DNA of 64,000 nt from an uncultured Thermoplasmatales archaeon (GTDB taxonomy: Archaea > Thermoplasmatota > E2 > UBA202 > DSCA01). The notes under the pieces were generated by a model. The model was not told the origin of the DNA, searched no databases, and worked only from the letters and a program-made list of their open reading frames with translations. Of the stretch, positions 1 to 64,000 are shown piece after piece. The stretch spans positions 33,678 to 97,677 of the forward strand of contig CAZESS010000005.1 of assembly GCA_964514975.1 (NCBI GenBank). Reading direction: 5' to 3'. A program made the position numbers and the translations under genes. Numbering within the stretch: the first letter of the stretch is position 1; each line of letters begins with the position of its first letter.

Positions 1-1
1 C

Positions 2-520
2 GACGAATGCCTTGAAAAGCTCAAGGAGGTGACACCCGACCTCATCCTGCTCGACATCATGATGCCGGGCATGGACGGCTGGGAGACCCTCCGGAACATA
101 AAAAGCAACGAGGCAACCAGGGACATCCCTGTGTCGATGCTCACCGCGCTCCCGCTCACCCCGGACGACACCAGGGACAAGCCCCTTGACAGCATCGAGA
201 ACTACATCGTCAAGCCGTTCACCAAAAAAATCCTGCTCCACAAGATACAGGACATCCTCGACCGGAAAAAAGAGATCAACGAGATGTACGAAAAAATCCG
301 GGCGGAAATCGGCGAGGAGGAAGCCGAGGAATACCGCCGCCTGTCACTGGCCGTCAACCGCCAGCGCCGCCTCGTCGGCGCCATCGTCGATTCAACGGTC
401 AGCGAGCTCAAGGACTCCGTGAAAAACCTGCTGATAAGCCAGAAGCGCATGATTGAGATGATGAACAAAAAAATCGATGACATCGAGCGGCAGGTCGAGC
501 AGGAATCAAACAACGGCTGA
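2..520 (+). CDS. Response regulator receiver-domain protein with C-terminal helical/coiled-coil extension (5' truncated by window edge)
   Basis: Frame is open from base 2 (DECLEKLKEVTPDLILLDIMMPGMDG). Receiver motifs LLDIMMP (phospho-Asp), MLTA (Thr) and YIVKPF (Lys). Confidence 0.9.
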   Translation, partial: DECLEKLKEVTPDLILLDIMMPGMDGWETLRNIKSNEATRDIPVSMLTALPLTPDDTRDKPLDSIENYIVKPFTKKILLHKIQDILDRKKEINEMYEKIRAEIGEEEAEEYRRLSLAVNRQRRLVGAIVDSTVSELKDSVKNLLISQKRMIEMMNKKIDDIERQVEQESNNG

Positions 521-1186
521 GACCACCTGGTACACGATGTCGCCCAGCAAAAAGGAGATGGCGTAGCCCGCCGTCAATGGAATCAGAAACGGCACCTTGG
601 GGGTCGCCCAGATAATTTCGTCGCCGAACGCCGCCGGGTCGACATCCCGCTGCGGCAGAATGCTTTTTGTACGCCGCCCTTCTTCGATTTTTTCCATCGG
701 CCAGACATGGCTGCCCGGGATGTCGCTCGCCCGCATCCGGCACCCAAAAAAACTGTAGGGAAACACGAGGTCGCCATGGAGCACGTTGCGGACGAAAAAT
801 GCGATGGGGATGACCAGGAAGAGCAGCAGCGAGTTGATGAACACGATGATGGGGAACGGGAGCTCCACCGGCGCAATCCATAGCGGCAGCTCGCCGAGCG
901 TGCTATCGATGTGCGGGAACAACGGCGCCAGCAGCGATATCGCTATCAGCGCCTTCGCGTCGGCGCCGCCCATGCCCGCCAGGATGACCACGAACGCGAT
1001 GGGCAGCGTCAGCATCACCGAGAAAAGGACGGCCGGGGGCGGATAGTCTGAGAACAGGAGCAACACGACGCCGATGGCGCCCATGACGATCCAGAGCTCG
1101 TTCCGCGCCTCGCGGTATTTAAAATCGGTGTACGAGGCATACAGCAGGATAGCCATGCCGACGGCGAAGCGGAGGACGTCGAGCAT
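506..1186 (-). CDS. Prepilin/prearchaellin peptidase (A24, PibD/FlaK-like)
   Basis: Polytopic membrane protein with YASYTD and GMGGADAK aspartate motifs and C-terminal WATPKVPFLIPL. Confidence 0.88.
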   Translation of the reverse strand: MLDVLRFAVGMAILLYASYTDFKYREARNELWIVMGAIGVVLLLFSDYPPPAVLFSVMLTLPIAFVVILAGMGGADAKALIAISLLAPLFPHIDSTLGELPLWIAPVELPFPIIVFINSLLLFLVIPIAFFVRNVLHGDLVFPYSFFGCRMRASDIPGSHVWPMEKIEEGRRTKSILPQRDVDPAAFGDEIIWATPKVPFLIPLTAGYAISFLLGDIVYQVVSAVV

Positions 1187-1259
1187 ACCGCTAAATCACG
1201 CGGCCGATATAACTATATCGCTTTGTCCGTCGCCTCATCCACGTGCGCAAACGGCGATG

Positions 1260-3677
1260 TTACCTGAACCGGCGCATGGCCAGCAGCACGAGGAATATCG
1301 CCGCGATGGCCAGCAGCGCCGCGAAGCCAGGGGTACCGTCGCTATCCTGGTCAAGCGATATGTCGACCAGGTCGCTCTGGACGCCGTCGCCGCCGACGGC
1401 GCGGATGCTTATCGCGTTCCCGGATGCGTTGGCCGGCAGATCGATGGACAGCTCGAACTGCCGTTCGGCGCCCGCCTGCATGGTCGCCTCGGAGGGGGTC
1501 ACCTGGACGGTCGCCCCGGCGTCTTCTTCCACCTCGATGTGGACACCGTCGACCATCTGGTTGAGACAGGTCACCGTCACGATGACCGTCGCGGTGCCAC
1601 CGGAGGCGTCGATTGAGGTCGGTGCCGACAGCACCAGGGACGGGTCGCCGCCGCCCACCGTTACCGACGCGGTGTAGGTGCTCGTGGTGCCGTTGTCGTC
1701 CTCGACCTCGAGCGTCACGGGATAGGTACCGACATCGGGCCAGCTATGTGTCACGGTGGCCGCGGCCCGCTCGTCGTCATAGGTGCCGTCGGCGTTCCAG
1801 TCCCACCGGTAGAGCAGAATGGTGCCGTCGTCCGTCGACGCGGAGGCGTCAAACGTGACGTCCTCGCCGGCGCCGGGGGATGCAGGCTGATAGCTGAACT
1901 GCGCCGTCGGCGCATGGGCGCCCGCCGGGTTCACCGTCACCATTTTCTGTGTCGTCACCGTAGCCCCTTCGTTGTCGGTGACAGTCAGCGTGACCGTGTA
2001 GGTGCCATTTCCGGTATAGGTGTGCGACGTCGTCTGCCCGCTGGCTGTGTCGCTTTCATCGCCGAAGTCCCAGCTATAGCTCGAAATGCTGCCCCCGTAG
2101 GGGTCATAGGAATCCGCGGCATCGAATGACACCGCCTGGCCCACGGTGGGAGCAAGCGGCGTGTAGGAGAATGAGGGCTTCGGGGGTGCATTGCTGACCG
2201 TTATCTGCCGCATGGCCTCGTCCTCGTCCGATTCACCGGCGTTCACCGTCAGCGTGACCGTGTAGGTGCCGGGGCTCGTATAGGTATGCGTCGGCGATGC
2301 GCCGGTAGCCGTCCCGCCATCGCCGAACGACCAGGAACGGGATTCCACGTCGCCCGTGGAGGTATCGGTGAACTGCACCGGCTGCCCGACAGCGGCACTG
2401 CCCGGAGCGGTGAAAGACGCCTCGGCCGGCTCAGATGTGCCGGACCCGCCGCCGCCCCGCCAGAGCGCGTTGCCGTTCGAGCCGTCATATTTGACCGTGT
2501 AATACTGGTCGTCCTCGTCGGTGTTGTATCCTGCCACGACGATATTGTTCTGCGAGTCAACGGCGACCGCCTTCGCCTCCCCCCTGAACGAGGTCTCCGT
2601 GGCATCCCATCGCTTGCCAAGGCCGTTGCTGTACTTGATGGTGTAGAAATGTTTGCCATCGCTGTCGGTGGTGAAACCGGCGACGATAACGTTGTCATTC
2701 TGGTCGCAGGCGATAGCCAGCGCGTCGTCCTTGCCGCCCACGTCCAGGAGGTCATCGTCAACCTTGCTGTCGGCATCGTCGTACTTGACAGTCAAAAAAT
2801 CCTGGCCGCCACTGCCGCTGGAATGACCGGTCACGAAAACGTTGTCGTTGGAATCAGCCACAATCCCTGACGCGCTCTCGTTCGTACCAGCCCCGCGATA
2901 GAAAAACGGGCCGCCTTTCGGGTCGAGGCTGCTGCTGTAACGCTGCATGCAGTAGGCGTTGTAGTCCGGCCCGTCGAACTGCGTCGAACCGGCCACGATG
3001 ACGTCTCCTGTACTGGTGAGCGCGACGTCGAGGCCCATGTCGGCGTTGTCGTCCACGTCCAGCACGTGCTCCTCCATCAGGCCGCCGTCCGAACCCGAGC
3101 ATTTCACGGTCCAGAAGTTGCTGGTCGCCGACTCGGTGCCAACCAGCTTGATGGTCACCCCGGTGAGAAACACGTTGCCGGTCTGCTCGTCGATCGTCGC
3201 CCGCCAGGGCACGTCGGACAGCCCGTTGTCATGTGTTTTTTTCCAGACCTGGTTGCCGTTTGACCCATATTTTATCAGGAAATAGTCCATCTGCGGGAGA
3301 ATGTCCCCTGCGGAGCCAACGGCCCCGACGACGATGATGTTGTCGTTGCCATCGACCACGACGTCCTTTCCGATGTTGTGGTCATATTCCTTGAACTCCT
3401 TCCGCCACAGCAAATGACCGTCGTCGCCATCATATTTCTCGGTGCGGATAATCCATTTCCCCGCACCATCATCATATACCTCGCCGGTGACGATGATGTT
3501 GTCGTCCCCGTCAACAGCGACGCCGTTGATGGACATCGTCCGGTCCTGCAACGCTGTCGCCGTGGGAGCGCTGCCGTCGTCCGCCGACGATAGCATCGAG
3601 AGCCCTGAAAGCGAAAGGGTCAGTACAACAAATAATACACATACCTGCGTATACGCGTTCCGTCTCATGTTTGTCAA
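1260..3677 (-). CDS. Exported surface protein: beta-propeller (SBBP-like) repeats, three PKD domains and PGF-CTERM anchor
   Basis: Signal peptide; repeated AVDxxDNIIVxG...YxTIKYD units; WSFGDG/WDFGD/WDWNADG PKD motifs; C-terminal TPGF + TM + RRFR. Confidence 0.88.
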   Translation of the reverse strand: MTNMRRNAYTQVCVLFVVLTLSLSGLSMLSSADDGSAPTATALQDRTMSINGVAVDGDDNIIVTGEVYDDGAGKWIIRTEKYDGDDGHLLWRKEFKEYDHNIGKDVVVDGNDNIIVVGAVGSAGDILPQMDYFLIKYGSNGNQVWKKTHDNGLSDVPWRATIDEQTGNVFLTGVTIKLVGTESATSNFWTVKCSGSDGGLMEEHVLDVDDNADMGLDVALTSTGDVIVAGSTQFDGPDYNAYCMQRYSSSLDPKGGPFFYRGAGTNESASGIVADSNDNVFVTGHSSGSGGQDFLTVKYDDADSKVDDDLLDVGGKDDALAIACDQNDNVIVAGFTTDSDGKHFYTIKYSNGLGKRWDATETSFRGEAKAVAVDSQNNIVVAGYNTDEDDQYYTVKYDGSNGNALWRGGGGSGTSEPAEASFTAPGSAAVGQPVQFTDTSTGDVESRSWSFGDGGTATGASPTHTYTSPGTYTVTLTVNAGESDEDEAMRQITVSNAPPKPSFSYTPLAPTVGQAVSFDAADSYDPYGGSISSYSWDFGDESDTASGQTTSHTYTGNGTYTVTLTVTDNEGATVTTQKMVTVNPAGAHAPTAQFSYQPASPGAGEDVTFDASASTDDGTILLYRWDWNADGTYDDERAAATVTHSWPDVGTYPVTLEVEDDNGTTSTYTASVTVGGGDPSLVLSAPTSIDASGGTATVIVTVTCLNQMVDGVHIEVEEDAGATVQVTPSEATMQAGAERQFELSIDLPANASGNAISIRAVGGDGVQSDLVDISLDQDSDGTPGFAALLAIAAIFLVLLAMRRFR

Positions 3678-3763
3678 CCTCAGTCTACCCGGGAAACCCC
3701 CGGATGTCTGTTGATGTATATTCTTTCCCTTTAAAAAAAATGTGGTACAGTCGTCGAAAGAAA

Positions 3764-4348
3764 CTATTCCATGCTGACAACGCCGTTTTCGGTGACGACG
3801 GCGTCCACCCGCACGTCGTGTGGCTCCTCCGGCAGCATCTCCACGACCTGGAACGCATAGGCCAGCGCGACGGTGCTCCCCCCGAGATGCTGCAATAGCA
3901 CGTCATAATATCCTCCGCCGTAGCCGATACGGGTGCCCCGGCGGTCGAAGGCGAGCCCGGGGATGAGGGCGAGGTCAACGGCACCGGGGCTGCGCCGCCG
4001 CACGTGTTCCTCCCGGGGCTCGAGGATGCCGTATGCACCGGTGGATAGCTCGTTCCAGGCATGCAGCTCGGAGAGAACGAGGGTGCGCTCGTCCCTGCTG
4101 GCGACGACGGGAACCAGCACCTGCTTTGCGTCGTCGGCGAGCAGCATCCGGATGCATCCATGGGTGTTGACCTCTGTCCCGAACGAGATGTAGGACAGCA
4201 CGACCGTGGCATTCCTGAAGATGGGCATCCCGTACAGCCTGTCCAGCACCTGGTTGCTCCGTTTAAGGACCTCGAGGGCGGGAAGGTCGTTGCGCTGCTC
4301 CAGCATCTCCCGGCGTATGCGCTGCTTTTGCTCGCACAGCGATGCCAT
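3764..4348 (-). CDS. 5-formyltetrahydrofolate cyclo-ligase
   Basis: YISFGTEVNT, GILEP and IPGLAFDRRGTRIGYGGGYYD motifs. Confidence 0.95.
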   Translation of the reverse strand: MASLCEQKQRIRREMLEQRNDLPALEVLKRSNQVLDRLYGMPIFRNATVVLSYISFGTEVNTHGCIRMLLADDAKQVLVPVVASRDERTLVLSELHAWNELSTGAYGILEPREEHVRRRSPGAVDLALIPGLAFDRRGTRIGYGGGYYDVLLQHLGGSTVALAYAFQVVEMLPEEPHDVRVDAVVTENGVVSME

Positions 4349-5413
4349 CTACAGGTTGAGGATGTCCTCGATGAGGTCGAGGAGCCCGTAGATGTCCTGG
4401 ACCTGCCAGTCGCCCATGTGCCCGATGCGGAACGTTTTTTCCTTCAGGTCGCCGTAGCCGTTGGATATGCGGACGTAGTGCTTTGCCAGCTCATCGGACA
4501 GCGACGCGACGGATATATCGCGGGTGTTCTCGATGCAGGTAAGGGTCTTTGACCAGTATCCTTTCTCGGGGTAGATGTCGAAATATTTTTGTGCCCATTC
4601 CTGGACGATGGCGGCCATCTGCTCATGCCGCTCGAAGCGACGCTCGATGCCCTCCTCGTTGACGATGTGGTCGAGCTGCGCGTCGAGGGCGAACAGCTGC
4701 GAGATAGCCGGTGTGACACGGGTCTGGTTGCGCTTGTGATATTTGTACAGCAGCGGAATGTTGAAATAGTAGCCCCTGTCGAGTTCCTCGGCCCGCTGCA
4801 GCATGTCGTCGCTGACCGCGGCGACCGCGATGCCCGACGGCAGGGCGAAGCATTTCTGAACGCCGGCGAGCACCATGTCGATGCCGAGCCGGTCGACCGC
4901 TATTTTTGCGCCGCTCATCGCGGAGACGGCGTCGACGAGCAGCAGGACGTCGGGATAGTTGCTGACGACCTCGGCGATTTCCTCGAGGGGGTTCATCATG
5001 CCGACCGAGGTTTCGTTGTAGACCAGCGTCACCGCATCATATTTGCCGGTGTCGAGCTGCTCCTCGACCATGTCTGGCTTGATGGCGGTGTCCCAGTCCA
5101 GCGTGAACGCATCGCAGGGAATGCCGTTCTTTTCGGTTATCTGGTGCCACCGCCTGGAGAACGCGCCGTTGACCAGGTTGAGACATCTGTCGCGGACGCC
5201 GTTGACCACGGCAGCTTCCATCGCCCCGGTCGATGAGGAGGTCATCATGAGCACGGGGTTGTCGGTGTAGAGCAGCTGCTGCATCTTGGACTGGATCGAT
5301 GCATACAGCTCCCCGAACTCCTTTGACCGATGATGTATCTGTGGCGTGGACATGGCCTGCAGCAACTCCTCACGGACCTCTGTGGGGCCGGGCGTAAACA
5401 GTTTCTGGTGCAT
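4349..5413 (-). CDS. Class V PLP aminotransferase (serine-pyruvate/alanine-glyoxylate type, possible archaeal SerC)
   Basis: LFTPGPTEV, NETSVG, VDAVSA, GVQKCFALPSG (PLP Lys) and FRIGHMG. Confidence 0.92.
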   Translation of the reverse strand: MHQKLFTPGPTEVREELLQAMSTPQIHHRSKEFGELYASIQSKMQQLLYTDNPVLMMTSSSTGAMEAAVVNGVRDRCLNLVNGAFSRRWHQITEKNGIPCDAFTLDWDTAIKPDMVEEQLDTGKYDAVTLVYNETSVGMMNPLEEIAEVVSNYPDVLLLVDAVSAMSGAKIAVDRLGIDMVLAGVQKCFALPSGIAVAAVSDDMLQRAEELDRGYYFNIPLLYKYHKRNQTRVTPAISQLFALDAQLDHIVNEEGIERRFERHEQMAAIVQEWAQKYFDIYPEKGYWSKTLTCIENTRDISVASLSDELAKHYVRISNGYGDLKEKTFRIGHMGDWQVQDIYGLLDLIEDILNL

Positions 5414-5542
5414 GGCAGGAGTATAAAAAAATATTACTTAAAATTTCCCTCTGTCCCTGAAGCATGGCAGGCATAAAAACCGGCCCGCCACATCAGTTAA
5501 TTTTAAATATATCCGGAACATGTATCTAATGGAGGTCATAGA

Positions 5543-8500
5543 ATGACAAAACACAAGGCAAAAGCGGCATTGGGTATATTGGTGGCGATATTGATGATAG
5601 GGTCAGGTATCGCGGCCATTCCAATGACCGGCCATGAACAGCATGTGCAGTCCTCACCTGACGAGCCGACCGAAACCGTTGACATGAAATCCAACGATGA
5701 CGGCGACGATGCTCCCTACATCCTTGACCAGTCCGTCCGCGAGGTGCCGGAATCGCAGAACGCGGCACTGGACGGCGACGAAAACGACATGAACACGCAC
5801 ACCGACGCGGGTAACAACATCTACGGAGCATTTCCCCTTTATCCGGGCGAGCCACACGACGAGGCACCGGGCAGAGGAACCGAGGGACAGCTCGACCCCC
5901 AGGGAGATGAAATAGACTGGTACTACTTCGCTGTCGGTGAAGGACAGACAATCGATGCATCCATCTCGGCGTTCCAGATGGAGCTGATGGATTCCGGCGG
6001 CGAAAACGTCATTGCATCCGGGAGCTCGTTCAGCGTCACCGCAACCCGGACGGGCAACTACTACCTGCGTGTCTACGCCCCCGAGGGTGCCAGCGCGGGT
6101 ACCTACCAGCTCGACGTCAGCTTAAGCGGGCAGAACGACGGCGGCTCGGGCGGCGACGCCGGCGACAGCATGGGCAGCGCGACGTCTATCTCGCCCGGCA
6201 CCTACCTGGGCTACCTGGACAGCAACGACTGGTCCGACTGGTACAGCTTCCAGGCGACCTCGGGCCAGGGCATCACGATAGACCTGGCGGTCGAGGCACT
6301 CAAATCAGACTTCGACATGCATCTCTACAACCCCAACGGGGAACTCGTCCATGAGGCGATGTACTATGGAGGAGACGACACCCTTGAATATCCGGCTGAC
6401 ATGTCGGGAACCTGGACGCTGGAAGTCGACATCTGGCCCGGCTGGGACGAGTCGAAATGGCCGGATGACTACTTCCTTTACGGCTCCGGCCCCTACGAGC
6501 TGACGCTCAGCCTCGGCGGCTCCGTTGAATCACCGCCCGGTCCGGTTCCGCAGCCCGACGTGAAGCCGATTGCGCAGACCTTCAAGATCAACGACGACCC
6601 CACCAGCAACAAGGACGAGTTTGGCTACCTGGCAGCGGTGCCGGCGGCCAACTATCTCGACGGCGGCGAGCGCTACGTGTCACCCATCGTGTATCAGGGC
6701 GACGACAGCAAGACCTGGTGGTACGGCACCGTCGACGATACGACGCAGTATCTGCTCGACGACTGGAACACCTATCTGGACCGCCATGGCATGACCGCGG
6801 ATGAGTACACGGTGCCCTCCGACCCCATAACGGCGGCGGCGCAAATCGCTACGGACAAATGGAGTTCCGCTGACACGGCCATCGTGGTTCCCGACGGCAG
6901 CAACGGCGAGATGGATGACACCGTTAACACGGTCGTCGACACGAGCGTGTCGCTCAGCACGTCTCCGAGCCAGATGCGGCTGTCGCCGGACGACTCCCGG
7001 TTTAAGAACGTTGACGGCAAGAGCGCCGTTCCCATGTTCCTGGGCTCCAGCGTCGGCGGCATTTACATGGAAGCCTCAGGCGACGGATTCACCGGCGACA
7101 CCGGTCTGATCACCCCGCGCTATGAAAACGTGCAGGAGGACTGGTGGCCGCATCCGTATGACGGAAGCGGGCCCGACTCCGACACCTTCTATCCCGTTAT
7201 CCTGCCCGGGTTCTATGCACCATATGTCACCAACACACGGGGCATGAACCAGCTCACCATCAGCAAGTATCCGGGACAGCGGTTCAGCATCCCCGTTGAT
7301 AGCCCGCAATCAAGCATCAACGTCACCGTCACGACGGACAGCCCGTCCTCCGTGATGGTCTACCTCGTCGACCCTGAAGGCGTTGTCCGGCGGCCGAACC
7401 TGCCGCACTGGGTCGGTACCCCCGAGCCGATACATCACTGGAACGGCGGCCACTGGCAGCACAACTTTGACGAGTTCCGCAAGTGGCGACCCGAGCCGTC
7501 GACGACGCGCTCGGTCGAGGTGTCCAACCCGAGCGCCGGCACCTGGAAGGCCGTCGTGGTGCAGCATCCCACGGGACAGGCAACCGGTTCGCTGAACGTC
7601 CATGTGACCGCGGAGGTCAGGGAGCACAACCCCGACCGATGCAACGCGGAGCTGTCGGCGGCGAACGGGGCAGTGCTCGCCTCGCTCAACCATGCGCCGC
7701 TGCTCTACGTGAGCGCTGACGGCGTTCCCTCGGAAACCCAGAGCGCCCTCGACGAACTCGGTGTGGGTAACATCATCTTCGTGAACATCGGCGGTGTGAG
7801 CAGCGCCGACGTCGGCGCCTCGACGACCTATACGACGATGCAGGAGGTCGTGGACGCCATCAAGGACTACGAGGCATCTGAGAACTTCATCACGGTGACG
7901 TCGCTCGCCTCGTTGAAGGGATTCTTCGCACCCGCGGCCATGATAGCTGCCTACCACGGCAGCCCGGTCTTCGACATCGGCATGGAGGCCCCGCAGGCGG
8001 TCAACTATCTCGACAAGGGACGCGTGACCACCTATGAGGCGGGCGACTACTATCACGGCTGCCTCGCAACGGGCCATCTGCACAAGATGGGCGAGCCGTT
8101 TGAGCTGATGCAGGCGCTCAAAAACCTCGTCCAGGACCAGGAGCTGCCGCCGATTGGCTTCGACCAGCACAAGCGATGGTTCGGTGGAGCGCAGGAGGCC
8201 ATCTATGCGGGTATCACCGACCGGTACGGCCTTGACCTTGAGGGCAAGGAGGCGTACATGTTCGTGGCGGACCGTGAGCAAGACATCCGCGACCCCGTCA
8301 CCATGGTGATGAGCGGCAACGAGTCATTTGCCGGTCATTTCATGCTCCGGAACGTGGCGCTTGACACCGCGCAGATATGCCGAAGCATCCTGTATCCCGC
8401 AGTCATCTACGCAAACCCCGGCAGGGATGTGACGACGTCGATGCTGATGAACTTCCCCGACGGCAGGTCGTGGACGACCAACGACGGCGTATCGCATTCG

Positions 8501-9226
8501 GTCAAGTCCTCGCAGCGGGTGAAGGAAAGCTTCAGCTCCCACAAGCGCTTCTATGAGGGCCATTGCATCTGGGATAACATGCTTGAGCGGTACAACAAGG
8601 GCGCGGCGGTGAGCTACTACTCGGGTCACGGCACGGGCGGCTCCGGTATTTCCTTCCAGTGGAAGAACATCGCCGAGCAGTTCCCCTACGTGGAGCTCAA
8701 ACATGAGGATCTTAAGGATTTCGACTGGTGGGACGGCTGGCGCGGCTACATGTATGATGACACCCGGACGAAGACCCCGCGATGGGGCGGCTTCACCTGG
8801 TACAACGCCGTGGAGCCCAACCTGTACGACCTGGTCCATTTCAAATATGTGGACGAGTACTTTGAGAACCTGCACAGCGAGATAGACCTGTGGATGTCCT
8901 GTACGACGGCGTCGCACATGGGACCGAACATCTATCTCGAGCACGGCGCCGCTCTCTACTACGGCAACGGCGGTACGGGCCTGTGCCCGCAGGCGGACCT
9001 CCTCGATGATAACATGATGCACAGCCTGATGGTCGAGGGCAAGAGCATCGGCGATGCGTTCTCCGACGAGGTCTGGCTGCATCAGCGTGATTTCACCACC
9101 GACGACCCGACGGCGATGTACGGCAGTTCCTCGATGCAGGTGACGAACATCCAGATGATTTTCGGCGACCCGACGATGACGGTGTACAGCCCCGAGTGGT
9201 CCGAGCCGACGCCGGTTGCGCCATAG
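5543..9226 (+). CDS. Large secreted protein: PPC-like domains, CWB2-like segments and C-terminal C25 (gingipain-like) peptidase-type domain
   Basis: Signal peptide; DWYYF/DWYSF and DFDMHLYNPNG PPC motifs; YYSGHG ... WMSCTT ... IFGDP resemble the C25 His/Cys dyad and terminal GDP motif. SD GGAGGT lies upstream. Confidence 0.7.
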   Translation: MTKHKAKAALGILVAILMIGSGIAAIPMTGHEQHVQSSPDEPTETVDMKSNDDGDDAPYILDQSVREVPESQNAALDGDENDMNTHTDAGNNIYGAFPLYPGEPHDEAPGRGTEGQLDPQGDEIDWYYFAVGEGQTIDASISAFQMELMDSGGENVIASGSSFSVTATRTGNYYLRVYAPEGASAGTYQLDVSLSGQNDGGSGGDAGDSMGSATSISPGTYLGYLDSNDWSDWYSFQATSGQGITIDLAVEALKSDFDMHLYNPNGELVHEAMYYGGDDTLEYPADMSGTWTLEVDIWPGWDESKWPDDYFLYGSGPYELTLSLGGSVESPPGPVPQPDVKPIAQTFKINDDPTSNKDEFGYLAAVPAANYLDGGERYVSPIVYQGDDSKTWWYGTVDDTTQYLLDDWNTYLDRHGMTADEYTVPSDPITAAAQIATDKWSSADTAIVVPDGSNGEMDDTVNTVVDTSVSLSTSPSQMRLSPDDSRFKNVDGKSAVPMFLGSSVGGIYMEASGDGFTGDTGLITPRYENVQEDWWPHPYDGSGPDSDTFYPVILPGFYAPYVTNTRGMNQLTISKYPGQRFSIPVDSPQSSINVTVTTDSPSSVMVYLVDPEGVVRRPNLPHWVGTPEPIHHWNGGHWQHNFDEFRKWRPEPSTTRSVEVSNPSAGTWKAVVVQHPTGQATGSLNVHVTAEVREHNPDRCNAELSAANGAVLASLNHAPLLYVSADGVPSETQSALDELGVGNIIFVNIGGVSSADVGASTTYTTMQEVVDAIKDYEASENFITVTSLASLKGFFAPAAMIAAYHGSPVFDIGMEAPQAVNYLDKGRVTTYEAGDYYHGCLATGHLHKMGEPFELMQALKNLVQDQELPPIGFDQHKRWFGGAQEAIYAGITDRYGLDLEGKEAYMFVADREQDIRDPVTMVMSGNESFAGHFMLRNVALDTAQICRSILYPAVIYANPGRDVTTSMLMNFPDGRSWTTNDGVSHSVKSSQRVKESFSSHKRFYEGHCIWDNMLERYNKGAAVSYYSGHGTGGSGISFQWKNIAEQFPYVELKHEDLKDFDWWDGWRGYMYDDTRTKTPRWGGFTWYNAVEPNLYDLVHFKYVDEYFENLHSEIDLWMSCTTASHMGPNIYLEHGAALYYGNGGTGLCPQADLLDDNMMHSLMVEGKSIGDAFSDEVWLHQRDFTTDDPTAMYGSSSMQVTNIQMIFGDPTMTVYSPEWSEPTPVAP

Positions 9227-9227
9227 G

Positions 9228-9290
9228 CACATCTCTCTTCTCCCTCTTTTTTCTCAATTTTTTTGTTTTTTTTTTGTCTGGTTTGTGCTC
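9228..9290 (+). terminator. Pyrimidine/oligo-T tract, probable archaeal terminator
   Basis: Long T runs (ttttttgttttttttttg) directly after the stop of 5543..9226. Confidence 0.6.
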
Positions 9291-9326
9291 AATCCATAGA
9301 TATATAAATAAACGATTGTTAATGAC

Positions 9327-10853
9327 ATGGTGAGTATGAAACGGAAAGCCATCTTCCTGGCCCTCGTCCTGCTGGCCGCGTCGACCTCCGGCGTTGCAGG
9401 GATCGAAGCCACATCCCCTGATGAAACACCCGCTGAAGCCACCATCGATATGGCCTCCCGCAGCTCCGCGCAGCACGCGGCGAACGACACATGGGCGATA
9501 GAGATGGTTGACTCCCTGGGAAAAACCGGGCAGCATACCGACATCGCCTGCCGCCGGGATGGCACCGTTTTCATATCCTATCACGACTTCCTGGACGAAG
9601 ACCTCTGTTGTGCCTACAGCGACGGAGGTGCATGGGAGGTCGACACGGTCGACGCCGAGGGGGCTGTCGGTACCTATACCTCAATCGACATGGGCAGCGA
9701 CGGCCAGCCATGCATCAGCTACTATGACGAAACAAACGGGGACCTCAGGTATGCCGTGAGAGGCAGCAATGGATGGCAGGTGGAAACGGCGGACAGCACG
9801 GGCGACGTGGGGAGATATGCATCGCTCGCCGTCGACGGGCAGGGCATCCCACACATCGTGTACTACGATGCAACCACCCGGAACCTGAAATATGCCACCC
9901 GCGGCGATGGAAGCTGGCACACCGAGACCGTGGCATCGGACGGCGACTCGGGGAGATACGCAGCAATAGCCCTCGACAGCCAGGGCACACCGCACTGCAC
10001 CTATGGCCGCGATGAAACCACGCTGCTCTATGCGCATCGAAGCGCCACCGGGTGGGAAACCAGCCAGGTGGAAAGCGACATAAAGCTGTTCGAGTCAACG
10101 GCCATCACCATCATGGACGGCACCTGCCACATCGGCTACTTCGACACCTCAGACGACACCGACTGGCGTCTGAAATATGCGAACGGTGCCGGCGGAGCAT
10201 GGACCATCGAGGTGGTGAACCCCAACATCTATGGATTCTGGAACGAGCGGGGGCTCGACATCGTCGCCCGGAACGACGTCGTCCACATCGGCTATTTCCA
10301 CTGGGATGACTGGAACGTCGGCTACGCCTACCGGTATGACGGCAGATGGATAACCGAGATCGTGGAACGCCAGGGCGACGTGGGTGCCTTCGCCGCCATC
10401 GCGCTGGACAGCCAGGGATACCCACGGATGAGCTACATGGACAGAAGCAACCTCGGCCTCAAATACGCCCGGAAAACAGCGTATGCACCGGCGACACCTG
10501 CGAAACCCAACGGGGTCGAACGGGGGCGGACCGGCAGCGAGTACACCTATGCCACCGCAACCGGCGACCTGGACGGCGACGACGTGCAATACGGATGGGA
10601 CTGGAACGGCGACCAAGAGGTCGACGAATGGACCACACCCGTGGCGTCGGGAGCCGAGATAGAGACCGCCCATGTATGGGACAGCGATGGCGCATACACG
10701 GTGCGCGTGAAGGCACGGGACGGCACCGGGCTGGAAAGCGACTGGTCGCAGCCGTTGCAGGTATCCATGCCCTACCGCTCCATTTCATGTACCATGACGC
10801 TGTGGCGCTGGCTGTTCCAGCATCTGCCATTCCTCTCCCCGTTGTTTATGTAG
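9327..10853 (+). CDS. Secreted beta-propeller repeat protein with PKD-like domain and amphipathic C-terminal tail
   Basis: Signal peptide; repeats of W.xETVD..GDVG.Y.S.A.D..G.PHI.YY; DWNGD PKD-like domain; ends QVSMP + aromatic/hydrophobic tail. Confidence 0.85.
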   Translation: MVSMKRKAIFLALVLLAASTSGVAGIEATSPDETPAEATIDMASRSSAQHAANDTWAIEMVDSLGKTGQHTDIACRRDGTVFISYHDFLDEDLCCAYSDGGAWEVDTVDAEGAVGTYTSIDMGSDGQPCISYYDETNGDLRYAVRGSNGWQVETADSTGDVGRYASLAVDGQGIPHIVYYDATTRNLKYATRGDGSWHTETVASDGDSGRYAAIALDSQGTPHCTYGRDETTLLYAHRSATGWETSQVESDIKLFESTAITIMDGTCHIGYFDTSDDTDWRLKYANGAGGAWTIEVVNPNIYGFWNERGLDIVARNDVVHIGYFHWDDWNVGYAYRYDGRWITEIVERQGDVGAFAAIALDSQGYPRMSYMDRSNLGLKYARKTAYAPATPAKPNGVERGRTGSEYTYATATGDLDGDDVQYGWDWNGDQEVDEWTTPVASGAEIETAHVWDSDGAYTVRVKARDGTGLESDWSQPLQVSMPYRSISCTMTLWRWLFQHLPFLSPLFM

Positions 10854-10951
10854 CCGCCTCCGGGGAAATCGAATGATTTTTCAAAAGGAGATGCGTGTCT
10901 GGCTGACAGACAGCTAATAAAGCTTAAATATGTTCGCCTCATTATCCAACA

Positions 10952-11020
10952 GTGGCAATACATCGGAGGGGCGGTTGCCACGGTATTTTACCACCTCCAT
11001 CTCCCAGCCCCTCCATTTTA
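10952..11020 (+). ncRNA. Candidate small RNA (hairpin/pseudoknot exposing CACCUCC)
   Basis: TATA-like CTTAAATA at 10923-10930. Stems 10952-58/10975-81 and 10965-74/11004-14. No credible ORF. Confidence 0.45.
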
Positions 11021-11086
11021 CACTCTACCGTCGGGAAGCGACATGCACTGCAACAAATTTTATGAAAGCACCGCGCATTACCGGTT

Positions 11087-12697
11087 ATGATAGAGAAAAC
11101 AATCGGCCAGCTGCTCGACGAAGCCGCTGACACCTATGCTGACCAGGATGCACTGGTCTATCTCGACGGACCACGCTATACCTACGAGGAGTTCAAGGAC
11201 ACCTGTGACCGGGTCGCGAAGGGCTTGCTCGAGATGGGCATCGAGCCGGGCGACCACGTCGCCGTATGGGGATACAACGTGCCCGAATGGGCTATCCTCC
11301 AGTTCGCCACCGCGAAAATCGGCGCCGTGCTGGTCACGGTCAACATCTACTACAAGGCACACGAGCTCGAATACCTGCTCAAGCAGTCGGATGCAAAGGC
11401 GCTGTTCCTCGTCGGCGGCTTCAAGGACGTCGACTACGTCGACACCGTCTACCGGATCGTCCCCGAGCTGCGCGAGGGCGAGCGGTCGGACAAGCTGCCG
11501 TATCTCGAGCACGTGGTGTTCATGGGCGATGAACGACATGCAGGCATGTATACCTTCCCGGAGCTCATGGACATGGGCGAAGGGATGAGCGACGACGCAC
11601 TCATAGAGGTGCAGGAGGGGCTTGACCCGCATGACACCATCAACATGCAGTATACCTCCGGCACGACTGGATTTCCCAAGGGCGTAATGCTCACCCATTA
11701 CAACATCGTGAACAACGCATACTGGGTCGGCAGGTATCTCGACCTGGACAGCGACGACCGGATGTGTATCCCGGTGCCGTTTTTCCATTGCTTCGGCTGC
11801 GTGATGTCCACGCTCAACTGCGTGATATATGGCGCGACGATGGTTCCCATCCCGATTTTCGACGCCGGCGAGGTGCTCCGGGCCGTTGACCAGGAGCGAT
11901 GCACGGTCATCCAGGGCGTGCCCACCATGTTCATCCGGGAGCTCGACCATCCAGATTTCGATGATTATGACACGTCGTCGCTCCGCACCGGCATCATGGC
12001 CGGGGCCACCTGCCCCATGGAGGTCATGAAACGCGTCATGGACGACATGCACGTCGAGGAGATCACGATCTGCTACGGGCTGACCGAGGCATCACCGGTC
12101 ATCACACAGACCAAGCGCGACGACCCCATCGAAAAACGGGTGGAAACCGTGGGTAAAGCACATCCGCCGGTCGACGTAAAAATCATCGATCCCGAAACAG
12201 GCGAGGAGCAGCCGCCCGGCGAGCCCGGCGAGCTCATCGCCCGGGGCTACAACATCATGAAGGGCTACTACAAGATGCCCGATGCCACCGATGAGAGCAT
12301 CGAGGACGGCTGGCTGCACACCAAGGACCTGGCGGAGATGGACGAGGACGGCTACATCAAAATCATCGGCCGGGTCGACGACATGATCATCCGGGGCGGC
12401 GAAAACGTCTACCCCCGCGAGATAGAGGAGTTCCTGTACACCAACCCCAAGGTGAAGGACGTCGCGGTCGTCGGCGTACCCCACAAAGAATACGGCGAAG
12501 AGGTCGCCGCCTTCATTCAACTCCGCAAAGGCGAAACGGCGACGGAGGAAGAAATAAAGCAGTTCTGCCGGGACAACATCGCCCGGTACAAGATGCCGAA
12601 ATACATCTTCCTCGTCGACGAGTTCCCCATGACCGCGAGCGGCAAAATCCAGAAATACAAGCTCAGGGACAGCGCCGAGGAACGGCTGCAGGGCTGA
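11087..12697 (+). CDS. AMP-forming acyl-CoA synthetase (fatty-acid--CoA ligase family)
   Basis: YTSGTTGFPKG, YGLTE, RGGENVYPREIE and PMTASGKIQK. Confidence 0.95.
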   Translation: MIEKTIGQLLDEAADTYADQDALVYLDGPRYTYEEFKDTCDRVAKGLLEMGIEPGDHVAVWGYNVPEWAILQFATAKIGAVLVTVNIYYKAHELEYLLKQSDAKALFLVGGFKDVDYVDTVYRIVPELREGERSDKLPYLEHVVFMGDERHAGMYTFPELMDMGEGMSDDALIEVQEGLDPHDTINMQYTSGTTGFPKGVMLTHYNIVNNAYWVGRYLDLDSDDRMCIPVPFFHCFGCVMSTLNCVIYGATMVPIPIFDAGEVLRAVDQERCTVIQGVPTMFIRELDHPDFDDYDTSSLRTGIMAGATCPMEVMKRVMDDMHVEEITICYGLTEASPVITQTKRDDPIEKRVETVGKAHPPVDVKIIDPETGEEQPPGEPGELIARGYNIMKGYYKMPDATDESIEDGWLHTKDLAEMDEDGYIKIIGRVDDMIIRGGENVYPREIEEFLYTNPKVKDVAVVGVPHKEYGEEVAAFIQLRKGETATEEEIKQFCRDNIARYKMPKYIFLVDEFPMTASGKIQKYKLRDSAEERLQG

Positions 12698-12699
12698 CC

Positions 12700-13410
12700 A
12701 TGCGCATCGCCCACCTCTCCGACATCCACTACAGCAAGAGCTGGATGTTTCTGCACGACAGCTTCCAGCGCTGCATCGACCTCGTGAACGAGGAGGCACC
12801 GGACCTCGTCATCGTCACCGGAGACATCACCGACTACGGGCTGCAGCGGGAATTCCAGGGCGTCAAAAAGGAGCTGGAGCGCATCACAGCACCCTGCCTC
12901 ATGGTCCCGGGCAATCATGACTCGCGGCATGAGGGATACAAAAAATTCGAAGAGCATTTCGGCCCGCGTTTTTTCACCGAGGGACACGGCGGATACCGGT
13001 TCGTCGGCATCGACAGCAGCGAGCCGGACATCGACGAGGGACATGTCGGCCGGGAGCAGATGAAATGGCTCGCCGGACAGCTCACCGACCGCTCCATCGT
13101 CTTCCTGCACCACCACCTGGTGCCAGTTCCCTACACGGGCAGGGAGCGGAACGTGCTGGTTGACGCCGGCGAGATGCTCCGGCTGCTCGACCGCCACGGC
13201 GTGCCGCTCGTGCTCAGCGGCCACAAGCACGTGCCCTGGCTATGGAACCTGAACGGCATGGTGGTCTCGACGGCGGGCACCGTGTCCTGCGAGCGCACCG
13301 GCGCCCATCAGTCGTATGACCTCATCGAGCTCACCGACGACATGATACACATAGACAAAATAAACATAGCCACGGGAGAACATACCCGCCATCGGGTCAG
13401 GCGCCGCTGA
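12700..13410 (+). CDS. Metallophosphoesterase (Icc/CpdA-like)
   Basis: SDIH, GD, GNHD, LHHH and GHKH motifs. Confidence 0.92.
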   Translation: MRIAHLSDIHYSKSWMFLHDSFQRCIDLVNEEAPDLVIVTGDITDYGLQREFQGVKKELERITAPCLMVPGNHDSRHEGYKKFEEHFGPRFFTEGHGGYRFVGIDSSEPDIDEGHVGREQMKWLAGQLTDRSIVFLHHHLVPVPYTGRERNVLVDAGEMLRLLDRHGVPLVLSGHKHVPWLWNLNGMVVSTAGTVSCERTGAHQSYDLIELTDDMIHIDKINIATGEHTRHRVRRR

Positions 13411-13468
13411 ACCGGCAAAAAGAGAAGGATATTTATAGCGACGGCAAAATAACCGGGGAAGGGATGCA

Positions 13469-14836
13469 ATGAGAGAGCCCAAAAAGCGCCTGTTTTCGAA
13501 GCATGAAATGGCCATCGTCGCCGCCGTAGCCGCCTGCATCATCGGCGTCGGCATCGTCAGCGCATTTCCAAACGGGCTGCATCTCTCCCCCTCATACGAG
13601 GTGCACTACACGGGCACCGACACGACAGTGCTCCTCGGCGACATCGACATCGAGGGCGACATCACGGGCACCCTTGGACTGCACAACGTCACCAGGATGT
13701 ATATCCCCACGGCGGGCTCGGTCACCATCGACCCCGTCGGGAGCCCGGCGGAAACATTCACCGATATCTCGATAGCAATCCATGGCGGCGACGGAGCGAT
13801 ACAGGGCACCGTGAAAATACCCGACCCGCTCACCCCTGGAGCAGCCCTGTACAACAGCAGCCTGGACGACACATGGATGTTCGCCGCGGAGTCCACCATG
13901 CTCGACCTATCAACGGGTGCCACGGTCACCATGCACGATACATCTATCTCCGTGGACAACGGCTCATGGACCACAACGGGTGCCGTCTCCCTGTCCATGA
14001 ACGAGCCGGCCAGCGCAACCGTCATCACGGACCACTGCACGGTGTCATCTGACAACGTGGTGGAGCTTTCGGTGGAAAAACGTGCGGATTTCAACAACAC
14101 GCTTCTCGACGTCCTTGGCGAGGGGCTGCCGTCGCTGCCCGTCTCGCTCGGCGGCGTCGCCGCCGTGCTGCCCGACAACGCAACAGCGATAACCGTGGAC
14201 GGAGACACCAAAACATGTGACAACGTGTCGCTGTTCAGGGGGTCGTGGACCGCTTCGTTCGGTGACACGGTGTCGCTGCAGGGGGACGCCCTCCTGGTGC
14301 TCATCGACACGTCGCTGTACAGCCCCGCAGACGCAGCGATATGGTTCATCCCCGACCAGCTGCTCGGGCTGTGGCCGCTCGCCATCGGCATCTGGCTGGT
14401 AGCCGCGCTGCTGCAACGGCGCTCCCATCGGGACCGGCCGGAATACGACCGGGAGCTGTACTGGCTGGCGGTCATTATCCATCTGCTGATACTCGCCGTG
14501 ACGTTTTTCCTGTGGGATGCAGAGATACGCTATCTGTTTGGCACGAGCCTGTTCGACGTCGCGGTGAGCGCCGTCACGACGGGCGGGGTGTCGCTGGCCT
14601 CCCTGGCGATCATGCCGCTGGAACTAGTTCCATGGTTTATCGGACTGGCATTTATCGCGCTGCCGGTCCGGGTCGTCCTGGCCGCGGTGTTCCGGCTGGT
14701 AGGCTTCGACACGCTCGGGGACGGTATCGCGAAGGGTATCGGATTGCTGGCGCTGCTGTTCATCGGCTCGCGCTACATCCCGTTTTTCCTGGATGCTACC
14801 GTGCTGGCGCTGCTGCAGGACATGCTGGGGCTGTAG
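13469..14836 (+). CDS. Hypothetical membrane protein (N-terminal TM, extracellular beta domain, about four C-terminal TMs)
   Basis: Long ORF with typical codon usage and hydrophobic segments; no family recognised. Confidence 0.75.
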   Translation: MREPKKRLFSKHEMAIVAAVAACIIGVGIVSAFPNGLHLSPSYEVHYTGTDTTVLLGDIDIEGDITGTLGLHNVTRMYIPTAGSVTIDPVGSPAETFTDISIAIHGGDGAIQGTVKIPDPLTPGAALYNSSLDDTWMFAAESTMLDLSTGATVTMHDTSISVDNGSWTTTGAVSLSMNEPASATVITDHCTVSSDNVVELSVEKRADFNNTLLDVLGEGLPSLPVSLGGVAAVLPDNATAITVDGDTKTCDNVSLFRGSWTASFGDTVSLQGDALLVLIDTSLYSPADAAIWFIPDQLLGLWPLAIGIWLVAALLQRRSHRDRPEYDRELYWLAVIIHLLILAVTFFLWDAEIRYLFGTSLFDVAVSAVTTGGVSLASLAIMPLELVPWFIGLAFIALPVRVVLAAVFRLVGFDTLGDGIAKGIGLLALLFIGSRYIPFFLDATVLALLQDMLGL

Positions 14837-15589
14837 ATGATATCTCCACTGTACAACCGGCGGGCGCTGCATCTGCCTGACATCAACGCGGCCATCATCG
14901 CCGACCTGCACATCGGCGTAGAGTATGAGCTCTCGCTCTCCGGGGCGAACATACCGTCCCAGACCACATTGCTGGCATCACGCTGCAGGCGGCTCTGCGA
15001 GGAGCTCGACGTGGAAACGCTTCTCGTTGCAGGCGACCTCAAGCACATGATAGCCGGCGATGGGTCATCGGAGCAGGCACGGGCGATACGGCAGGAGCGC
15101 TGGGATCTCCGCTCGTTTGTGCAGTCGCTGTCCTGCTGTGCCATAAAGCTGGTGAAGGGCAACCATGACGGCGGCCTTCGCTCATCGGAGACGCTGACGG
15201 TGCATGACAGCCGGGGTATCTGCATCGGGGAGATAGGTGTCGCTCATGGCCATGCATGGCCCTCCGGGGGGGTGATGCAGCGCGAGGTGCTGGTGATGGG
15301 GCATGTGCATCCCGTCGTCCGGCTCAGGGACGACCTGGGGTTTTCCACGTCCAAGCCCTGCTGGCTCCGCGCGCCGTTGCTGCAGGATGCGGCGCTGGAG
15401 CGATATCCCGACAGCAATCCCGAGCTGGAGGTAATCGTTGTGCCGGCGTTCAACCCGCTGTGCGGCGGGATGGCTGTCAACACCGAGGGTATCCTGGGTC
15501 CCATGCGGAGCATCATTGATGTCGACGCGGCCGAGGTATACCTGCGGGATGGCACCTATCTGGGCAACGTGGCGTCGCTCCGGCTGTAG
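14837..15589 (+). CDS. Metallophosphoesterase (archaeal COG1407 type)
   Basis: ADLHIG, GDLKH, KGNHDG, AHGH, GHVHP and VPAFNP. Confidence 0.9.
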   Translation: MISPLYNRRALHLPDINAAIIADLHIGVEYELSLSGANIPSQTTLLASRCRRLCEELDVETLLVAGDLKHMIAGDGSSEQARAIRQERWDLRSFVQSLSCCAIKLVKGNHDGGLRSSETLTVHDSRGICIGEIGVAHGHAWPSGGVMQREVLVMGHVHPVVRLRDDLGFSTSKPCWLRAPLLQDAALERYPDSNPELEVIVVPAFNPLCGGMAVNTEGILGPMRSIIDVDAAEVYLRDGTYLGNVASLRL

Positions 15590-15664
15590 CTGCAACGGGA
15601 TTTCTCGAACAGTATGCATCCCGCCAGCGAAGCGAAGCCATCGCTATCCCGACAAAGCAGGGGG

Positions 15665-15981
15665 TTATTGTTTCAGTTTGACCGCTGTTCCGTAGGCCAG
15701 TATCTCTGCCGCTCCGCCCATGACCCCTGCGGTCATGAACCGCACGGTTATGACGGCGTCTGCTCCCTGTTCCTCTGCTTTTTGCGTCATTCGCTGCAGG
15801 GCTACCTCTCTGGCCTCGCTGAGCATATCTGTGTATTCCTTGATTTCGCCGCCGACCACGTGACGGAAGCCCGCTACGATATCTTTTCCGATATGTTTGG
15901 CCTGGATGGTGTTGCCTCTCACTATCCCCAGCGTCTCCTGTATCTCCCGGTGGGCACAAAATCTGTGTCGACCACTATCAT
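15665..15981 (-). CDS. YbjQ/UPF0145 family protein (apparent 1-nt frameshift near 15950)
   Basis: MIVVDTDFVP from ATG 15981 joins REIQETLGIVRGNTIQAKHIGKD...EILAYGTAVKL if one base is added. Confidence 0.85.
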
Positions 15982-16207
15982 GGTTTCATGTCCTCCTCTT
16001 TTATGTTTTCTCTGTCATCGCTCGTGCGTTCCGCTGCCGTTGAAACGAACAGTATGATGATGCCGGCGGCTGTCCCTGCCCCACCGATGAACACGATGGG
16101 GGGTCGACATGCCCGAGCTCTTTCAGCAGGCCGTACAGCCCGTACAGGAGCAAGACGAGCATCCCTCCTCCAATGCAGGCCAGCCCGACCATTTGCAGCC
16201 GGTTCAT
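15978..16207 (-). CDS. Small two-TM membrane protein (apparent frameshift in C6 run near 16100)
   Basis: MNRLQMVGLACIGGGMLVLLLYGLY...HVDPP continues as IVFIGGAGTAAGIIILFVSTAAER...MKP in another frame; its stop overlaps the ybjQ-like ATG. Confidence 0.7.
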
Positions 16208-16318
16208 GACAGGAAACCATGCAATGTGAATATAATTTTTTGTGTCCTCTCGGGAGCTTCCAATCCAGCTGCAGGGGCAGAAGTTTTTTATCCTGTCTGC
16301 GTATTATCACGCGATATC

Positions 16319-17257
16319 ATGAAAATACTGGTGACAGACCCGGTTGCGAATGAAGCCATGGACATGCTCAGGGAAAACCACGAGGTAACGTTCAACAACA
16401 TCACGGGCAGCGAGCTCGCCGCCGAGATAGGCCCCTACCATGGCCTGATGGTGCGCAGCGGCACCCAGGTCACCCGGGAGGTCATCGAGGCAGCCGGCCG
16501 CCTCACGGTCATCGGCCGCGCGGGCATCGGCGTCGACAACATCGACCTCGAGGCGGCGAGCGAGCACGACGTCAAGGTCGTCAACGCGCCGACCGGCGCC
16601 ACCCCGTCGGTAGCGGAGCTCACCATCGCTCACATGCTGGCGCTCGCCCGGCATCTCCCCCGGGCGGATAAGACCATGAAGGCGGGTGAATGGGCGAAAA
16701 AACAGCTGAAGGGCACCGAGCTCAAGGGTAAAACGCTCGGCCTGGTCGGCTGTGGCAACATCGGCAGCCTGGTCGCCGAGTACGCGCAGGCGCTGGACAT
16801 GTCCGTCGTCGGCTACGATCCCTACATCTGCGAGGAGGACCTGGCAGAGGAGGGTATCGAAAAAATGGGGTTCGAGGAGGTGCTCCGGACGGCCGACTAT
16901 CTGTCGCTGCATGTGCCGCATATCGAGGCGACGCATCACATCATCGACGCCACGGCGCTGCAGTCCATGAAGGACACCGCGTTTCTGGTGAACTGCGCCC
17001 GGGGCGGCGTCGTCGACGAGGACGCATTGTATGAGGCGCTGAAAAACGGCGATCTTGCTGGTGCGGCACTGGATGTCTACGAGCAGGAACCGCCGGGTGA
17101 GACGAGGCTGACGGAGCTGGACAACGTGGTGATGACGCCTCATCTGGGCGCTGCAACAAGGGAAGGACAGATACGTGCGGGGACGGTCTGCGCCGAGCAG
17201 ATGCTGATGGTGCTCGATGGCAAAGAGCCCGATTTCTGGGTCAACCGGGAAAAATAG
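16319..17257 (+). CDS. serA: D-3-phosphoglycerate dehydrogenase (short form, no ACT domain)
   Basis: MKILVTDP, GRAGIGVDNID, GCGNIG, NCARGGVVDE and TPHLGAAT. Confidence 0.85.
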   Translation: MKILVTDPVANEAMDMLRENHEVTFNNITGSELAAEIGPYHGLMVRSGTQVTREVIEAAGRLTVIGRAGIGVDNIDLEAASEHDVKVVNAPTGATPSVAELTIAHMLALARHLPRADKTMKAGEWAKKQLKGTELKGKTLGLVGCGNIGSLVAEYAQALDMSVVGYDPYICEEDLAEEGIEKMGFEEVLRTADYLSLHVPHIEATHHIIDATALQSMKDTAFLVNCARGGVVDEDALYEALKNGDLAGAALDVYEQEPPGETRLTELDNVVMTPHLGAATREGQIRAGTVCAEQMLMVLDGKEPDFWVNREK

Positions 17258-17258
17258 C

Positions 17259-17633
17259 TCAGGTATCGTATTCGTCGCTTTCCTCTGCCTCCGGCGCCTC
17301 GCCCGTCTCGCTTATGTTCTCGATGATCTGCATCGGTTTCGGTATCATGAACTTCGGCCAGAGCGAGGTGTTGGTGAAGCAGGAAAACTCCGTGACATAG
17401 TACTCGTGGTCGCGGCTGATGACGCCCTGCATCGTAAAAAAAATCTCCCGGCGCTCCTCGAGGTCGAGGTCGCCGTCGGTGACTTCGACGAAGGAGCCCT
17501 CGGCGCTGATTTTGTCTGGTCCCTCCAGCATGATTTCGAGGTTGAAGATACATTCAGCGATTTTTTCTTCGTCCTCCACGATGTCGCCCATGCCGATGTA
17601 CAGGCCCGGATAATCGGAGAGCTCCTGCGCCAT
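17259..17633 (-). CDS. Hypothetical acidic protein (124 aa)
   Basis: MAQELSDYPGLYIG... with host-like codon usage and a divergent AT-rich promoter upstream. Confidence 0.7.
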   Translation of the reverse strand: MAQELSDYPGLYIGMGDIVEDEEKIAECIFNLEIMLEGPDKISAEGSFVEVTDGDLDLEERREIFFTMQGVISRDHEYYVTEFSCFTNTSLWPKFMIPKPMQIIENISETGEAPEAEESDEYDT

Positions 17634-17687
17634 GGAGGTAAACACGCAGTGTACATAAATATTTTCAACCCGCTGTCCCTGTAGCTC

Positions 17688-18113
17688 ATGGACGTCATCT
17701 ATTCCATCGGGCATTCCAGCAGAGATATCGATGATTTCATCATATTGCTGCAGCGGCACAGGGTGGCAATGGTGGCCGACGTCCGCCGGCACCCCGTCTC
17801 CCGTTTTGAGCATTTCAGCCGGGACATGCTCATGGATGCGCTGCAGCGGCACGGCATCGGCTATGCCCACCTTGAGGCGCTGGGTGCTTTCCGGGGCGAG
17901 GGCTATGAGACGTGGATGACAGGCGAGGGGTGGCGGCAGGGCTACGAGCGGCTCGTCGCTCTGGCGCGACAGCGAACGACGGCGTTCATGTGCGCCGAGC
18001 GGCTGCCTCAGCGGTGCCACCGCCGTTTCATCGCCCACCGGCTCGCCCGGGATGGATGGCGGGTCGTCCATATCATCGGCAGGGGAGCATTGCAGGCCAC
18101 GCTCACGCCGTAG
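17688..18113 (+). CDS. DUF488 family protein
   Basis: IYSIGHSSR, DVRRHPVSR and MCAERLPQRCHR. Confidence 0.9.
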   Translation: MDVIYSIGHSSRDIDDFIILLQRHRVAMVADVRRHPVSRFEHFSRDMLMDALQRHGIGYAHLEALGAFRGEGYETWMTGEGWRQGYERLVALARQRTTAFMCAERLPQRCHRRFIAHRLARDGWRVVHIIGRGALQATLTP

Positions 18114-18168
18114 CTGGAGGCCACAATGCTTTTAAGAGTGCCGGCTATACCACACAGGAGGGAATACC

Positions 18169-19209
18169 ATTTTTGACGTCCTCGAAGCAGTCATCCCCTA
18201 CATCAGTGGGCTGTACACCCTGCCCTGGATAGCCGTCGGATTCGTCGGCAACCTGCTGCTCAGCCATGTTTTTGGCGAGGAGCGAGTCGCCGCCGCCATG
18301 AAAAAAATCGGGCTGGTGCTGCTGTTCGTGTTCATCCCCATCCTGCTGTTCAAGCTGTTTTTGAACATCGACTTCAAGGCCGGGGAGCTCGACTTCGCCA
18401 TCCTGGCCCTGGGAGCCATGGCCTTCCTGTATCTGATAGCGTATCTGTTCGCCAGGCGGCAGGCCCCCCGGTTCACCGACGGCGGCGGTGAGCGGCTGTA
18501 TTTTTTGAAGACAACCATCGTCAACCAGGGGCGGAGCGCCGCGTTTTTCGGGAGTGCCATCCTGGCCATCGAGGAGCTGCGTATCCCCGCCGCCATCTAT
18601 ATCACGCTGCTCGGCATCTACCTGTTCGCCATCGTGCCATATATCCTGGCGCATCTCCACGACCGGGAGGCCGCAGCGTGTGAGACGAAAAACCCGCTGC
18701 CCCGGTTTTTGCGCGTGTTTCCCTGGTATCTCGCCGCCTTCCCCATATCGGCGACGGTCATCCACATGCAGACCGGCGTGACCACCGGCACCTATGAATG
18801 GGGCGTGCTGCTCGAGTTCGCGGCAGCGGTGACCATTCCAGCGGCGCTGTACTACGTCGGCTCGGGTATCAGGCTCGCGGACGTGACCCCGGACAAGCTC
18901 CGGCAGCTATTCTTTGGCCAGGAGGGAGAGCTGGCGAAGGTCCGGGTGCTGCTGCTGCTCACCATGGTCATCACGCCCGTTGTCGTCGCGGCGCTGTTCG
19001 GCTCGCTGTGGATGCTCGGGCTGCTGCCGGCGGCCTGGTTCGCCGTGCTGCTGCTCAACGCGGTGCTCCCCATCACGAGCACCAACATGTTCCTGGTCCC
19101 CTATGGCATCAACAAGAAGGTAACGGCGCTGTCGGTGACCTGGTCGACCCTGTTCTCGCTGCCCCTGTTCGTGGTGCTGCTGTACGTGCTGTCCCGGGTG
19201 TTCGGATAG
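18169..19209 (+). CDS. AEC/permease-type membrane transporter
   Basis: About 10 TM helices, FVFIPILLF, NAVLPITSTN. Frame stays open 43 codons upstream of ATG 18298 to an ATT placed 6 nt after SD GGAGGG. Confidence 0.75.
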   Translation: MFDVLEAVIPYISGLYTLPWIAVGFVGNLLLSHVFGEERVAAAMKKIGLVLLFVFIPILLFKLFLNIDFKAGELDFAILALGAMAFLYLIAYLFARRQAPRFTDGGGERLYFLKTTIVNQGRSAAFFGSAILAIEELRIPAAIYITLLGIYLFAIVPYILAHLHDREAAACETKNPLPRFLRVFPWYLAAFPISATVIHMQTGVTTGTYEWGVLLEFAAAVTIPAALYYVGSGIRLADVTPDKLRQLFFGQEGELAKVRVLLLLTMVITPVVVAALFGSLWMLGLLPAAWFAVLLLNAVLPITSTNMFLVPYGINKKVTALSVTWSTLFSLPLFVVLLYVLSRVFG

Positions 19210-20496
19210 CTATTCCTCGACAACCCGCTGCGCCTTGCCCATGCTCCGCGGAATCGTCTCGGGCTCGACGACATCGACGGGAATGTGCAGGTTTAGCACC
19301 GCATAGATGTCCTCCTCTATCTGCTCCGCCAGTTCGTCCAGGTGGCCCTCGCGGTGGCGCTCCCGGGTCGGCTCGATTCTGACAGTCAGCGTGGTCAGCC
19401 CCCGTTTTTCTTTTTTGATGAGCTGGTAGTGGCCGCTGGCGCCGGGCTGCTGCATCATGATCTCCTCGAGCTGGGAGGGAAACACGATGACACCCTTGAT
19501 TTTCATCATGTCGTCGCTCCGGCCCTTGATACGCGAGATGACAGGCAGCGTCCGGCCGCACTCGCAGGGCTCCTCCGTATATTCGGCGATGTCGCCGGTG
19601 CGGAAGCGCAGCGCGGGAAAGCCCTCTTTGGTGATGGTGGTGAACACGAGCTCGCCCTCGCTGCCGGGCGGGAGCTGCTCACCCGTCTTGGGGTCGATTA
19701 TCTCCGTCAGGAAATGATCGGCGTTGACGTGCATGCGCTGCTCCCGGCATTCGGTGACGACGCCGGGTCCGATGATCTCCGTCAGCCCGTAATGTTCATG
19801 GGCGCTGATACCCCATTTACCCTCGATTTTTTTGCGCATTTCGTCGCTCCAGGCCTCGGCGCCGAACAGGCCCAGCCGGAGCTGGAAGTCCTCCCTCGGG
19901 TCATACCCCATGTCCTGCGCGACCTCGGCCATGAACAGCGAATATGACGGGGTGCACGCGATGGCCGTGGTGCCGAAGTCCTTCATCAGGGTTATCTGCC
20001 GCTTGGTGTTCCCCGAGCTCGTCGGGACCACCATGGCGCCGATGCGCTGCGCTCCCTTTTCAAAGCCGTGGGCGCCGGTAAACAGGCCGTAGCCGTAGGC
20101 ATTCTGCATGATGTCGCCCTTGCGGAGCCCGTTCGCCCAGAGCGAGCGCGCCATGACCTCGCTCCAGAGGTCGACGTCGGCGGCCGTATATGGCCCGACG
20201 ACGGGTTTGCCCGTGGTGCCCGACGACGCGTGTACCTCGACGCAGTCTTTGAGGTCGACGCAGAGCAGGCCGAAGGGATAGTAGTCGCGGAGCTCGGCCT
20301 TGGTTAAAAACGGCAGCCGTGTGATATCTTCAAGCGAGGTGATGTCGTCCGGCGCAACCCCGGCGTTTTTGAGCTTGTCATGGTAGTGCTCGTTGGTAGT
20401 GTAGCAGCGCTGCACCGTGTTCTGCAGCCGGCTTAGCTGCAGCTTTTTTAACTCTTTCAGGGGCAGTGTTTCATGCCGTTCGTCCCAAAAATCCAT
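19210..20496 (-). CDS. paaK: Phenylacetate--CoA ligase family protein
   Basis: HASSGTTGKP, YGYGLFTG, YGLTEIIGPG, RFRTGD and GRSDDMMKIKGV. Confidence 0.9.
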   Translation of the reverse strand: MDFWDERHETLPLKELKKLQLSRLQNTVQRCYTTNEHYHDKLKNAGVAPDDITSLEDITRLPFLTKAELRDYYPFGLLCVDLKDCVEVHASSGTTGKPVVGPYTAADVDLWSEVMARSLWANGLRKGDIMQNAYGYGLFTGAHGFEKGAQRIGAMVVPTSSGNTKRQITLMKDFGTTAIACTPSYSLFMAEVAQDMGYDPREDFQLRLGLFGAEAWSDEMRKKIEGKWGISAHEHYGLTEIIGPGVVTECREQRMHVNADHFLTEIIDPKTGEQLPPGSEGELVFTTITKEGFPALRFRTGDIAEYTEEPCECGRTLPVISRIKGRSDDMMKIKGVIVFPSQLEEIMMQQPGASGHYQLIKKEKRGLTTLTVRIEPTRERHREGHLDELAEQIEEDIYAVLNLHIPVDVVEPETIPRSMGKAQRVVEE

Positions 20497-20530
20497 AGTG
20501 GTAATGCGCTGCGGTTTAAAAAATCCGTCG

Positions 20531-21070
20531 TTACAACGGGCGGCGTAGATATACCAGCCCGGCCTGCTCCTGTTCCACGGTAAAACCGAGCTTGTCGAAG
20601 AGATGGAGCATCGCCTCGTTGTCCCCGGTGACCTCGGCGGTCAACGCCGTGATATCCTGCCGCCCGGCGACCTCGATGAGATGCCGGAGCAGGGCGGTGC
20701 CCACGCCGCGATCCTGCCAGTCGTCCCTGACCACGACGGCCACCTCCGCCTCGCCGTCATGCATGGTGTACCGTCCCACGCCCAGCGGCGTCTCGCCGTC
20801 GTAGTCCATCCAGGTTGCGAGCACCGCGACATCTCGCTCGTAGTCGTTGTCGAGATATGTGTGGAGCTCCCGGCGGGGCATCCATGTCTTGGCGTGGAAC
20901 CAGCGCCGTCGCTTGGTTTCCTGCGAAAAGCTGTTGAACAGCTCGAGCATGAGCTCCTCGTCCTCGGGCCTGATGGCCCGCAGGTGGATGACGCTGCCGT
21001 CTGCTATCCGCGCGGTGGCGTGCAGCTCGTCGGGGTCAACCGGGGTATCCCGCGGCGCGTTCATCGGCAT
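20531..21070 (-). CDS. GNAT acetyltransferase (resembles the GNAT domain of Pat-type protein lysine acetyltransferases)
   Basis: LRAIRPED, AEVAVVVRDDWQDRGVGTALL and NEAMLHLFDKLGF. Confidence 0.88.
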   Translation of the reverse strand: MPMNAPRDTPVDPDELHATARIADGSVIHLRAIRPEDEELMLELFNSFSQETKRRRWFHAKTWMPRRELHTYLDNDYERDVAVLATWMDYDGETPLGVGRYTMHDGEAEVAVVVRDDWQDRGVGTALLRHLIEVAGRQDITALTAEVTGDNEAMLHLFDKLGFTVEQEQAGLVYLRRPL

Positions 21071-21123
21071 GCTATACCACCGGGTGTTAAAAGCTGTTGT
21101 GGATGCACCGCCACCTGTCATCC

Positions 21124-21135
21124 GAAACTTTATAA
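21124..21135 (+). promoter_or_regulatory. BRE/TATA promoter of TFB paralogue (leaderless)
   Basis: GAAACTTTATAA about 26 nt upstream of ATG 21161. Confidence 0.65.
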
Positions 21136-21160
21136 CCATGCGCCGGTGTTAAAAGATGGT

Positions 21161-21823
21161 ATGTCAGATGACGATGCGGAGGACGGCGGCGTGCGGAGAG
21201 TCCTGTACCGGCGGCGGCAGCTGTACCGCCACCTCCGGTCGAAGATACCCGGCGGACGGGAGAGCACCTCGGACGTCGACAAACTGCTCCATGCCCTGCG
21301 GCTTCCCCGGGAGGCGGAGGAGACAGCGGTCAGCCTGTACCGGAAGGCGGTTGAAACCCATACGATCCGGGGGCGGAACATGGAAACGCTGCTCGCCGCC
21401 GCTGCCTATGCCGCCTGCCGGCAGCGCGGGGTGCCGCTCACCCTCGACGACATCGCGGAGCGCTCCGGCATCGGGAGGAGGGAGGTGGGAAAGAGTTTCC
21501 GGTGGCTGGCACACGAGCTGGGGCTCAGGCTGACGCCGGCATCGCCGCTCGACTACCTCGACAGGTTTTGCCAGCAGCTCCATGCAGGCGAATGCATCAG
21601 GTCGACGGCACGGGACGTGTTGCAGCGGGCTGAGAGACGGGAGATGACCAGCGGGCGGGGCGCCACGGGGATGGCGGCTGCCGCTATCTATGTCGCCTCG
21701 ATGATGTGCGGGGAAAAAATCACGCAGCGGGACATCGCGGGCGTGACAGGGGTGACCGAGGTCACGGTCAGGAACCGGTACAAGGAGCTGGTGCGGGAGC
21801 TCAACCTCGACGTGGACGGATAA
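21161..21823 (+). CDS. tfb: Transcription factor B paralogue, cyclin repeats only (no N-terminal Zn ribbon)
   Basis: IRGRNMETLLAAAAYAACRQ.GVPLTLDDIA, SGRGATGMAAAAIY and TQRDIAGVTGVTEVTVRNRYKEL. Confidence 0.88.
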   Translation: MSDDDAEDGGVRRVLYRRRQLYRHLRSKIPGGRESTSDVDKLLHALRLPREAEETAVSLYRKAVETHTIRGRNMETLLAAAAYAACRQRGVPLTLDDIAERSGIGRREVGKSFRWLAHELGLRLTPASPLDYLDRFCQQLHAGECIRSTARDVLQRAERREMTSGRGATGMAAAAIYVASMMCGEKITQRDIAGVTGVTEVTVRNRYKELVRELNLDVDG

Positions 21824-21866
21824 GGGCATGGACGCCCGCCGACAGAAAAGAACTGAAATATATTTT

Positions 21867-23204
21867 TCAGGGTGGCTCCGCCTCGAGGAGCTCGAACAGG
21901 TTGAAATAATGCACGGGGTTGTATGAGGCTATTGTGCCCCGGCTGGCGAAACATATCGCCATGTCGCCGGTTTGCGGGCATGCGACCCATTGCTGTATCG
22001 GCATATAAAAATAGAGTTTTTGCAGCAGGAAAAAGAGCACATCATTGTTTCCGCGGTAAAAATCCCGGAACATCATCATCGTGTTGTTTACGTCCATCGT
22101 TCCCCAAACATGCTCGATGCCCTTGCTCAGAGCGACGTAATGCTTCCAGATGGCGAAATAGCTATCCTGGCCCGTTACCAATCGGAACATGCTTCGCAGG
22201 TCGCCGATGTCGTAATGCTCCCGTTGCAGCGCCGCCATCTCCGGATGTATGAAACAGTTGGGTCTCCGCAGCACATCCGCTATCATCCAGAATGGCGGTG
22301 TGGACTCCGAGGCGTCGTCGCATCTGCATATCCGTGATGCATTGGCTGTCTGCTCGAGGACATATCCCTCCGGGATACTTCCGTCAGAAACGAACAGGTC
22401 CCACCCACAGGTTCTATTGGCCTCCAGGATATCTATCGCCTCCATACCGGAATCAGCGGTATCGAGCGCCAGCCCCATGCGGAAGCCGGCGCAGGCACCA
22501 TGCAGCGTGGTATCCCCGGTCCAGCAGGTGGTCTCGCTCACCCCTATACCTTTTTCGTTGAAACCGCCATAGCTCCCGATGCAGCCTATCCACATAGGGC
22601 TCAGCGATGCATATGCATCGTCGGGATTATGCACGATTATAGCCTGGAGTTCCTGCATATATGTCCCTGTTTCCGGGTCATGCAGGAAAATGCTTAGGTC
22701 TCCGCTTCTCAGGTGGATGAGCGATCCGTCGGCCGTGGCAGCGCCCCACATGATGGCACCGCAGCATGAAAGAAAATTAGCCGTGTCATGCAGCGTATTC
22801 AGGATACATATTTCCTCTGCGGTAACGCCTGCGCCATCCGCTATCCCCTGCATCTCGGCGATATACCGCTCGGGCACGTATGGTTTCATCACGTTCCATC
22901 GGTCGAGAAGGGATGCATAGGTGAACCCTGCATCCGCAAAAAAATCGAGCATGATACGCATCAGTATCTGTATTTCGTCCCCGAGAAGACGGCCATGCTG
23001 GTATCCCATCTCATAGTACGACCCGCTCAGATGCAAAATCCTGACGCCGTCGCGTTCCTCGAGCCATCCTCCGTCCAGTGCGCCGGCGGTGACATCTGCG
23101 CCATGCTCATGTATGAGCACGACGGCGCTTTCAATCGAAGAAAGAGGCACAAAAAACAGTACCGTGATGCCCAGGCATACCAGTATTTTCCCTGTGTTTT
23201 TCAT
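21867..23204 (-). CDS. Secreted C45 family (Ntn-hydrolase) peptidase/acyltransferase
   Basis: Signal peptide; LHLSGSYYEMGYQHG, EMQGIADG, SCCG (Ntn Cys) and GFNEKGI; SD GGGAGG. Confidence 0.85.
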   Translation of the reverse strand: MKNTGKILVCLGITVLFFVPLSSIESAVVLIHEHGADVTAGALDGGWLEERDGVRILHLSGSYYEMGYQHGRLLGDEIQILMRIMLDFFADAGFTYASLLDRWNVMKPYVPERYIAEMQGIADGAGVTAEEICILNTLHDTANFLSCCGAIMWGAATADGSLIHLRSGDLSIFLHDPETGTYMQELQAIIVHNPDDAYASLSPMWIGCIGSYGGFNEKGIGVSETTCWTGDTTLHGACAGFRMGLALDTADSGMEAIDILEANRTCGWDLFVSDGSIPEGYVLEQTANASRICRCDDASESTPPFWMIADVLRRPNCFIHPEMAALQREHYDIGDLRSMFRLVTGQDSYFAIWKHYVALSKGIEHVWGTMDVNNTMMMFRDFYRGNNDVLFFLLQKLYFYMPIQQWVACPQTGDMAICFASRGTIASYNPVHYFNLFELLEAEPP

Positions 23205-23381
23205 ATGTTGAGCCTCCCAACAGCCACATATAGTATCGGCAAACAATATTTAAAACGTGCTGTTTGTAAGCACGCCGCACGACGGCCGTGTGGCAGGCCG
23301 CCAACACGTTTTGAATCGCCTGCATTGATGTTCGCCAGGCCACCACGGTATTAACAATAGTTAACCTTAAATATCGGGAGT

Positions 23382-24227
23382 ATGTTGTATACTATTATGA
23401 AACCTGCTCCATATGTCGCCATGGTCATTGTGGCCGTCGTGCTCACCATGGCGGTACCGCTCCAAAATGCCTCCCCGCTATCCGCGGCGCTCGACGGCAA
23501 CACGCCGCCCAACCCGCCAAACATATCCGGGCCACGCGACGGCAGGATATGGGAGACCTACACCTACCAGTTCACGATTACCGACCCCGACGGCGACCGG
23601 ATGGAACGCCTCGAAATCAACTTCGGCGACGGCAAGGAAGAAATCCTGAACTGTGGATGCACACAGCCATACTGGCCATCCGGGACGACACTCAACGTCA
23701 CCCATCGATGGGCGCAGCGGGGCGACTACACCATCAAAGCCAGGGTGCGGGACGTCCTCGGGGAATGGAGCGACTGGGGCACGCTCCAGGTGTCGATGCC
23801 GAAAGCACGGAGCACGGAAGATGCTGCGCAGCCCCAGGTCACAACGAACGCGGCCACCGACGACGTCATGGCGCCCAATGTCACCATCGTCAACCCCCGC
23901 CGGGGATACCTCCACCTCGGCGGCGAAGCGCTGATGGAGCTGCCGTCCTCAATGCCGACTCTGCTCCCCGGCTCGTTTCTCTTCACCAGGGGCACGGCGC
24001 TGGTCACCGACAACGTCGACCGGCCGGACGACCTGGATGTAGCAGTCTACCTCGACGGCGAGCAGCGTGCCACTGCTCAATGGAGCCCGTGCAGCCGCTA
24101 CCACGAATGGGGCAATCTCGGGCGCGGCTTCGGCCCGATGACGCTTCGCATCGACGCGACGGACAGCAGCGGCAACACCGGCAGCGCCGAGATGTCCGTC
24201 TGGTATTTCTGTCTCCTGCCGCAGTAA
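23382..24227 (+). CDS. Secreted PKD-like + Ig-like domain protein
   Basis: Signal peptide; NTPPNPPNISGP...DPDGD...NFGDG...SDW..LQVSMP, followed by a second Ig-like domain. Confidence 0.8.
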   Translation: MLYTIMKPAPYVAMVIVAVVLTMAVPLQNASPLSAALDGNTPPNPPNISGPRDGRIWETYTYQFTITDPDGDRMERLEINFGDGKEEILNCGCTQPYWPSGTTLNVTHRWAQRGDYTIKARVRDVLGEWSDWGTLQVSMPKARSTEDAAQPQVTTNAATDDVMAPNVTIVNPRRGYLHLGGEALMELPSSMPTLLPGSFLFTRGTALVTDNVDRPDDLDVAVYLDGEQRATAQWSPCSRYHEWGNLGRGFGPMTLRIDATDSSGNTGSAEMSVWYFCLLPQ

Positions 24228-24233
24228 CCGCCT

Positions 24234-24767
24234 TTATCTCTGCAGCGATTGAAGGACATCGCAGTGGACATCATAGGCGTGCCGGTCGTAGAGCACGAAG
24301 CGTACGAGCTCAAGAGCATCGTTATGGCCAAGCCAGTCCATCACGGCGGGCAGCGCAACCCCGGCAGCTTCTTCAAGCGGGTAGCCGAATGCGCCGGTGC
24401 TCAACGCCGGAAATGAGATGCTGGCCAGGTCGTGCTCACATGCGAGCCGCAGCGCATTTCGGTAGCATGACTCCAGCAGCTCCGCGTCACGGTCGGTGCC
24501 CGAGTACACCGGGCCGACAGTGTGGATGACGTACCGCGCCGGCAGGTCGTAGCCGCGCGTGATTTTTGCTTCCCCGGTCTGGCAGCCGCCGAGCTGTTCG
24601 CATTCCTCCCACAGCCCGGGGCCTGCAGCGCGATGGATGGCGCCCGCGACGCCGCCGCCCGGAGCCAGCCGTCTGTTGGCTGCGTTGACCACCGCGTCGG
24701 TGTCCTGCTGCGTGATGTCGCCGACCACGAGTTCGATGGTGGCGGTGCCGACGGACACCTGTTCCAT
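24234..24767 (-). CDS. Macro domain protein (O-acetyl-ADP-ribose deacetylase/ADP-ribosyl hydrolase)
   Basis: GDIT, VNAAN, GGGVAGAIH, HTVGP and FPALSTGAFGYP. Confidence 0.95.
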   Translation of the reverse strand: MEQVSVGTATIELVVGDITQQDTDAVVNAANRRLAPGGGVAGAIHRAAGPGLWEECEQLGGCQTGEAKITRGYDLPARYVIHTVGPVYSGTDRDAELLESCYRNALRLACEHDLASISFPALSTGAFGYPLEEAAGVALPAVMDWLGHNDALELVRFVLYDRHAYDVHCDVLQSLQR

Positions 24768-24843
24768 GCAGCCTGAACAGCGGCACCGTATAAAAACATG
24801 GCGAATGTGGAGTGCAATGTATCATATATCCCCTCCGCATTAC

Positions 24844-25890
24844 ATGACAATGATCATCGTGACAGGTGATAACGGGCAACACGCACGGTGCCGGCTGTGC
24901 GGCATGGAAAGCCGCCAGGTATCGAGCGCGCTCGGCGTCTGTCTCTCCTGCATACGTGAATGTCCCGATGCATCGCTCCCCCTCGCCGACAGGGCACATG
25001 CCCGCCTCCGGAAAACCCGCGGGCTGCCGGACCGTCCACCCGACGAGGGCAGCGTGCACTGTACCATATGTGCCAACGACTGCCGCATTGGATACGGCGA
25101 AGCAGGGTATTGCGGCCTCCGGGAAAACGTGCGCGACCTGCTGATAGAACGACAGGGACTCGTCCATACACAGTATATGTCGGCACCCGGAACATGCCCA
25201 GGAGCACAGAGCTGCAGCGGCGACGGCCACACCCTCAACGTGTTCGTGTACGGCTGCACCTTCGACTGCCTGTGCTGCCCGCACCCGGAGCACCGCCACA
25301 TTGACAAGGTTAAACGGCTGGGCATCCCGACGCTGCAGCAGCTCGCCCGGCAGGCGTCCTGCATCCGCTTCTACGGCGGTGCGCCCGAGGCACAGCTCCC
25401 CTTCCTGCTCGAGGTAACCCGGCAGGTGCTTGAGGATACGGCGGTGCGCATCTGCTGGGAGCTCAACGGGAGCGCCGCCCCCGACCTGACCCGACAGGCC
25501 GCGCGACACGCCGCGGACACAGGGGGCACGGTCACCATGAACATCATGGCCAGGAACGAGGCGCTCCACCGCGCGCTGACCGGGCGGAGCAACCGGCGGA
25601 CCCTTGCCTCCTTCGAGATGCTGGCCGGGGAGTTCGATGCATCGGTGCTGGCTGCTGCGACGCCGCTGGTGCCCGGATACATCGATGCGGCGGAGGTGGC
25701 AGACATCGCATCCTTTGTCGCCTCATGCAACCCCGGCGTTCACTATGCACTGCTGCCCGTGCAGGCCGGCAACGGCATGCCGGCGACGGGCGACGGGCAG
25801 GCCGAGCGATGTCATACGGCGGCGGCAAAATATTTAAACCGTGTGCACATTTGCAGACCGGCATCCGCAGGGGTAAAAAACCTCCTGTAG
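24844..25890 (+). CDS. Radical SAM protein, PflA/PflX-like with N-terminal Cys clusters (divergent)
   Basis: CRLC/CLSC and CTICANDC...GYCGLR; CTFDCLCC (CxxxCxxC); RICWELNG; TPLVPGYID. Start codon uncertain. Confidence 0.8.
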   Translation: MTMIIVTGDNGQHARCRLCGMESRQVSSALGVCLSCIRECPDASLPLADRAHARLRKTRGLPDRPPDEGSVHCTICANDCRIGYGEAGYCGLRENVRDLLIERQGLVHTQYMSAPGTCPGAQSCSGDGHTLNVFVYGCTFDCLCCPHPEHRHIDKVKRLGIPTLQQLARQASCIRFYGGAPEAQLPFLLEVTRQVLEDTAVRICWELNGSAAPDLTRQAARHAADTGGTVTMNIMARNEALHRALTGRSNRRTLASFEMLAGEFDASVLAAATPLVPGYIDAAEVADIASFVASCNPGVHYALLPVQAGNGMPATGDGQAERCHTAAAKYLNRVHICRPASAGVKNLL

Positions 25891-25966
25891 CAGACGGATG
25901 CAACACCCCTATCTTTATATACATGATTGTATATTTGGGTAAAAGTTTCCCCCTATCAGGTGAACA

Positions 25967-26944
25967 ATGCCAGAAAAACATCATCCGAAACGAGGTTCAC
26001 GCGGCTATTCGCCCCGCAAACGCGCCCAGTCCGAAGTGGCACGCATCCATTCCTGGCCGGACGGCGGCAGCGAGCCCCGTCTGCAGGGTTTCGCAGGTTA
26101 CAAGGCCGGCATGACACACGTGCTGCTGGTCGACTACCGACCGACGTCGACGACCTCGGGTCGCGAGGTCCAGGTTCCCGTGACCGTCGCCGAGGCGCCC
26201 CCGCTGAAGATAGCGGCGGTGCGGCTCTACCGCGACAGCCCCTACGGGCTCAAAACCGCGACGGAAAAATGGGCGGACAATCTCGAGCTCAACGGCAAAA
26301 TACCCGCATCGGACAACGGCGGCGGCAGCCTCGAAACTGACGACATCGACGACGTCAGGGTCATCGCGCATACCATGCCACGCATGGTCAGCGGCATACC
26401 GAAAAAGATACCCGAGCTCATGGAAATCCGCGTCGGCGGCGGCGACATCGACGCACGGCTCGAATACGCGAAAAACCTGCTCGGCACCGAGGCGGGCATC
26501 GCGGACATCTACGACGAGGGCACCATGGTCGACGTCGCGGCCATTACCAAGGGAAAAGGATTTCAGGGCTCACCAAAACGATTCGGCGTCAAACTGCTCA
26601 CCCACAAAAACAGGAAACACCGGCGGCAGGCCGGCACCCTGGGCCCCTGGCTGACCTGGGTCCGCTCCACGGTCCCGCAGGCCGGACAGATGGGCTACCA
26701 TCCGCGTGTCGAATACAACAAGCGCATTCTCAAAATCGGCGAGGGCGGCGACGACATCACCCCTGACGGGGGCTTCAAACACTACGGCGTCGTCCGCAAC
26801 AACTATGTCATCATCCACGGCTCCATCCCGGGGCCGACAAAGCGCCTCATACGGATGCGGGATGCAATCCGCTACCAGAAGGGCGTGGAAGTTGAAAAAC
26901 CCGAAATCACCTACATTTCGACAACCAGCAAACAGGGGATATAA
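25967..26944 (+). CDS. rpl3: 50S ribosomal protein L3
   Basis: PKRGSRGYSPRKRA, GYKAGMTH and TKGKGFQG. Confidence 0.97.
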   Translation: MPEKHHPKRGSRGYSPRKRAQSEVARIHSWPDGGSEPRLQGFAGYKAGMTHVLLVDYRPTSTTSGREVQVPVTVAEAPPLKIAAVRLYRDSPYGLKTATEKWADNLELNGKIPASDNGGGSLETDDIDDVRVIAHTMPRMVSGIPKKIPELMEIRVGGGDIDARLEYAKNLLGTEAGIADIYDEGTMVDVAAITKGKGFQGSPKRFGVKLLTHKNRKHRRQAGTLGPWLTWVRSTVPQAGQMGYHPRVEYNKRILKIGEGGDDITPDGGFKHYGVVRNNYVIIHGSIPGPTKRLIRMRDAIRYQKGVEVEKPEITYISTTSKQGI

Positions 26945-27711
26945 TGAAAGCGAAGGCGAAGGTATATGGACTCGACGGCACCGTCACCGACGAACGCTCG
27001 CTCCCCGCGGCATTCGAGCAGGGACATCGCCCCGATGTCATCCAGAAAACGTTCAACGCAATGCGCGCCAACGCACGGCAGCCATATGGCGTCGACGAGC
27101 GAGCCGGCAAGCGGCATCCCGTCGAGCCCTGGTCGACCGGGCGTGGCGTCTCACGCGTTCCCCGCCTGACGCAGGGACGACGTGCCGCATTTATGCCCGG
27201 CACCGTCGGCGGGCGCGTGGCGCATCCGCCGAAACCGGAAAAAAACTGGGGTAAAAAAATTAACAAGAAAGAAAAAGCGCTCGCCCGGCGTGCCGCTCTC
27301 GCCGCTACGGCCCACCCCGAGCTGGTGACGAAGCGAGGGCATCGTTTCGGCGATAATGTGGCACTGCCCATCGTCGTCGACGACGAGTTCGAGCACCTCA
27401 CAAAAACCAAGGACATGATCGCGGCGCTGCAAAAGCTCGGTGTCTATGACGACGTTGAGCGTGCGCGGCAGGGCCGCCATATCAGGGCCGGCAAGGGAAA
27501 GCGGCGCGGCCGGAAGTACAAGACGCCTCGTTCTCTGCTCATTGTGGCCGGCGACACGGAAAACGTTAAAAAAGCCGCCGGCAATTTAATAGGAGTGGAC
27601 GTCGTGACGCCACGGGAACTCAACGTACTGCATCTCGCCCCCGGCGGAGATGCGGGCAGGCTCACCATTTTCACGGTCAGCGCGCTTGAGCAGATGGAGG
27701 AGATACAATGA
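26944..27711 (+). CDS. rpl4: 50S ribosomal protein L4
   Basis: WSTGRGVSRVPR and HLAPGGDAGRLTIFT. Confidence 0.97.
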   Translation: MKAKAKVYGLDGTVTDERSLPAAFEQGHRPDVIQKTFNAMRANARQPYGVDERAGKRHPVEPWSTGRGVSRVPRLTQGRRAAFMPGTVGGRVAHPPKPEKNWGKKINKKEKALARRAALAATAHPELVTKRGHRFGDNVALPIVVDDEFEHLTKTKDMIAALQKLGVYDDVERARQGRHIRAGKGKRRGRKYKTPRSLLIVAGDTENVKKAAGNLIGVDVVTPRELNVLHLAPGGDAGRLTIFTVSALEQMEEIQ

Positions 27712-27965
27712 ATCCATATGACGTGGTTTTGCATCCCTATGTAACGGAAAAAACGATGCTTCTGATGGAGGACAACAACGCGCTGCAGTTCGCGGTCAAG
27801 ATGGAAGCAAACAAGAAAGAGATTAAGAGCGCGGTGGAGCAGATGTTCGATGTCGAGGTGGCCAAGGTCACCACCCGCATCGCGAAGGAGGGCAAGCTGG
27901 CCCTCGTGAAGCTCACACCGGAATATGAGGCTGAAGATATTGCCATGAGAGTCGGTATATTCTAA
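27708..27965 (+). CDS. rpl23: 50S ribosomal protein L23
   Basis: PYVTEK, ANKKEIK; operon position. Confidence 0.96.
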   Translation: MNPYDVVLHPYVTEKTMLLMEDNNALQFAVKMEANKKEIKSAVEQMFDVEVAKVTTRIAKEGKLALVKLTPEYEAEDIAMRVGIF

Positions 27966-27973
27966 GTGATACT

Positions 27974-28675
27974 ATGGGAAAGCGATTAGTTCATCAACGG
28001 AGAGGCTCCGCACGCTCGCGGTATCGGAGCCCGTCGTTCAAGCACAAAGGCCCGGTTGCCTATCCCTCGCTGGAGGAAACCGAAGGCGTCGTCCTGGACA
28101 TCGTCCACAATCCGGGTACGTCGTCCCCGCTCGCCGTCGTCGAGACGAGCGATGGCGGCAGGTTTACCATGCTCGCCCCCGAGGGAATTGCATCGGGCGA
28201 GACCGTTCGGTTTACCGAACGAAGCATTCTCAAACCCGGCAACGTGCTGCCGCTGTCCTCGATTCCCGAGGGAACGCCCGTATACAACATCGAGAGCAAC
28301 CCGGGCGATGGCGGCAAATTCGCTCGCTCGGGTGGCAACCACGGCAGCATCGTGGGACACGGCGAGAACGTCATCGTGCGGCTGCCGTCCGGGGCGCAGA
28401 AAAAGCTGCATCCCCGGTGCAGGGCGACCATCGGCGTTGCTGCCGGTGGCGGCCGGAACGAAAAACCGTTCATGAAGGCCGGCAAGCGGCATCATGCGCT
28501 TCGCTCCCGTGGCGGCATCTATCCGCGGGTGCGCGGCGTGGCGATGAACCCGGTCGACCATCCACACGGTGGCGGTGCGCATCAGCATGTCGGCAAGTCG
28601 TCGACCGTTGGACGGAATGCGCCCCCGGGACGAAAGGTTGGCAGCATCGCGGCACGGAGGACCGGGAAGAAGTGA
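27974..28675 (+). CDS. rpl2: 50S ribosomal protein L2
   Basis: VRGVAMNPVDHPHGGG. Confidence 0.98.
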   Translation: MGKRLVHQRRGSARSRYRSPSFKHKGPVAYPSLEETEGVVLDIVHNPGTSSPLAVVETSDGGRFTMLAPEGIASGETVRFTERSILKPGNVLPLSSIPEGTPVYNIESNPGDGGKFARSGGNHGSIVGHGENVIVRLPSGAQKKLHPRCRATIGVAAGGGRNEKPFMKAGKRHHALRSRGGIYPRVRGVAMNPVDHPHGGGAHQHVGKSSTVGRNAPPGRKVGSIAARRTGKK

Positions 28676-28679
28676 TATC

Positions 28680-29111
28680 ATGGCACGGAGAAGCAGACGG
28701 AAGAAGAAAAAGCTCGACCTGGGCGCGAAGAAGGAGTTTACCTATCGCGGCCTGAGCGTCGACGAGATGAGGAAGATGTCAGTCGATGAGTTCCTGCAGT
28801 ATCTGCCCGCACGGAAGCGCCGCAGCCTGACGCGCGGCATGACCAGGGAGCAGAACAAGCTGCTGCAGCGCGTCAAGGATGCAGACGACGGCGACATCAT
28901 CCGCACGCATCTCAGAGACATGGTCATCCTACCCCCGTTTTTCGACCGGGAGATTGCGGTGCACAACGGCACCGAGTTCGTTCGGGTCAAGATACAGCCC
29001 GAGATGGTCGGGCATTACCTCGGCGAGTTCGCCAGAACACGGAAGGAAGTGAAACATACCGGACCGGGACTGGGGGCAACGCGCTCCTCCAAGTTCCTGC
29101 CCCTGAAGTGA
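28680..29111 (+). CDS. rps19: 30S ribosomal protein S19
   Basis: RTHLRDMVILP, MVGHYLGEF and GATRSSKFLPLK. Confidence 0.97.
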   Translation: MARRSRRKKKKLDLGAKKEFTYRGLSVDEMRKMSVDEFLQYLPARKRRSLTRGMTREQNKLLQRVKDADDGDIIRTHLRDMVILPPFFDREIAVHNGTEFVRVKIQPEMVGHYLGEFARTRKEVKHTGPGLGATRSSKFLPLK

Positions 29112-29115
29112 TATC

Positions 29116-29568
29116 ATGAGCTATTCAGCACATAGAAACCCGGAAAGAAGTGCCCGCGCCCTCGGCAGCGAGCTGCACTGCTCGCCGAAGCATTCCCAGA
29201 ACATCATGCGGGCCATCAAGGGCATGTCCATCGAGGAAGCAAAGCAGTTCCTGGAGGACGTCATCGCCAAGAAGCGGGCGGTGCCGTTCACCACGCACAA
29301 CCGTGACGTGTCGCATCGCAAGGGCATGGGGCCCGGTGCATATCCTGAAAAAGCATCGCAGCTCATCCTGCGCGTGCTCAAGAACGCGGAGAACAACGCC
29401 GAGTATAAGGGACTCGACACGGAGAACATGATTATTTCGCATGCCTCGGCCTACAAGGGACAGAAGATAGAGGGGATGATGCCCCGCGCCTTCGGCAGGT
29501 CGAGCCCGAAAAACAAGCAGACGACCAATGCAGAACTCATTATAGAGGAGAAAGAATATGGCGATTGA
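29116..29568 (+). CDS. rpl22: 50S ribosomal protein L22
   Basis: SPKHS, NAENNAEYKGLD and PRAFGR. Confidence 0.97.
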   Translation: MSYSAHRNPERSARALGSELHCSPKHSQNIMRAIKGMSIEEAKQFLEDVIAKKRAVPFTTHNRDVSHRKGMGPGAYPEKASQLILRVLKNAENNAEYKGLDTENMIISHASAYKGQKIEGMMPRAFGRSSPKNKQTTNAELIIEEKEYGD

Positions 29569-30484
29569 GCGAAAGTTCGTCCAGGAAGGAGCGAAACGGA
29601 TGCTTATCAGAGAGTACCTGGAAAAAGAGACGGAGCGCGCGGGCTTCGGCGGCCTGGAGATACAGCGGACGCCCCTGGGCACGCTGCTCTCGCTGTCGAC
29701 GGAGCGACCGGGCATCGTCATCGGCCGCGGCGGCAAAAACGTGAAGGCGCTGACCAAGAACCTCGAGGACCACTTCGGACTCGAAAACCCGCAGCTTGAG
29801 GTCGAGGAGATCGGCAACCAGGCCCCGCTCAACGGGCAGATCATGGCGCAGAAGGTCGCCTCGGCGCTGGAGCGCGGCTGGCATTTCCGGCGCGTCGGCC
29901 ATTCCACGGTGCGGCGCATCATGGGTTCCGGTGCGCGTGGCTGTCAGGTCATCATTTCCGGCAAAATCACGGGTTCGCGCCATCGAACCGAGAAGTTCAC
30001 CAAGGGCCATGTCAAGTACTGCGGCGAGGTCGCCAGCGAGGTCATGGACGAGGGTATCGCGGTGGCGAAGAAAAAAGCCGGCGTGCTTGGCGTCAAGGTC
30101 CGTATCATGCGGCCGGATGCGAAGATGCCCGACGAGGTAGAGATCGTGCACGAGCCGGACGAAGAAGAAAAGAAGGAGGAAGCGGCACCTACCGAGGAGG
30201 CGGAGGAACAAAAGGCAGCGCCGGAGAAAAAAGAGAAAAAGGAGGAGAAGCCGGCGAAGAAAAAGCAGAAGGCGGCGCCGGAGGCATCACAGATGGATGA
30301 GCTCAACCTGAAGGACATCTCCGGCATCGGCGGGAGCATGATGAAACGGCTGCAGAAAGCCGGCATCGAGGACGTCAGGGAACTCTACGAGATGAGCATC
30401 GATGATTTAACGGAAGTGAAGGGTATCGGCGTGACGAAGGCCAAGCAGCTCAAGGACGCGATTGAGAAGGCGGTGAAACAGTGA
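29558..30484 (+). CDS. rps3: 30S ribosomal protein S3 with charged linker and C-terminal HhH domain
   Basis: KH motif PGIVIGRGG, GVLGVKVRIM; extension with ISGIG and VKGIG HhH motifs. Confidence 0.96.
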   Translation: MAIERKFVQEGAKRMLIREYLEKETERAGFGGLEIQRTPLGTLLSLSTERPGIVIGRGGKNVKALTKNLEDHFGLENPQLEVEEIGNQAPLNGQIMAQKVASALERGWHFRRVGHSTVRRIMGSGARGCQVIISGKITGSRHRTEKFTKGHVKYCGEVASEVMDEGIAVAKKKAGVLGVKVRIMRPDAKMPDEVEIVHEPDEEEKKEEAAPTEEAEEQKAAPEKKEKKEEKPAKKKQKAAPEASQMDELNLKDISGIGGSMMKRLQKAGIEDVRELYEMSIDDLTEVKGIGVTKAKQLKDAIEKAVKQ

Positions 30485-30681
30485 AGCCGCAAGATATGCG
30501 TGAGATGGACAGCGCCGAGCGCCACGAGCAGCTTGAAGACTGGCGGAACGAGCTGATGGAGGAATACGGCCGGGCGGCAATGGGCGGCTCGCCGCAGTCC
30601 CCGGGGCGCATCCGGTGGATTCGTCGCAACATAGCTCGAATGTTGACCATTATGCGGGAGGAAGGAGAACTGAATGAGTGA
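30481..30681 (+). CDS. rpl29: 50S ribosomal protein L29
   Basis: PGRIRWIRRNIARMLTI; operon position. Confidence 0.94.
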   Translation: MKPQDMREMDSAERHEQLEDWRNELMEEYGRAAMGGSPQSPGRIRWIRRNIARMLTIMREEGELNE

Positions 30682-30973
30682 GATTTGTCCTGTCTGCGGC
30701 CTGCCCGAAGAATTGTGTGTCTGTGAGAACATCGCCCGGGAAGGACAGGAGATAACGATTTACACCGAAAAACGACGCTATGGGAAGAAGATGACCGTGA
30801 TAGAAGGACTCGACGACGCCGACATCGACATCGAGGGGCTGAGCAAACAACTGAAAACATGCTGCGCCTGCGGCGGCACCGTCAAGGACCGCAGGATAGA
30901 GCTACAGGGCAGCCATAAGCAGAAGGCGCGGGAGCGACTGGAAGAGCTTGGATTTGCCGTTGACGTGGAATGA
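30674..30973 (+). CDS. Translation initiation factor aIF1 (SUI1 family)
   Basis: CPVCGLPEELCVC, RRYGK, CACGGT and IELQG. Confidence 0.95.
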   Translation: MSEICPVCGLPEELCVCENIAREGQEITIYTEKRRYGKKMTVIEGLDDADIDIEGLSKQLKTCCACGGTVKDRRIELQGSHKQKARERLEELGFAVDVE

Positions 30974-31221
30974 TGCACAGGAAAACATTTATGAAGCACG
31001 AGTTCATAGGCCTCCCGATACGCGTAACGGAAGCGACGGACCCCACAGTGCAGGGTGTCGAAGGCACCGTCATCGACGAAACGAAAAACATGTTCGTCAT
31101 CCAGAACGACGAACGCAAATGGGTGCCGAAACGCCACGCCGTGTTTGAGATAGACGGCGTTGAAGTGCGCGGCGACGACATCGCATACCGGCCCGAAGAC
31201 AGAATAGGAAAGATAAAATGA
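30970..31221 (+). CDS. rnp1: Ribonuclease P protein component 1 (Rpp29)
   Basis: HEFIGL, GTVIDETKNM and RPEDRI. Confidence 0.94.
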   Translation: MMHRKTFMKHEFIGLPIRVTEATDPTVQGVEGTVIDETKNMFVIQNDERKWVPKRHAVFEIDGVEVRGDDIAYRPEDRIGKIK

Positions 31222-31532
31222 TTGGAGTTGACGTTAATAAAGAACCTGAACGTGAATGCACCGACCCACACTGCCCGTTTCACGGCATGCTGCCGGTGCG
31301 CGGCGTCGCCCTGACCGGCACCGTTGTGTCGACGGCGATGGACAAGACCATCGTGGTGCGCAAGCAGCGGATGCACCGTGTGCCGAAGTATGAGCGCTAC
31401 GAGAAGCGGAGCAGCCGGTACAAGGCGCATCTGCCGGGCTGCATCGACGTGGAAAAGGGAGACGACGTTACCATAATGGAATGCCGCCCGTTGAGTAAAA
31501 CGGTGTCGTTTGTCGTGGTGGAGAAAAAATGA
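31218..31532 (+). CDS. rps17: 30S ribosomal protein S17
   Basis: CTDPHCPFHG, PKYERYEKR and ECRPLSKT. Confidence 0.97.
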   Translation: MIGVDVNKEPERECTDPHCPFHGMLPVRGVALTGTVVSTAMDKTIVVRKQRMHRVPKYERYEKRSSRYKAHLPGCIDVEKGDDVTIMECRPLSKTVSFVVVEKK

Positions 31533-31927
31533 GAGGTATTTCATCGAAGATGACGAAGGGCGTGAGCACCGGCAGCCGCCTGGACTGCGTGGATAACACC
31601 GGTGCCAGGGTCGTCGAGGTGGTCTCGGTGAAGCACATCAAGACCACGCGCCGCCAGCAGCCATCCGCGGGCGTCGGCGACAAAATCGTGGTGACCGTCA
31701 AAAAAGGGCGTCCGGAGATGAAGCGGCAGCTCTTCGAGGCCGTGGTGGTTCGGCAGCGCCGCTCCTATCACCGCGCTGACGGCATGAGCATCCAGTTCGA
31801 GGACAATGCGGCCGTCATCATTACGCCGGAGGGCGACATGAAGGGCTCGGCTATCAAGGGCCCGGTGGCGCGCGAGGCAGCAGAACGATGGCCCCGTATC
31901 GCGGCAACAGCTTCAATGATCGTGTGA
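31529..31927 (+). CDS. rpl14: 50S ribosomal protein L14
   Basis: DNTGA, FEDNAAVI and GPVAREAAERW. Confidence 0.97.
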   Translation: MRGISSKMTKGVSTGSRLDCVDNTGARVVEVVSVKHIKTTRRQQPSAGVGDKIVVTVKKGRPEMKRQLFEAVVVRQRRSYHRADGMSIQFEDNAAVIITPEGDMKGSAIKGPVAREAAERWPRIAATASMIV

Positions 31928-31931
31928 TATC

Positions 31932-32615
31932 ATGAAATCAAGGCAGCCACGGAAACAGCGAAAAAACTATCATAACGCGCCGCTCCATGAAAAGCGGAAG
32001 CGGCTCGCATCGCATCTCGCGGAGGACCTCATCGTCAAGTACGGCAAACGACGGCTCCCCGTGGTGCGCGGCGACACCGTCAAGGTCATCCGGGGCGATT
32101 TCAAAGGCCATACGGACAAGGTCCGCGACGTCTACCTGGACAACCAGACCGTCGAGATCGAGGGGGCAGTGACCTCCAAGGTCGACGGCAGCAAGGTCCC
32201 GCAGCCCATCCATTCCTCCAACGTCATCATCACCAAGCTCAACCTTACCGACCCCTGGCGGCGGCGCAAGCTCGAGCGCGGTCTCTCCAAGGAACGGAAG
32301 GAAGAAATCGAGAAGGAAGCCGAGCAGCAAATCATCGAGCAGCAGCGCATGGAGGAGGAAGCGCTCGAAGCGGAGGAAGCCGAGGCGGAGCCCGAGGCAA
32401 CCGAGGAACCCGCTGAGGAAGCGACAGCTGAGCCGGAGGAGAGCGGGGAAACCGAGGCAGTGGAAGAAAGCGAGGATAGTGCGGAGGCGGAAGACATGAA
32501 GGGCGAAGCCTCCGAGCAACCCGAAGCCGAGGAATCCGAGGGCGAAGAACCGGTCGAGCCAGGGGCAGCAGACGTTGAAGAAAGTGAATCGGTAGAGGAA
32601 GAGGAGAAGAAGTGA
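31932..32615 (+). CDS. rpl24: 50S ribosomal protein L24 with long acidic C-terminal tail
   Basis: SRQPRKQRK, GDTVKVIRGDFKG, IHSSNV; about 100-aa Glu-rich tail. Confidence 0.95.
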   Translation: MKSRQPRKQRKNYHNAPLHEKRKRLASHLAEDLIVKYGKRRLPVVRGDTVKVIRGDFKGHTDKVRDVYLDNQTVEIEGAVTSKVDGSKVPQPIHSSNVIITKLNLTDPWRRRKLERGLSKERKEEIEKEAEQQIIEQQRMEEEALEAEEAEAEPEATEEPAEEATAEPEESGETEAVEESEDSAEAEDMKGEASEQPEAEESEGEEPVEPGAADVEESESVEEEEKK

Positions 32616-32619
32616 TATC

Positions 32620-33324
32620 ATGACACATATGAAACGTATTACCGTTCCACGGACCTGGCCGGTCGAGCGAAAAACACACAAATGGTCGCTGCGCCCGTCG
32701 CTGGGCCCGCATCCCGTCGAGCAGAGCATCCCGCTCGCGTTTGTGCTGCGTGAATATTTGGGTTATGCCGACACCGCAGGAGAGGCCCGCCACATCATTG
32801 CCTCCCGAGAGGTACTGGTGGACGGCACCGTGCGAACCGACCCACGATTTTCCTGCGGGCTGATGGACGTCATTTCGCTCCCCAAGGCAAATGAGCATTA
32901 CCGGGTGCTCGTGGACGCCAAGGGCACCATCAGGCTCGTCTCCATCAGCAAAAAAGATGCGGCCTGGAAGCTGTGCAGAGTGCAGAACAAGACCACAGTG
33001 AAGGGCGGCGCCATCCAGCTCAACCTGCACGACGGACGGAACATCATCGCGGAGCAGGAATACGGCACCGGCGACGTGGTGAAGCTGGCAATGCCAGACC
33101 AGGAGATCCTGAAGAGTTTCCCGCTGGCACCGGGCAGCATCGCCATGGTCACCAATGGAAAACATGCCGGTGAAATAGCGACGATAACCGCCGTGGAAAC
33201 CACGCGGAGCTCGCGCCCCAACGTGGTCAAACTCGAAGAATTCTCCACCATCGAACCCTACGTGTTCGTCGTCGGCACCGACACGGCACTGGTCACTTCT
33301 CCCGAGGTGAGCGTCTATGACTGA
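32620..33324 (+). CDS. rps4e: 30S ribosomal protein S4e
   Basis: HMKRITVPRTW, QLNLHDGRN and GKHAG. Confidence 0.97.
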   Translation: MTHMKRITVPRTWPVERKTHKWSLRPSLGPHPVEQSIPLAFVLREYLGYADTAGEARHIIASREVLVDGTVRTDPRFSCGLMDVISLPKANEHYRVLVDAKGTIRLVSISKKDAAWKLCRVQNKTTVKGGAIQLNLHDGRNIIAEQEYGTGDVVKLAMPDQEILKSFPLAPGSIAMVTNGKHAGEIATITAVETTRSSRPNVVKLEEFSTIEPYVFVVGTDTALVTSPEVSVYD

Positions 33325-33835
33325 GACAACAAACGAGATGAAATCACTCAGGGTCGAAAAGGTCACGGTCAACATCGGCGTCGGCGAGGGCGGCGAACGG
33401 CTGCGGAAGGCCCGGCAGGTACTTGAGGCAGTCACCAAACAGGACGCCATCCTCACGACATCGAAAACCATCAACAAGGACTGGGACATCAGAAAGGACA
33501 TGCTCATCGGCTGCAAGGTCACGCTCCGCGGCGAAAAAGCTGAGGATTTCCTCAAGCGGGCGCTGCAGACCAGAAACAAAAAAATAGCGGACTGGTCGTT
33601 TGACGAGCAGGGCAACGTCTCGTTCGGCATCCCCGACCACACGGATTTCAAGGAGATGAAATACGACCCGAACATCGGCGTGTTCGGCATGGACGTCTGC
33701 GTCACCATCGAACGACCCGGCTTCCGGGTGAAGAAACGGCGCGTTCAGCCCCGGAAAATACCGAAGCGACATCGCATTATGCCCGAGGAAACAATGGATT
33801 TCATGGAAGAAGCATTCGACGTCGAGGTGGTCTAA
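33317..33835 (+). CDS. rpl5: 50S ribosomal protein L5
   Basis: [20 protein letters not shown] and [11 protein letters not shown]. Confidence 0.97.
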
Positions 33836-33837
33836 GC

Positions 33838-33996
33838 ATGGTGAAAATCAAGGAAAAAGATAAAGAATACGGACGGCAGAAGGGCTGCATCCGCTGCGGA
33901 CGGAAGCGCGGCATCATCAGGAAATACGGGCTTCGTCTCTGCCGGCAGTGCTTCAGGGAGACGGCGGAGGAAATCGGCTTCAAAAAGTATTCATAG
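33838..33996 (+). CDS. rps14: 30S ribosomal protein S14 (Zn-binding; below the ORF-track cutoff)
   Basis: Translated by hand: [52 protein letters not shown]. Confidence 0.95.
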
Positions 33997-34047
33997 TTTT
34001 TACCGTAAATCTAAAAAGAGCGTGTCGATACCAGTACACGGGTGACC

Positions 34048-35802
34048 ATGGAACAGGGTCAACAGTACACCAGGCAGCCCATCGTGCTGGTGTCGGGGCA
34101 CGTGGACCACGGGAAGACGACGCTTCTCGACCATATCAGAGGGACGACGGTCACCCTCCGGGAGGCGGGCGCCATCACACAGCACATCGGAGCCACCGAG
34201 GTTCCCATCGAGATTATCCAGGATCTCTGCGGAGCGCTGCTCAAGGATGACCGGTTTGACGTTCCCGGCCTGCTGTTCATCGACACGCCCGGCCATCATG
34301 CGTTTACCACGCTGCGGTCCCGCGGCGGCGCGCTTGCGGACCTCGCGGTCGTCGTCGTGGATATCAACGACGGGTTGATGCCGCAGTCGTTTGAGGCCAT
34401 CGACATTTTGAAGAAATATCGGACGCCGTTCATCGTGGCGGTCAACAAGATAGATACCATCCAGGGCTGGCGACAGACCGATGGCTGCGTCGGCGACCGT
34501 CTGGGACAGCAGAGCGACCGCACCCGGAAGATTTTCGAGGATAACTTTTATGAAATCGTCGAGGAGCTCTATGACCGCGGGTTTTCCTCCGACCGGTATG
34601 ACCGCATCCGTAATTTCACGAAAAACGTAGCGCTGGTGCCGATTTCGGCGGAGACCGGCGAGGGCGTCGCCGAGCTGCTCATGGTGATGGTGGGGCTGGC
34701 GCAGCGGTATCTCGAAAACAACCTGCAGACGGCGGCGCGTCCCGCGGAGGGAACCGTCCTCGAGGTCAAGGAGGAAAAAGGCCTGGGGACGACCATCGAC
34801 GTTATCATCCACAGCGGCGTCATCCGTGCCGATGATGCCATCGTCGTCGGCGGAAAAAACGGCCCGATTGTGACCTCCATCCGGGCGCTGCTGAAGCCCC
34901 GCCCCCTCGACGAGATACGCGACCCGTCGGAGCGGTTTCGCCATGTCGACGAGGCGCGAGCTGCCACGGGCGTAAAGATAGCGGCGCCCGACCTTGATGA
35001 CGTGTTCGCCGGTGCACCGCTCCGGGTGACAGGTGCCAACGTAGAGGGGGACATCGACGCGGTTGAGGACGAGATGAAGATAGACATTCCAACCGAGGAG
35101 GAGGGCATCATCATCAAGGCGGACGCGATCGGCTCGCTGGAGGCGCTCGCAACCCTTTTGAAGGACACCAGGCTCCGGAAGGCGGACGTGGGCAGCATCA
35201 CCAAAACAGAGGTGGTCGAGGCGTCGACCAACGAGGACCCTCTCCATCGCGTCGTGCTGGGCTTCAACACCAGGGTGCTCCCCGAGGCGAAGGAGGCCGC
35301 CCGCGACACCGATGTCCACATCATCCAGAGCCCGGTCATCCATACCATCCTGGAGGAGCTGGAGCGCTGGCGGGACGAGCGGACGCGGGAGCTCGAGGAG
35401 CAAAAGCGCCAGGAGGTCGTGCATCCGGGCGAGGTACTCTTTTTGCGGGACTGCACGTTCCGGGTGAGCAAGCCCGCCGTGATAGGCGTGCGGGTGCTCG
35501 CCGGCGAGATACGGCCGATGCAGCGGCTGATGCGACAGGATGGCACCACCATCGGCAGGATAAAGAGCATCCAGCAGGAGCAGCAGACCATCGACAAGGC
35601 AACGCAGGGCATGGAGGTCGCCATCGCCATCGAGGGCGCCACGGTCGGCCGGCAGATAAAGCCGGAGCAGACCCTGTATGTCGACATCCCGTCCGGGGCG
35701 GCGCAGCAGCTCGCCGACATGGCCCTGTCGCCCGAGGAGCAGGACGTCCTCGAAAAGGTAACGAAGATAAAGCGGAAAGAGGACGCCTTCTGGGGCATCT
35801 AG
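34048..35802 (+). CDS. infB: Translation initiation factor aIF5B (IF2)
   Basis: GHVDHGKTT, EAGAITQHIGA, DTPGH, NKID and KADAIGSLEAL. Confidence 0.97.
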   Translation: MEQGQQYTRQPIVLVSGHVDHGKTTLLDHIRGTTVTLREAGAITQHIGATEVPIEIIQDLCGALLKDDRFDVPGLLFIDTPGHHAFTTLRSRGGALADLAVVVVDINDGLMPQSFEAIDILKKYRTPFIVAVNKIDTIQGWRQTDGCVGDRLGQQSDRTRKIFEDNFYEIVEELYDRGFSSDRYDRIRNFTKNVALVPISAETGEGVAELLMVMVGLAQRYLENNLQTAARPAEGTVLEVKEEKGLGTTIDVIIHSGVIRADDAIVVGGKNGPIVTSIRALLKPRPLDEIRDPSERFRHVDEARAATGVKIAAPDLDDVFAGAPLRVTGANVEGDIDAVEDEMKIDIPTEEEGIIIKADAIGSLEALATLLKDTRLRKADVGSITKTEVVEASTNEDPLHRVVLGFNTRVLPEAKEAARDTDVHIIQSPVIHTILEELERWRDERTRELEEQKRQEVVHPGEVLFLRDCTFRVSKPAVIGVRVLAGEIRPMQRLMRQDGTTIGRIKSIQQEQQTIDKATQGMEVAIAIEGATVGRQIKPEQTLYVDIPSGAAQQLADMALSPEEQDVLEKVTKIKRKEDAFWGI

Positions 35803-35838
35803 CAGATATTTTTTTATATGGCGCCCCGATAGTACCCC

Positions 35839-37749
35839 ATGGCACAATATACCAGGAAAATATTCATTAAAACCATGGCCGCCATCGCGGTGGCACTCCT
35901 GCTGTTCGGCGGCGGCATCGCCGGGTTTTCCGGACGTATATCTCTGGAAGCGCAGCCCCATACGGATAGCATGGCGAAGGCCAGAGCGTTCACGATGCAG
36001 CCGTCGGCGCCGCAGGTCGAGCAGCAGCCTGATGGATGGAGCGGCATCACCGTTGCGGAGGCGAGTGCCGTGACCATGAACGAGGGCGAGCCGATGCTGC
36101 CCTACATGACGAAGACGGTGACGTTTCCGCTGGGCACCTCTATCCGGGATGTCCGTGTGTCCATCGGAGCGATAACGGAGCGGCAGCTTGACAACCCCGT
36201 CGCGCCGGCGCCCCGGCCGCTGCCGCACAACATGCAGCTGGTCGAACAGGTGCAGGAACAGGGCCCCGTATACGGCAGCAGCGAGCTGTATCCCGCGGAA
36301 TGGCTCCGCTGGCATACCGGCGCCGGCCTGCATCATGGCGAGCATGTCACATTTCTTACGCTGCAGGTCTTTCCCGTGCGCTATGTCCCGACGGCAAACA
36401 TGATGCACTATGTCGAAGACATCGAGGTCGAGGTGAGCTACGAGGAGCCCGCCGAGCCGCTGTTGACCGCCGACGAATACGACCTCCTTATCATATCGCC
36501 TCAGAAGTTCACCGACGCGTTGCAGCCCCTCGTCATCCACAAGGAAGACCACGGGCTTGCAACCAAGCTCGTCGCGCTCGACGAGGTATATGCCTCGGCG
36601 GAGGGTCGTGACGAGGCTGAACAGATAAAGTATTACATCAAGGATGCGCTGGAAAACTGGGGCATCAGCTACGTGCTGCTGGTCGGCGGCCGCAACGGCG
36701 GCCTCCTGCAGGAGAAATGGTGGTGCCCCGTCCGGTATACGTATTTGAATGCCAACGACGGCGACAAGCGGTTCCTCAGCGACCTCTATTTTGCGGACAT
36801 CTACAACGCCACCGGTGCCTTCGAGACCTGGGACACCGACGACAACGACCGGTTCGGCGAATGGAGCTGGACGGGCAAGGACGAACTGGACATGTTCCCC
36901 GACGTCTATCTCGGTCGGCTGGCCTGCCGGAACGTGTACGAGGTCAACGTCATGGTCGACAAGATAATCATGTATGAGACCACGGCTGCCGGCAGCGACT
37001 GGGCCACCCGGTATCTGGGCATCGGCGGTGACACCTTCCCCGGCGACCAGTGGTACGACGGCGAGGAGACCGTCCTCAAGACGATAGAATATCTGGAGCC
37101 GCTCGGCATCGAGCCGACAATGCTGTTCACCTCGGACGGGACCCTTGCCGAGGGGCAGGACATCATTGACGGCGTCAGCGAGGGATACGGTTTCCTGCAC
37201 TTCGAGGGACATGGCAACCCGATGAGCTGGGCGAACCATCCCCCACAGGACGGAGACACGTGGATCGGCATCGACGAGACACAGTTCATGCTGTTCGGCA
37301 ACGAGGGCATGTACCCCGTCTGCGTCATCGGCGGATGCAGCAACAGCAAGTTCAATATCAGCGTGCTCAACCTGCTGAAGTTCAGCGAGCTCGGCGCCAT
37401 CATCGCGCATTCGGACTACGGACCGGAGAGTTTCGGCTGGTGGATCGTCAGAGCCACCGATAAGGGCGCGATTGCCAGCATCGGCTGCACCTCCTACGGC
37501 TACGGGAAACCGGGCGATAGCGACGGCGACGGCGTCTTCGACGGCATACAGTACCGGGGCGGGTTCATAGACATCGAGTTTTTCAGGGTATACGCTCAGG
37601 AGGGCAAAGACATGCTTGGAGCAGCTCACGGGACGGCTCTCACCCGCTACCTTGAGAAGTTCCCGGCCATGTCAGACCTGATAGACGGCAAGACGGTCGA
37701 GGAATGGGTCCTGCTCGGCGACCCCAGCCTCAAAATCGGCGGCTACTAG
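35839..37749 (+). CDS. Secreted C25 (gingipain-like) cysteine peptidase with propeptide
   Basis: Signal peptide; YVLLVGG, SDLYFAD, PDVYLGRL, FEGHGN (His), GGCSN (Cys) and LLGDPSL. Confidence 0.92.
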   Translation: MAQYTRKIFIKTMAAIAVALLLFGGGIAGFSGRISLEAQPHTDSMAKARAFTMQPSAPQVEQQPDGWSGITVAEASAVTMNEGEPMLPYMTKTVTFPLGTSIRDVRVSIGAITERQLDNPVAPAPRPLPHNMQLVEQVQEQGPVYGSSELYPAEWLRWHTGAGLHHGEHVTFLTLQVFPVRYVPTANMMHYVEDIEVEVSYEEPAEPLLTADEYDLLIISPQKFTDALQPLVIHKEDHGLATKLVALDEVYASAEGRDEAEQIKYYIKDALENWGISYVLLVGGRNGGLLQEKWWCPVRYTYLNANDGDKRFLSDLYFADIYNATGAFETWDTDDNDRFGEWSWTGKDELDMFPDVYLGRLACRNVYEVNVMVDKIIMYETTAAGSDWATRYLGIGGDTFPGDQWYDGEETVLKTIEYLEPLGIEPTMLFTSDGTLAEGQDIIDGVSEGYGFLHFEGHGNPMSWANHPPQDGDTWIGIDETQFMLFGNEGMYPVCVIGGCSNSKFNISVLNLLKFSELGAIIAHSDYGPESFGWWIVRATDKGAIASIGCTSYGYGKPGDSDGDGVFDGIQYRGGFIDIEFFRVYAQEGKDMLGAAHGTALTRYLEKFPAMSDLIDGKTVEEWVLLGDPSLKIGGY

Positions 37750-38341
37750 CCGCCATTGTTTCCTCTATCTTCTCTTTGCAGATGTCCACCAGCGTTTCGG
37801 ATGGCAGCGTGGCATCCAGGACGACGAAACGGTCCTCCTCCCGGGCGAGGCGTCGATAGTTGTCCTGCACCTCCTGGAGAAAGACGTTATGCTCGAAGGG
37901 GGACAGCGCCCGGTCGTCGATGCGGCGGAGCGCCACGTCGGGGTCGAGCACGAACAGAAACGTGAGGTCAGGCAGGATGCAGAACGGGCGATGCAGGCCG
38001 CGGAGCCATGCAAGCGGCGTCTCTATCTTATCAAGGTGGACAGCCTGGTAGGCGATGGTCGAGTCCATGTACCGGTCGCAGAGCACCATGCTGCCGTCGT
38101 CGAGCCATTCACGGATACGCATGGTGTGCTCCACCCGGTCGGCCATGAACAGAAACGCGGATGTCGCTGCGGCGCACTGCTCCGCCACGCCGCGGTCGAC
38201 TGCATCACCCAGCCATGTATCCGTTGGCTCCTTCGTCCAGACCACCTCGTGTTGCTGCTCGAGCAGCCGGGCGAGGCTATGCGATGCGGTGGTCTTGCCG
38301 GAACCGTCGATGCCCTCGAAGGTGAAAAACCAGCCGGCCAT
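37730..38341 (-). CDS. tmk: Thymidylate kinase
   Basis: FEGIDGSGKTT and CDRYMDSTIAYQ. Confidence 0.95.
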   Translation of the reverse strand: MAGWFFTFEGIDGSGKTTASHSLARLLEQQHEVVWTKEPTDTWLGDAVDRGVAEQCAAATSAFLFMADRVEHTMRIREWLDDGSMVLCDRYMDSTIAYQAVHLDKIETPLAWLRGLHRPFCILPDLTFLFVLDPDVALRRIDDRALSPFEHNVFLQEVQDNYRRLAREEDRFVVLDATLPSETLVDICKEKIEETMAASSRRF

Positions 38342-38377
38342 ACAGGTGAATGACATGCCGTGATATTAAGTGCACGG

Positions 38378-39070
38378 TCAGCGGCGTGCCCGCTTGAGAA
38401 CGCCCATCAGCGTGTGGTATTCCCATTTGGAGAGCATCGCCCGCCCGATGATACGGCGGAACATCACCGATGTCTTGTCTTTTTTGTGCTCCGGGTAGCC
38501 GGTAGCGTCGAGCAATCGGTCGAACTGCTCATAGAGGCGTTCCTTTTCAGCGTGGTCTGTCTTCCGGGTCACCGGCGCCGTGCCGCGCTCGACCAGCACC
38601 GCGTAAAGGGTGACTGCGACGGCGTGAGACAGGTTCATCGAGGGATAGATGTCAGCGGTCGGGATGTGTATCAATGCGTCGCATATGCGTATTTCGTCGT
38701 TGAGCAAGCCGTAGTCCTCGCGGCCGAAGGCGATGCCGACCCGGCCCTCGACGGATGCGATTTTGTCGGCGAACAGGGGCAGCGACAGCGCCCGGCGGAG
38801 ATGTTTCCTGTCGCTTGATGTTTCTATCGCCGAGGTGCCGGCGAGATAGTCGACCATGTCCGCGGCGTCCGTGAACGTGTCAACGACCCGGGCGTCATCG
38901 ATCACCGACTGCGCGTGCACCGCCATCGTTCTACATGCATCCGTCTCCAGGGAAAACGACGGAGCCACGACGACGAGCTCACGGACATCGAAGTTCAGCG
39001 CCGCACGGGCTGCAGCGCCGACGTTGCCAGGGTATTTTGGCTCGACGAGGATGACCGCAAAGGAGGACAT
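38378..39070 (-). CDS. trmJ: SPOUT tRNA methyltransferase, TrmJ family
   Basis: PGNVGAAARA, FGREDYGL and YPSMNLSHAV. Confidence 0.9.
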   Translation of the reverse strand: MSSFAVILVEPKYPGNVGAAARAALNFDVRELVVVAPSFSLETDACRTMAVHAQSVIDDARVVDTFTDAADMVDYLAGTSAIETSSDRKHLRRALSLPLFADKIASVEGRVGIAFGREDYGLLNDEIRICDALIHIPTADIYPSMNLSHAVAVTLYAVLVERGTAPVTRKTDHAEKERLYEQFDRLLDATGYPEHKKDKTSVMFRRIIGRAMLSKWEYHTLMGVLKRARR

Positions 39071-39073
39071 CGG

Positions 39074-41509
39074 CTAGAAGCTGAATATGGTGACGATGAT
39101 GGTGCCGCTAGTCGCGGTATGCCCGGCACGATCCGCCGCGGTGACATGCAGCGCTTTGGTGCCGATTTCGTGGGACCACGTCCACTGGTATGGCCGCTGC
39201 AGGTCGATGTTCTGCGGCTGGTCGTTGACATAGAAGGTAACGTTGTCGATGCCGGAGGTGTCGTCCAGCGCCGCTGCAGTGACGGTGAGCCGGCCGAAGG
39301 CGACCGTTCTGCCACCGGTCAGCGGGATGATCTGGCGGTCGAACAGGTACAGGTAGCCGAACTCGGGGCGCATCAGCGACACCGCGGGAGCCTCGCTGTC
39401 TATTTTCACGATTTCGGATTTGACGTCCTCGGTGGTGCCCTCGTTGTCAACGGAGTAGAACTCGAGGACGTTGACGCCCTCTGTGGTGATGTTGAACGGC
39501 CCGGTGTAGGTCTGCCATGCCGTGCTGCCCACCCGGTACTTGGTGTAGTCGATGCCGTCGGGGTCGCTCGCCGTCAGGTTGACCATGACGGCTCCAAGAT
39601 ACCAGCCGTTGTCGCCGTCGGGCGAGGCAGGGTTGAATGTTGCCACGGTCGTCGGAACCGTGATGTTTATTTTGAAGGTCACGCTGTCGACGGGTTCCAC
39701 GTTGCCGGCGTTGTCCACCGAATAGAAGTCAACCTGATGGTGGCCGTTGCTCGACACCAGGAACGGGTCATTGTAGGTCCGCCAGGTCCCGTTGTCGATG
39801 TGGTACTTGGTGTAGTCCACGCCGGTGTCGTCATCCGTCGCGGAAAGGGTAACCCTGACAGGTGAGACATACCAGCCACCGGGACCGTCCGGCGAGGAGG
39901 GATCCAGCGTAACGGTGGTATCAGGCGGCGTGGTGTCGCCACCCGCCTCGATTTCGAAGTCACGCTCCGTGGTGGTCACGCCGTTGCCGAGCCGGTCGAC
40001 GGCGTAGATGGTATAGGTGTAGGTGCCGAGCGCCGAGTAGCTTTCGTTCCGGTAATAGGTGGAGCAATGAATGTAATGCATGGTGAAGTTGGCGGTGGAG
40101 CTATCTGGGTATTCCACCTCGACATAGAGAGCGGCGACGCCTACGTCGTCGATGGACGTGCAGGAGATATTGACATGGCCGCCCTGTGACTGCGGGTCAG
40201 GAGACGCCTGGATGCTGGAAACGCCGGGCGGCGTGTCGTCGACCCGCTGCGTGTCGTTGTACACCGGCTCCCGGTTGCCCACGTTGTCGTCGCTGTAAAA
40301 CTCGAGGTAATGCAGGCCCGTCCCGGTCAGCGAGAAGTTGCCGGTGTAGAGCTGGAAGTTGTCGCTGCGGCCGATGCCGGTGCCCGGGGCCGGGGTCCAG
40401 CCGCCGTGCCAGATACGGCAATAGGTAGCGTTGACGCCAGACTGGGCGTCGCCGGCGGTGAAGTTAAACACGCTGGACGAGGTGACATAGACGCCGTAGC
40501 GGGGCCCGGTGATGTGCTTGGACGTCGTCGGAACCGTGGTATCGACGCCGATGGATTGGTCGGCGGAACCAGGCGCAGCCTCCTGGTTGGTAGCGTTGTC
40601 GGTAGCTCTCGTGCTGAGCTCGTAGTAGCCGCTGCCCGCGGGCGCCGTGAAACTGAACTCCCACGGCTCGCTGCCGTCGGTGGCAAACGTGGTCCAGGAA
40701 CCCCATGAGGCGTTGTCAGCGCTGTAGCGATAGCGCAGAGCGACGGCTCCAACGCCGGACAGGCCATCGCTCGCGGTGGCAGATACCGTGACCGGGGTCG
40801 CACCATGCCAGTAGGGGAGCGCGTCAACGCTCGATGACGGCGGGGTGTCGTCGTAGGCGGCGATCGCATCCGCGGTTGCAGGTGCGGGCTCCAGGTTGAT
40901 GCCGTCATATGCCCGGGTGCGGAACTGGTAGTAGCCCTCCCCGTCGGGGAATGCAAAGCTCACCTCGTAGGGCGCCGCAGTGTCGGTGCCGATCGACGTC
41001 CACGAGCCCCATGACGCGTTGTCGCTGGCATACCGGTAGTGGAACCGGACGTCCTCCACATGGTAGTTGTCGCTGGCCGTCGCGGTAAGGGTAACGTTGT
41101 CGTTGTACCAGTACTGCACCAGCGCGTCCACGGAGCTGTTCGGCGGCGTGGTGTCCTGCAGGGTGAACGTGTGACCGGCGGAGGTGTTCCACCCGCTGGC
41201 ATTCCGGGTTGCGATCACATAGCTGTAGGTACCCAGAGGGTCGGGATAGCCATAGCTGTGGTTATAATACCAGGCGGAGGCGCCGATGTTGCTCATGGAA
41301 AAATTGCCCATGCCGCTGGCGTTGGGATACGATATCTGCACCCATGCCTCCGTGGCGTTGGTGATGTCGGCGGTGATGTTGTTGTAGCCCGGCACCTCAA
41401 CGGGGTCGGGCGTATCGTTCACCGAGTTTATGTCAGGCTGCGCGAAAACCATGCATGCAACCACGATGACGGCCATGGCGATAACTGGCCCTAACCATTT
41501 CTTTCCCAT
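39074..41509 (-). CDS. Secreted multi-Ig-like repeat protein
   Basis: Signal peptide; repeated DTTPP...SGV...YRY...FYSVD.AGN.E modules; conserved C-terminal GYLY domain. Confidence 0.85.
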   Translation of the reverse strand: MGKKWLGPVIAMAVIVVACMVFAQPDINSVNDTPDPVEVPGYNNITADITNATEAWVQISYPNASGMGNFSMSNIGASAWYYNHSYGYPDPLGTYSYVIATRNASGWNTSAGHTFTLQDTTPPNSSVDALVQYWYNDNVTLTATASDNYHVEDVRFHYRYASDNASWGSWTSIGTDTAAPYEVSFAFPDGEGYYQFRTRAYDGINLEPAPATADAIAAYDDTPPSSSVDALPYWHGATPVTVSATASDGLSGVGAVALRYRYSADNASWGSWTTFATDGSEPWEFSFTAPAGSGYYELSTRATDNATNQEAAPGSADQSIGVDTTVPTTSKHITGPRYGVYVTSSSVFNFTAGDAQSGVNATYCRIWHGGWTPAPGTGIGRSDNFQLYTGNFSLTGTGLHYLEFYSDDNVGNREPVYNDTQRVDDTPPGVSSIQASPDPQSQGGHVNISCTSIDDVGVAALYVEVEYPDSSTANFTMHYIHCSTYYRNESYSALGTYTYTIYAVDRLGNGVTTTERDFEIEAGGDTTPPDTTVTLDPSSPDGPGGWYVSPVRVTLSATDDDTGVDYTKYHIDNGTWRTYNDPFLVSSNGHHQVDFYSVDNAGNVEPVDSVTFKINITVPTTVATFNPASPDGDNGWYLGAVMVNLTASDPDGIDYTKYRVGSTAWQTYTGPFNITTEGVNVLEFYSVDNEGTTEDVKSEIVKIDSEAPAVSLMRPEFGYLYLFDRQIIPLTGGRTVAFGRLTVTAAALDDTSGIDNVTFYVNDQPQNIDLQRPYQWTWSHEIGTKALHVTAADRAGHTATSGTIIVTIFSF

Positions 41510-41592
41510 ATACAGTTAATAAAACTCGTGATTATAAAGCATTCGGTGCGCCGCCAGCAAATGTTTTTAACCATCCGGCCAATTATCCGCCC

Positions 41593-42483
41593 ATGAAACA
41601 TGTTATCTCCATGCTGGACGTGAAAGATGTGCTGCATGACATCATCGACGACGCCATCGACATGAAGCACAATGGCCACGGCAGAGACCTGGAGGACCGC
41701 ATCCTGGCCATGATTTTCGAGAAGTCGAGCACCCGGACCCGGGTTTCCTTCGAGGCGGGTATGCGCCGGCTCGGCGGCTACGCCATCTTCCTCGGCAAGG
41801 ACGACATCCAGCTCGGCCGGGGTGAAACCATCGAGGACACCGCACTGGTACTCTCGCGCTACGCCGACCTCATCATGTACCGGGCCTTTGACCATGCGGA
41901 CATGGTCGAACTGGCCGAGCATGCGACGGTGCCCGTCATCTCCGGGCTCGACGATGAGGAGCATCCCTGCCAGGTGGTCACCGACCTGATGACCATCAAG
42001 GAGTACAAGGGAGCGCTCGACGGCCTGCACATGGCCTATTTCGGCGACGGGAACAACAACATGGCGAACTCGTTGATGCTGGGCGCGGCCATGACCGGCA
42101 TGAAAATGTCGGTCATCGCGCCACGAGAGCTCTGGCCGTTGGAGAAATATCTCGGGATGGCACGGGAGATGGGCGACATCGAGGTATCCGAGCTCCATGG
42201 CGATGCCGGAGCCGGGGCAGATGTCGTGGTCACCGACACCTGGGTGTCGATGGGCGACGAGACCGAAAAACGGGAGCGCCTCAGCCTGCTGGAGGGTTAC
42301 ACGGTCGATGCGGATGTGATGTCGCGCGCCGACAGCGACGCCATCTTCATGCACTGTCTCCCTGCCTACTATGGCAACGAGGTGACGAAGGAGGTGGCAC
42401 ATGGCCCGCAGTCCGTCATCTTTGACGAGGCCGAGAACAGGATGTGGGCGCAGATGGCGATTATGAAATGGCTGCTCCGCTAA
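41593..42483 (+). CDS. argF: Ornithine carbamoyltransferase
   Basis: STRTR, HPCQ, DTWVSMG and HCLP. Confidence 0.96.
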   Translation: MKHVISMLDVKDVLHDIIDDAIDMKHNGHGRDLEDRILAMIFEKSSTRTRVSFEAGMRRLGGYAIFLGKDDIQLGRGETIEDTALVLSRYADLIMYRAFDHADMVELAEHATVPVISGLDDEEHPCQVVTDLMTIKEYKGALDGLHMAYFGDGNNNMANSLMLGAAMTGMKMSVIAPRELWPLEKYLGMAREMGDIEVSELHGDAGAGADVVVTDTWVSMGDETEKRERLSLLEGYTVDADVMSRADSDAIFMHCLPAYYGNEVTKEVAHGPQSVIFDEAENRMWAQMAIMKWLLR

Positions 42484-42752
42484 AACAGGCGGCCGACCTT
42501 TTCTATCTCTATCCGGGCGACGCCGTCGACCTCGGAGAGCATGTCGACCAATTCGTCGGGGCTTTCGTCGCCGGTGACGAGGTCGACCATGACAGCCTTG
42601 AGGCCGAATGCCACGGGCGCGATGTCGGTGCCCTGGACCTTCGCGGTGTCGGGCACCGCTTCCAGGACGCGCTCTTTGAGCGATTCCAGGTCTATCTCGG
42701 TGCCGGTTGGCATGACCTTGAGGGTGATTCCTACGTCTCCCATGCTGTCCAC
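42480..42752 (-). CDS. Elongation factor 1-beta
   Basis: LKVMP and PVAFGLKA; adjacent Zn-ribbon gene, the conserved archaeal pair. Start may be ATG 42743. Confidence 0.93.
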   Translation of the reverse strand: MDSMGDVGITLKVMPTGTEIDLESLKERVLEAVPDTAKVQGTDIAPVAFGLKAVMVDLVTGDESPDELVDMLSEVDGVARIEIEKVGRLF

Positions 42753-42938
42753 CTATGGCCCTCTGAACCCGCATTCGGGGCATTCGTATGTGGCGGCCCG
42801 TTCCCGGCAGGCGCTGCACCGGTTGATGGTGGCTCCGCATTCGGGGCAGGGAAACGTCACGCTTCCTCGTTCGACCAGTCCGCGTCCGCATGAGACGCAT
42901 CTTCCTTCTCGCATGAGACGGGTATGTCGCGTGTTCAT
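42753..42938 (-). CDS. Small Zn-ribbon protein (DUF1610/HVO_2753 type)
   Basis: CVSC, FPCPECG, RCSACR and YECPECGFRGP. Confidence 0.92.
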   Translation of the reverse strand: MNTRHTRLMREGRCVSCGRGLVERGSVTFPCPECGATINRCSACRERAATYECPECGFRGP

Positions 42939-42991
42939 TTAAAGTTTACCGCCGTATGCTGGGGGCTACATAGCGACAGAACGTCTGCTGA

Positions 42992-43654
42992 CTACTGGCT
43001 GTCCTGTTCACCCGGCCATTTTGACATGATGATGCGCCGTATCTCCCGGGCTTTTTTCGTGCCGATGCCCTCTATCTCCTGCAATTCGTCGCAGGTGGCA
43101 TTGATGATACGGCGCACGGAGCCAAAATAGTCCAGAAGCTTCTGGGAGGACACGGCGGATACGAACGGCAATCCCTCGATGACGTAGCGCTGCTGCTCCT
43201 CGAGCGACTGCGAAGGCTTGTTGCCCCGGAGCGCAACCGATGTTCCCGTTTTTATCTGCTCGCGGTAGGCCATACTGTAGAGGAGGTGCGTCGTGTCCGC
43301 TACGTCTGCTGCGGTGAACACCGAAAAGCCGTAGTCGACGATGATGGAGGACAGGGCGCCGTAGATGGCCCGCTCGTGGATGTTCCGGGAGAAAAGACCG
43401 TCGCCCTCGATGACCATGATAGGCCGGGGGTATGCATCGGCGAGACGGCTGACCTGGTCGAAGAGACGCTGGCCGACCAGCGAGTCGAGGAAATCGGTGG
43501 CGCGTTTGCGTTCAACGGCAACGCGGTCGCTGATGATGTAGTCGCCGACCGGGAGCTGCTCCTCGCTGACCTGGACGTCGCGCGCCCGGAGCATCGCGGG
43601 GATACCCGAGCACCGCTCGCGGTGGTCGACCAGGATGGATATGCGCTCCGCCAT
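42992..43654 (-). CDS. xpf: Stand-alone XPF/ERCC4 structure-specific nuclease
   Basis: VDHRE, GDY, VERK and C-terminal HhH (IEGIG); no helicase domain. Confidence 0.9.
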   Translation of the reverse strand: MAERISILVDHRERCSGIPAMLRARDVQVSEEQLPVGDYIISDRVAVERKRATDFLDSLVGQRLFDQVSRLADAYPRPIMVIEGDGLFSRNIHERAIYGALSSIIVDYGFSVFTAADVADTTHLLYSMAYREQIKTGTSVALRGNKPSQSLEEQQRYVIEGLPFVSAVSSQKLLDYFGSVRRIINATCDELQEIEGIGTKKAREIRRIIMSKWPGEQDSQ

Positions 43655-43714
43655 ACATGATGATGCCCTGGCGCTTTTTAAGTTTACCAGTGACCACAGG
43701 CCATGCTGCGCTCG

Positions 43715-46700
43715 TTATCCTTCGCCGTGCCAGGTGCTTGGCTTCGTTACATACACGAACACGCCCATGCCCCGGATGATGCGGAAGTCCATCGCGGGTG
43801 GGGATATGCCGACCAGGAAGGATGCAAACGTGCTGCTGGTGGCGTTCCAATAGGCAACGATGGTGCAGTTGTCGATTGCGGTGCCCAGGCTGCTGGCGTT
43901 CGTTGCCGTGGTGTTGTACCAGCCAATGGTGTTCCATCCCACGGCGAGCGGCACGGACACCCCGGATATGGCGCTGCCGCGATGGCTGAACACGGTGTCG
44001 TTGGCCATGTAGATGAAGTAGCCGATGCCATCCTGGATGGCGAAGTCCATCCCGGGCGGCGAGATGCCGACCAGGAATGACTGGAATATGCTGCTGGTGG
44101 CGTTCCAGTAGGCCACGATGCTGCAGCCCGGAACCGCCGCGCCAAGCGACGACGCCATAAACGTATGACTGCACGGCACCGTCATCAAATTCCAGCCACG
44201 ATAAAACATGCAGCAGAACAACGGATCCTGCACGCTAAACGTCACCGTATCAACATGGCCATCCCCGTCATCAGCAGTCCATACAGCCGTTCCATTCAAC
44301 CCGCCCGAACGGAACACCGACATCTGCCCGACAGACGGCACACACGACGCATTCGAACCACTGTTGGACACACCCCAGCTCACGTTCACCAGGCCAAGAC
44401 AGCCCCAGGTCACATTATACGCCAGCGCATACCCCGCACAACAGAAGTTAACGGACACGTTCATGTCAGGCATCATGTTCAACGTCGCATACGTAACCCG
44501 GATAAAATCAACCGTCGGAATTACGGTAACGGTGATGTTGTCATGCGCCGTGTCGGTGGCGCCATCGTCGTCCATGACAGTCAGCGCGACATGGTAGGTA
44601 CCCGGAGCCGTGTAGCCATGGGTGGCCTGCTCGCCGTATAGGGTTGAGGTGTCGCCCATCTGCCAGGTCCAGTTGACGATGACACCGTCGCTGTCCGTGG
44701 AGGTGCTGTTGAAATAGATGGTGTCCGTCGTAGCCGGCGATGCTGGCTCAATGGTGAAACCTGCTGTTGGCGGCTGATTGGTCTCGAGGATGATGTCGGT
44801 TTCGTTGTGCGTTGGCTCTGTGTTGCCGAGTGCGTCCACAGCGTACCATTCGAGATAATGTTTTCCTGCGCCGGTGATGGTCAGGCTGACGTTGGTATTG
44901 GGCAGCCCCATCATGGACCAGCCCCAGCCGGTGCCCTCGCTCCATACCCGGTAGTGGATGACGTAGTCGCCGACTGTGCAGCCTCCGCCATCGGTCGCGT
45001 TGAGGTAGATGACGGTGTCCTCGGTGATGGTCTCCCCGTTGACCGGCGAGTTCACGTCGGCGTCACCGGCGTTGTCGATGATCCACGGGTCCTGTATGTC
45101 CGCGACGGTTGTGCCGGGCGGCGGGGGCGTGTGCCCTGGCGTGAACTGCCGTGCCCAGTCGTATGCCTGCTGGATGCTCCAGCCCGCGTTGACGCGCTCC
45201 CAGAAGGGATGGTAGAACCAGGAGCCGGCGAAATGCGTTGCCGTGGCGTGTGGCCAGTACCAGGCAAGGTTGCAGTTGCCGGCTGCTGCGACGTGGATGG
45301 TGCTGGAAAGGTTCATCTGGGTGATGAAGTCACCGCTGTGGCAGTTGTCCAGCAGGAAGGTGAGGGTGCCGGCGGTGAGGTTGTTGTGTACCCAGGTGAG
45401 CCATTGTTTCATCTCGATGGAGGTAACGGCTTCCGGGTAGGTGTAGTCCGTGCCGGCTCCCTCGAAGCTGTAGCTGGCGATGCCGCTGGCGTTTTTGCTG
45501 CCGTGGTCGACGAGGTATATGCACACGTCGTCGCCGGGTGCGACGCTGGCGGCCAGGGCCTGTATCTCCTGTCTGAGCAGCGTCTTTGTTATCGGGGTGG
45601 TATGGTCGTAGTCGATGACGGGGTCGTCCGCGCTTCCCGCGACGCCGTCGGGGCCGTACAGCCAGTTGTTTGTGCCCGCAGGCGGATAGATGTCTATCCA
45701 TGTGTCGTCGTCGTGCCAGAGCATCAGGATGATGTGGTCGTCCTGGTAGCCGTGTTCCTTAAGCGTGTAGTAGGCCTGGAGACCCTGCGCCGGGAACCCG
45801 TCGGCGTCGTAGGCGCTGTCGAAGTCGTTGGTAGAGACGCAGATGAGCGCCCATTTGTCGTTGATGGTGACGTTGCCCTGTTTGTGCTTGTCGGTGGCGG
45901 GCGGGGTGCCGTCCACGCGGTATTCCTGGATGTGAAGTTTTTCCTGGTATGTCACCGCTGCGGGCTGCACGTCGGCGGCTATAAGGAAGTCGTAGTCGTC
46001 GCTCCATTCCTCGTACATGGTGTACCAGACCCCGCCGACATGGGTGCAGCTCCGGCTGAGGGTGGGGCCGCTGCCGTCGTCTGAGATGATGGAGACGATG
46101 TTGCCGGCTGTCTGGTTGACCGTGGTGTATCCGATGTGGAATTCGTCTCCGGCGCTGAAAGAGAGGTCTTCGGATGTGAGGTCGACGGTGAGCTCCGTTG
46201 TCCACCAGACAAGGTCGTCGTAGGGAACGTTTATCCGCGCGAGCTCGGTGCCGGGGTATCCGCCGGCGTCGTCCCATATGATGACGTCGATGCCCTCGCC
46301 GGTCACGTTGACCGAGCCCGGCTGGTAGAGGTTGAGATATGCCGTCGTGAGCGTGCCGGTGTACGGCATGGTGAACCGCTGGCTGTATATGTCGTCGCCA
46401 TGGTCGGATGGGCATTCGAAGTAATAGTAGCCGGCGTATGTGCCATACTGGAGCCGGGTGCCACCGTCGGCGGTGCCGCTCCATCCGTTGTAGGTGTTTT
46501 CGGCGAAGTATTCGAGGACATGTATGCATTCCTCCTCGAAGTGGATGGGCCTGGTGTAGGTGTACCACCATCGGCCATATTTGAACCTGGTGATGTTGTA
46601 GTTGCCGCCGTAGTAGTCCTCCTGGTACGCAGGGTGCCATCCACCGCTTTCGTTTTCCCAGCCCCAGTAGATGGTCTGGTTCGCCATGGCGCAGGTTCGG

Positions 46701-49700
46701 CCGTCCTCCAGCGTGATGTTGGAGCAGAGGCGCTCCCACCAGAACTCGGGGGTGACGACGATGTCGGTGGTCACGTTCTGGACGTGCCACATCGTCTGCT
46801 GCCCGGTCTGCATGTCGAGGAGCAGGATGTTGTCACAGTAGCTGATCTGGAAGTCTCCGTTGTCCAGCCAGTCGGCGATCGTGTACATGTGTCCGAAGGA
46901 CGGGTGCACCTGCATCCACGGCGTCCCCCATGGAGCGGTCATCGCCACCGGTATCAGGTTGAAGTCGTCCTGGAACTCGACGTATATCTCATCCTGGGGA
47001 TTGGACATGTTTTCCAGTTGCAGGGTAACGGTGACCTGCTCCAAATGATAGGTTCGCTTGCTTTGGTTCTGGTAGTCCCACAGGACGAGGGTGTCGCCGG
47101 GGGTGAGGATGTCGTCGCAGTTGTCCCCCCATTCCTCCACGTAGTACCATGTATCATAGGAAGGGTAAAGTTCACGGAGTTCGATGTCTCCCGCTTCGGG
47201 GAACGGCTGATGAGATATCTGGTCGAGCGGGTTCACGGGCGCCCCCTGGTAGTACAGCTCGAGGTATCTTGATTCGTTGACAGGGTCATAGTGATGGATG
47301 AACACGCCGTCGTGCGTCTTGGTGGTGATAGGGGCGTCCACGTAGTCGGTTTCGTTGTGCACCGCCTCCACCAGGTCGCCTTTCACGCTGTACCATTCCA
47401 GGTAATGTTTGCAGTTTTCGTGCGCGGAGAAGGTGAACGGCCCGGTGTACGTATGCCAGGGCGACCATGTGCCGTTGTACCAGATGCGGTAATAGGTGGC
47501 GTCGGCGGGCTCGGTGGTGTTGAGGTATATCCGGGTGTCGGGCATCACCCATTCCTCGCCGACGGGCGAATATGTGTCGCTGTCGCCAAGGGTGTCGTTC
47601 AGCCAGGGGTCCTGTATCTCCGTCACCGTGGTGTAGTTGTTGAGATGGGCTTTGGGGGTATGGTTACAGCCATGTGTGTATGCCTGCTCGATGCTCCATC
47701 CGCCGTTGATGCGCTCCCAGAAGGGATGGTAGAACCATGAGCCAGCGTAGGGCTGCGCGGGCCAGGTGGTTTTGTCCATCCAGTACCAGGCGAGATTGCA
47801 GTCGCCCGCTGCTGCGACGTATATCACGTTGTTCAACGCCGGCGTGTTGACCTGTATGTTGAAGTCGCCGCTGTGGCAGAAGTCGGTGAGGAATGTCACC
47901 CGGGAGCAGTTCGCGGCTATCCAGCTCAGCCATGTATGCATCTCGGAGCCGTTGACGCTCGGGCTGTCCGGCTGCTCGAAGTCGTAGGTGACCTCGCCGC
48001 CGGTTTTTGACCCGTGGTTGACGAGGTAGATGAGGACGTCGTCGCCGGCGGTGACGACGCTGGCGAGCGATTGGAACTGCTGACGGAGCGTTGTTTTGGA
48101 TATCGGCGTGTAGTGGTCGAAGTCTATCTGCGGCGGCTGGTCCGGTCCACCTATCTCTGCGGGCGGGCCGGTCAGGTCGTTGTGGCCCCCGTAGATGGTA
48201 ATGTAGGTGTCGTTCCCGCCGACGATGTTCGGGTCGCCGTCGTCGTCGTGCCAGAGCATCAGGATGATGTGGTCGTCCTGGTAGCCGTGGGCCTTGAGCG
48301 TGTAGTAGGCCTGGAGCCCCTGCGCCGGGAAGGCGTCCATTTCCGGCTGGGCGCCGCCGTCGAAATCGTTGGCTGAGACGCAGATGAGCGCCCAGTGGTC
48401 GCTGTATACGGGGCCGACCTTGCGTTTGTCGGTGACGGGTGGCTGCTGCTGGATGGTGAGCGTTGTTTCTGCATATACGCCGGTGTTCTGCACCGTGGGT
48501 ACGGGCGGGTCGGGCGAGGTGGAGACGGCATCGGCGTTGCCTGAGGTGTTGTAGGTGGTTTGATAGAATTCGATGGTGAAGTTGGTGATGGTGCCGGTGC
48601 TGAGATTTCCGCCGTCCTGCACGCGGATGAAGAAGTTCTGGTTGTCCACGCTGGGAACGGAGGAGCTGAACTCCGTTACGTCGAACACGATTGGATGCGA
48701 GGGAAACGGCGCCGGGCGGCCCCGCCAGTTCCATTCGTTGAATGCTTTGGTGGCATATGGCGAGGGGGTCGGGCCGATACCGAGCGAGACGTTACACTGC
48801 GTCCGGTAAGGATGGCTGATTTCAAACGTGGCCATAATTTCCGGGTCATATCCTGTCCGGTCGTCCATGAACATGTAGTATTCGACGACTCGTTTCATCG
48901 TCTCATAGGATATCCAGTAGCATCCGTCGCCGTCGTTGTCGCCCCCGCCGCCCCCCCAGGGGCCGGTTCCCCAGGAGTTGGCGACCTTGAATGCGCCGTA
49001 GCGGGTGCTGCTTTCCTCGGTGTATGGCCCGAAGTTGTCGTCGTATCCGACGATGGTGTTCGCATGGTTTGTGTCGGTGGGGCTGTAGTTATCGATGGTC
49101 CAGAGATCGCCGCCTGTCATGGCACCGTACCAGCTTGCGTTGACCGAGATAACGGCGAGGTGGTTGTTGCTGAGGAACGTTTTGAGGTTGTTGATGGCCG
49201 TGTCGGTGGTGACCCACTGGAGGTTGTAGCCGGTGGTGCCGCGGTAGATGGGGGCTTCTCGCCATGCTGTCTCTGAGGGCCAGGTGGTGCTGTCCGATGG
49301 GTTGTAGGGCATGGTCTGCCAGGAGCTGCAGCCCACCTGGTAGACGAGGTCCATGGCGTCGCCGTACCATGAGCCACAGTCGGTACCGCCGGACCATGCC
49401 AGGATCTGGTGGTAGATGAAGTCCGGGCTCATGATCTTGTCCTGTTTTTTGTCGGGGGCGCCGGTGTATCCGCCGACCCAGTTGACGTCGGAGAGGTCCC
49501 AGCCGTGTTCCTTTGCCTCCTGGTATGTTTTTTCGTAGTATGCAACGGCAAATGGAACGCAGGCGCCTTCCCCGTCCTGGTTGCCGATGGGCGGGAACCA
49601 TTGGTCCTGGGTGTTGTCCACGCTTGCCCGCGGCTGCCCCCCGATGATGCTGTCGACGATGTAGAGCTGCTCGGCCATGTGCTGCCAGCCCTCTCGTGTG

Positions 49701-50065
49701 GGCGGCGCCAGTCCCGTTCCATGTGGTCCGATGCGGGTGGTGTAGTTTCGCCCGGGCTCGTAGACGCCGATTTTTGCACGCAACTGCTCGAGATCGTCCA
49801 CTGTAACCTTATGCCGCTGGATGACGGGCTCCTGTGCCTGGGCGAGGTCGATGCGGCAGGGCATGGTCTCAACGGTGCCCGCCGGTGATGACGAGATGGC
49901 ATCGACGGAACCGGCGGATGTTTCTGTCGCACCAAGGGATATCGTCGACAGTGTTGAGAGCAGGAACAGTATTGCGATGGATATGGCTCCGCTCTTTTTG
50001 GTCCATCTTCCATTACCGAGGACATTACTCGATAGCGTATACACTTTGTGCAAAATGCATTTCAT
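43715..50065 (-). CDS. 2116-aa secreted multidomain protease: C1A papain-like domain, two C13/caspase-fold domains, PKD and C-terminal GWN repeats
   Basis: QDGEGACVPFA / NHANTIVGY / ANSWG (C1A); NHGS..DFCHSG and DHGS..DNCHSG (His-Gly/Cys dyads); WQMGD PKD; SD GGGAGGT. Confidence 0.88.
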   Translation of the reverse strand: MKCILHKVYTLSSNVLGNGRWTKKSGAISIAILFLLSTLSTISLGATETSAGSVDAISSSPAGTVETMPCRIDLAQAQEPVIQRHKVTVDDLEQLRAKIGVYEPGRNYTTRIGPHGTGLAPPTREGWQHMAEQLYIVDSIIGGQPRASVDNTQDQWFPPIGNQDGEGACVPFAVAYYEKTYQEAKEHGWDLSDVNWVGGYTGAPDKKQDKIMSPDFIYHQILAWSGGTDCGSWYGDAMDLVYQVGCSSWQTMPYNPSDSTTWPSETAWREAPIYRGTTGYNLQWVTTDTAINNLKTFLSNNHLAVISVNASWYGAMTGGDLWTIDNYSPTDTNHANTIVGYDDNFGPYTEESSTRYGAFKVANSWGTGPWGGGGGDNDGDGCYWISYETMKRVVEYYMFMDDRTGYDPEIMATFEISHPYRTQCNVSLGIGPTPSPYATKAFNEWNWRGRPAPFPSHPIVFDVTEFSSSVPSVDNQNFFIRVQDGGNLSTGTITNFTIEFYQTTYNTSGNADAVSTSPDPPVPTVQNTGVYAETTLTIQQQPPVTDKRKVGPVYSDHWALICVSANDFDGGAQPEMDAFPAQGLQAYYTLKAHGYQDDHIILMLWHDDDGDPNIVGGNDTYITIYGGHNDLTGPPAEIGGPDQPPQIDFDHYTPISKTTLRQQFQSLASVVTAGDDVLIYLVNHGSKTGGEVTYDFEQPDSPSVNGSEMHTWLSWIAANCSRVTFLTDFCHSGDFNIQVNTPALNNVIYVAAAGDCNLAWYWMDKTTWPAQPYAGSWFYHPFWERINGGWSIEQAYTHGCNHTPKAHLNNYTTVTEIQDPWLNDTLGDSDTYSPVGEEWVMPDTRIYLNTTEPADATYYRIWYNGTWSPWHTYTGPFTFSAHENCKHYLEWYSVKGDLVEAVHNETDYVDAPITTKTHDGVFIHHYDPVNESRYLELYYQGAPVNPLDQISHQPFPEAGDIELRELYPSYDTWYYVEEWGDNCDDILTPGDTLVLWDYQNQSKRTYHLEQVTVTLQLENMSNPQDEIYVEFQDDFNLIPVAMTAPWGTPWMQVHPSFGHMYTIADWLDNGDFQISYCDNILLLDMQTGQQTMWHVQNVTTDIVVTPEFWWERLCSNITLEDGRTCAMANQTIYWGWENESGGWHPAYQEDYYGGNYNITRFKYGRWWYTYTRPIHFEEECIHVLEYFAENTYNGWSGTADGGTRLQYGTYAGYYYFECPSDHGDDIYSQRFTMPYTGTLTTAYLNLYQPGSVNVTGEGIDVIIWDDAGGYPGTELARINVPYDDLVWWTTELTVDLTSEDLSFSAGDEFHIGYTTVNQTAGNIVSIISDDGSGPTLSRSCTHVGGVWYTMYEEWSDDYDFLIAADVQPAAVTYQEKLHIQEYRVDGTPPATDKHKQGNVTINDKWALICVSTNDFDSAYDADGFPAQGLQAYYTLKEHGYQDDHIILMLWHDDDTWIDIYPPAGTNNWLYGPDGVAGSADDPVIDYDHTTPITKTLLRQEIQALAASVAPGDDVCIYLVDHGSKNASGIASYSFEGAGTDYTYPEAVTSIEMKQWLTWVHNNLTAGTLTFLLDNCHSGDFITQMNLSSTIHVAAAGNCNLAWYWPHATATHFAGSWFYHPFWERVNAGWSIQQAYDWARQFTPGHTPPPPGTTVADIQDPWIIDNAGDADVNSPVNGETITEDTVIYLNATDGGGCTVGDYVIHYRVWSEGTGWGWSMMGLPNTNVSLTITGAGKHYLEWYAVDALGNTEPTHNETDIILETNQPPTAGFTIEPASPATTDTIYFNSTSTDSDGVIVNWTWQMGDTSTLYGEQATHGYTAPGTYHVALTVMDDDGATDTAHDNITVTVIPTVDFIRVTYATLNMMPDMNVSVNFCCAGYALAYNVTWGCLGLVNVSWGVSNSGSNASCVPSVGQMSVFRSGGLNGTAVWTADDGDGHVDTVTFSVQDPLFCCMFYRGWNLMTVPCSHTFMASSLGAAVPGCSIVAYWNATSSIFQSFLVGISPPGMDFAIQDGIGYFIYMANDTVFSHRGSAISGVSVPLAVGWNTIGWYNTTATNASSLGTAIDNCTIVAYWNATSSTFASFLVGISPPAMDFRIIRGMGVFVYVTKPSTWHGEG
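45704..45754. repeat. 51-bp exact repeat (copy at 48239-48289) in the duplicated legumain-like module
   Basis: Identical GTCGTCGTCGTGCCAGAGCATCAGGATGATGTGGTCGTCCTGGTAGCCGTG. Confidence 0.9.
48239..48289. repeat. 51-bp exact repeat (copy at 45704-45754)
   Basis: Same sequence, encoding HGYQDDHIILMLWHDDD. Confidence 0.9.
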
Positions 50066-50218
50066 TTTTTACCTCCCATGCAGGGTGTTACCCCGTACCA
50101 TTATATATCTGCATGTGTCTATAAAAACATTGCTGGAAATCTATTTATATCTCTGTGACCGGGATTCAGCTTTATTTGCCTCATATATGGCGGAAACGGG
50201 TGCTGCTGTCGCCGCCGG

Positions 50219-50617
50219 TTATTTTTGCTCCGGGTGTGGATGCTGGAGCGGGACGGGCAGATGGCTCGTGCGGAAGGCCTTGTACATGAGGATGGTGGCG
50301 ATGAAGAAGTCTATGGCTGCCATTGATACCGCGGCCGTTCCCGGGTCGTAGGGGACGTTCCACTGGATGATGCCGGTCCATGAGATGATGAAGCCGTAGA
50401 TGTAGCCGAGGGACATGAAAAAGTACATGGATGGCCGGTCGAGGAACACGCTGAGGATGAGGAGGATGCCCAAGGTGCCGAGGAAGACCGCGGACAGCAT
50501 GATGCTGAAGCCGGCGTACATGTCCGGCCGTGCGATGAGTGCGACGAAGTAGGAGAACCCCCAGACGAGGAGGATTGCGTCGATGAAGTCGAGTTCTGCG
50601 AATTTTCTCATTTCCAT
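50219..50617 (-). CDS. Hypothetical four-TM membrane protein
   Basis: Hydrophobic 132-aa ORF with SD GGTGA and AT-rich promoter. Confidence 0.75.
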   Translation of the reverse strand: MEMRKFAELDFIDAILLVWGFSYFVALIARPDMYAGFSIMLSAVFLGTLGILLILSVFLDRPSMYFFMSLGYIYGFIISWTGIIQWNVPYDPGTAAVSMAAIDFFIATILMYKAFRTSHLPVPLQHPHPEQK

Positions 50618-50759
50618 GCGTTCACCAGGTTATGCTAACATTTTGCTATCATAGTATAGGTTTAAACATATATAAATATTTCTTTTTCACGCATTTTCAC
50701 GCCCCTTATACATAGGGGGGTGAAAGAAGCATTCAAATAGCCCGTGTCAATGGCAGCCC

Positions 50760-51494
50760 ATGGAGGGACCCTCTGTCCACCGCATCGCAGACCGGCTGCA
50801 GCGCTTCAAGGAACAGATCATCGAACATGTCGACGGAAACGCACGGCAGCCGAAGGAATGGCTGCAGGGACAATCCATCACCAACGTCCGGGCGGTAAAA
50901 AAGCGATTGTTCATCGAAACCGCCGGAGCCACGGCAGTCATACACTTCCTGATGTACGGCTCCTATCGGGTCAACGAGCGACGGGATCTCGATGAGCGGC
51001 TGTCGCTATACTGCAGCCAGGACGAGCTCCATCTCTACAGTTGCTCTGCAAAGGTGCTCCGACCCGACAGCGACATCCTCGCAGGATACGACGACCCCGT
51101 CGGAGACGTGCTCTCCCCGCAGTTCGACCGGCAGCGAGCGATACGGTCAACACGGTCGGACGAGCGAACCATCGCCGACGTGCTGCTCGACCAAAACATA
51201 TATGGCGGCATCGGCAACATCCTGAAAAACGAGATACTGTATGCAGAACGGATACACCCCGCCTCCCGGGCATCGGCCATCAAAAAAGAGCGCGTGGCAT
51301 CGCTGGTCACAGCAGCCATCGACCATGCCACGGCATGGTATCAGCGCAAAACAGCCGGCACCCGGCGGGAATGGACGGTCTACCGGCAGCATACCTGCCC
51401 GGCATGCGGCGGCGAGCTGACCCGGAAAAAGATGGGTGCATCCAACCGCATCACCTTTTTCTGCGAGCGATGCCAGCGGCGCTACCCTGGATGA
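50760..51494 (+). CDS. Fpg/Nei family DNA glycosylase/AP lyase
   Basis: MEGPS, KKRLF, HFLMYG, LLDQNIYGGIGNILKNEILY (H2TH) and CPAC...RITFFCERCQ Zn finger. Confidence 0.9.
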   Translation: MEGPSVHRIADRLQRFKEQIIEHVDGNARQPKEWLQGQSITNVRAVKKRLFIETAGATAVIHFLMYGSYRVNERRDLDERLSLYCSQDELHLYSCSAKVLRPDSDILAGYDDPVGDVLSPQFDRQRAIRSTRSDERTIADVLLDQNIYGGIGNILKNEILYAERIHPASRASAIKKERVASLVTAAIDHATAWYQRKTAGTRREWTVYRQHTCPACGGELTRKKMGASNRITFFCERCQRRYPG

Positions 51495-51817
51495 GCCCGA
51501 CCCCGATATTGTTCCGGGGGAAACCGGTCCCTGTTTTTTTCGAGCTTGTCAAGCGCCGCCTCGATGAGGTCGACGTCGAGCCGGCGGGCGATGATGACCA
51601 GGTAGAGCATGATGTCGGCGAGCTCGTCCCGAATCGCGTTGCGGTAGTCGCCGTCGGCGAGCAGCGCCTCGACGTCTTCCGGGCGTCGCCATTGAAAATG
51701 CTCGAGGAGTTCCGCCGCCTCGATGGACAACGACACGGCGACGTCCTTGGGGGTGTGGAACTGGTCCCAGTCTCGCTCGTCGACGAACTGTGCGACCCTG
51801 TATGTCAGATCGGCCAT
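51482..51817 (-). CDS. MazG-like nucleotide pyrophosphohydrolase
   Basis: ERDWDQFHTPK, EAAELLEHFQW and DELADI. Confidence 0.92.
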   Translation of the reverse strand: MADLTYRVAQFVDERDWDQFHTPKDVAVSLSIEAAELLEHFQWRRPEDVEALLADGDYRNAIRDELADIMLYLVIIARRLDVDLIEAALDKLEKNRDRFPPEQYRGRAHPG

Positions 51818-51873
51818 TGATGCCATGAAATGGTATAACGGCTGCATATAAAAAAATTTAAGGGAGCAGAGTA

Positions 51874-53757
51874 TTGAGACCTGTGAAGGAACGAATGGAC
51901 AGCTTCGACATCCGCGCCGCCGTCGCGGAGCTGCAGGAGCTCGAAGGCGGCTGGACGGGCAAGGTGTACCAGGAGGATGACCGGCTGGTCATGCGCATAA
52001 AAAAAGACGAGATGCATGAGCTCATGGTGCACAGCGGACGATGGCTCTGCCTCACCGAGCATCGCGAATCGACGGAGCGGCATCCACCGACGTTTGCCAT
52101 GACGCTCCGCAAGTACATCGGCAACAAGCGCCTGCGCTCGATAAAGCAGCATGACTTCGACCGGGTGGTCGTCATGCGCTTCAGCAACGGCTACAGCCTG
52201 GTGGCGGAGCTGTTCTCTGAGGGAAACGTGCTGCTGCTCGACGAGAAAGGTGACATCGTGCTGCCGTTGCATGAACAGTCATGGTCGCAGCGTGAGCTGC
52301 GCCCGAAACGGAGCTACACGTTTCCGCCGGAGCGATGCGACCCGTTTCTCCTGCATCTATCAGATTTCCAGGACATATTCAACCGGAGCGGTAGCGACGT
52401 GGTGCGCACCCTGGTGCTCGACGTCAACGTCCCGGGCAAGTGGAGCGAGGAGCTCTGCCGGCAGGCCGACGTCGACAAACATGCATCCGCGGCGGGTTTG
52501 AGCGACGACGGTGTGCGGCGGCTGTATGAGACTATGGAGGCGCTGCTCGATCGCTTCCGGGAGCGCCGGTTTGACCCGGTTATCCTGGAGGGCAACGGAG
52601 CCGCTGACGTGCTTCCCGTGCCGCTGTCCATCCACCAGGAGGGGCAGCTCCGCCGGTGTGAAACGTTCAATCGGGCGCTCGACCTGTTCTACCAGCGGGA
52701 CACCCGTGAGCCCGAGGAGGAGAAAAAGGGCAACGTCGAGCGCGACCGGCTGCGGCGACGTATCAAGCAGCAGCAGGATGCAATCGAGCGGTTCAGGGAG
52801 CAGATGGCTGCCGCGCGGCGGCGGGGCGACGCCATCTATGCCAGCTATCAGACCTGCGAGAATCTCATCGAGGCAGCCACGGGTGAGGACGAGACATATG
52901 ACGGCGACATGGTATGGAGCTATTCCTACCCCGAGGTGACGGCGGTGCTTCCCTTCCAGGACGACGAGGTGGAGGTCACGCTTGACATCCGGGAAAACGT
53001 GCCCCGGAACGCCAACGCCTACTATGAGCGGGAAAAAAAGATACGGGATAAGATTGAGGGGGCGCAGGAGGCCATGGAGCGCACCAGGCGCGCGCTGGAG
53101 CAGGAGGAGATACCGGTGGAGGAGGAACGGGAAACAACCTCGGAGGAGACCTTCTGGTTCGAGGACTACCGCTGGTTTCTTTCCAGCGACGGAAACCTTG
53201 TTATCTGCGGGCGTGACGCCGCCTCCAACGAGGAGGTGGTGAAAAAGCATCTGGAAAGCGACGACCGGTATGTACACGCCGACCTGCACGGTGCTCCTTC
53301 CTGCGTGGTCAAGGCACGGGGGGCAGATGGAAAAAAACGCTCGATTTCCGATGAAACGCTCGAGGAGGCCTGCCAGTTTGCGCTGTCGCATTCATCGGCC
53401 TGGAAGCAGTATGCCAGCGGCCGGGCCTACTGGGTCACGCCGGACCAGGTGTCGAAGACACCGGAGTCCGGGGAGCACCTGCCGACCGGTGCCTTCGTGA
53501 TACGGGGGAAACGAAGCTACGTGAAATGTCCGGTGCGCCTCGCTATCGGGCTGATGTCGGTGCTGGGCGCCCGCAAGCTCATGGTGGGACCGCCCCGGGC
53601 GGTGGCTGCTCACACCGACGAGCTGCTGGTCATCGAGCCGGGGACGACGGACAAAAACGTGGCAGCCCGAAATCTCGCGATGCGCTATGGCGCCGACGTG
53701 GAAACCCTGCAGCAGCAGCTCCCGCCCGGCGACGTCAGATTACGGGAGGACCGATGA
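51874..53757 (+). CDS. rqcH: Archaeal Rqc2/RqcH (NFACT) ribosome quality control protein
   Basis: FAMTLRKY, DFDRVV, ELFSEGN, WFEDYRWF, GRDAASNE, HADLHGAPS and VSKTPESGE. Confidence 0.93.
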   Translation: MRPVKERMDSFDIRAAVAELQELEGGWTGKVYQEDDRLVMRIKKDEMHELMVHSGRWLCLTEHRESTERHPPTFAMTLRKYIGNKRLRSIKQHDFDRVVVMRFSNGYSLVAELFSEGNVLLLDEKGDIVLPLHEQSWSQRELRPKRSYTFPPERCDPFLLHLSDFQDIFNRSGSDVVRTLVLDVNVPGKWSEELCRQADVDKHASAAGLSDDGVRRLYETMEALLDRFRERRFDPVILEGNGAADVLPVPLSIHQEGQLRRCETFNRALDLFYQRDTREPEEEKKGNVERDRLRRRIKQQQDAIERFREQMAAARRRGDAIYASYQTCENLIEAATGEDETYDGDMVWSYSYPEVTAVLPFQDDEVEVTLDIRENVPRNANAYYEREKKIRDKIEGAQEAMERTRRALEQEEIPVEEERETTSEETFWFEDYRWFLSSDGNLVICGRDAASNEEVVKKHLESDDRYVHADLHGAPSCVVKARGADGKKRSISDETLEEACQFALSHSSAWKQYASGRAYWVTPDQVSKTPESGEHLPTGAFVIRGKRSYVKCPVRLAIGLMSVLGARKLMVGPPRAVAAHTDELLVIEPGTTDKNVAARNLAMRYGADVETLQQQLPPGDVRLREDR

Positions 53758-54770
53758 AGATTCTCGGCCAGGACCGGGATGAGGGCAGGATAAAGCTGCG
53801 GGTACAGTCCACGGACGACTGCTGGCATCTGCACAATCTGCTGGACCCCGGTGACCGCGCTGCTGCGTTTACCCATCGGACGAGCCAGCAGCCCCAGGAT
53901 AAAACCCGGGCGGGCAAGGGAGAAAAAGAGGGGATGTATCTGACGCTCGAGGTCATCGACGTCGGCTTCCAGCGGTTTTCGGACCGGCTGCGCATCCAGG
54001 GCGTCATCGTGGAGGGACCGCAGGATCTCGGCAAGCATCACACGTTCAACGTCACAACGGGTACCGTCCTTACCATACAGAAGGAATGGGGGCCGTCACA
54101 TCTCAAGCGGCTGAAAAAAGCCGTCGAGGCGAGCCGGCAGCCGGACATCGTGGTGGTGGCCATGGACGACGACGAGGCCACCGTCGCCGTCATCCATCAG
54201 TATGGCGTGGAGGAAAAAGCACATATCACCTCGGGGCGCAGCGGCAAGCAGTACGAGAGCGACAGCACCGAGCATGAATACTACGGCGACATCTACGCAA
54301 AGCTCCAGCAGTACGACCTACCGCTCGTCATCGTCGGACCCGGGTTCGCCAAGGAAAACTTTCAGTCGTTCATCCAGAACAAAAAAGACCTCGGCCGGCA
54401 CATCGTAGAAACCACCGGTCACGCAGGCATGGCAGGTGTCAAGGAGGCAATGAATCGGGGCATCGTCGAGCGGATCGTCGAGGCGTCAACCCTGGCACGG
54501 GAGTCACGGCTGGTCGAGGAGCTGCTGCAGGCGATAGCGCAGGACAAGCCGGTCACCTATGGCGAGGAGGAGGTCACGCGAGCCATCGAACTGGGCGCGG
54601 CGGAGCAGGTGCTCGTCCTGTCGAATTTCCTGCATGAAAAAGAGGAGTTGCTGGAAAAAGCGGAGCGGATGGGCGCCGAGGTGCACGCCATCAGCGATAT
54701 CCATGAAAGCGGCGAAAAGCTGGCGGCTCTCGGCGGTATCGCCGCCCTGTTACGCTACCGTATCAGCTGA
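53754..54770 (+). CDS. pelA: Pelota (Dom34) ribosome rescue factor
   Basis: DDCWHLHNLL, RLRIQG, GKHHT, GPGFAK and LGGIAALLRY. Confidence 0.95.
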   Translation: MKILGQDRDEGRIKLRVQSTDDCWHLHNLLDPGDRAAAFTHRTSQQPQDKTRAGKGEKEGMYLTLEVIDVGFQRFSDRLRIQGVIVEGPQDLGKHHTFNVTTGTVLTIQKEWGPSHLKRLKKAVEASRQPDIVVVAMDDDEATVAVIHQYGVEEKAHITSGRSGKQYESDSTEHEYYGDIYAKLQQYDLPLVIVGPGFAKENFQSFIQNKKDLGRHIVETTGHAGMAGVKEAMNRGIVERIVEASTLARESRLVEELLQAIAQDKPVTYGEEEVTRAIELGAAEQVLVLSNFLHEKEELLEKAERMGAEVHAISDIHESGEKLAALGGIAALLRYRIS

Positions 54771-55383
54771 CCTCGACCTTTTTGATGCTGTACTCGTAGT
54801 ACGTATATTCGAGGGTGACAGTGTAGTCGTTGCCCCGGTCCAGCAGGAACGGCTTCGTGTCGATGCCCACGGTGGCCGTCCAGTCCCCGGTGCCCGTGCG
54901 GCTCATGTACTGCTCTTCGACAATTTCCTCAGCGTGGCTCATGTTGGACGCGTTGAGTTGCACCGAGTCGGGCTTTTCGCCGATGTCCGCCATGACGGTC
55001 AGCGGGCCACTGAATCCGCTGGCTTCGCTCGACCCCGAAAAGCTCACGCCCGACGGGCCTGACACCCGAAGGGAGAGCGTATCGGACCAGTTCCATGGAA
55101 TGATGAACCCGCTCGCCCAGTCATCCTGCCAGTTGAGGGTGACGGTGACGCTGCCCAGCCCTCGCTCGGAGATGGTAAAGTTTTCCTGGCTGGTACCCCC
55201 CTTGGCGACGTGCCCCTCGCCGGGGAGCGTAACCGTTTTCTTATCCCAGTTGATATTGAACGCATACTGTTTTTCCATCTCCTCCGCCGATGACGTGTCC
55301 TCCTGCTGGTACACGACGCCTATAAGCGCGATTATAACGATAACAACACCTGCAGCAACAACGATCTTGTCCCGTTTGTCCAT
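54763..55383 (-). CDS. Hypothetical membrane-anchored exported protein
   Basis: N-terminal TM, beta-rich body, SD AGGTGA. Confidence 0.75.
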   Translation of the reverse strand: MDKRDKIVVAAGVVIVIIALIGVVYQQEDTSSAEEMEKQYAFNINWDKKTVTLPGEGHVAKGGTSQENFTISERGLGSVTVTLNWQDDWASGFIIPWNWSDTLSLRVSGPSGVSFSGSSEASGFSGPLTVMADIGEKPDSVQLNASNMSHAEEIVEEQYMSRTGTGDWTATVGIDTKPFLLDRGNDYTVTLEYTYYEYSIKKVEVS

Positions 55384-55530
55384 AATATCACCTTACGTAT
55401 AGGGAAAGGTGTTTTTGTTTATAAAATTTAGCCCCTGAAAAAAGGGCCGGCGACGACGACATCGAAACCCCACGCGATATTATAAAAAAATCCGAAAGAT
55501 ACATATAGGGCGAAAGCCTATACTTATTAC

Positions 55531-55620
55531 GGGAAGGATAGGCTGGTAGTTGTTAGAGTGCATCCCATCCCCTCCTAAAAACACTCTTTTTCTCTGCCTA
55601 TCCCTTCCCATTTCCTCCTT
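55531..55620 (+). ncRNA. Candidate small RNA (long hairpin with CCCCUCCU loop)
   Basis: 13-bp stem 55531-43/55596-609 and inner stem 55555-60/55582-87. TATA-like ACATATAG at 55501-08. Confidence 0.5.
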
Positions 55621-55643
55621 CTATTGCCTCAAACAGAGCTATG

Positions 55644-55889
55644 TTATCCACCGCCCACCGGTGACAGCAGTGCTATCTCGTCGCCGTCAGCGAGCGTTTC
55701 ATCGCCGTCCGCCACTCGATGGTTGCGGGACACCACGGTCGTCGGGCGAAGCTCCTCCAGGCCGGGATATCGGTCAACGAGCATGTCGAGCAGTTCAGCC
55801 ACCGTCGTGCCAGGCTCCACCTGCATCTCCACCCGGCGCTTTCCAACGGCTTTTCTGTGCGCGGCGAAAAAGGTAACCGTGACATTCAT
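55644..55889 (-). CDS. MoaD/SAMP ubiquitin-like sulfur carrier
   Basis: VTFFA and DGDEIALLSPVGGG (C-terminal GG). Confidence 0.92.
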   Translation of the reverse strand: MNVTVTFFAAHRKAVGKRRVEMQVEPGTTVAELLDMLVDRYPGLEELRPTTVVSRNHRVADGDETLADGDEIALLSPVGGG

Positions 55890-56620
55890 CTTTGCCCTCC
55901 GCATGCCGGGCAGTCCGTTTTTCGTTCCACCCTGATGTGGTCGGCATCATGACAGCCGGCGTCATACACGAAGAGCATGTCGGTGAGTAACGGCGCGATG
56001 CCGGCCAGGTACTTGACCGCTTCGGATGCCTGCACCGTGCCGATGGTGCCGGCGATGCTGCCGAGCACGGGCGTTTGCCGCTCCTGCGGAGTGTGAGAAA
56101 ACACGCAGCGCAGGCACGCACTGCCGCCGGGCATGACGGTCATGGCCTGCCCGTGCAGCTCGCTGACGGCGCCATGAACGAGGGGGCGCCGGAGCGCTAT
56201 AGCGGCGTCGTTGAGCACGTATCGGGCGGCAAAGCTATCCAGGCAGTCGAGAACGACGTCTGCATCGGCCAGTAGCTCCGCGGCGTTGTCCTCATGGATG
56301 TGCTCACAATGGCAGGTGAGCGCAACATCGGGGTTTATCCTGCCGAGCATTGCGGCCGCCCGCTCTACCTTGGGATGGCTGATGTCCGCCTCGCGGTAGA
56401 GCACCTGACGGTTGAGATTGGACAGTTCCACCATGTCGCCGTCGACGAGCAGGAGATGGCCGACCCCTGCTGCGGCGAGGTACATCGAGGCGGCGGAGCC
56501 GAGACCGCCGAGACCGACGATGGCTGCGGTGCCATCAAGCAGTTTTTCCTGGCCTTCATCGCCCAGGCAGGACATGGCGGTCTGCCGGGCATAGCGCTCA
56601 CGCTGACGGTCGGACAACAT
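55886..56620 (-). CDS. ThiF/MoeB/UbaA E1-like adenylyltransferase
   Basis: RYARQ, GLGGLG, ELSNLNRQ, CLRC and CPAC. Confidence 0.93.
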   Translation of the reverse strand: MLSDRQRERYARQTAMSCLGDEGQEKLLDGTAAIVGLGGLGSAASMYLAAAGVGHLLLVDGDMVELSNLNRQVLYREADISHPKVERAAAMLGRINPDVALTCHCEHIHEDNAAELLADADVVLDCLDSFAARYVLNDAAIALRRPLVHGAVSELHGQAMTVMPGGSACLRCVFSHTPQERQTPVLGSIAGTIGTVQASEAVKYLAGIAPLLTDMLFVYDAGCHDADHIRVERKTDCPACGGQR

Positions 56621-56642
56621 ACACAGGGCAGCACATCATGCC

Positions 56643-57779
56643 TTATATGGATTGCGCCCCACGGGGATAAAAACGAGCCGCAAGCTTTGCAACGTCGTCG
56701 CGGACCTGCTCGCCCTTCCATGCGGCATGCATGAGCTGGGCGATGGTTTCCATCTCGTCCTGTTTCATGCCGACATGGGTGGCCTCGGCGACGCCGACCC
56801 GGCCGGAGATGTCGATGAATATAGCCTGTTGTTCAAGGCGACGGCAGAGCTCACATGCCTCGTCCGGCTGCAATGACAGGAGCACCTGATGCGACCTCGT
56901 GAACTCGCGCTCGGCGAAATGGACGGGCATGCCGAGGTCGTGCAACGCGCTCGCGAGCGCCTGTGCGTTGGCGACCACCTGCCGTGCATATGCTTCCCCG
57001 TGGTCACGCATTTCCTCCAGGGTTATGCCCAGCGCTGCGATACGGTGCAGATGCGGATTGTCTACCAGCCCGATGCCCGCATCGAAATCAAACTCGAGCA
57101 TGCCGGCCAGCGCCGCTGCTTTTTCCGAGGAATTGGTCAGCACGATGCCGCCCTGCGGACCGGGAAACGACTTGTGAGTGGAGCCGATCATGACATCTGC
57201 GCCCTCCTGCAACGGTTGCTGGAACATGCCGCCGGCGACGAGGCCGAGGACGTGGGAGGCGTCGTAGAGGAGCGTGTCCTGCCCTGCATCCTGGAGCGGG
57301 CCGACGGGATGGGGAAACGGGATGGTGGAGGCGCCGAGCATGGTCATCGCTGGCTGCTGCTCCGCAACCAGCTCGCGGGCTTCCCTTGCCCGGACTTGGT
57401 AATCCTGGGTCGGGAGCGGCAGCAGCGTCCGCCCGAACTTGTGGTAGCCGAACGGGTAGCCACCCTGCTCCTTCGGCACGGCTGCAACGACGTCGCCGTG
57501 CCCGGTAAACGAGAACAGGCAGGCGAGGTCGCACATGTTGCCGGAGAGCGGTGTAACATATGCATGCCGGGCGCCGAACACCTCCAATGCAAGCTGTTCC
57601 ACCCTTGCGACGAGCTCCGCTGCATATTGATAGCCGCCGTACCATTCCTCGCCATACCGGCCGGCCAGGTCTGATGATAGCGCCTGAAGCGCCGCACGGG
57701 TCATCCGGTTTTCTGAGACGATGAGGTTGATGCCGGACAGACGGTAGCGCTCATGCTGTCTGATAAGCGAGGACACCAT
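56643..57779 (-). CDS. Serine hydroxymethyltransferase-fold PLP enzyme (divergent)
   Basis: INLIVSEN, YDASHVLGL and STHKSFPGPQGG; several SHMT folate-site motifs are absent. Confidence 0.8.
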   Translation of the reverse strand: MVSSLIRQHERYRLSGINLIVSENRMTRAALQALSSDLAGRYGEEWYGGYQYAAELVARVEQLALEVFGARHAYVTPLSGNMCDLACLFSFTGHGDVVAAVPKEQGGYPFGYHKFGRTLLPLPTQDYQVRAREARELVAEQQPAMTMLGASTIPFPHPVGPLQDAGQDTLLYDASHVLGLVAGGMFQQPLQEGADVMIGSTHKSFPGPQGGIVLTNSSEKAAALAGMLEFDFDAGIGLVDNPHLHRIAALGITLEEMRDHGEAYARQVVANAQALASALHDLGMPVHFAEREFTRSHQVLLSLQPDEACELCRRLEQQAIFIDISGRVGVAEATHVGMKQDEMETIAQLMHAAWKGEQVRDDVAKLAARFYPRGAQSI

Positions 57780-57808
57780 AATATCATAGCCGGATGTGAT
57801 TTAAAACG

Positions 57809-58711
57809 TTATCCCAGCCGGTATTTCCGCCAGGCGACGGCTACGATGACAATGATGACGAGGATGCCGATGACCACGGCGGCGATAGTGCCTATGGAGA
57901 TGCCCTCGGTGTCGGCGCGGAGCGAGATGGGCTTGGTAAAGGTGTACTCCTGGCCGTCTTCGTCGGTCGACGAGTAGGTTATCTTGAGCCATGGCTCCTC
58001 GGTGGTCGCCTTGTTTGACTCGAAGGTGAGCGGGAGCGAGGCAGTGTTGTCGCCCTCGTATGCAGATGGGATGTACAGGGTGCCGCCATAGTAGGGAGAT
58101 GTCGACGTGACCTCCCATCCATCGGAGAGGTTCATGACCTCAACCTGGACGGCGACCTCACCGTTGCACTGGTTGGTCATGTTGAGATATACCCACTCGC
58201 GTTCTCCCTCCATCAGGCGGATGCTGCGCTGTGAGAGCTCGGCGCTAATGTTGTTGTTGACGAACGCCTGCTCGACCTGTATCGTCTGGTTGTAGGAGGC
58301 CTCCTGGATGAGGAGGTTGCCGGGGGTTTCCAGCGAGAGGGTGAACGTGTCGTAGCTGCCCGCCTGGGTCTCGGTCACCGAGGACAGGGTCATGAAGACC
58401 GACTGGCTGGTTTCGCCGCCGAGCAGCCCCTGCGGGGTGAGCGATATCTGGTTTTTGTCCAGTGTGACCATGAGCCATTCCGGCGTGTCCTGCGCGGCGA
58501 TCTTTATCGTGGTCGCCAGCGGCAGGAAGGCACCGAACCCCCAGGTAAACGTGATGTTTGCTTCCAGGGTAACCGAGCCGTCTCCCTCGGGCGGGATGGG
58601 CTGCGGCTGGCCGACGTTGGTCGAGAGGTCGGAGCTGACGAAGCAGGCACCGGTGGCTGGCAGGAACAGCACAAGGAGCAAAAAGGGGGCAATTACCTTT
58701 CCGAATCTCAT
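57809..58711 (-). CDS. Exported protein with C-terminal TM anchor
   Basis: Signal peptide, Ig-like body, TM + WRKYR. Confidence 0.78.
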   Translation of the reverse strand: MRFGKVIAPFLLLVLFLPATGACFVSSDLSTNVGQPQPIPPEGDGSVTLEANITFTWGFGAFLPLATTIKIAAQDTPEWLMVTLDKNQISLTPQGLLGGETSQSVFMTLSSVTETQAGSYDTFTLSLETPGNLLIQEASYNQTIQVEQAFVNNNISAELSQRSIRLMEGEREWVYLNMTNQCNGEVAVQVEVMNLSDGWEVTSTSPYYGGTLYIPSAYEGDNTASLPLTFESNKATTEEPWLKITYSSTDEDGQEYTFTKPISLRADTEGISIGTIAAVVIGILVIIVIVAVAWRKYRLG

Positions 58712-58763
58712 ATACTTTTATGCGCGAGCGATATAATAAATTTTTCACCCCGGCGCTGCGCCG

Positions 58764-59336
58764 TTATTCGATGGTGACACTCTCGATGACGATGTCCTCC
58801 AGCGGCTGTCCGCCGCCGGGGCCGTTTTCAAGGCTACCATCGTGCTCGACGCTCGCAATCTCCCGGACGACGTCCATGCCGTCGATGACCTTGCCGAAGG
58901 CGGCGTACTGTCCGTCGAGGAAATGCTGTGCACCGTCACAGATGAAGAACTGGGCGCTTCCACCGGAGCCAGGGGATGTACTGGCCATGGATATGGCTCC
59001 AGCTACGTGCGTGGCATCGGGATGGCTTTCAAACTCTATCGTCCCATAGGGGCTGTCCTTGGTTGTGCCGTTGGGATAGGTAGACCCTGCCTGTATCATG
59101 AAATCATCCTTGATGCGATGGAAGATGAGCCCGTCATAGAAGCCGTCGTTGGCGAGCTTGATGAAGTTGTCCGTGGTCTTGGGCATCTTGTCCTCGTAGA
59201 GCTCGACGGTGATGGTACCCTTCGATGTCTCGATGACCGCTGTGCTGTTGCCGCCGCCGTCGCCGTTGAGGCAGCCGCCAAACGCGGAGAGCGCTATGAG
59301 CCATGCAGCGGCGATAAGGGGCATTTTTGCTTTCAT
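58764..59336 (-). CDS. Cyclophilin-type peptidyl-prolyl isomerase, probable lipoprotein
   Basis: FGGCL lipobox-like; FYDGLIFHRI, FMIQAG, SAQFFI and LDGQYAAFGKV. Confidence 0.93.
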   Translation of the reverse strand: MKAKMPLIAAAWLIALSAFGGCLNGDGGGNSTAVIETSKGTITVELYEDKMPKTTDNFIKLANDGFYDGLIFHRIKDDFMIQAGSTYPNGTTKDSPYGTIEFESHPDATHVAGAISMASTSPGSGGSAQFFICDGAQHFLDGQYAAFGKVIDGMDVVREIASVEHDGSLENGPGGGQPLEDIVIESVTIE

Positions 59337-59414
59337 GGGGGTGATATTGGAGACGGTTAGATATAGTTTTTGACCCTGCACCTTTGGGAATGAAATCCCT
59401 TTTTCAAAGGGATT

Positions 59415-60506
59415 CTAGGGGACGAGCGCCTGCAGGCGTTCGATGGCGCGGAGCTTGTCTTTCCTGCCGACCGATGCCTCGTCGATGCCCTCCCTGATGA
59501 GCATGGTGGCCTCGTCCATCGCCCGACGGTTGACCGGGTAGGGGATGCCGTCCTTGCCGCCGACGGCGAAGGAATATTTTGCCGGGTCCTGCCATGCCGG
59601 AGGTGAGCCATACATGAGCGCGGAGATGTATGCCAGCACCCGCACCGTCGAAGGGCCGACGCCCTGGATGGCGAGCATGTCCTCGTAGCTGCGGGGCTGC
59701 AGCTCGTATGCCCTGTTGAGCAGCGACCAGTTGAACCGCCGTGGCATGTGCAGCCTTTGTAGAGCTGCATACCCCGTCGCCCGTCCAGGGTGGTCTGCTG
59801 CGGTGGCAGCGTGAGCAGCTTCCAGTCCCGTTTGAGATGCCGTGGGCCGTCGTTGACGAGGTCGACCGACGTGTCGCGCGCCCCGTCGCTGGCATGGGCG
59901 GTCATGTTCATGGTGTCGCCGCGTTCGCCCAGCACCGCCGCATGCGGCTCCTCGGTCATGTCCTGTACCTCGTCGCACAGCCAGTGGTAGCGGCGGGCGT
60001 AGCGCCGGCCGGTGTGCATCCCCTGCTGGATGACCGCCCAGTCGCCCTCTCGCGTGACGAGCATGACGTGGTGGTAGAGCTGGTAGCCGTCCTGGACGGC
60101 TGCATTGTCCACCTTCGCGGCCAACCTGCTGATGTAGCGGAGCCGTTCGACGTGCTGCTCGCCGAGGTCAAAGGTGCTGCCGAGCGCGCCGATTTCTGCC
60201 GGTGTATGCCGGGAGCAGTTGCCCTTACCGCCCGCGACCCTGATGGCGTCATGGCCGGCGAGCGCTTCTTTCAGGGCGCCGCAGGTCACCGTCGTCGTAC
60301 CGGAGGAATGCCAGTCAAAGCCGAGGACGCATGAGAGCGCCTGGAACCAGAACGGGTCGGAGAGGAGCCCGAGGAGATATGCCGGGTCGTGCTCGATAAG
60401 CATGACATCGAAAATGGCGCTGGCGAGCGTGACCATTCTGTCGAACAGCCAGCGGGGTGCGGTGCCCCCCGTGGAGCGGCAGCGACGCGACGCCTGCCCG
60501 TCCCAT
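59415..60506 (-). pseudogene. DUF763 family protein with two 1-nt frameshifts (pseudogene or assembly error)
   Basis: MGRAGVASLPLHGG | APRWLFDRM...GFDWHSSGTTT... | ...YSFAVGGKDGIPYPV. Shifts at C6 60465-70 and near C3 59780-82. Confidence 0.8.
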
Positions 60507-60579
60507 ACAGTGCCATCCCGGCGGGGGTATAAAGATGATATGGGGGGATGGGACAGAACGGTATAAAAGGCTTGTGCCA

Positions 60580-60710
60580 CAGGTGGCGAGGGATGTAGAA
60601 TGGCTGGTTAATGGATAGATTTTCCCAAGGTTACGAATAGTTGTTTCATCTCAATTGTATAGGCACTTCCTATACTTTTACTGATTATTCTACATCACCC
60701 AGGTGGCGAG
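60580..60710. mobile_element. MITE-like element: 10-bp terminal inverted repeats inside 11-bp direct repeats
   Basis: CAGGTGGCGAG at 60580-90 and 60700-10; GATGTAGAAT (60592-601) / ATTCTACATC (60687-96); AT-rich interior. Confidence 0.55.
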
Positions 60711-60714
60711 CACG

Positions 60715-60797
60715 TGGTGAGATGGAGGCAGGGGGAAGAAGAGGCGGTGATTGTGAGAAAAAAGAGAGGAGGGAAACCCTCTTCTTGCCCCCAGAGC
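60715..60797 (-). ncRNA. Candidate small RNA (14-bp hairpin with CCCUCCU loop)
   Basis: Minus-strand CTTTATAAAT at 60830-21; stem 60792-78/60744-31. Confidence 0.5.
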
Positions 60798-60932
60798 GTA
60801 GCTATACCAACAGAGGCATCATTTATAAAGGATATTGTGCAAACGTCGAATCGTTTCGGACAGATGTCGAAACATAAAGGTTTTTATATTCTCTCCAGAT
60901 AAACATGGCGGGGTGTTGCCATCGAGGAAATC

Positions 60933-61166
60933 GTGTTATTTTCATCCATTATCATGGCCGGGCTAGCGGTGCTGCTGGCAGCGGTGTCGGCGATATCGTA
61001 TGCCAGGGTCAGAGACTTGAAGCTCGGGTTGCTCACGACGGCGTTTTCGCTGTTCGTCGTCAAGGGAGCGCTGCTGCTCGCCGGGATGGTGGAGCAAAGC
61101 ACCGGCCTCATCGCGCTGGATCTCTGCATCATCGTGTTTCTGTATCTGGCGACCGCGAAGCGATGA
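60933..61166 (+). CDS. Small three-TM membrane protein paired with an HTH regulator
   Basis: Hydrophobic ORF upstream of the regulator. True start may be ATG 60905 if the G run at 60910-13 carries an extra base. Confidence 0.75.
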   Translation: MLFSSIIMAGLAVLLAAVSAISYARVRDLKLGLLTTAFSLFVVKGALLLAGMVEQSTGLIALDLCIIVFLYLATAKR

Positions 61167-61183
61167 GGTGAGGGTGCGCGGCC

Positions 61184-61735
61184 ATGATGAAAGAGGATAC
61201 GCTGGCGCTTGAAACCCGACGGGACATCTACGATCTTATCGTCAGGTATCCCGGGCTGCATGAGCGGGAGATCGCCCGCCGGCTCGATATTTCGCTGAGC
61301 ACGCTCGACTATCATCTGCATTACATGGAGAAGCGGGGGCTGCTCGTGTCGAAAAAGGACGGTCGCTACACCCGTTATTTCGCGGCGAAGAAGGTGGGGA
61401 TGGAGGACAAAAAAATTATTTCGCTGCTCCGGCAGCAGACGCCCCGGCAGATTGTGCTGTATCTGCTGGAGTATCCCGGGGCCATCCATAAGGATATCTG
61501 CAGCGCGGTCGGCAAGTCTCCGTCGACGGTGTCGTTTCATCTGAAAAAACTGGTCACGGCGGGCATCGTCGAGGCAACGTCGCTGGGCCGGAAGACCGCC
61601 TACCAGGTTGTCGACGAGGAAAGGGTCGTCAACGCGCTTATCACCTATCAGGATACCTTTGTTGACAGCGCCGTCGACAGCTTCGTTGACACCTGGATGT
61701 CGCTGCATCCACGCCCCGACGAGAACGAGGATTAA
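61184..61735 (+). CDS. Tandem winged-HTH (ArsR-like, COG3398 type) transcriptional regulator
   Basis: PGLHEREIAR...STLDYHL and PGAIHKDI...STVSFHLKKL; SD GAGGTGA. Confidence 0.9.
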   Translation: MMKEDTLALETRRDIYDLIVRYPGLHEREIARRLDISLSTLDYHLHYMEKRGLLVSKKDGRYTRYFAAKKVGMEDKKIISLLRQQTPRQIVLYLLEYPGAIHKDICSAVGKSPSTVSFHLKKLVTAGIVEATSLGRKTAYQVVDEERVVNALITYQDTFVDSAVDSFVDTWMSLHPRPDENED

Positions 61736-62955
61736 TCGCGGCGGAACATGCCCCATGCGGCGGCCATGACGACGGCGATTGCACCGGTTGCGGCCAGAGC
61801 CAGCAGCACCGGGTTGTCCGCTATCGTCCTGACGACGACCTGGTGGTCGCTGAAATGCGGGATGCTGACCAGGATGAAAAACTCTTTGCCCCCGGCGGCG
61901 TGTACCTGCACGGGGAGATATTCGGGCTGGAGGCCGTCGTCGTTGGGGTTGAGCACGTCGGCGAGGCTGGATGCCTTCTGCATGTCTCCTCCGTCGAAGA
62001 GCACCTCTAGCTCGTCCATGTCGGTGGACGCAAGGGTGTCTCTGCCGAAGTTTATCTTGACGGTTTTCCCGGTTGCATGGCTGTCGCCGCTCACGTTGAA
62101 CGCGATCCTGCGGGAGGAGAGTTTATCTTCGACGGCGGTAACGGTGACGTTGGCATAGTAGGAGATGACATCGGTCTTGTAGCCCTGCCCGTTTTTCACG
62201 ACGGTGATTTCGCCGCCCAGGGTACCCGCTTCGAGGGCCCCGGCCACCGTCCTGATTGGCTCTTCGTCCTCGAGGGTGCCGGTTTCGACGCCGCGGAACA
62301 TCGCCGTCCGATGCGCGATGATGGTGGTGGTGTCGTTGTGGCAGGACAGCTCGTTGGAGCTGATGATCTTTCCGGAAAAGATAGTCTCACCGGCCTCGTT
62401 CCGCCGCGATATGTTGACGCTGGCCGGGCGGCGTGGATCCGGGGTGACGGTGTAATTGCCGAGGCTGGAGAAAACAATGTCGCCAGTCGTCCGGATCTTG
62501 AAGAACCTGACGGAGGTGTTGTGGATCTCCACCATACAGTTTTCACCCTGATAAATGCAGGTTGAATCGCCCTGAAAGTGTAGCGGCAGATAGGAAAGCT
62601 TATCGGCGTATTCCTGCAACCACTCCTCTTCCTCGAGGAGCGTTTTCAACACCGCGTCGTTCAACACCTGGAAATAGAGGTCGATGCCCCCATCGCGGTA
62701 ACCGATGTCCAAGATGTGCGACCCGTCAGCCGCGTACACCGAAATAATCAATCCTTCGGGCTGCTCCGCATATTCTCCAATGACGCCGCCGGCTTCATAT
62801 GAACGAAAGCTCCCAATGTCAAAATATCCGGCGCCGCCATTGTCGTCCAATGGTGCCGCGGATGCGCTCCCCGCAACGAACAACAACAGGATGGCCAACA
62901 GTATGGCAAGCGAGCAACGTGTCCTCATCCTTTCTCCATAAAAGGCTTTCCTCAT
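61732..62955 (-). CDS. Hypothetical exported protein with C-terminal TM anchor
   Basis: Signal peptide; LVSIPHFS followed by TM + RRD. Confidence 0.78.
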   Translation of the reverse strand: MRKAFYGERMRTRCSLAILLAILLLFVAGSASAAPLDDNGGAGYFDIGSFRSYEAGGVIGEYAEQPEGLIISVYAADGSHILDIGYRDGGIDLYFQVLNDAVLKTLLEEEEWLQEYADKLSYLPLHFQGDSTCIYQGENCMVEIHNTSVRFFKIRTTGDIVFSSLGNYTVTPDPRRPASVNISRRNEAGETIFSGKIISSNELSCHNDTTTIIAHRTAMFRGVETGTLEDEEPIRTVAGALEAGTLGGEITVVKNGQGYKTDVISYYANVTVTAVEDKLSSRRIAFNVSGDSHATGKTVKINFGRDTLASTDMDELEVLFDGGDMQKASSLADVLNPNDDGLQPEYLPVQVHAAGGKEFFILVSIPHFSDHQVVVRTIADNPVLLALAATGAIAVVMAAAWGMFRRD

Positions 62956-62982
62956 ATAAAAAATGTGGAACAGTCATCGAAC

Positions 62983-63903
62983 TTATGGCAGCCGCTCAAG
63001 CAGCGCCGCCGTCATCAGGGGGAGAAGTGCCGTCGCGTCGCCTTCGACGGTGACATGCCGTGCTGTCTCCTGGAGCTTGCCCCAAGAGATGCCCTCCCGC
63101 ATCCGTGCCCCGGACAGGGAGCCATCCCATTCGGGCGAGGTGGTGATGTAGACGGCGCTGTCCAGTCCGCCGCGGTACTGGTTCCACCATATAAGGTGGT
63201 GCTTGGAGATGCCGCCGCCAATGATGAGCGCGCCCATGTCTCTTTCGTGGCTGAAAAACGTGTCGGAGAGCTCCTGTTCATCCTTCAGCAAATCGATGTG
63301 GAAGGGATGTGTCTGCGCGTACATCCATATCTGGGAGCCGACGGCGCCGTCGGTGATGCCGGGCACGTAGACGGGTATGTCATTCCGCGTGGCCCAGGAG
63401 AGGATACTGCTGTCATCGAGGTGATTGCCGAGCGCTGTGCAGAGCTCCCGGGTGCCCCAGCGCTGCTGCTGTTCGTCGAGCTCGGGCAGCCATGTCTGCA
63501 TTTTTTCTTCGATGATGCCCCCGTAGCTGTCGTTGGGGACGAGCACGTTGCCCAGCCGGTTGACGCCTTTTTGGTGCAGCTCGACGTCGTCGAGGGTGAA
63601 GGAGCCGTGATAATAATCGCGGTAGGCACGAGCGATGTCGTGGTCCAGGGTGCCGCAGGTGGTGATGATGAGGTCGACGAGGTCGCGTTTGACGAGCTCC
63701 CGGATGACACCCCGTGCGCCGGTGGCGATGATGCAGGCGGGAAAGGTCAGGCTGACATGGTAATCACTGGTTATCATGTCTTCGAGGATGTCGACCGCGT
63801 CGCCGATTTTTTTGGCGGTGAACCCGCCGCCGGCCTGCATCTGCCGTACAAGCCTGTTGGCGGTCATGTCTGCACGTGGCGTGATGTCTCTGACGGGCTC
63901 CAT
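62983..63903 (-). CDS. dys: Deoxyhypusine synthase
   Basis: GFTA, NRLGN, GITDG, GGGISKHH, DGSLSGA and EGISWGK. Confidence 0.96.
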   Translation of the reverse strand: MEPVRDITPRADMTANRLVRQMQAGGGFTAKKIGDAVDILEDMITSDYHVSLTFPACIIATGARGVIRELVKRDLVDLIITTCGTLDHDIARAYRDYYHGSFTLDDVELHQKGVNRLGNVLVPNDSYGGIIEEKMQTWLPELDEQQQRWGTRELCTALGNHLDDSSILSWATRNDIPVYVPGITDGAVGSQIWMYAQTHPFHIDLLKDEQELSDTFFSHERDMGALIIGGGISKHHLIWWNQYRGGLDSAVYITTSPEWDGSLSGARMREGISWGKLQETARHVTVEGDATALLPLMTAALLERLP

Positions 63904-64000
63904 GACTCTGGCAATAAAAGGAGGTATAAAAAAGATGGGTAGAAAATAGTCTCTGCGAATGACAGGGTGTTTTGCGTTGATTTTTCTCTCTGAGTTTTTC

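Follow-up and report, generated by a model that had tools for sequence, protein, structure and literature searches.

A predicted small RNA conserved in Thermoplasmatota and complementary to the cdrS-ftsZ spacer, a candidate antisense regulator of ftsZ translation

Several bacterial RNAs are directed at the mRNA of the division protein FtsZ. DicF of Escherichia coli (RF00039; PMC5069750) is presented in that source as a short trans-encoded RNA which pairs with the ftsZ mRNA near its translation start, a Klebsiella sRNA (PMC10907235) is described as another bacterial ftsZ-directed RNA, and StfZ (PMC9628754) is depicted as a cis-antisense RNA pairing with the ftsZ mRNA near the translation start and acting in division control. 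The RNA which we describe here would address the same kind of target. Where these accounts place the bacterial RNAs over the Shine-Dalgarno (SD) sequence and the start codon, its predicted pairing lies in the intercistronic spacer 5' of the SD, and while DicF is described as prophage-borne and of narrow distribution, our RNA has a chromosomal gene, is archaeal and is kept in many families. As these sources have it, Hfq is the chaperone of the bacterial RNAs; a candidate Sm-like protein would be its analogue here. No match in sequence or structure to DicF was found with Rfam.

Hairpins which expose C-rich loops to G-rich mRNA are also known from Staphylococcus, where RsaE and RNAIII carry several short seeds and have many targets. 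The 6C RNA of Actinobacteria, in the account of PMC6486639, is likewise a hairpin scaffold with C-rich loops for G-rich mRNA stretches; this bacterial RNA is said there to address many targets through several short C-rich seeds, whereas ours has one long invariant loop, a second block and a single outstanding target. Our RNA has no Rfam match to the C-rich-loop sRNA families. Among archaea, sRNA162 of Methanosarcina mazei (PMC3510493) resembles it, as described in that source, in being trans-encoded and in having a bicistronic target with a transcription-factor gene; the two RNAs are unrelated in sequence and have different targets, sRNA162 is narrowly distributed, and it was verified experimentally whereas ours is known from sequence alone.

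The gene pair concerned here, a ribbon-helix-helix regulator followed by ftsZ, is the one described in haloarchaea, where cdrS and ftsZ2 are reported to be co-transcribed (PMC7439475, PMC8406309) and where, according to one proposal (PMC8303175), ftsZ2 is controlled after transcription. The two ORFs are given as 3 nt apart in Haloferax volcanii (PMC8406309), whereas the spacer is 70 nt long here and about 50-150 nt long in relatives, because it carries blocks complementary to the sRNA. Our literature search found this work on CdrS and the bacterial ftsZ-directed sRNAs, and no archaeal sRNA aimed at ftsZ. To our knowledge, no archaeal small RNA has such a broad conservation, and few have a known target.

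In the window, that is the whole stretch of 64,000 nucleotides analysed here, the sequence-only reading had described a hairpin from position 55531 onward as a candidate small RNA, encoded on the C-rich strand by a gene of its own, and as one of three loci each preceded by a TATA-like box. The hairpin is there, with the sequence and the coordinates claimed for it, and a TATA-like box is found at all three loci (Table 1).

Table 1. Coordinates of the features at the small-RNA locus and at the two other hairpin loci of the window.
Feature	Position	Strand	Remarks
Small-RNA body	55531..55609	+	About 79 nt, predicted ends; fold z, covariance model, conservation in relatives
5' arm of terminal stem P1	55531-55543	+	GGGAAGGATAGGC (RNA: GGGAAGGAUAGGC); partner 55596-55609
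3' arm of P1	55596-55609	+	GCCTATCCCTTCCC (RNA: GCCUAUCC-C-UUCCC); one bulged C
Inner hairpin	55555..55587	+	AGAGTG/CACTCT stem at 55555-55560 and 55582-55587
21-nt loop	55561-55581	+	CATCCCATCCCCTCCTAAAAA
Invariant C-rich block, apical loop	55560..55575	+	GCAUCCCAUCCCCUCC; partner of the G-rich block of the ftsZ leader (complementarity)
T5 run	55587..55591	+	Inside the RNA, 5' of the 3' arm
Second CCTCCT	55614-55619	+	Conserved in the genus only
BRE/TATA promoter	55492-55507	+	BRE-like CCGAAAG, then TATA ATACATATA; end 24 nt 5' of G55531
Region complementary to own cdrS-ftsZ spacer	55535..55569	+	Spacer at G000:C22:22246-22299
Member 1, conserved hairpin RNA gene (predicted)	10952..11019	+	TATA TTAAATAT at 10924-10931
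Member 3, conserved hairpin RNA gene (predicted)	60724..60792	-	TATA CTTTATAAA at 60822-60830

The + strand of the locus folds with an energy of -29.4 kcal/mol (z = -4.44), which none of 200 dinucleotide shuffles reaches, and the covariance model R1, run on the window, gives 76.6 bits to 55532-55608 (+) against 20.2 bits on the - strand. The signals which surround the RNA recur elsewhere: an A/T run of at least 6 ends at -32 to -16 in 113 of the 122 distinct loci and has an xGAAA element 5' of it in 104 of them, while a T4 run lies just 3' of the 3' arm in 69/107 loci. A T5 run 5' of this arm, as in our locus, is found in 16/107 loci; here, transcription may end early at this run, and the RNA would then be a shorter form whose 5' arm is free. 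An independent intergenic unit with a promoter and a terminator, as is asked of a trans-encoded sRNA, is thereby present at the sequence level. The anatomy is that of a gene, and we conclude that the locus is a conserved small-RNA gene with a BRE/TATA promoter of its own, whose transcription is predicted. The second CCUCCU which the sequence-only reading had placed after the stem is present but is conserved within the genus only, and it probably lies outside the conserved RNA.

BLAST searches with the spacer, which used no pattern, recovered the core from each of the other 12 genomes of the family (E <= 1e-20), so that the feature lies far outside what chance would give. Shorter pieces were still found at the level of the class, for example 37/37 nt in G040; the flanks of the sRNA give no alignment between genera. 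The invariant blocks are GGCUGGUAG, which lies in the 5' arm and the internal loop, and, within the apical loop, GCAUCCCAUCCCCUCC, the latter being identical in the 36 relatives recovered by BLAST; altogether 16 nt of the loop and a second block of 9 nt do not vary. Of 401 genomes sampled from the phylum, 97 contain the exact two-block pattern and none contains a reversed control pattern; among public MAGs, at least 115 contigs have the exact pattern as well. As the collection and phylum scans demanded both blocks exactly, the invariance inside those sets holds by construction, and absences may correspond to divergent copies. Family f7, for instance, gave 0/19 with the exact pattern, yet a variant of the sRNA is present there, and its ftsZ leader keeps the G-block alone. 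We take the sRNA for a member of an undescribed RNA family which occurs in many lineages of Thermoplasmatota, the archaea concerned being uncultured. In other genera, the element stands in unrelated gene contexts.

A hairpin is predicted on the - strand too (z = -2.78), and the element could be seen as a feature of that strand, either as the end of the ThiS-like gene (55644-55904, -), in the form of its terminator or 3' UTR, or as a 43-codon ORF (55480-55611, -) which has an SD-like GGAGG just 5' of its ATG. Such a feature is hard to reconcile with the unrelated gene contexts and with the scores of the covariance model on the two strands. Moreover the ATG of the ORF is missing in two of four relatives of the genus (G001 and G004, CCCTTTCC), the indels of the inner region are not multiples of three, and the ORF has no Pfam match. 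On these grounds we rejected both the small ORF and the ThiS terminator, and a - strand feature seems to us scarcely credible.

The terminal stem is maintained in relatives by structural compensation, as the sequence-only reading had suggested checking. Our statistics for P1 come from a homogeneous alignment of 24 sequences, in which P1 was given by hand, and from a table of the arm heptamers. In the alignment, 97.9% of the cells are paired, against 39-54% when the partner is slid. In the table, GGAAGGA goes with UCCUUCC or UCCUUCU in 64/100, GGAAGGG with CCCUUCC in 6/8, AGAAGGA with UCCUUCU in 6/7 and GGAAGAG with CUCUUCC in 2/3, which amounts to three kinds of compensatory heptamer change. 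The terminal stem and the inner scaffold both differ between lineages: the inner AGAGUG/CACUCU stem is genus-specific, and other genera have GAG(U)GCAUC/GAUGCUC or GCAUC/GAUGC. On average, 10 of the 15 nt of CAUCCCAUCCCCUCC are unpaired in 87 predicted folds. A seven-pair structure given by RNAalifold on an 87-sequence MAFFT alignment was discarded as spurious, because the arms were misaligned.

In its own genome, the sRNA is complementary to the spacer between ftsZ and the gene which precedes it. This gene codes for a ribbon-helix-helix protein which can be called CdrS-like, CdrS being its best NCBIfam match (E 5e-12, 45.6 bits, below the model cut-off of 100). Positions 55541-55563 form a perfect 23-mer with the spacer, which is extended to 55569 over one bulge, and positions 55535-55551 a perfect 17-mer with a second, SD-proximal site. 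When the genome was searched with blastn-short, the 23-mer (E 4e-6) and the 17-mer (E 0.012) were both located in the ftsZ leader, and the next best match had E 0.17. The duplex with the leader reaches -64.7 kcal/mol, as compared to -50.8 for the next of 6879 seeded windows, whose mean is -29.7 (sd 5.5). Apart from the cdrS-ftsZ leader, no site of this genome shows a significant complementarity to the sRNA.

The same complementarity is found in relatives, in which the ftsZ orthologues were identified by protein search, independently of the RNA. In all 26 for which both sequences are available, the sRNA and the spacer are complementary over a near-contiguous stretch of 19-33 nt ending 11-45 nt 5' of the ftsZ start codon, and in each of the 26 cases the duplex has a better energy than with any of 100 dinucleotide-shuffled leaders (z -5.8 to -13.8). 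Conserved complementarity near the translation start of an mRNA from another locus, which is expected of a trans-encoded sRNA, is thus observed in 26/26 genomes. The motif ACCAGCY lies 11-45 nt 5' of the start codon in each of the 29 ftsZ leaders with sequence, and the G-block of these leaders is full in 17 and degenerate in 12.

The sequence-only reading had imagined a more general role, in which an exposed CCUCC loop would titrate or mask the GGAGG of many SD-led mRNAs, such as those of secreted peptidases; the ftsZ leader would then be one target among many. The likeness on which it relied is genuine: the loop sequence CAUCCCCUCCUA agrees at 10/12 positions with the 16S 3' end GAUCACCUCCUA, taken from the same-family genome G005 as no 16S was found in the assembly of the window. 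Moreover, the window contains two more C-rich hairpin RNAs which are conserved, and the G-block of the ftsZ leader is like an extended SD sequence. However, the invariance of 16 loop nucleotides and of a second block of 9 nt goes far beyond CCUCC and beyond what an anti-SD would need, and the scan of the genome has a single outstanding site. Within the ftsZ leader, the C-rich loop is predicted to pair with the upstream G-rich block and not with the functional SD of ftsZ. The unpaired CCUCC holds for the predicted fold of our own genome; in the wider family only 30/87 predicted folds leave it fully unpaired, three or more of its 5 nt have a partner in 56/87, and in most members part of it pairs with GAGG. 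We retain from the earlier proposal an RNA which most likely acts in trans and pairs near a ribosome-binding site, and not the secreted peptidases as targets; a generic repression of SD-led mRNAs appears quite unlikely.

Lineage-specific changes of the sRNA are mirrored in the ftsZ leader. In G019, UAG is changed to UUG and the linker to CAAAGG, and 33/33 positions are matched with the leader. UGG in the sRNA of G028 and G038 is matched by CCACC in the leader, and the change of AUAGG to AUGGG in G017 has its counterpart both in the leader and in the 3' arm of the sRNA itself. In G036 and G021, both partners either lack the linker or have UAUA, UUUGG is present in both partners in G014, and in G040 GGUGGCUGG pairs with CCAGCCACC. 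The distant genomes G039 and G041-G043 keep both blocks with unrelated linkers, namely a 35-nt hairpin in the leader as against a U-rich loop in the sRNA. It must be noted that, the core blocks being invariant, most of the evidence consists of conservation, and that the co-variation amounts to a handful of lineage events in relatives which are not independent.

The presence of the same 20-30 nt at two places per genome, beside the gene of a DNA-binding protein, could also be explained at the level of DNA. The two loci would then share a protein-binding site in inverted copies, to which the CdrS-like regulator, for example, would bind, or they would be repeats whose likeness gene conversion maintains, with no pairing between RNAs; the tandem copies of the block in the cdrS-ftsZ spacer of G000 and G002 would fit this view. 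But the spacing between the blocks varies from 0 to about 45 nt and is unequal between the two loci of one genome, which does not suit a rigid protein site, and the unrelated linkers of the distant genomes show that there was no wholesale gene conversion. A binding site would moreover need neither the promoter, nor the T-run, nor the compensated stem of the sRNA locus. We consider an explanation at the DNA level highly improbable.

An Sm-like (LSM) gene (PF01423, E 1.3e-22) immediately precedes the sRNA on the same strand in 63 of 118 other loci, with the LSM stop codon 38-180 nt 5' of the RNA, so that the C-rich strand is there the coding strand of the LSM gene. As GC-rich lineages of other classes are among these loci, and as there is a U-rich linker between both blocks and a conservation unusually wide for a regulatory sRNA, one may think of an Sm-associated RNA with another main job: it would sequester or deliver the Sm-like protein, or be the 3' UTR of the lsm mRNA, and the ftsZ leader would be a decoy or sponge, or both RNAs would bind one protein. 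This is in our opinion unlikely. The window's family and its sister family have no adjacent lsm, yet they keep the blocks and the complementarity to the leader, and the co-variation of sRNA and leader indicates a pairing between RNAs and not a shared protein site.

A match to a known Rfam family, named beforehand as an outcome which would speak against a new RNA, was not found: Rfam 15 gave no match at the gathering score over the whole window, with the models of DicF (RF00039), 6C, RsaE, archaeal sRNAs, C/D and H/ACA RNAs included, and the E-value mode on 55400-55700 gave only mir-483 (E 7.4) and Vax2os1_3 (E 9.5), at chance level. The guide RNAs of archaea were excluded by eye. An H/ACA guide would need an ACA, which is lacking, the lower stem being followed by AUUUCC (+) or GUAAUA (-), and there is no GA/GA K-turn; a C/D box sRNA is contradicted by the absence of a C box RUGAUGA or D box CUGA in 55531-55609 on either strand. 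For the 16S and ITS we also dropped the idea of an rRNA guide, as the matches to this region of a same-family genome do not exceed 8-9 nt. The weak genome-wide matches of R1 at C4:91465, C8:20628 and C17:20096 comprise one unrelated hairpin and two places without RNA-gene features, which are probably coding.

The reading which we favour, and which we hold to be reasonably probable, is that of a trans-acting antisense regulator of ftsZ translation which would pair with the cdrS-ftsZ mRNA. The exposed C-rich loop would probably pair first, with the G-rich block of the leader, and the duplex would then grow into the 5' arm, a half of the pairing region which in the predicted fold is sequestered in P1. 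Once complete, it would begin at the cdrS stop codon and stop a few nucleotides short of the ftsZ SD, and would alter either the access of ribosomes to ftsZ or the translational coupling from cdrS, so that the level of the division protein would be tuned. The Sm-like protein encoded directly 5' of the sRNA in many lineages would be the likely chaperone. As to the direction of the regulation, repression is our guess. In the window's family, the cdrS-ftsZ spacer contains the TATA-like GATATAATAA; if this is an internal promoter, the ftsZ mRNA could start downstream of the complementary site.

A regulator of this kind would bear on the post-transcriptional control of archaeal division based on FtsZ. 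It provides a concrete candidate pair of sRNA and target with natural compensatory variants to hand, a candidate link to an Sm-like chaperone, and the seed of a covariance model for the annotation of hundreds of Thermoplasmatota genomes. One may speculate further, though we find the whole rather doubtful, that we see here an ancient riboregulator which is common in the phylum, is linked to the Sm-like gene and, together with the cdrS-ftsZ leader, makes up a conserved RNA-RNA switch of archaeal division. Its loop would mimic the anti-SD tail of the 16S and compete with ribosomes for an SD-like standby site 5' of ftsZ, and the balance between termination at the internal U-run and read-through into the 3' arm would set the freedom of the seed; the C-rich hairpin RNAs at 10952-11019, 60724-60792 and G000:C21:30330-30415 would be anti-SD mimics of the same class, with partners of their own.

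The two other hairpin loci of the window are real, as had been claimed: their cores lie at the expected places and are each present in 12/12 genomes of the family and in 0/8 genomes of other families. Both have their own TATA and one compensatory stem change apiece, from GUGGCAA/UUGCCAC to GUGGUGA/UUACCAC in two relatives for member 1, and from GAAGAGG/CCUCUUC to GGAGAGG/CCUCUCC in one relative for member 3. On the other hand, the three loci form at most a putative family. Members 1 and 3 score better with R1 than any other non-self place in the window, but the scores are not significant (13.0 bits, E 0.35, and 11.3 bits, E 0.93), that of member 3 is alike on both strands, and BLAST among the three loci gave no cross-matches. 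We regard members 1 and 3 as predicted genes separate from the sRNA gene. The best target of member 1 in its own genome, according to blastn-short, is a 14-mer with E 0.52, and the 3' part of this RNA, ACCACCUCCAUCUCCCAGCCCCUCC, is almost unchanged, with one difference among 12 sequences. Member 3 has a perfect 21-nt complement at G000:C21:30334-30354.

On comparative evidence, the hairpin RNA encoded at 55531-55609 (+), hereafter the sRNA, represents a new family of archaeal sRNAs. The family is widely conserved, and its predicted target, the leader of the cell-division gene ftsZ, is well supported. On re-reading the window, the coordinates and sequence elements which the sequence-only reading had placed at 55531-55620 were borne out (see the table). 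The plus strand of the sRNA folds at -29.4 kcal/mol (z = -4.44; 0/200 shuffles as good) and the minus strand of this region has z = -2.78; minus-strand genes flank the region on both sides. The Rfam search proposed for this locus matched no known family: no family was found in the whole window at gathering score, and E-value mode at the sRNA region gave only chance-level miRNA and lncRNA models. A tRNA search of the whole window found none, and an H/ACA or C/D guide RNA identity was rejected. A small GAAA-loop hairpin (TATAGGGC-GAAA-GCCTATA, 55504-55522, +), placed after the TATA box and ahead of the RNA start, is only loosely conserved, within the genus. At 55644-56620 (-), a ThiF-family gene followed by an overlapping ThiS-family gene ending in Gly-Gly looks like a pair of an E1-like enzyme and a ubiquitin-like small modifier or sulfur carrier.

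Features of the sRNA locus, its neighbours and its predicted sites in the ftsZ leader
Feature	Position or extent	Strand	Remark
Terminal stem P1, 5' arm, purine-rich, GGGAAGGATAGGC	55531-55543	+	read from the sequence
P1, 3' arm, GCCTATCC-C-TTCCC, single bulged C	55596-55609	+	pairs with 55531-55543
Inner stem AGAGTG/CACTCT	55555-55560 and 55582-55587	+	closes 21-nt loop
21-nt loop CATCCCATCCCCTCCTAAAAA	between inner stem arms 55555-55560 and 55582-55587	+	read from the sequence
Second CCTCCT	55614-55619	+	read from the sequence
Archaeal BRE and TATA box, CCGAAAG-ATACATATA	55492-55507	+	24 nt between its end and G55531
ThiS-family protein gene, ends Gly-Gly	55644-55904	-	downstream of ThiF-family gene
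206-residue protein gene	54763-55383	-	without Pfam match
Leader site 1	29 nt: 23 perfect, then one bulge		for sRNA 55541-55569
Leader site 2	17 nt perfect, ends 5 nt before SD		for sRNA 55535-55551

When the spacer was compared by BLAST with 40 relatives, the core of the sRNA was found in each of the family's 12 other genomes (E <= 1e-20) and shorter pieces in the order and the class (for example 37/37 nt in G040). Judged by this conservation, 55531-55609 is a conserved gene. The alignment keeps the promoter, both arms and the blocks GGCTGGTAG and GCATCCCATCCCCTCC; conservation does not extend to the flanks or the inner stem. The register of the inner stem shifts among genera: four sister genera have GAG(U)GCAUC/GAUGCUC, the next family has GCAUC/GAUGC, and the window's genus has AGAGUG/CACUCU. 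We then looked for both blocks, exact and 0-30 nt apart, in a set with a single genome for each species. At least 115 contigs carry this pattern; among the matches listed, all are MAGs of uncultured archaea, and nearly all bear the label Thermoplasmata, Thermoplasmatales or Thermoplasmatota. When the phylum was sampled evenly, the pattern was present in 97/401 genomes and a reversed control pattern in 0/401. By family, it is present in f1 (11/11), f2 (14/14), f4 (52/54) and f15 (9/9), and its exact form was not found in f7 (0/19), f10 (0/48), f13 (0/36), f23 (0/24) and f31 (0/58). Such absences partly reflect divergence, because f7 genomes hold a variant sRNA with GGCUGGUAC or GGCUGGAGUAG and in one f31 genome the C-rich block sits in a different stem. 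The invariance of the blocks in both pattern sets is by construction, since both scans required exact blocks; the C-rich block is also identical in all 36 BLAST-derived relatives, which were collected independently of the pattern. Many f4 genomes have two copies with differing linkers, and at G039:C37:7921-8209 two copies lie in tandem, about 230 nt apart.

In an alignment of 24 sequences with a manually set P1, 97.9% of the cells pair, and sliding the partner lowers this to 39-54%; the changes are one double change and several G-U intermediates. Among 119 distinct sequences, the first seven bases co-vary with their 3' partner: GGAAGGA goes with UCCUUCC or UCCUUCU (64/100), GGAAGGG with CCCUUCC (6/8), AGAAGGA with UCCUUCU (6/7), GGAAGAG with CUCUUCC (2/3) and, in one f7 member, GGAAGC with GCUUCC. 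The terminal stem forms in 67/87 predicted folds, in which the C-rich 15-mer has a mean of 10 unpaired bases. The unpaired CCUCC of the sequence-only reading does hold for the predicted fold of this locus, but CCUCC is fully unpaired in only 30/87 folds, and in 56/87 a GAGG further downstream pairs with three or more of its bases. This means that an exposed CCUCC is not the constant feature of the family; as modelled, that feature is CAUCCCAUCC.

The promoter recurs among the 122 distinct loci: the A/T content is at least 90% at positions -29 to -24, an A/T run of six or more ends at -32 to -16 in 113 of the loci, and an xGAAA element precedes this run in 104. In 69/107 loci the 3' arm is followed by a T4 run; in 16/107, from the window's family and the sister family, a run of T5-T7 precedes the arm instead, so that a short isoform whose 5' arm would be free is conceivable. 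The plus strand is independently supported, as far as synteny can tell, by an Sm-like protein gene (LSM domain PF01423, E 1.3e-22) which shares the strand of the sRNA and ends 38-180 nt before it in 63 of the 118 distinct loci of other lineages with sufficient upstream sequence, GC-rich lineages of other classes included. In the window's own genome this linkage is lost, since an ordinary protein gene follows the lsm orthologue (G000:C17:50622-50831).

Searched with the spacer, the own genome yielded a single further significant site, G000:C22:22246-22299, on the opposite strand from ftsZ (363 residues; TIGR00065, E 8.5e-110). It sits between ftsZ and the gene for a 77-residue ribbon-helix-helix protein, whose top NCBIfam model is CdrS (E 5e-12; 45.6 bits, below the haloarchaeal model's cut-off of 100). 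The 70-nt cdrS-ftsZ spacer reads, in the sense of ftsZ, UGGGCAUGCACUCUAACAACUACCAGCC-AUCAAAA-AACUACCAGCCUAUCCU-GAAAGGAGGAAACAAUAU-AUG; an Rfam search of this leader found no family. Among the 6879 own-genome windows sharing a 7-mer seed with the complement of the sRNA (mean -29.7 kcal/mol, sd 5.5), the leader reaches -64.7 kcal/mol, against -50.8 for the next; by blastn-short its two sites have E 4e-6 and 0.012 and the next match 0.17. The second-best site, GGGATGGGGTGCATACAACAGCACC at G000:C7:64476-64545 (-), with -50.8 kcal/mol, appears to lie in coding sequence and resembles the leader blocks, not significantly.

We located the ftsZ orthologues by protein in 41/41 genomes and read their upstream regions. 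ACCAGCY stands 11-45 nt before the start codon in 29/29 leaders with sequence (one contig, ending too early, is left out), and the G-rich part of the leader, the G-block, is full in 17 and degenerate in 12 (for example GGGAGGGGAUGGGAUG). In many leaders it lies within a hairpin loop closed by GCGG/CCGC. The 26 genomes with both sequences all show near-contiguous complementarity of 19-33 nt; their duplex energies are all below the best of 100 dinucleotide shuffles of the own leader (z -5.8 to -13.8), though relatives are not independent and the pairs are therefore not 26 separate trials. The f7 leaders (L232, L233) keep GGGAUGGGAUGC, followed by a GC-rich hairpin, and have lost CUACCAGCC, and the 5' block of the f7 sRNA is changed; in f7 the predicted interaction may exist in a naturally reduced form.

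The strongest argument for this predicted target is the co-variation of sRNA and leader. The sRNA of genus g6 has UUG for UAG and the linker CAAAGG, and the leader of G019 matches it at 33/33; that of g9 has UGG, with CCACC in two leaders while the third keeps U, giving a G-U pair. In G017, AUGGGC for AUAGGC is mirrored both in the leader (CCAGCCC) and in the sRNA's own 3' arm. Both partners lack a linker in G036 (26/26), and both have UAUA as linker in G021; G022 has CAG, and G014 UUUGG, in sRNA and leader alike. In G040, GGUGGCUGG pairs with CCAGCCACC. The distant genomes G039 and G041-G043 keep only the two pairing blocks: in their leaders a 35-nt hairpin of unrelated sequence stands between GGGGAUGGGAUGCAC and CAACUACCAG, with the SD after the latter, and the linker of their sRNA is a U-rich loop. 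This speaks against a rigid site for a protein and against simple gene conversion.

Most likely, the cdrS-ftsZ mRNA is the pairing partner of the sRNA. The first contact would be made by the loop, CAUCCCAUCC against GGAUGGGAUG of the leader, and pairing would spread into the internal loop and the 5' arm; the duplex would begin at the cdrS stop codon and take up the spacer until shortly before the ftsZ SD. We favour repression, via reduced ribosome loading or reduced coupling; stabilisation or activation instead is possible. Because the sRNA loop resembles the 16S 3' tail at 10/12 positions (16S of G005) and the G-block resembles an extended SD, a possible refinement is that the sRNA would compete with ribosomes for a standby site upstream of ftsZ, which would retain some of the anti-SD proposal of the sequence-only reading. 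The lsm synteny and the U-rich linker make the Sm-like protein a plausible chaperone. Against pairing with ftsZ, a TATA-like GATATAATAA in the spacer of the window's family could start a shorter ftsZ mRNA, P1 sequesters part of the seed, the f7 leader keeps the G-block only, and the co-variation rests on a handful of lineage events. Generic anti-SD repressors of SD-led mRNAs had been proposed; a trans-acting pairing RNA with an anti-SD-like loop survives as a prediction, and its target appears to be specific, the ftsZ leader.

Of the known systems, DicF and other bacterial ftsZ-directed RNAs are closest in function, sRNA162 of Methanosarcina is the closest archaeal functional likeness, and C-rich-loop sRNAs such as 6C are alike in design; by the Rfam search, the sRNA is a member of none of these. 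In haloarchaea, cdrS and ftsZ2 are co-transcribed, 3 nt apart (PMC7439475, PMC8406309), and ftsZ2 has been suspected to be under post-transcriptional control (PMC8303175). A full-text literature search found no archaeal sRNA directed at ftsZ.

The sequence-only reading had joined locus 1 (10952-11019, +) and locus 3 (60724-60792, -) to the sRNA as one family. Both are real and similar in design, each with its own TATA, a T-rich end, one compensatory stem change and a core conserved in 12/12 genomes of the family and 0/8 of other families, but sequence comparison detected nothing in common with the sRNA. The covariance model of the sRNA has them as its best non-self places in the window (E 0.35 and 0.93), without strand preference at locus 3. 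They are better regarded as distinct genes that resemble the sRNA in design. A complementarity search gave no convincing partner for locus 1. Locus 3 has a 21-nt perfect complement at G000:C21:30334-30354, in another promoter-bearing hairpin element, L250 (G000:C21:30330-30415), a long hairpin whose 5' arm is purine-rich, whose 3' arm is pyrimidine-rich and whose loop is CUGCCUCC; a TATA-like box precedes it, and its first 21 nt are perfectly complementary to the locus-3 RNA. In the own genome as in the 4 genus relatives, the two loci keep the 21-mer at 100%; both partners are conserved in 4/4 of these relatives, and L250 was not found in 8 more distant genomes. The two RNAs may form an sRNA-sRNA pair, as far as complementarity suggests. 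Just downstream of the locus-3 RNA lies a repeat of about 110 nt (60590-60703, -) containing a small hairpin, GTATAGG-AAGTG-CCTATAC; it has near-identical copies at G000:C11:56878-56991 (99%), C19:7340-7449 (100%) and C1:171009-171134 (83%) and in the relative G003, and may be a miniature mobile element.
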